DNA from: a virus
Taxonomy: Duplodnaviria; Heunggongvirae; Uroviricota; Caudoviricetes
IMG/VR virus record: IMGVR_UViG_2531839661_000003
Reading direction: 5' to 3' (one strand)
DNA: 5,162 nucleotides
Shown one piece after another: positions 1 to 5,162 of this stretch; positions within the stretch are counted from its first letter, which is position 1, and each line of letters begins with the position of its first letter. The translations under genes and the position numbers were made by a program. The notes under the pieces are model-generated. The model worked only from the letters and a program-made list of their open reading frames with translations. It ran no database searches and was not told the DNA's origin.

Positions 1-492
1 GCCAGTATTGAACTGACGCCGGGCTATTTTCAGATAACGGTGGTCCCGCATCCTGCGGTGTATGACCCGACGGTACAGCATGAATTCTGGTTCTCAGAAA
101 AACGCATCACGGACACGGCACAGGTGGAAACCTCAGCCCGTTATCTGGGGACCGGCAGCCAGTGGAGCGTCTCCGGCCCGCACATTAAGCCCGGGAAGGA
201 TTTCTGGTTTTATGTGCGCAGCGTCAACCTGGTGGGGAAATCTGCGTTTGTGGAGGCCAGCGGGCAGGCCAGCAATGATGGTGAAGGGTATCTGGAAATT
301 TTCCGTGGGCTGATAGACGAGGCGCTGCTGGGGCAGGCACTGAAAGAGCGTATTGATGCGTCAGCCCTGCGTACTGAGGTCACGCAACTGGAAGAAGACA
401 TCCGCCAGCGGCTGGAGACGGATGTTGCGGAAGTGACCCGAAAAATCGGGAGCGGAAAACAGCCTCACGCAGCTGGTTGCGAAAAAGAATGA
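1..492 (+). CDS. J: Host specificity / central tail fibre protein J, internal portion; 5' end lies off-window and the frame ends prematurely at TGA 490-492
   Basis: Frame 1 is open from base 1, so the M at 40 in the ORF track is an internal GTG, not a real start. The translation ([14 protein letters not shown]...[10 protein letters not shown]...[17 protein letters not shown]...) closely matches the region of lambda gpJ preceding its C-terminal receptor-binding part, as I recall it. The reading frame continues in frame 2 (see next feature). Confidence 0.85.
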
Positions 493-517
493 GGACCAGA
501 CGCTGGCCATCGCGCAG

Positions 518-1540
518 GTGAGTCAGCAGGTGGACCGGGTGAGCAGTGAAATCACACAGACCGTCAGCCAGAGCACGGAGGAAAACGCCAGGCAGATAGC
601 GCAGGTCCGCCAGTACGTGGATGACAAAGGGAGTGAAATCACCTCGACCACGGATAAAAAGCTGGAAGACCAGAGCGCCACCATACAGCAGATACAGCAG
701 GTCCAGTCAGACACGAATGATGAGCTGGCAGCGCTGTACATGCTGAAGGTGCAGAAAACGAAAAACGGCATTCCGTATGTTGCCGGTATTGGTGCGGGGA
801 TTGAGGATGCTGATGGCCAGCCCCTGAGCAATATACTGCTGCAGGCGGACCGTATCGCGATGATTAACCCGGAGAACGGCAACACCACGCCGCTGTTTGT
901 GGCGCAGGGGAATCAGCTGTTTATGAACGACGTGTTCCTGAAGCGACTGTTTGCAGTGAGCATCACCTCGTCCGGCAATCCCCCGATGTTCTCCCTGACG
1001 CCGGAGGGCAGGCTGACGGCCCGCAATGCTGACATCAGCGGACATATCAGTGCGAACTCGGGCACGCTCAATAATGTCGTGATAGCGGAGAACTGTACGA
1101 TAAATGGCACGCTGAAAGCGGAGAACATTATTGGTGATCTTGTGAAATGTGCAGGGGTGGCTTTTCCGGTGGATGGTAGTTACCTTGCGAACGGTACACG
1201 AACGCTGACGGTGTATGACGATCACAGCTTTGACCGGCAGATTATAATCCCGCCGATAATCTATGTCGGGTCAAAACAGGAATCCCGCACCAGTAATGAC
1301 ATCTGGACAGAGTGCTTCCTGCATGTTGATCAGAACGGACGCCGGATTTATTCAGGCAGGTCAGTGGAAGAGCCGGGAATTTTCAGCGGGATCATCGATA
1401 TGCCAGCTGGCGGTGGTCATATCACCCTGAGTTTTACCGTGAGCTCACGGCGTCAGAATAACAGTTGGGGCAGTTCACGAATCAGTAACCTTCAGGCGAT
1501 AGTGGTGAAGAAAAACAGCGCGGGGATCAGCATCCGCTGA
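518..1540 (+). CDS. J: Host specificity protein J, C-terminal (receptor-binding) portion; frame 2 is open from 437, so the true continuation begins upstream of the listed GTG at 518
   Basis: The translation ([20 protein letters not shown]...[20 protein letters not shown]...[22 protein letters not shown]...[13 protein letters not shown]...[16 protein letters not shown]...) is near-collinear with the lambda gpJ C-terminus ([35 protein letters not shown] motifs) from memory. Stop TGA at 1538-1540. Confidence 0.85.
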
Positions 1541-1738
1541 ACATCGCGCCCCGGGATTGCCGGAAGGAGACAAAAACCGTACAGTATGCGCGGGTGCCTT
1601 TGGCTGATGGCCGGAGGGAACACCTGAAGGCCGGATGTGAAAAGGCCCCGGACAAAACATTCATGTTTAACCCGAGGCCTGACTTTCGATCTTCAGCAAA
1701 TTGAAGGTTAGCGCCTCTCCGTAAAAGGAGCAAGCGTT

Positions 1739-1879
1739 ATGTCGCAAAAACCGTTAAAAACCACCGTGATTTGTATCACGGTAGTGCTCATTACCTGGAT
1801 CACCCACAGTTCACTGTGCGAGTTCCGGTTCCGGATAGCGGGCGCGGAGATTGCGGCGTTCTTACAGTGTAAGCGGTAA
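1739..1879 (+). CDS. Hok/Gef-family type I toxin-like small membrane protein (46 aa), not in the supplied ORF track
   Basis: ATG 1739 is preceded by AAGGAG (1725-1730) with an 8-nt spacer; stop TAA 1877-1879. Translation: MSQKPLKTTVICITVVLITWITHSSLCEFRFRIAGAEIAAFLQCKR. It has an N-terminal hydrophobic helix (VICITVVLITW) followed by the Hok-family signature SLCE[FI]R[FY]R...E[IV]AAF[LM]; compare plasmid R1 Hok ...[21 protein letters not shown] and chromosomal HokA ...SLCEL...ELAAFLACK (recalled, not searched). Confidence 0.6.
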   Translation: MSQKPLKTTVICITVVLITWITHSSLCEFRFRIAGAEIAAFLQCKR

Positions 1880-1976
1880 GAAACCGTGGCGGAGGAGTGT
1901 ACCTTCCCCGCCGACCGGTTGCTGAGGGTGATCAGCCGGATGGCACCTTTTTAACATCAATAAATCACAAATTTTA

Positions 1977-2010
1977 CCGCAGGCCGGGAAACCGGTCCTG
2001 CGGTTTTTTT
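1977..2010 (+). terminator. Rho-independent terminator: ~11-bp GC-rich stem with one bulge, GAAA loop, followed by T7
   Basis: CCGCAGGCCGG (1977-1987), loop GAAA (1988-1991), CCGG-T-CCTGCGG (1992-2003), TTTTTTT (2004-2010). The reverse complement of the right arm is CCGCAGGACCGG, which matches the left arm apart from one bulged base. Confidence 0.7.
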
Positions 2011-2012
2011 AT

Positions 2013-2017
2013 GGAGG
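2013..2017 (+). promoter_or_regulatory. Shine-Dalgarno (GGAGG) for stf
   Basis: GGAGG at 2013-2017, 6-nt spacer to ATG 2024. Confidence 0.6.
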
Positions 2018-2023
2018 AAATCC

Positions 2024-3736
2024 ATGGCAGTCAGAATATCGGGTGTGCTGAAGGACGGGGCCGGTAAGCCGGTACCGGGATGCACGATAGAGCTGAAAGC
2101 GCGACGCACAACGGAGACGGTGATTGTCACCACGGTGGCGTATGGTCAGCCGGGGGAAACCGGCAGTTACAGTATGGATGTTGAGCCGGGGTTGTACCGG
2201 GTGACGCTGAACACGGAAGGGTACGCGCCGTCATATGTGGGTGACATTCTGGTGAAGGCGGACTCTGCACCGGGAACGCTGAATAAATTTCTGATGGACC
2301 TGGAGGACGCACAGTATTACCCGAAAGCCCTTGCAGAGCTGGAAGCGGTGGCCGCGGAAATCCTGAAACGTGCGGAAGCGTCAGCGGCGAGTGCAGAGGA
2401 AGCGAAGAAACGGGCAGAGAATGCGCGGGGACCGAAGGGGGATAAGGGAGACACCGGGCCACAGGGTATTCCCGGGCCAAAAGGCGATACCGGCGAGCGT
2501 GGGCCAAAGGGTGAGCGTGGTGAGACAGGCCCACAGGGGGTACAGGGGCCACGGGGTGAAACCGGACCCGTGGGACCGCAAGGAGAGGCGGGTATTCAGG
2601 GGCCTGCTGGTCCTGCGGGCCCGCGAGGCGAAACCGGAGCCAGAGGCGAAAAAGGAGAGCCGGGAGATCCCGGAGGACCTCCGGGACCAAAAGGTGACAC
2701 TGGCCCCAGAGGGGAGCCGGGGCCTCAGGGCCCGGCAGGTCCGAGAGGACCAGCCGGAGAGAGAGGGCCGCAAGGATTGCAGGGTGTGGCAGGGGAGAGA
2801 GGCGATACAGGTCCGGCTGGTCCACAGGGCGCTACCGGCCCCAGAGGACCACAAGGGGAAAAAGGGGATAAAGGTGACCCCGGCCCGGCAGGCCCTGCCG
2901 GTGAGCGGGGGCCGAAAGGTGAGCGAGGTGCAACGGGCCCCGTGGGGCCGCAGGGGGCGACGGGGCCAAAGGGCGATAAAGGCGATAAAGGCGAGAGAGG
3001 AGCGCAGGGGCCAGCGGGTCCGGCAGGGAAGTCTGCCAGTCTGGATGATATTGCCGACAAGGAGGCGTTTATTCGTAAGCTTGGGGTGGCAAGAGCTTAC
3101 GGGCGTGATCTCAAAACAGGAGAAGGGGAGTGGACGACAGAAGAGTTCATCAACTGGCTGAAATCACAGGGTGCTTTTGAGGGTCCTTACTGGGTAATGA
3201 CCACGACGCGGTTACTCAACAGTAACCGTGTGATCACGGATGTGGATACTGATTTGGGTAAGAAAAAAATCACCCTGAGAGGATGCGCCATTGAAGTGAT
3301 GGGGTCATGGGAGAATGCGATAGTCCGGATCAGCGCAGGTGATGACCGGCCCTGGGATATGTTTTATGGCACGGACTGCACCTGCGTGGTCAGCGGCAGT
3401 ATAAAGAGCTATGAGTGGCGGTTTAACTACACTTCCATCAGACGCCCCTCAACAGCGAAACTGGATGTGAACGGATGGGAGCGGGATGAGGCAACAGGAA
3501 GAATACGGCAATGGGGGCAGAAACAAGTTGTCCGGCCAACCAGTGACGGAGACACACATACCATCTATTTCCCGATAGCTTTTCCGTCAGCGGCGCTGAA
3601 TGTCATTGTATCACCGGTAGGTTCACCGGGAAATTTCACGGGGTATGCCCTTTCAGAACCGTTGCTGAAGTCGGTAATACTGACGGTCAGTAAGGACACA
3701 TACGGGCTGTTTTACTGGGAGGCCATTGGCTACTGA
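2024..3736 (+). CDS. stf: Side tail fibre protein (Stf) with lambda-Stf-like N-terminal domain, collagen-like Gly-X-Y tract and divergent C-terminal domain
   Basis: N-terminus [28 protein letters not shown]...[10 protein letters not shown]...[10 protein letters not shown] is near-identical in pattern to the lambda Stf N-terminus ([28 protein letters not shown]...YSMDVEYGQY...SQPGTLNDFL, recalled). Residues ~136-337 are uninterrupted GXY triplets apart from one break. Strong SD upstream; stop TGA 3734-3736. Confidence 0.9.
2429..3034 (+). repeat. Collagen-like Gly-X-Y triplet-repeat coding tract inside stf (28 triplets, one extra Pro, then 39 triplets)
   Basis: The translation runs [25 protein letters not shown]...[12 protein letters not shown] with Gly at every third residue. 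The single register break is GGP-P-GPK at nt ~2675-2689. A local 9-bp tandem duplication GGCGATAAA occurs at 2972-2980 and 2981-2989. Confidence 0.85.
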
Positions 3737-3742
3737 GGAGGG
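3737..3742 (+). promoter_or_regulatory. Shine-Dalgarno (AGGAGG) overlapping the stf stop, for the downstream small ORF
   Basis: AGGAGG at 3737-3742, ATG at 3746; the arrangement indicates translational coupling to stf. Confidence 0.5.
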
Positions 3743-3745
3743 AGA

Positions 3746-3958
3746 ATGGAACAGTATTTTTTTTCGCCATCAAATAATGCGTTTTATCCGGCCTCGCTTC
3801 GTTCGGTTTATGAGGCTGCCGGAAGCTGGCCGGAAGACTGTGTTGTTGTGGCGAGTGCCGTGTATAAGGTCTTTTCTGCCAGTGCAGCCCCGGCAGGAAT
3901 GGAGAGGTGTGTGGGGCCGGAGAATATGCCGATCTGGAGAGATGCGGGGCAACGATAA
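3746..3958 (+). CDS. Tail fibre assembly protein-like N-terminal fragment (70 aa), probably a truncated remnant
   Basis: Placed immediately after stf with a coupled SD, as tfa genes usually are. The translation MEQYFFSPSNNAFYPASLRSVYEAAGSWPEDCVVV... resembles the N-terminal pattern of one Tfa family (...FYP...AGSWP-DG-V-VS...), from memory only. It ends at TAA 3956-3958 after 70 codons, far shorter than a typical Tfa (~190 aa). Confidence 0.4.
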   Translation: MEQYFFSPSNNAFYPASLRSVYEAAGSWPEDCVVVASAVYKVFSASAAPAGMERCVGPENMPIWRDAGQR

Positions 3959-3966
3959 GCGGGGCA

Positions 3967-4644
3967 ATGATGGTAAATATTAAAAACTTCATCTGGTATA
4001 CGCCGGAAAATCCGGATGTTCCGGGGGCGATGTACCTGAAATCAGAGGATGGTCAGGACTGGTATGAGTGTCTGCCCTTGTTTTCGCCGGATACGCTGAA
4101 AGTGGTTTATAACAGTGCAGGGGTTATCACTGATATCAGCAGGGACGTACAGGCGCTGTGGCCAGCGAATCAGAGTATTGCGGAGGTGGCGGATACGGAA
4201 GAAAACCGCAAAGCTGATATCTCGGGGCGGTGGGGCTTTGACGGGGAGAAAATCACGGATCTGCTGACCGCGGAGAAAGCGCGCGGGATGAAGGGCGATG
4301 AAATAAACGCGTGGCGTAATGCGATGGAGGCGGCGAACTACACGTTTGAGCACAATGGCCGGAAATGGGACTACGGGAAGTCAACGCAGACGCGTCTTGA
4401 GCCATCGGTGGCGGCAGCGAAAGCGGGGAAACTGCCGGAGGCGTTTTTCTGGACGGATGCGGAAAACAATGATGTGCCGGTGACAGCAGAAGAGCTTATT
4501 GCGCTGAGTGAAGCGGCAGAGCAGGCGATGTTCACCAAAGGGATGGAAATCCACATTCGCCAGCGCACCATGAAGAAGGACCTGGAATCGCTGAGCAGTG
4601 CGGATGAGATCCTGGCATACAGGGTTGGCTGGGCACAGGAATAA
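3967..4644 (+). CDS. tfa: Tail fibre assembly protein (Tfa), Mu gpU / P2 gpG-like N-terminal domain; alternative upstream GTG start at 3907
   Basis: MMVNIKNFIWYTPENPDVPGAMYLKSEDGQDWYE...PDTLKVVYNSAGVITDISRDVQALWPANQSIAEVADTEENRKADISGRWGFDGEKI parallels Mu U / P2 G (...LYSDDGKNWYE...ADTLKMVYDHNGVI...[32 protein letters not shown], recalled). ATG 3967 is chosen by homology; the frame is open from 3868 and the ORF track uses GTG 3907. Stop TAA 4642-4644. Confidence 0.75.
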   Translation: MMVNIKNFIWYTPENPDVPGAMYLKSEDGQDWYECLPLFSPDTLKVVYNSAGVITDISRDVQALWPANQSIAEVADTEENRKADISGRWGFDGEKITDLLTAEKARGMKGDEINAWRNAMEAANYTFEHNGRKWDYGKSTQTRLEPSVAAAKAGKLPEAFFWTDAENNDVPVTAEELIALSEAAEQAMFTKGMEIHIRQRTMKKDLESLSSADEILAYRVGWAQE

Positions 4645-4654
4645 CAGACAAAAA

Positions 4655-4680
4655 GATGGGGGACCATCACCTCCCCCATG
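4655..4680 (-). terminator. Hairpin (8-bp stem ATGGGGGA/TCCCCCAT, 8-nt loop) with the U-tract on the minus-strand side; likely terminator for the convergent dinI-like transcript, possibly bidirectional
   Basis: Stem 4656-4663 / 4672-4679. On the + strand it is preceded by ACAGACAAAAAG, which on the minus strand is CTTTTTGTCTGT immediately 3' of the hairpin. There is no T-run after it on the + strand. Confidence 0.5.
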
Positions 4681-4751
4681 AACTGCGTTGATTATGTCAT
4701 TATTGTGAAGGTATTCACTATGCCGGGTAAATAGTGCCACGGAAAAGTTAA

Positions 4752-4823
4752 TTCCGGAAGTGACGGAACTCTCATTTTTCGTGCATCCTGTTGATATGGA
4801 TGATTTTTCATATTTCCGGAAGT
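4752..4823. repeat. Two exact copies of the 10-mer TTCCGGAAGT (containing the 8-bp palindrome TTCCGGAA), 62 bp apart, in a non-coding spacer
   Basis: Copies at 4752-4761 and 4814-4823, read directly from the sequence. Confidence 0.6.
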
Positions 4824-4913
4824 CCGTATTTTGCCCGGGCGCGGTTGCATGCTTCATTCGCGATGCCATTTTTGCCGGATATAGCGAGTTTTCTGCATGT
4901 TGACGTTTTTTAG

Positions 4914-5162
4914 TCAGTGAATAAACCAGTCGTCCGCTGTTTCCCAGACATTTTGAAGTGTTTCTTGTACAAACTCTTGCGCGGATTCTTTATCCACGGC
5001 TCTTAAAATAGTGAGTCCATCATTGCTGGCAGATTTAACGATCACTTCTACATCGTCATAACGCTTACTGATTTGTCGCAGCATTTCTTGCTGTAGGGCA
5101 GGAATAGAACCTTTTGGCATTTTGCTGATTTTTTCTTTAGCGATACAGATCTCAATTCGCAT
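4914..5162 (-). CDS. DinI-family (DNA-damage-inducible protein I-like) protein, 82 aa; start codon is the last three bases of the window
   Basis: Minus-strand translation [82 protein letters not shown] aligns along its length with E. coli DinI (MRIEVTIAKTSPLPAGAIDALAGELSRRI...ETWESADDWF, recalled). Its promoter would lie beyond base 5162. Confidence 0.8.

Follow-up and report, generated by a model that had tools for sequence, protein, structure and literature searches.

A two-base loss splits a lambda-type J gene in a prophage contig of Escherichia coli 3.3884 and probably reflects a consensus error

The stretch of DNA analysed here (5,162 nucleotides in total, hereafter the window) corresponds to bases 2-5163 of contig AFAC02000002.1 (GCA_000215285.2), which belongs to the 2011 JCVI draft assembly of the Stx2-positive E. 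coli strain 3.3884 of serotype O153:H-. The contig starts 1 nt before the first base of the window and begins inside a tail gene of the lambda J type, 447 nt before the lesion described below. Therefore, the first ~715 codons of J lie outside the window, on some other contig. The features found within the window are listed in Table 1. A chromosomal kinase gene, annotated as btsS in the closest relative, comes after the DinI-like gene.

Table 1. Coordinates of features in the window
Feature	Position	Strand	Basis or remark
J, upstream part (tip attachment protein, central tail fibre)	1..450	+	frame 1
Lesion in J	448..455	+	alignment with intact J genes
Out-of-frame end of frame 1, 13 residues, premature stop TGA 490-492	451..492	+	translation
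J, downstream part	452..1540	+	frame 2; natural stop TGA 1538-1540
hok/gef gene, 46 aa, Pfam HOK_GEF	1739-1879	+	Pfam
Tail fibre with collagen-like region, 570 aa	2024-3736	+	
ORF, 70 aa	3746-3958		
DUF4376 protein	3970-4644		
DinI-like gene	4914-5162	minus	

Three-frame translation of the window showed that J is carried by two reading frames in succession. Frame 1 is J-like from base 1 down to its premature TGA, while frame 2, closed by a TGA at 434-436 and open from 437, is J-like up to the natural stop of the gene. Frame 3 is stop-rich throughout the J region. Frames 1 and 2 are open together only within 437-489, an overlap of 53 nt that includes the two A-runs of the region (A5 at 441-445 and A4 at 456-459). 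In frame 2, the first candidate starts are GTG 518 and GTG 530; the depositor's separate downstream CDS uses the latter (530-1540, 336 aa, EII59600.1), and no record of the 340-aa product of the GTG 518 ORF was found on look-up. That a frame change with the effect of +1 splits J, as claimed in a preliminary description of this DNA, is thus confirmed by the J-like translations on both of its sides.

Both halves are real J sequence and not chance ORFs. When the frame was repaired, a product of 513 residues was obtained which contained Pfam domains Ig_J_second (residues 2-101, 126.7 bits against a cut-off of 27), Phage_Tail_Tip (residues 229-356, 86.4 bits, cut-off 22) and Ig_GpJ_C (residues 396-512, 130.9 bits, cut-off 26.2). 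The same set of domains is present in lambda J, and is borne as well by the two J ORFs of the depositor. Solved chains of lambda J matched the repaired fragment with E-values of 6.5e-138 (8iyk_J) and 1.7e-139 (8xcj_Z). In these alignments (E ~1e-138), lambda J residues ~719-837 and 839-1131 correspond to fragment residues 2-120 and 223-512, respectively. Lambda J lacks the intervening ~100 residues (121-222), which separate the last Ig-like domain from the central fibre and are present in J of PhiR49_2 and of STEC prophages; the lesion falls into this inserted segment, at about residue 150 of the fragment. The upstream part of J thus comprises the last Ig/FN3-like domain (Ig_J_second) and the start of the inserted segment, and the downstream part comprises the remainder of this segment, followed by Phage_Tail_Tip and, at the C-terminus, the receptor-binding domain Ig_GpJ_C. 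As for gene order, J stands behind tail genes M, L, K and I in three relatives (L001, L002 and L007), consistent with its place after L, K and I in lambda, whereas the contig of the window begins inside J. Domain content, homology to solved structures and gene order in relatives all assign the gene to the lambda-type J genes. It is a lambda-type J by descent, although as deposited it does not form the single ORF of ~1,130-1,230 codons typical of the class; intact full-length relatives are single ORFs of 1,228 aa.

Alignment with intact J homologues, which the preliminary description had proposed as the way to pinpoint the indel, did so. In comparison with gpJ of P15-385 and RM10466, window positions 445-460 read ATCGGGAGCGGAAAAC where the intact genes have ATCGGGGAGGCGGAAAAC, and the difference narrows to positions 448-455, with GGGAGCGG in the window and GGGGAGGCGG in the intact genes. 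The site is therefore within 437-489, as had been deduced from the overlap of the two frames. The nature of the lesion is, however, different from what had been suggested. Instead of a 1-bp insertion in the A5 run, or alternatively in the A4 run, there is a net loss of 2 bp, GGGG being reduced to GGG and GG to G in ATCGGG[G]A[G]GCGG. A glutamate codon GAG is hereby stripped of both its Gs, and its middle A is left as base 451. In agreement with this, positions 1-1540 of the window are matched by 1,542 bases in the closest complete genomes. Removal of one A would arithmetically reopen the frame, but both A-runs have the same length in the window and in the intact homologues, and only the two Gs differ; an insertion in either run thus deserves practically no credence. 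The junction peptide RKSGAEN that would follow from such an insertion is likewise absent from the homologues compared, which have RKIGEAEN or RKIGKAEN. The intact protein reads ...EVTRKIGEAENSLTQ... at the site.

The two Gs were not lost as one block. A contiguous 2-bp deletion of GGGGAGGCGG cannot yield GGGAGCGG, and BLAST scored two separate gaps. The lesion thus changes the lengths of two homopolymers, both of them short (G4 to G3 and G2 to G1). A single contiguous deletion of AG would suffice if the ancestral codon had been AAG (Lys), as in PhiR49_2, and we considered this possibility, but it was unsupported: the 98-mer repaired with AAG had no exact match, whereas the one repaired with GAG was found exactly in 78 complete-genome records. 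As no complete E. coli genome pairs AAG with the flanks of the window, while these 78 records have GAG, GAG was the ancestral allele. Merging of GAG and AAG paralogues in the assembly was considered too, and was rejected, because dropping of the ambiguous columns would, on paper, lead to a loss of 1 bp and not of 2 bp. A search for a templated or quasi-palindromic source detected the mutant 7- to 10-mers neither directly nor as reverse complements in the vicinity; GGGAGCGG recurs just once in the window, at a distance of 3 kb from the lesion. Comparison of the entire 5,162 bases with the nearest complete genome gave 29 substitutions, and the lesion was the sole indel site.

We then asked whether the lesion is shared. 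Among 5,426 complete E. coli genomes, of which 725 contained ~1,060 homologous places, no exact match to a 96-mer with the lesion was detected, the best matches being 96/98. No exact match to the 96-mer was present in phage records either; the J segment occurs there only in PhiR40_1 and PhiR49_2, in both cases within a single-frame J gene. A 34-mer across the lesion had no match in metagenome or species-representative contigs, and the product of the 336-aa downstream ORF was found only in the source assembly. The lesion is thus private to one assembly, and a second assembly of strain 3.3884 was not found. Furthermore, window positions 193-1540 (1,348 nt) are identical to the intact J of another E. 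coli locus (L008) except for the lesion, without a single further substitution, from which it follows that no decay has taken place after the break. Neither presence of the lesion in independent assemblies or isolates nor further decay, either of which would characterize a pseudogene, was therefore observed, a result with which a very recent mutation is still compatible.

The position of the lesion in the assembly is also of relevance. In P15-385, the closest complete genome, two prophages carry J copies without any difference over a stretch that reaches from ~250 nt upstream to 1,250 nt downstream of the point corresponding to the window start (L001 5001-6250 versus L015 4081-5330). As these copies are identical across the site, the lesion lies within an exact multi-copy repeat, and the break of the contig inside J is explained by this repeat.

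The loss of two bases is unprogrammed and affects an otherwise intact lambda-type J gene. In our opinion, it is most likely an error in the consensus of the 2011 draft of E. coli 3.3884 rather than a mutation of the strain (probability roughly 0.6). The consensus at the lesion would then rest on few or mixed reads, with the lengths of two G-runs under-called, and the real gene would be a single J of 1,228 codons reading ...RKIGEAENSL.... This is indicated by two separate single-G contractions only 2 nt apart, by their location 447 nt from the contig end and inside an exact repeat, by confinement of the lesion to this assembly, by the identity to an intact J over window positions 193-1540 with no later decay, and by the lack of a nearby template for a single templated mutation. 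In addition, the window has a T at base 6, at a distance of 7 nt from the end of the contig, where C is present in 4/4 of the relatives compared; this may point weakly to a poor consensus there, or may be a mere strain difference. The remainder of the sequence does not, however, look like a poor one. The window has no other indel relative to the nearest complete genome, and 112/112 homopolymer runs of at least 4 nt are as expected, including T8, A7 and T7, even though a general homopolymer-error process should strike long runs first. Similarly, 13 kb of the contig were aligned to the sister locus L007 (the lesion site is outside this alignment), and indels occurred only in an intergenic hairpin.

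Such a clean surrounding consensus with correct long homopolymers speaks for the other explanation of some weight, namely that the J copy of strain 3.3884 truly lost 2 bp very recently, in a complex event or in two successive single-G deletions. Real decay in related prophages and in the same strain points in this direction as well, and counts against a consensus error. Two sister prophages (L007 and L010) carry an independent in-frame internal deletion of ~2.6 kb in J (L007 7521-9517 and L010 355-2351), by which the N-terminal 71 residues are fused to the rest of the gene at window-equivalent position 669; the junction shows an overlap of 9 bp, and an ORF of 361 aa is left. Since it is shared by two independent assemblies, this deletion is a real lesion in the prophage lineage; L007 is located at the same chromosomal site, beside the same histidine-kinase (btsS-like) gene, and the 570-aa tail-fibre protein is identical in L007 and L010. 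On the source contig itself, a neighbouring chromosomal gene for a 666-aa SWIM-domain protein (L009 9223-11223) is interrupted, in comparison with L007, by two in-frame nonsense substitutions (Q230* and E477*). As only substitutions and no indels are involved, it seems to be a genuine pseudogene in 3.3884. On the other hand, two losses of single bases 2 nt apart would be an unusual spontaneous event, no direct or inverted template is available nearby, the lesion occurs in no other genome searched, no further substitutions have accumulated against intact J over 1,348 nt, and the site lies near the contig end within the exact repeat. A genuine null mutation is thus quite conceivable, but it is not the explanation we would choose. 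If it is real, the J protein ends after ~865 residues with a nonsense tail of 13 residues, the remainder of the inserted segment is lost along with the central fibre (Phage_Tail_Tip) and the receptor-binding domain (Ig_GpJ_C), and the prophage is left without adsorbing particles made from its own J.

The preliminary description had correctly named a defective gene or a sequencing error as the realistic choices. It had also left room for programmed frameshifting, and this has not withstood the comparison with homologues. The short overlap of frames 1 and 2 with its A-runs is the one feature that might be taken for a functional split, in which either a programmed +1 frameshift takes place or the products of the two ORFs, synthesized independently, assemble into a two-piece J. 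Nevertheless, every homologue inspected at the site (L001, L002 and L008 of E. coli genomes, and L004 of phage PhiR49_2) is read in a single frame, as are the intact 1,228-aa relatives, and the sequence of the window was encountered in none of the ~1,060 places in 725 genomes; as judged from these sequences, programmed frameshifting is excluded. By reading of positions 437-492, we found no slippery heptamer for a -1 shift of the lambda G/GT kind and no AGGGGG-like element upstream, nor is there, for +1, a CUU-UGA site preceded by a Shine-Dalgarno sequence as in prfB, the context of the frame-1 stop being GAA-TGA-G. With 4-5 nt, the A-runs fall short of what known transcriptional slippage requires. 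A product shifted at any point past base 451 would retain as many as 13 incorrect residues, and separate synthesis of the downstream part is disfavoured by the lack of a Shine-Dalgarno-like sequence, as read from the sequence, before both GTG 518 and GTG 530. We consider a functional split to be next to impossible. Hardly more plausible, and still very improbable, is a split that is real and tolerated. Here, tRNA-Lys might slip at a low level by +1 from AAA 484-486 onto AAG 485-487, just before the TGA, which would give rise to a J of full length in which 12 or 13 residues of the inserted, non-conserved segment are replaced; alternatively, the N-terminal tail-tip part and the C-terminal fibre/receptor-binding part might be made separately and still assemble. 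A milder form of the same idea, which we rate just as low, would be recurrent loss of the receptor-binding part of J in this lineage. If true, the frameshift reported here, together with the independent 2.6-kb deletion, might hint at selection against the adsorption function.

Regardless of whether the consensus error that we favour or a true mutation is responsible, the break in J is ordinary and represents nothing new in kind. The closest counterparts of the gene are intact J genes of STEC prophages (for instance WP_215741539.1 of P15-385, WP_000514886.1 of RM10466, and the J of GCA_019078105.1). These show nucleotide identity of 98-99.6% and are followed by the same downstream module of hok, collagen-like tail fibre, 70-aa ORF and DUF4376, but possess GGGGAGGCGG and a single ORF of 1,228 aa, unlike the window with its GGGAGCGG and two ORFs. 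A comparable situation is known from stf of lambda PaPa, a tail-fibre gene that is divided by a small indel into two adjacent ORFs, annotated as orf-401 and orf-314 in lambda, whereas relatives have a single ORF. Hendrix and Duda are said to have traced this split, in 1992, to a 1-bp deletion in lambda PaPa. The lesion in stf is verified and affects a dispensable side tail fibre, while that in the window is unverified and affects the essential J. Defective lambdoid prophages of STEC and EHEC offer another parallel, represented by the two sisters with the in-frame 2.6-kb deletion in J, and tail-gene defects of such kind were reportedly described in many EHEC prophages by Asadulghani and colleagues in 2009. 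In contrast to such defects, the 2-bp loss in the window is private to one draft and is not shared by independent assemblies.

The break is of little consequence. Should it be an error, nothing more follows than that an intact J is misrepresented in the database entry, where it appears as two CDS calls, one of them EII59600.1. Should it be real, a Stx2-positive O153 strain harbours, beside the btsS-like kinase gene, a lambdoid prophage devoid of its own adsorption protein; this state is common for STEC prophages, and another resident prophage could supply a compatible J in trans. What is gained in either case is a corrected lesion, a loss of 2 bp in GGGGAGGCGG instead of insertion of an A with a +1 effect, along with the exclusion of programmed frameshifting.

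Several observations were made on the surroundings of J. The hok/gef gene sits between J and the tail-fibre gene, i.e. at the place where lom follows J in lambda. An Rfam scan of the whole window, hok/sok-type RNAs included, yielded nothing at gathering thresholds. By eye, an inverted repeat rich in G and C (CCGCAGGCCGG...CCGGTCCTGCGG) with a T7 run behind it can be recognized on the plus strand at 1979-2010, just 5' of the start of the fibre gene at 2024; it looks like a putative intrinsic terminator that separates this gene from hok. In the relative L001, tail gene I and J are separated by ~900 nt (1948-2855) that contain no annotated gene and seem, by eye, to be internally repetitive, consisting of several similar units, each with an apparent AAAAAATCCCGCAG...CTGCGGGA hairpin and a GAAATGTGAA-AAA-TCAGAATTTTTATTCAC motif; this region matched no Rfam family at gathering thresholds.

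The tail fibre is composed of a prophage tail-fibre N-terminal domain, ~200 residues of collagen-like Gly-X-Y repeats and a gp53-like C-terminal domain. Its collagen-like part (~2420-3030) varies more than any other region when the two module copies of P15-385 are compared; window-equivalent positions 2750-2999 account for 54 differences. The J-hok-tail fibre-DUF4376 module as a whole was encountered in at least three chromosomal contexts, namely with btsS and DinI, with potB and YkgJ, and with hyaA and tRNA-Ser. In the latter two contexts, likeness to the window stops at ~4905.

Follow-up and report, generated by a model that had tools for sequence, protein, structure and literature searches.

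A predicted Hok/Sok-type toxin-antitoxin module in the J-stf gap of an Escherichia coli lambdoid prophage

The gap between the tail gene J and the side tail fiber gene stf in a 5,162-nucleotide stretch of viral DNA (hereafter the window) is, judged by sequence comparison and RNA folding, a complete Hok/Sok-type RNA-controlled toxin-antitoxin module of an Escherichia coli lambdoid prophage. We consider it very likely that the region from about 1557 to 2010 forms a self-contained hok/sok type I cassette in the J-stf moron slot that acts according to the paradigm established for plasmid R1 (Table 1), with its transcript ends, Sok expression, toxicity, and biological role being inferred. A first-pass annotation of the same DNA had proposed a Hok/Gef-like type I module with a leader, a small open reading frame (ORF), and a 3' fold-back, and this layout agrees with the results of profile searches, folding, and covariation. 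The module is real but ordinary, being already annotated, catalogued, and common at the J-stf position. RefSeq holds only its coding sequence, and our analysis gives coordinates for the unannotated RNA parts, i.e., Sok, tac, fbi, and the target hairpin. Two modest leads are the missing mok reading frame and the variable target loop.

A lambdoid prophage of E. coli P15-385, adjacent to btsS/btsR, matches the entire window at 99.4% identity. The window contains the 3' portion of J (Pfam matches Ig_GpJ_C and Phage_Tail_Tip), which ends at 1540, and the tail fiber ORF on the other side starts at 2024, leaving a gap of 483 bp that had been estimated at about 480 bp in the first-pass annotation. The same annotation had placed the lom gene of phage lambda at this site, and lambda indeed carries lom at the equivalent position between J and orf-401. 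Downstream of the gap, a 570-aa side tail fiber (stf) with collagen repeats is followed by two tail fiber assembly-like ORFs and then by a DinI-like gene on the opposite strand. The hok cassette is co-oriented with J and stf, and neither reading of the sequence nor a terminator and promoter scan found a terminator between J and the start of hok. The J gene of the window carries a 2-nt frameshift.

Table 1. Predicted features of the hok/sok module in the window (strand + is the strand of J and stf)
Feature	Position	Strand	Details and basis
Predicted hok promoter	1557-1585	+	-35 TTGCCG 1557-1562, 17-nt spacer, -10 TACAGT 1580-1585; position and conservation
Predicted full-length hok mRNA, ~418-419 nt	1592-2010	+	5' end from start of the Rfam match and GGGUGCC; 3' end from the terminator
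tac-like 5' element	1592-1608	+	Partner 1931-1948 in the full-length fold; partner 1633-1649 without the 3' element
ucb-like element	1633-1649	+	Second possible partner of tac; holds GAGGC 1674-1678 when the mRNA is full-length
Sok-target (sokT) hairpin, 44 nt	1674-1717	+	Loop 1691-1699 UCUUCAGCA; forms only in 3'-truncated or nascent RNA; -20.9 kcal/mol
Shine-Dalgarno-sequestering hairpin	1709-1739	+	CUCC 1717-1720 with GGAG 1727-1730, extended by UAGCGC/GCGUUA; putative regulatory role
hok toxin coding sequence, 46 aa	1739-1879	+	Pfam PF01848 match, conserved residues, identity to RefSeq and catalogue entries
3' UTR hairpin, likely protective 3' end of processed mRNA	1883-1921	+	-18.7 kcal/mol; role suggested by R1 work (PMC9841398)
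fbi-like fold-back element (AUCAGCC...GGCACC)	1931-1948	+	Pairs with 1592-1608; covariation
Intrinsic terminator of hok mRNA	1977-2010	+	12-bp stem, -23.9 kcal/mol, then U7
Predicted sok promoter	1705-1733	-	-35 TTGCTC 1733-1728, 17-nt spacer, -10 TAACCT 1710-1705; aligned to R1-type sok and sokC
Predicted Sok antisense RNA, ~60 nt	1697 to 1637	-	+1 by alignment to K-12 sokC; 3' end approximate

The toxin ORF encodes the peptide MSQKPLKTTVICITVVLITWITHSSLCEFRFRIAGAEIAAFLQCKR, and everything that had first been read from it by eye was found in place: a good start (Shine-Dalgarno sequence AAGGAG at 1725-1730, 8 nt before the ATG), a transmembrane helix (hydrophobic residues ~8-22, with a top 15-residue Kyte-Doolittle mean of 2.17), and the motif SLCEFRFR...EIAAFL. 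The profile comparison proposed at that time as a check gave 46.9 bits for Pfam PF01848 (HOK_GEF; E = 2.1e-12, profile positions 8-42 of 42) at a curated gathering cutoff of 22 bits, and PHROG 251 matched with 73.5 bits. Escalera-Maurer et al. described seven Hok residues as more than 80% conserved (M1, C16, T18, L30, C31, E32, and E41 in the numbering of their logo; bioRxiv 10.1101/2025.08.07.668861). All seven are kept in the window peptide, where M1, C12, T14, L26, C27, E28, and E37 are invariant in an alignment with R1 Hok and HokC. Scores for the NCBIfam models of the HokA equivalog (NF007290, 42.2 bits, cutoff 89) and of the Hok family subfamily (NF007279, 41.2 bits, cutoff 73) remain below their cutoffs, which places the peptide in a divergent subfamily rather than among equivalogs of HokA-E or R1 Hok. 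It is identical to RefSeq entry WP_000078856.1 ("Hok/Gef family protein").

The predicted hok promoter matches the consensus at 8 of 12 positions, and its -10 hexamer lies 6 nt before the GGGTGCC at 1592. The positions of both hexamers and the 6-nt distance to GGGTGCC recur in homologous modules with unrelated flanks, some of them located after lom and others with different surroundings in Salmonella and E. albertii. Equivalent hexamers at equal spacing within unrelated flanks suggest that the module brings its own promoter. A consensus promoter scan over 1400-2150 listed neither the hok nor the sok promoter, and both are therefore assigned by homology only.

The 5' end of the transcript is indicated by Rfam model RF01794, which is named "sok" but modelled on the hok-sense strand (hok leader and sok region). 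The whole model (positions 1-157) aligns to plus-strand positions 1592-1750 with 50.8 bits (E = 1.7e-9), below the gathering score of 59. K-12 hokC and the R1 type, run as controls, are also hit on the hok-sense strand, with 118.3 and 87.2 bits, respectively, so the match in the window marks the hok mRNA leader starting from GGGUGCC at 1592, a start that is invariant in 48 homologues. Two other members of the 46-aa subfamily score 51.1 and 35.6 bits, and the Rfam model misses this subfamily at its gathering score. At the other end, the strong terminator that had been noticed about 100 nt downstream of the ORF starts 98 nt past the hok stop codon. The J transcript has this terminator at its end as well, immediately ahead of stf.

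In R1, the tac/fbi, tac/ucb, and sokT pairings switch upon 3' trimming of the mRNA (PMC9841398). The predicted structures of the window RNA include both of these hok-type alternative folds, which are supported by covariation in 48 mRNAs. Folding of the transcript of 1541-2010 had been suggested along with the first-pass annotation as a check for hok-type long-range pairing of the 5' and 3' ends, and in the RNA 1592-2010 (minimum free energy -178.7 kcal/mol, z = -7.2 against shuffled sequences) exactly such a closure of 17 pairs is predicted between tac and fbi, with pairs that covary among the homologues. In this full-length fold, GAGGC is held by 1645-1649, and the hok ribosome-binding site lies inside the hairpin at 1709-1739 (-11.8 kcal/mol). 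The GAGG at 1674-1677 is the counterpart of the mok Shine-Dalgarno sequence in R1 and hokC. A truncated RNA (1592-1928) is predicted to refold such that tac moves onto the ucb-like element, the sokT hairpin forms, and the ribosome-binding-site hairpin shrinks to 3 bp; when the Sok-complementary stretch of the truncated RNA is blocked, the full ribosome-binding-site hairpin re-forms in the prediction. By base-pair probabilities, the ribosome-binding site is formally paired in all states without a clear on/off contrast, and the proposed on/off difference is thus one of hairpin length. Within the loop UCUUCAGCA lies UUCA, a YUNR U-turn motif that carries little information; the other sokT alleles that we inspected have a YUNR tetramer in their predicted loops as well.

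Covariation was assessed in an alignment of 48 distinct hok mRNAs of the 46-aa subfamily. For the tac-fbi helix, pairing amounts to 91.8% and 3 pairs have changed on both sides; the corresponding values for tac-ucb are 95.4% and 2. Both percentages are inflated, as the structures tested derive from the window. In the sokT helix, 5 pairs show changes on both sides. Pairs specific to the full-length fold are 83.8% paired compared to 33-48% in slid controls, with a covariation score of 0.150 versus at most 0.062, and those specific to the truncated fold are 86.6% paired compared to 38-51%, with a score of 0.145 versus at most 0.075 (the observed percentages again come from structures of the window). 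RNAalifold recovered the tac-fbi helix with covarying pairs (GC29/CG19 and GC40/AU8, alignment columns 10-12 and 360-362) and found the strongest covariation of the whole alignment in the 3' hairpin at 1883-1921 (GC24/AU23; GC25/AU17; AU30/CG15). The outer stem of the ribosome-binding-site hairpin is kept in 97% of cells across homologues and shows one-sided changes only.

Reading by eye had not revealed the Sok-like antisense RNA of such a system, and this holds true for inspection by eye, but a Sok homologue could be placed by alignment with K-12 sokC. Minus-strand positions 1630-1735 of the window can be aligned to the sok regions of both K-12 sokC and an R1-type plasmid, and the antisense region is by this alignment a homologue of sokC whose annotated +1 corresponds to window position 1697. 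The predicted Sok RNA has an unpaired 5' tail, whose complement is found in the sokT hairpin (5' arm and loop), followed by a terminator hairpin (GGCCUCGGG...CCGGGGCC) and UUUU near 1637 (-22.8 kcal/mol, z = -3.1). Its promoter matches the consensus poorly (6 of 12 positions). The -35 hexamer coincides in part with the hok Shine-Dalgarno sequence of the other strand, and its TTG is conserved in the 48 homologues, as is AGGTTA.

A Mok leader ORF was searched for in all three frames of the window and the 48 homologues, and none is conserved. In the window, the reading frame upstream of hok is closed by a TAG at 1709-1711, 9 codons before the ATG, and no ATG, GTG, or TTG lies 5-9 nt past the GAGG; the sole leader ORF that reaches the hok region is a 7-codon TTG ORF without Shine-Dalgarno sequence. 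Among the 48 subfamily mRNAs, 26 lack any leader ORF that extends to the hok start and the remainder are inconsistent, while the positive controls of gef type and R1 type show an ATG after the GAGG and an in-frame Mok of 69-71 aa. The absence of mok is common to the whole subfamily including the copies of inducible Stx phages and is thus a lineage trait, not a lesion. We infer that Sok acts without Mok through cleavage of the duplex and/or through release of the 3' arm of sokT, which would re-form the full ribosome-binding-site hairpin. The modelled change in hairpin length suggests that Sok could control hok translation directly.

The inner stem and loop of sokT are hypervariable across homologues. 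In a set of 19 mRNAs with 94% or more identity to the window outside this stretch, the mean pairwise difference per column is 0.254 in 1681-1703 compared to 0.028 elsewhere, and these near-identical mRNAs carry five stem-loop alleles, most of which fold. Altogether, 26 sokT alleles occur in 88 modules, and the sok promoter that flanks the variable stretch is nearly invariant. The idea that co-resident modules avoid sharing a sokT allele found no support, with 3 of 13 pairs sharing an allele compared to 9.7% of random pairs in a small sample in which some pairs may be duplicate contigs. We tentatively entertain, as a reading that is possible but below even chance, that the 46-aa subfamily is Mok-free with Sok acting on the hok ribosome-binding site and that the inner stem and loop of sokT are under diversifying selection. 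Pairing of Sok with the 5' arm of sokT would then free the 3' arm (1700-1717), and the hairpin at 1709-1739 would be rebuilt. If true, there would be many specificity alleles of Sok and hok, and several prophage copies in one cell could act independently. A subfamily without the mok frame that is essential in the R1 paradigm would be a possible small and testable addition to hok/sok biology.

The first-pass annotation had regarded a toxin-antitoxin module at this position as unusual cargo, a view that a survey of its distribution did not support. The intergenic region 1541-2023 is 100% identical in P15-385, where PGAP annotates WP_000078856.1 but no RNA gene, and at least 80% of the region is present in 202 of 5,426 complete E. 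coli genomes, mostly at 95-99% identity. Phage 1720a-02 has the region at 94.6% identity and in an equal J-hok-stf layout. A 77%-identical copy is found in about 200 records of Stx-type phages (~230 bp past lom in the one copy inspected), and 302 stretches of IMG/VR contigs encode relatives. Of 36 viral loci with the window-type allele, 30 have it between J and stf, and the Stx-type allele comes after lom in 37 loci; the 46-aa subfamily is also found in other prophages, namely at their ends and not within a tail operon. Escalera-Maurer et al. list the exact peptide of the window in their supplementary alignments, as unique peptide #1568. They found hok enriched in prophages, with Hok in 9.3% of Escherichia phages, and 42 of 45 tested Hok homologues toxic; the subfamily relatives 72_1589 and 72_1621 were part of their toxicity panel and are not among its three named non-toxic members (bioRxiv 10.1101/2025.08.07.668861).

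By analogy with R1, a weak constitutive promoter would produce the ~418-nt hok mRNA with its tac element clamped to fbi, and the clamped mRNA would be inert and stable because the Sok target is unformed and the hok ribosome-binding site is held in the extended hairpin. Slow trimming of the 3' end to the hairpin at 1883-1921 would remove fbi and let tac flip onto the ucb-like element (1633-1649), upon which sokT would form and the ribosome-binding-site hairpin would be reduced to 3 bp. As long as the prophage is present, the short antisense RNA Sok would pair with this target and silence the mRNA. Once the supply of Sok stops, be it by prophage loss, by the transcription block of an infecting phage, or by induction, the 46-aa Hok would be made and damage the inner membrane. 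Possible roles of the module include prophage addiction, which is the classical view and would mean death of cells upon prophage loss, abortive infection, and help in lysis as for hokW-sokW.

Some of the observations could be explained without a working module. A chance small ORF in a spacer with no real feature except the terminator behind J has nothing but the short length in its favor and is refuted by the Pfam match (E = 2e-12) and by covariation as well as by conservation in hundreds of genomes, making it extremely implausible. Decay to a non-functional relic, as in several chromosomal hok loci of K-12, with ORF and RNA motifs as leftovers, would fit the missing mok frame, the scores below the Rfam gathering score and the NCBIfam cutoffs, and the weak consensus promoters, and the 2-nt frameshift in the adjacent J could mean that the prophage is degenerating. 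However, the ORF is intact with all conserved Hok residues, compensatory changes maintain every RNA element in the 48 homologues, mok is missing throughout the subfamily including the copies in inducible Stx phages, and the relatives 72_1589 and 72_1621 are not among the three non-toxic panel members. We thus consider decay to be very unlikely and favor a functional hok/sok cassette.

What such a cassette does for the prophage is a different matter. It may serve mainly as an aid to phage lysis or timing rather than for prophage addiction, a role that seems plausible given the co-orientation with the late tail operon and the lack of a terminator between J and hok, and that we regard as possible without favoring it. 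Late transcription from J would read through the cassette and could hamper the convergent sok promoter, and Hok would then accumulate late in induction. A precedent is hokW-sokW, a working type I system of the Stx2 prophage Sp5: it accelerates lysis and raises phage release twofold, its deletion halves release, and mitomycin C makes sokW RNA disappear and HokW appear in a RecA-dependent manner (PMC8621323). This precedent was not set by the 46-aa type but by a different, gef-like 51-aa Hok elsewhere in Sp5, and the occurrence of the 46-aa subfamily at prophage ends outside tail operons also speaks against a lysis aid. As general background, the moron slots of prophages often house defense genes. 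This would suit a module that mainly protects the lysogen by abortive infection, with the transcription shut-off by an invading phage depleting short-lived Sok. R1 hok/sok on a high-copy plasmid lowered the plating of T4, as cited second-hand in PMC8621323. On the other hand, PADLOC defense models gave no match to the module, and a Hok survey found no enrichment of hok near defense systems (bioRxiv 10.1101/2025.08.07.668861), so we see a mainly defensive role as rather unlikely.

Compared to hok/mok/sok (parB) of plasmid R1, the hok/sok module of the window has the same kind of Hok/Gef peptide, tac-fbi clamp, and tac-ucb pairing after 3' trimming, a similar GAGG-containing Sok-target hairpin, a cis-antisense Sok of ~60 nt whose promoter overlaps the hok Shine-Dalgarno region, and a terminator ~30 nt past fbi. 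It differs in a peptide of 46 instead of 52 aa that is 35% identical, in the absence of a mok ORF, in being prophage- rather than plasmid-borne, and in a leader that scores 50.8 bits on RF01794 compared to 87.2 for the R1 type. With K-12 hokC(gef)/mokC/sokC, both leader and antisense region can be aligned, and the alignment takes in the CCCGAGGCC box as well as the terminator hairpin and the +1 of Sok. The hokC gene has the in-frame 69-aa mokC extension, whereas the window has an upstream stop and no start codon after GAGG, and peptide identity is again 35%.

Members of the same subfamily reside in Stx phages like 933W and VT2-Sakai/Sp5, where a 46-aa Hok adjoins lom (annotated as hypothetical L0129/H0145 or as "MokW-like host killing"; peptide 72_1589). 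Between promoter and fbi, their DNA is 77% identical to the module of the window, and peptide identity is 61%; they likewise lack mok and occupy a moron slot in the tail region. The homology spans exactly promoter to fbi, ending at query position 407 (window position 1947). Unlike the module of the window, they follow lom instead of replacing it, are followed by other genes than stf, and carry different sokT loop alleles. Going by the "MokW-like" label of PHROGs, we also considered whether the module could be hokW-sokW itself and rejected this, since the primers of Takada et al. show that hokW is the gef-like 51-aa type (PMC8621323). For the 46-aa type, the label is a family name only. The hokW-sokW system of Sakai prophage 5 thus differs from the module of the window in its 51-aa Hok (MKQQKAM...), which belongs to another subfamily, and in its locus (Takada et al. 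2021, PMC8621323), and the Stx prophage Sp5 carries two different hok loci. Finally, the lom moron of lambda occupies the same position between J and the side tail fiber gene but was acquired independently, and its product is unrelated: an outer-membrane protein at a site where the prophage of the window has a predicted toxin-antitoxin module.

Within the 46-aa prophage Hok subfamily, one part of the module stands out for its sequence diversity. In our alignment of 48 distinct subfamily mRNAs (A3), the Sok-target hairpin has an inner stem and loop (1679-1705 in the window; alignment columns 93-117) that are around nine times as variable among close relatives as the rest of the module, and the substitutions found there are compensatory. 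The same stretch doubles as the 5' tail of the predicted antisense RNA Sok, and 26 Sok-target alleles occur among 88 modules. The sok promoter, which adjoins this variable stretch, is nearly invariant.

The Rfam model RF01794 ("sok antitoxin") is written not on the Sok strand but on the hok-sense strand, where it spans the leader of the hok mRNA as far as the hok AUG (window 1592-1750 and the hok loci L004 and L005). With its gathering score set at 59 bits, the model misses the whole 46-aa subfamily, which reaches 35.6-51.1 bits. A weak RAGATH-33 match at 3923-4023 of the window (E 0.1; 23.9 bits where the Rfam gathering score is 120.4) was taken as chance.

Upstream of the cassette, the J gene of the window is divided between two ORFs in different frames (40-492 and 518-1540) because 2 nt are missing at about 451-453 (region 445-520) relative to E. 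coli P15-385, whose gpJ is intact and has GGGGAGGCGG where the window has GGG-A-GCGG. The split J would be either a frameshifted pseudogene or a sequencing error. Downstream (see table), the side tail fibre is composed of a prophage tail-fibre N-terminal domain, collagen repeats, and a gp53-like C-terminal domain in this order, and the two ORFs that follow may be a split or mosaic pair of tail fibre assembly genes. In P15-385, the host genes btsS/btsR lie less than 600 bp beyond the DinI-like gene.

Genes downstream of the hok/sok-type cassette in the window
Feature	Position	Strand	Description	Profile match
Side tail fibre	2024-3736		collagen-like Gly-X-Y repeats, long run within 2440-3030	Pfam Collagen, three stretches
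70-aa ORF	3746-3958		resembles tail-fibre-assembly families in their N-terminal part only	phrog_188 positions 43-106
225-aa DUF4376 protein	3967-4644		follows the 70-aa ORF	
DinI-like gene	4914-5162	-	at prophage end	Pfam DinI, 63.9 bits

The subfamily is also found outside lambdoid tail regions (L008, L009, L010, and L084). A Salmonella copy with ihfA nearby is preceded by a 413-aa ORF that by eye resembles a P2 gpD-type tail/late protein and followed by an ORF that looks DNA methylase-like, the S. diarizonae copy (L010) adjoins ihfA and pheT, and an E. albertii copy adjoins serS. Alongside the L084 copy lies a small cysteine-rich ORF that we read by eye as Ogr-like. Enterobacterial hok loci on contigs labelled Planococcaceae, Vagococcus, Ferruginibacter, Streptomyces, Oscillibacter, and Veillonella (L006, L007, L011-L013, and L016) most likely reflect assembly or binning contamination of public records.

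Record IMGVR_UViG_2757320580_000004 (L079, 2362-3709) carries a tandem array of three 46-aa-type hok modules, each with a different Sok-target allele, and locus L081 carries two modules of this subfamily. Stx2 prophage Sp5/933W has two different hok loci, as seen from comparing L003 (3171-3311) with the primers in PMC8621323. The first is the gef-like hokW-sokW that has already been studied (PMC8621323), while the second, downstream of lom, is of the 46-aa type and unstudied; it is annotated as hypothetical or as "MokW-like host killing", and the latter label is misleading.

What the first reader, a model, noticed from the sequence alone, without database searches (positions are those of the whole stretch)
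3746..3966. Truncated tfa-like ORF coupled to stf, followed out of frame by a different-family Tfa: a likely module-swap scar
The ORF at 3746 has the position and coupled SD expected of the cognate tail fibre assembly gene but stops after 70 codons. A full Mu U / P2 G-type Tfa then begins in another frame (ATG 3967; frame open from 3868). This looks like a recombination junction where the 3' part of the original tfa was replaced by a foreign chaperone module. Because Tfa chaperones are specific to the fibre C-terminus, it matters whether this chaperone matches the stf C-terminal domain.
Basis: partly seen in the sequence, partly recalled or inferred. Interest (0 to 1): 0.5.

Follow-up and report, generated by a model that had tools for sequence, protein, structure and literature searches.

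The report
Short tail-fibre chaperone, not a scar
The 70-codon gene after this E. coli prophage's side tail fibre gene is a conserved, selected, single-domain short form of a tail fibre assembly protein that always accompanies one type of fibre tip, and not the debris of a recent gene swap.

Summary
ORF1 (3746-3958, 70 aa) follows stf with a coupled SD. ORF2 (ATG 3967/3970 to 4644) lies in the -1 frame, which is open from 3868.

ORF1 is the N-terminal fibre-binding half of Caudo_TAP-type tail fibre assembly proteins and lacks their conserved C-terminal half. It is not a local truncation scar:
- 88 of 5,426 complete E. coli genomes carry it as a 70-74-aa gene.
- dN/dS is 0.17-0.24 at dS 0.5-1.4, the same range as stf and ORF2.
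- It models as one complete domain (pLDDT 86.6).
- Ten diverse stand-alone homologues (68-86 aa) all sit directly after a fibre ending in a Gp53-like_C (R-pyocin-foot-like) tip. This window's Stf has that tip.
- No remnant of the C-terminal half is present in any frame.

ORF2 is intact but is not a full Mu U/P2 G Tfa. It has a Mu U-type N domain (5YVQ_B, TM 0.87) joined to a DUF4376 C domain. That family also follows fibres with other tips, where ORF1 is absent.

A real mosaic joint lies at about 3938-4000. It contains a 15-nt tandem duplication of ORF2's start region, and this duplication supplies ORF1's stop codon. The cognate partner of the fibre tip is therefore ORF1. Function was not tested.

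The parts
2024..3736 (+). stf, side tail fibre (570 aa): phage_tail_N, collagen repeats, a Mu S'-like segment and a Gp53-like_C tip
   Evidence: Pfam: phage_tail_N 3.6e-41, Collagen 5.7e-32, Gp53-like_C 1.8e-11.
3047..3451 (+). Stf residues 342-476, similar to the Mu S/S' fibre shaft segment
   Evidence: 8JU3_A residues 191-324, E 1.7e-14. The same segment lies internally in the 1720a-02 and phiSTEC1589 fibres.
3494..3733 (+). Stf tip domain (residues 491-570): Gp53-like_C, homologous to the R1/R2 pyocin fibre foot
   Evidence: Pfam PF21882, 44.9 bits against a cut-off of 24.9. 6CXB_A E 1e-8, 6CL5_A E 7.6e-8.
3735..3744 (+). Shine-Dalgarno GAGGAGGGAG for ORF1, overlapping the stf stop codon
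   Evidence: Read from the sequence. Relatives have the same 9-nt stf-ORF1 spacing.
3746..3958 (+). ORF1 (70 aa): stand-alone N-terminal fibre-binding domain of the Caudo_TAP Tfa family, a short Tfa
   Evidence: phrog_19350 70/70, E 2.4e-47; phrog_188 E 1.6e-15. Homologues are mostly 130-150-aa Caudo_TAP proteins. dN/dS 0.17-0.24. AF2 pLDDT 86.6, one domain covering residues 3-66.
3939..3968 (+). Two tandem copies of a 15-nt unit, GAGATGCGGGGCAAC / GATAAGCGGGGCAAT. The second copy holds ORF1's TAA (3956-3958) and ORF2's GGGG SD, and its last two bases begin ATG 3967. S19-141 has three copies.
   Evidence: the repeat finder; alignment.
3938..3999 (+). Mosaic joint. Homology to the 74-aa-allele cassettes ends at 3937, and homology to the ORF2 of 1720a-02/phiSTEC1589 begins at about 3997-4000.
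3967..4644 (+). ORF2 (225 aa, or 224 from ATG 3970): Mu U-type N domain plus DUF4376 C domain, a putative generalist fibre chaperone
   Evidence: DUF4376 6.8e-18 at residues 106-212. 5YVQ_B E 4.6e-15 by sequence; Foldseek E 5.2e-9, TMt 0.87, rmsd 1.5. AF2 pLDDT 94.6. Full-length family in E. coli and Salmonella.
4240..4644 (+). Near-invariant DUF4376-coding 3' part of ORF2, shared at 93-100% identity with prophages that carry different N domains and fibre tips; a likely homologous-recombination anchor
   Evidence: PhiR5_1 Tfa carries the same C domain, E 4.9e-67.

Best explanation
The locus is a three-gene side-fibre cassette of an E. coli lambdoid prophage.

Gene 1 is stf, whose tip is a Gp53-like_C domain of the R-pyocin-foot type.

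Gene 2 is ORF1. It is a complete ~65-residue domain homologous to the N-terminal, fibre-tip-binding domain of Caudo_TAP tail fibre assembly proteins, expressed as a separate protein by translational coupling to stf. It is the tip-specific partner: it binds the C-terminal tip of nascent Stf, and may stay on it.

Gene 3 is ORF2. It is an intact protein with a Mu U-type N domain and a DUF4376 C domain. It belongs to a family that follows side fibres with several tip types and is probably the general assembly or oligomerisation chaperone.

ORF1 lacks the conserved C-terminal oligomerisation domain. That role is therefore either unnecessary for this tip or is supplied in trans, possibly by ORF2.

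The ORF1/ORF2 boundary (about 3938-4000) is a mosaic joint between a 'tip + ORF1' module and a 1720a-02-like ORF2 allele. A 15-nt tandem duplication of ORF2's initiation region has modified it. That duplication replaced an ATGA stop/start overlap with a TAA plus an 8-nt spacer.

Shown: homology, domain boundaries, co-occurrence, purifying selection, mosaic structure.
Inferred: binding to the tip, chaperone function, division of labour with ORF2.
For: 1. Family. Of the 150 best cluster representatives, 93 are 96-170 aa and 80 of these match Caudo_TAP (the example shown, P0006, over its full length). 31 are 66-90 aa. 26 are longer: 21 with Caudo_TAP, 8 with DUF4376 and 6 fused to a Gp53-like_C fibre tip. 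A profile search gives the same picture.

2. Pairing with the tip.
- All seven E. coli loci fetched that carry ORF1 have the same stf tip type. Gp53-like_C was shown by Pfam for three of them and by sequence similarity for STEC553; four ORF2-bearing loci with other tips lack ORF1.
- 10 of 10 places carrying diverse short homologues, 2 of 2 full-length ones and the NTD-DUF4376 fusion P0066 lie directly downstream of a Gp53-like_C ORF.
- An R-pyocin-like Pseudomonas phage fibre is followed by a Tfa with this N domain.

3. Selection. ORF1 dN/dS is 0.17-0.24 at dS 0.46-1.46. The stf tip gives 0.15-0.28 and the ORF2 N domain 0.14-0.31.

4. Complete domain. AF2 pLDDT 86.6, with secondary structure spanning residues 3-66.

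5. ORF2.. DUF4376 proteins are experimentally required fibre chaperones in Alteromonas phages V22/A5 and Campylobacter CJIE1 (PMC7289586, PMC10579305, PMC7882524).

6. Joint and duplication..

7. Domain model. The N domain binds the fibre and the conserved C domain trimerises it: North et al. 2019 as summarised in PMC9608196.
Against: - No experiment or complex prediction shows that ORF1 binds Stf.
- ORF1 gives no Pfam or NCBIfam hit of its own, and its model has no significant PDB neighbour.
- The current model holds that the conserved C domain carries the key chaperone function. A C-domain-less protein might therefore be inactive.
- No sequenced phage isolate in the phage collection carries a close (>=60% identical) ORF1, so viability with the short form is unproven.
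- This window's J gene is frameshifted, so this particular prophage may be defective.
- ORF2's N-domain alleles do not track tip type, so its target on Stf is unknown.
Confidence: 0.62

Rival explanations
1. Module-swap scar. An ancestral full-length Tfa lost its 3' half when a foreign chaperone module (ORF2 or part of it) recombined in. ORF1 is then a functionless leftover kept only by linkage to stf.
For: Most homologues are two-domain proteins. P0066 joins an ORF1-type N domain directly to a DUF4376 domain close to ORF2's (E 7.6e-42). The E. coli arrangement could therefore derive from such a gene by insertion of a Mu U-type N-domain segment. A mosaic joint lies at 3938-4000.
Against: - ORF1 evolves under purifying selection as strong as its neighbours, across alleles that already share the truncation point.
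- It ends at a domain boundary.
- Ten short forms occur in unrelated phage types with no DUF4376 gene adjacent.
- No C-domain remnant is present.
- The stop codon is explained by a 15-nt duplication, not by a large replacement.

An ancient domain-shuffling origin remains possible, but that is not a non-functional scar.
Confidence: 0.15
2. ORF1 is not an assembly factor but a structural cap or adhesin that stays on the mature fibre tip and contributes to receptor recognition, as Mu U does on the Mu fibre.
For: Mu and Ur-lambda Tfa proteins remain on mature fibres and contribute to host recognition (PMC9608196). ORF1 diverges in step with the stf tip. Without an oligomerisation domain, binding is the only activity it can be expected to keep.
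Against: No data on virion composition. This reading overlaps the best explanation and does not exclude it.
Confidence: 0.18
3. ORF1 and ORF2 are one gene, split either by a sequencing error or joined in vivo by programmed -1 frameshifting.
For: ORF2's frame is -1 relative to ORF1 and overlaps it by 91 nt (3868-3958). Tandem-N-domain Tfa proteins exist (P0005, P0019, P0003). A frameshifted variant, P0001, is on record.
Against: - The same two ORFs occur in 45 records at >=99% identity.
- Diverged relatives have an ATGA stop/start overlap.
- ORF2 homologues start at the same Met in loci that lack ORF1.
- The overlap contains no X XXY YYZ slippery site. The only one, T TTT TTT, lies at codons 4-6, where the -1 frame is closed (sequence).
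Confidence: 0.03

Closest known systems
Caudo_TAP (PF02413) tail fibre assembly proteins, e.g. lambda Tfa, the R2-pyocin chaperone and the ~140-aa enterobacterial Tfa proteins
   Same: ORF1 is homologous to their N-terminal ~65 residues (E down to about 1e-13 singly, 1e-25 by profile). It sits in the same place, directly after the fibre gene and coupled to it, and it pairs with the same Gp53-like_C tip.
   Different: ORF1 lacks the conserved C-terminal helical domain that defines the Pfam family and is thought to drive trimerisation. It does not reach the Pfam threshold.
Mu U / P2 G tail fibre assembly protein (PDB 5YVQ chain B)
   Same: ORF2 residues 1-103 share sequence (33% identity, E 4.6e-15) and fold (TM 0.87, rmsd 1.5 A) with the fibre-binding N domain of Mu U.
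   Different: ORF2's C-terminal half is DUF4376, not the Mu U/P2 G C domain. The Stf tip here is not the Mu S tip. ORF1 is unrelated to Mu U (hhalign probability 0.3%; no Foldseek hit).
DUF4376 tail fibre chaperones (Alteromonas phage V22 gp27 and A5 gp9; the Campylobacter CJIE1 gene downstream of the H-fibre)
   Same: ORF2 carries a C-terminal DUF4376 domain and lies downstream of a fibre gene. In related prophages it follows the fibre directly.
   Different: The N domains differ. Here a second small protein (ORF1) lies between fibre and chaperone. No experiment exists for the E. coli and Salmonella members.
phrog_19350 / NCBI WP_000438829.1 and WP_001367204.1 (annotated hypothetical protein, phage tail protein or tail fiber assembly protein)
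   Same: These are ORF1 itself and its 74-aa alleles, already catalogued.
   Different: They are catalogued without a function and without the link to Gp53-like_C tips or to the Tfa N domain.

Membership tests
Caudo_TAP (PF02413) tail fibre assembly protein - ORF1 | N-terminal fibre-binding domain homologous to family members | tested here: met
   phmmer and profile hits to 130-150-aa proteins that match PF02413 (P0006, the example shown, over its full length); phrog_188 E 1.6e-15.
Caudo_TAP (PF02413) tail fibre assembly protein - ORF1 | Conserved C-terminal helical (oligomerisation) domain | tested here: not met
   ORF1 stops 6 residues after the N domain. No C-domain similarity in any frame of the window; best E 0.016 over 161 queries.
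Caudo_TAP (PF02413) tail fibre assembly protein - ORF1 | Reaches the Pfam gathering score | tested here: not met
   No Pfam family at E<=0.1; no NCBIfam family.
Caudo_TAP (PF02413) tail fibre assembly protein - ORF1 | Encoded immediately downstream of the fibre gene it serves | tested here: met
   9 nt after the stf stop, with the SD overlapping that stop. The same holds in all relatives and in 10 of 10 places carrying short homologues.
Caudo_TAP (PF02413) tail fibre assembly protein - ORF1 | Required for fibre folding or trimerisation | not testable with these tools
   Needs co-expression or genetics.
Mu U / P2 G-type Tfa - ORF2 | Mu U-like N-terminal domain | tested here: met
   5YVQ_B E 4.6e-15; Foldseek E 5.2e-9, TMt 0.87; phrog_136 1-104/178, E 1.1e-32.
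Mu U / P2 G-type Tfa - ORF2 | Conserved Tfa C-terminal domain and the Caudo_TAP threshold | tested here: not met
   Caudo_TAP scores 16.1 bits against a cut-off of 22.1, over profile positions 5-57 only. The C half is DUF4376.
DUF4376 (PF14301) fibre chaperones - ORF2 | C-terminal DUF4376 domain above threshold | tested here: met
   65.5 bits against a cut-off of 25, residues 106-212.
DUF4376 (PF14301) fibre chaperones - ORF2 | Gene follows a tail fibre gene | tested here: met
   It follows stf directly in L003, L005, L006 and L007. Here and in six related E. coli loci it comes after ORF1.
DUF4376 (PF14301) fibre chaperones - ORF2 | Needed for functional fibre | not testable with these tools
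   Shown only for distant members (PMC7289586, PMC7882524).
Gp53-like_C / R-pyocin foot fibre tips - Stf | C-terminal domain matches PF21882 and the solved pyocin fibre foot | tested here: met
   44.9 bits against a cut-off of 24.9; 6CXB_A E 1e-8.

The most novel reading that the evidence does not exclude
Short, C-domain-less Tfa proteins form a distinct and widespread functional class dedicated to Gp53-like_C (R-pyocin-foot-type) fibre tips. If so, the conserved Tfa C domain is dispensable for this tip, or its role can be supplied in trans. In E. coli prophages the trans supplier would be a separate DUF4376 protein, giving a two-protein 'split' fibre chaperone.
Probability: 0.35. Interest if true: 0.5.

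Novelty: new variant of a known kind. Interest (0 to 1): 0.35.

Why it matters
Retargeting phages and R-type pyocins depends on moving a fibre tip together with its cognate chaperone. This analysis points to ORF1-type domains as the tip-specific element for Gp53-like_C tips, not the larger DUF4376 gene. It also shows that nature repeatedly uses the binding domain alone.

If the short forms are active, the current model needs qualifying, because that model places the conserved C domain at the centre of Tfa function. Minimal chaperone cassettes for engineering would also become smaller.

For genome annotation, it gives a name and a context rule to a 'hypothetical protein' family (phrog_19350 and relatives).

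Tried and rejected
- The search for homologous proteins with ORF1 alone found only 2 proteins because of the word index. The exhaustive phmmer search was needed.
- A Foldseek search of the ORF1 model against the PDB gave nothing below E 1.7, so no fold assignment was made.
- hhalign of the ORF1 family against the ORF2 family showed no relation. The idea that the two are duplicated N domains is rejected.
- Programmed frameshift or a split gene is rejected (see rivals).
- A search for a leftover Tfa C-domain in all six frames was negative.
- The composition profile shows no discontinuity at the joint.
- Rfam gave no hits in the window.
- The North & Davidson 2021 paper (PMC7811200) is not held. 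North et al. 2019 was used only through its summary in PMC9608196.
- Phage isolates JK004, ABPH49 and PT1 were checked as possible short forms in viable phages. ABPH49 and PT1 carry full-length Tfa of about 141 aa. In JK004 the match lies within an annotated 162-aa CDS, whose C-terminal part was not examined.
- ORF2's C domain has only a weak, non-significant prefoldin-beta resemblance (E 0.23). It is recorded as a lead only.

Full report
**1. Observation**

The window is the tail end of an E. coli lambdoid prophage. In the near-identical RM10042 prophage this end lies next to btsS. The window holds these features:
- the C-terminal part of J (to 1540);
- a Hok/Gef-family ORF (1739-1879);
- stf (2024-3736);
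- ORF1 (3746-3958, 70 aa);
- ORF2 (3967/3970-4644, 225/224 aa);
- a ykgJ remnant;
- a DinI-like gene on the minus strand, 4914-5162.

The stf stop codon (3734-3736) lies inside the SD GAGGAGGGAG that precedes ORF1's ATG. ORF2 is in the -1 frame, which is open from 3868.

**2. What ORF1 is**

Pfam and NCBIfam give no hit for ORF1. PHROGs gives two. One is an end-to-end match to a 70-residue family of unknown function (phrog_19350, E 2.4e-47). The other is a match to positions 43-106 of a 207-position tail fibre assembly family (phrog_188, E 1.6e-15).

An exhaustive phmmer search of 1.8 billion cluster representatives found 357 homologues. The best 150 fall into three length classes:
- 93 are 96-170 aa. 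Of these, 80 match Pfam Caudo_TAP (the example shown, P0006, over its full length), with the ORF1-like part at their N terminus.
- 31 are 66-90 aa, consisting of the domain alone.
- 26 are longer. Among them 21 have Caudo_TAP, 8 have DUF4376, and 6 are fused behind a Gp53-like_C fibre tip.

A profile search gave the same picture.

ORF1 is therefore the N-terminal half of the canonical Tfa family. In the accepted model that half is the variable, fibre-binding domain, and the conserved C-terminal helical domain drives trimerisation (North et al. 2019, as summarised in PMC9608196). AlphaFold2 with a 56-sequence alignment models ORF1 as one compact beta-beta-alpha-beta-alpha-beta-beta domain spanning residues 3-66, with mean pLDDT 86.6. 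The ORF thus ends at a domain boundary. Foldseek finds no significant neighbour in the PDB.

**3. Is ORF1 a scar?**

Five results argue against a recent truncation.

(a) Conservation. 88 of 5,426 complete E. coli genomes carry ORF1-like DNA, always annotated as a short CDS. 45 records have this window's allele at >=99% identity. 43 records have alleles at 60-80% identity. The diverged alleles fetched encode 74 aa and overlap ORF2 by ATGA.

(b) Selection. Pairwise dN/dS among four alleles is 0.17-0.24 at dS 0.46-1.46. The stf tip gives 0.15-0.28 and the ORF2 N domain 0.14-0.31. The alleles already share the truncation point, so selection has acted on the short form.

(c) Recurrence. Ten places carrying nine diverse short homologues (68-86 aa; P0053 at two places) were located. 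The settings include P2/HP1-like and Mu-like myovirus modules, an SU10-adaptor module and invertible fibre segments. In all ten places the gene directly follows, often overlapping, an ORF that ends in Gp53-like_C. None is followed by a DUF4376 gene.

(d) No remnant. tblastn with 161 C-terminal Tfa halves finds nothing in any frame of the window (best E 0.016). The corresponding N halves hit ORF1 at 1e-23.

(e) A small cause for the stop codon. ORF1's unusual tail and stop are explained by a 15-nt tandem duplication (section 6).

**4. Does the chaperone match the fibre tip?**

The last 80 residues of Stf are a Gp53-like_C domain, homologous to the foot of R1/R2 pyocin fibres (6CXB, 6CL5, 6CT8). 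The evidence that ORF1's domain type goes with this tip is:
- All seven E. coli loci fetched with ORF1 have the same stf tip type. Pfam shows Gp53-like_C for the window, M18 and TB06053, and STEC553 shares the tip by sequence. Four loci that have ORF2 but a different tip (phiSTEC1589-Stx1c, 1720a-02, MDP9-27, PhiR5_1) lack ORF1.
- Two full-length Caudo_TAP proteins with the same N domain (Pantoea, Hafnia) also follow Gp53-like_C fibres.
- So do the full-length Tfa genes of phages ABPH49 and PT1.
- A Pseudomonas phage fibre that is a close homologue of the R-pyocin fibre (6CL6, E 1e-121) is followed by a Tfa whose N domain is 41% identical to ORF1.
- Natural fibre-Tfa fusions (P0033, P0039) join a Gp53-like_C tip directly to this domain.

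ORF1 is therefore the component that matches the fibre tip.

**5. What ORF2 is**

ORF2 is a full-length member of a large E. coli and Salmonella family of 220-235 aa. Residues 22-107 match Mu U (5YVQ_B, E 4.6e-15). The AF2 model has pLDDT 94.6. Its N domain superposes on 5YVQ_B with TM 0.87 and rmsd 1.5 A.

Residues 106-212 are DUF4376 (65.5 bits). This region is helical, with only a weak, non-significant likeness to prefoldin beta. Caudo_TAP scores below its cut-off. ORF2 is therefore not a full Mu U/P2 G Tfa.

DUF4376 proteins are experimentally required fibre chaperones in Alteromonas phages V22 and A5 and in the Campylobacter CJIE1 prophage.

The DUF4376-coding part (from about 4240) is 93-100% identical among prophages with different N domains and different fibre tips. 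The N domain is not conserved in this way. The C domain is a constant module and a likely recombination anchor. ORF1 and the ORF2 family are unrelated (hhalign probability 0.3%).

**6. The junction**

Homology of the diverged ORF1 alleles ends at 3937, after the conserved Trp64. Homology to the ORF2 of 1720a-02 and phiSTEC1589 is at random level up to about 3999 and then rises to 97%. The interval between holds two tandem copies of a 15-nt unit, at 3939-3953 and 3954-3968. Strain S19-141 has three copies.

With a single copy the sequence would read ...TGG AGA GAT GCG GGG CAA TGA TGG. ORF1 would then end in TGA overlapping ORF2's ATG, as it does in the relatives. This is an inference.

It separates two complete genes and does not cut one.

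**7. Deeper history (inference)**

P0066 (196 aa) joins an ORF1-type N domain directly to a DUF4376 domain close to ORF2's (E 7.6e-42). It follows a Gp53-like_C tip in a Mu-like invertible segment. The PhiR5_1 Tfa joins a third N-domain type to the same C domain.

The E. coli three-gene arrangement could therefore have arisen long ago, if a Mu U-type N-domain segment with its own start codon came to lie between an ORF1-type N domain and its DUF4376 domain. The direction cannot be decided with the present data. The product has since been kept by selection.

**8. Mechanism**

The favoured mechanism is as follows. ORF1 is made by coupling to stf and binds the Gp53-like_C tip as it forms. ORF2, or nothing, supplies the oligomerisation step.

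None of the binding or chaperone steps was tested. This particular prophage has a frameshifted J gene. No phage isolate in the collection carries a close ORF1.

Confidence that ORF1 is a conserved, functional short Tfa and not a scar is about 0.6.

**9. Verdict**

The finding is a new variant of a known kind: a Tfa without its C domain, tied to one tip type. It is of moderate interest (0.35). It is useful for fibre and chaperone engineering and for annotation.

Noticed in passing
window 440-520: Relative to the RM10042 prophage, the window has two 1-nt deletions in a G-rich stretch of J (GGGGAGG becomes GGG-A-G, near 451-453). They split J into 40-492 and 518-1540. This is either a defective prophage or homopolymer sequencing errors.
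   Followed up: partly
window 1739-1879: A Hok/Gef-family toxin ORF (46 aa) lies between J and stf, where lambda carries lom. Rfam finds no Sok-like RNA at gathering threshold.
   Followed up: partly
P0003 (from; not in the window): A 999-aa protein made of at least 8 tandem ORF1-type domains followed by a single Caudo_TAP C domain. This is an unusual 'poly-N-domain' Tfa.
   Followed up: no
L018 390-1036; L021 2597-3580; L025 2423-4858: Invertible fibre segments carry a short-form Tfa on one arm and a full-length Caudo_TAP on the other (L018, L021). L025 carries two DUF4376-type chaperones facing each other, next to a resolvase/invertase gene.
   Followed up: partly
window 3756-3763: A T8 run lies at codons 4-6 of ORF1. 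Database protein P0001 is a variant that enters ORF1 from another frame and leaves it again, so length changes at homopolymers occur in this gene.
   Followed up: no
window 2547-2819: The collagen-repeat region of stf does not align colinearly with RM10042. This suggests repeat-number or phase polymorphism in the fibre shaft.
   Followed up: no
window 4240-4644: The DUF4376-coding 3' half of ORF2 is 93-100% identical across prophages at different insertion sites (btsS, potB, yecD, yfhH) and across different tail types. This fits a shared recombination anchor at the right edge of the fibre cassette.
   Followed up: partly
window 4656-4679: An 8-bp GC-rich hairpin is followed by a T-run on the minus strand. 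It is terminator-like for leftward transcription from the dinI/ykgJ-remnant side.
   Followed up: no
L010 (STEC2018-553) 492-3433: The identical 74-aa ORF1 allele (WP_001367204.1), with its stf tip and ORF2, sits in a non-lambdoid tail module (adaptor protein plus a 678-aa fibre). The tip-ORF1-ORF2 cassette therefore moves between phage types.
   Followed up: partly
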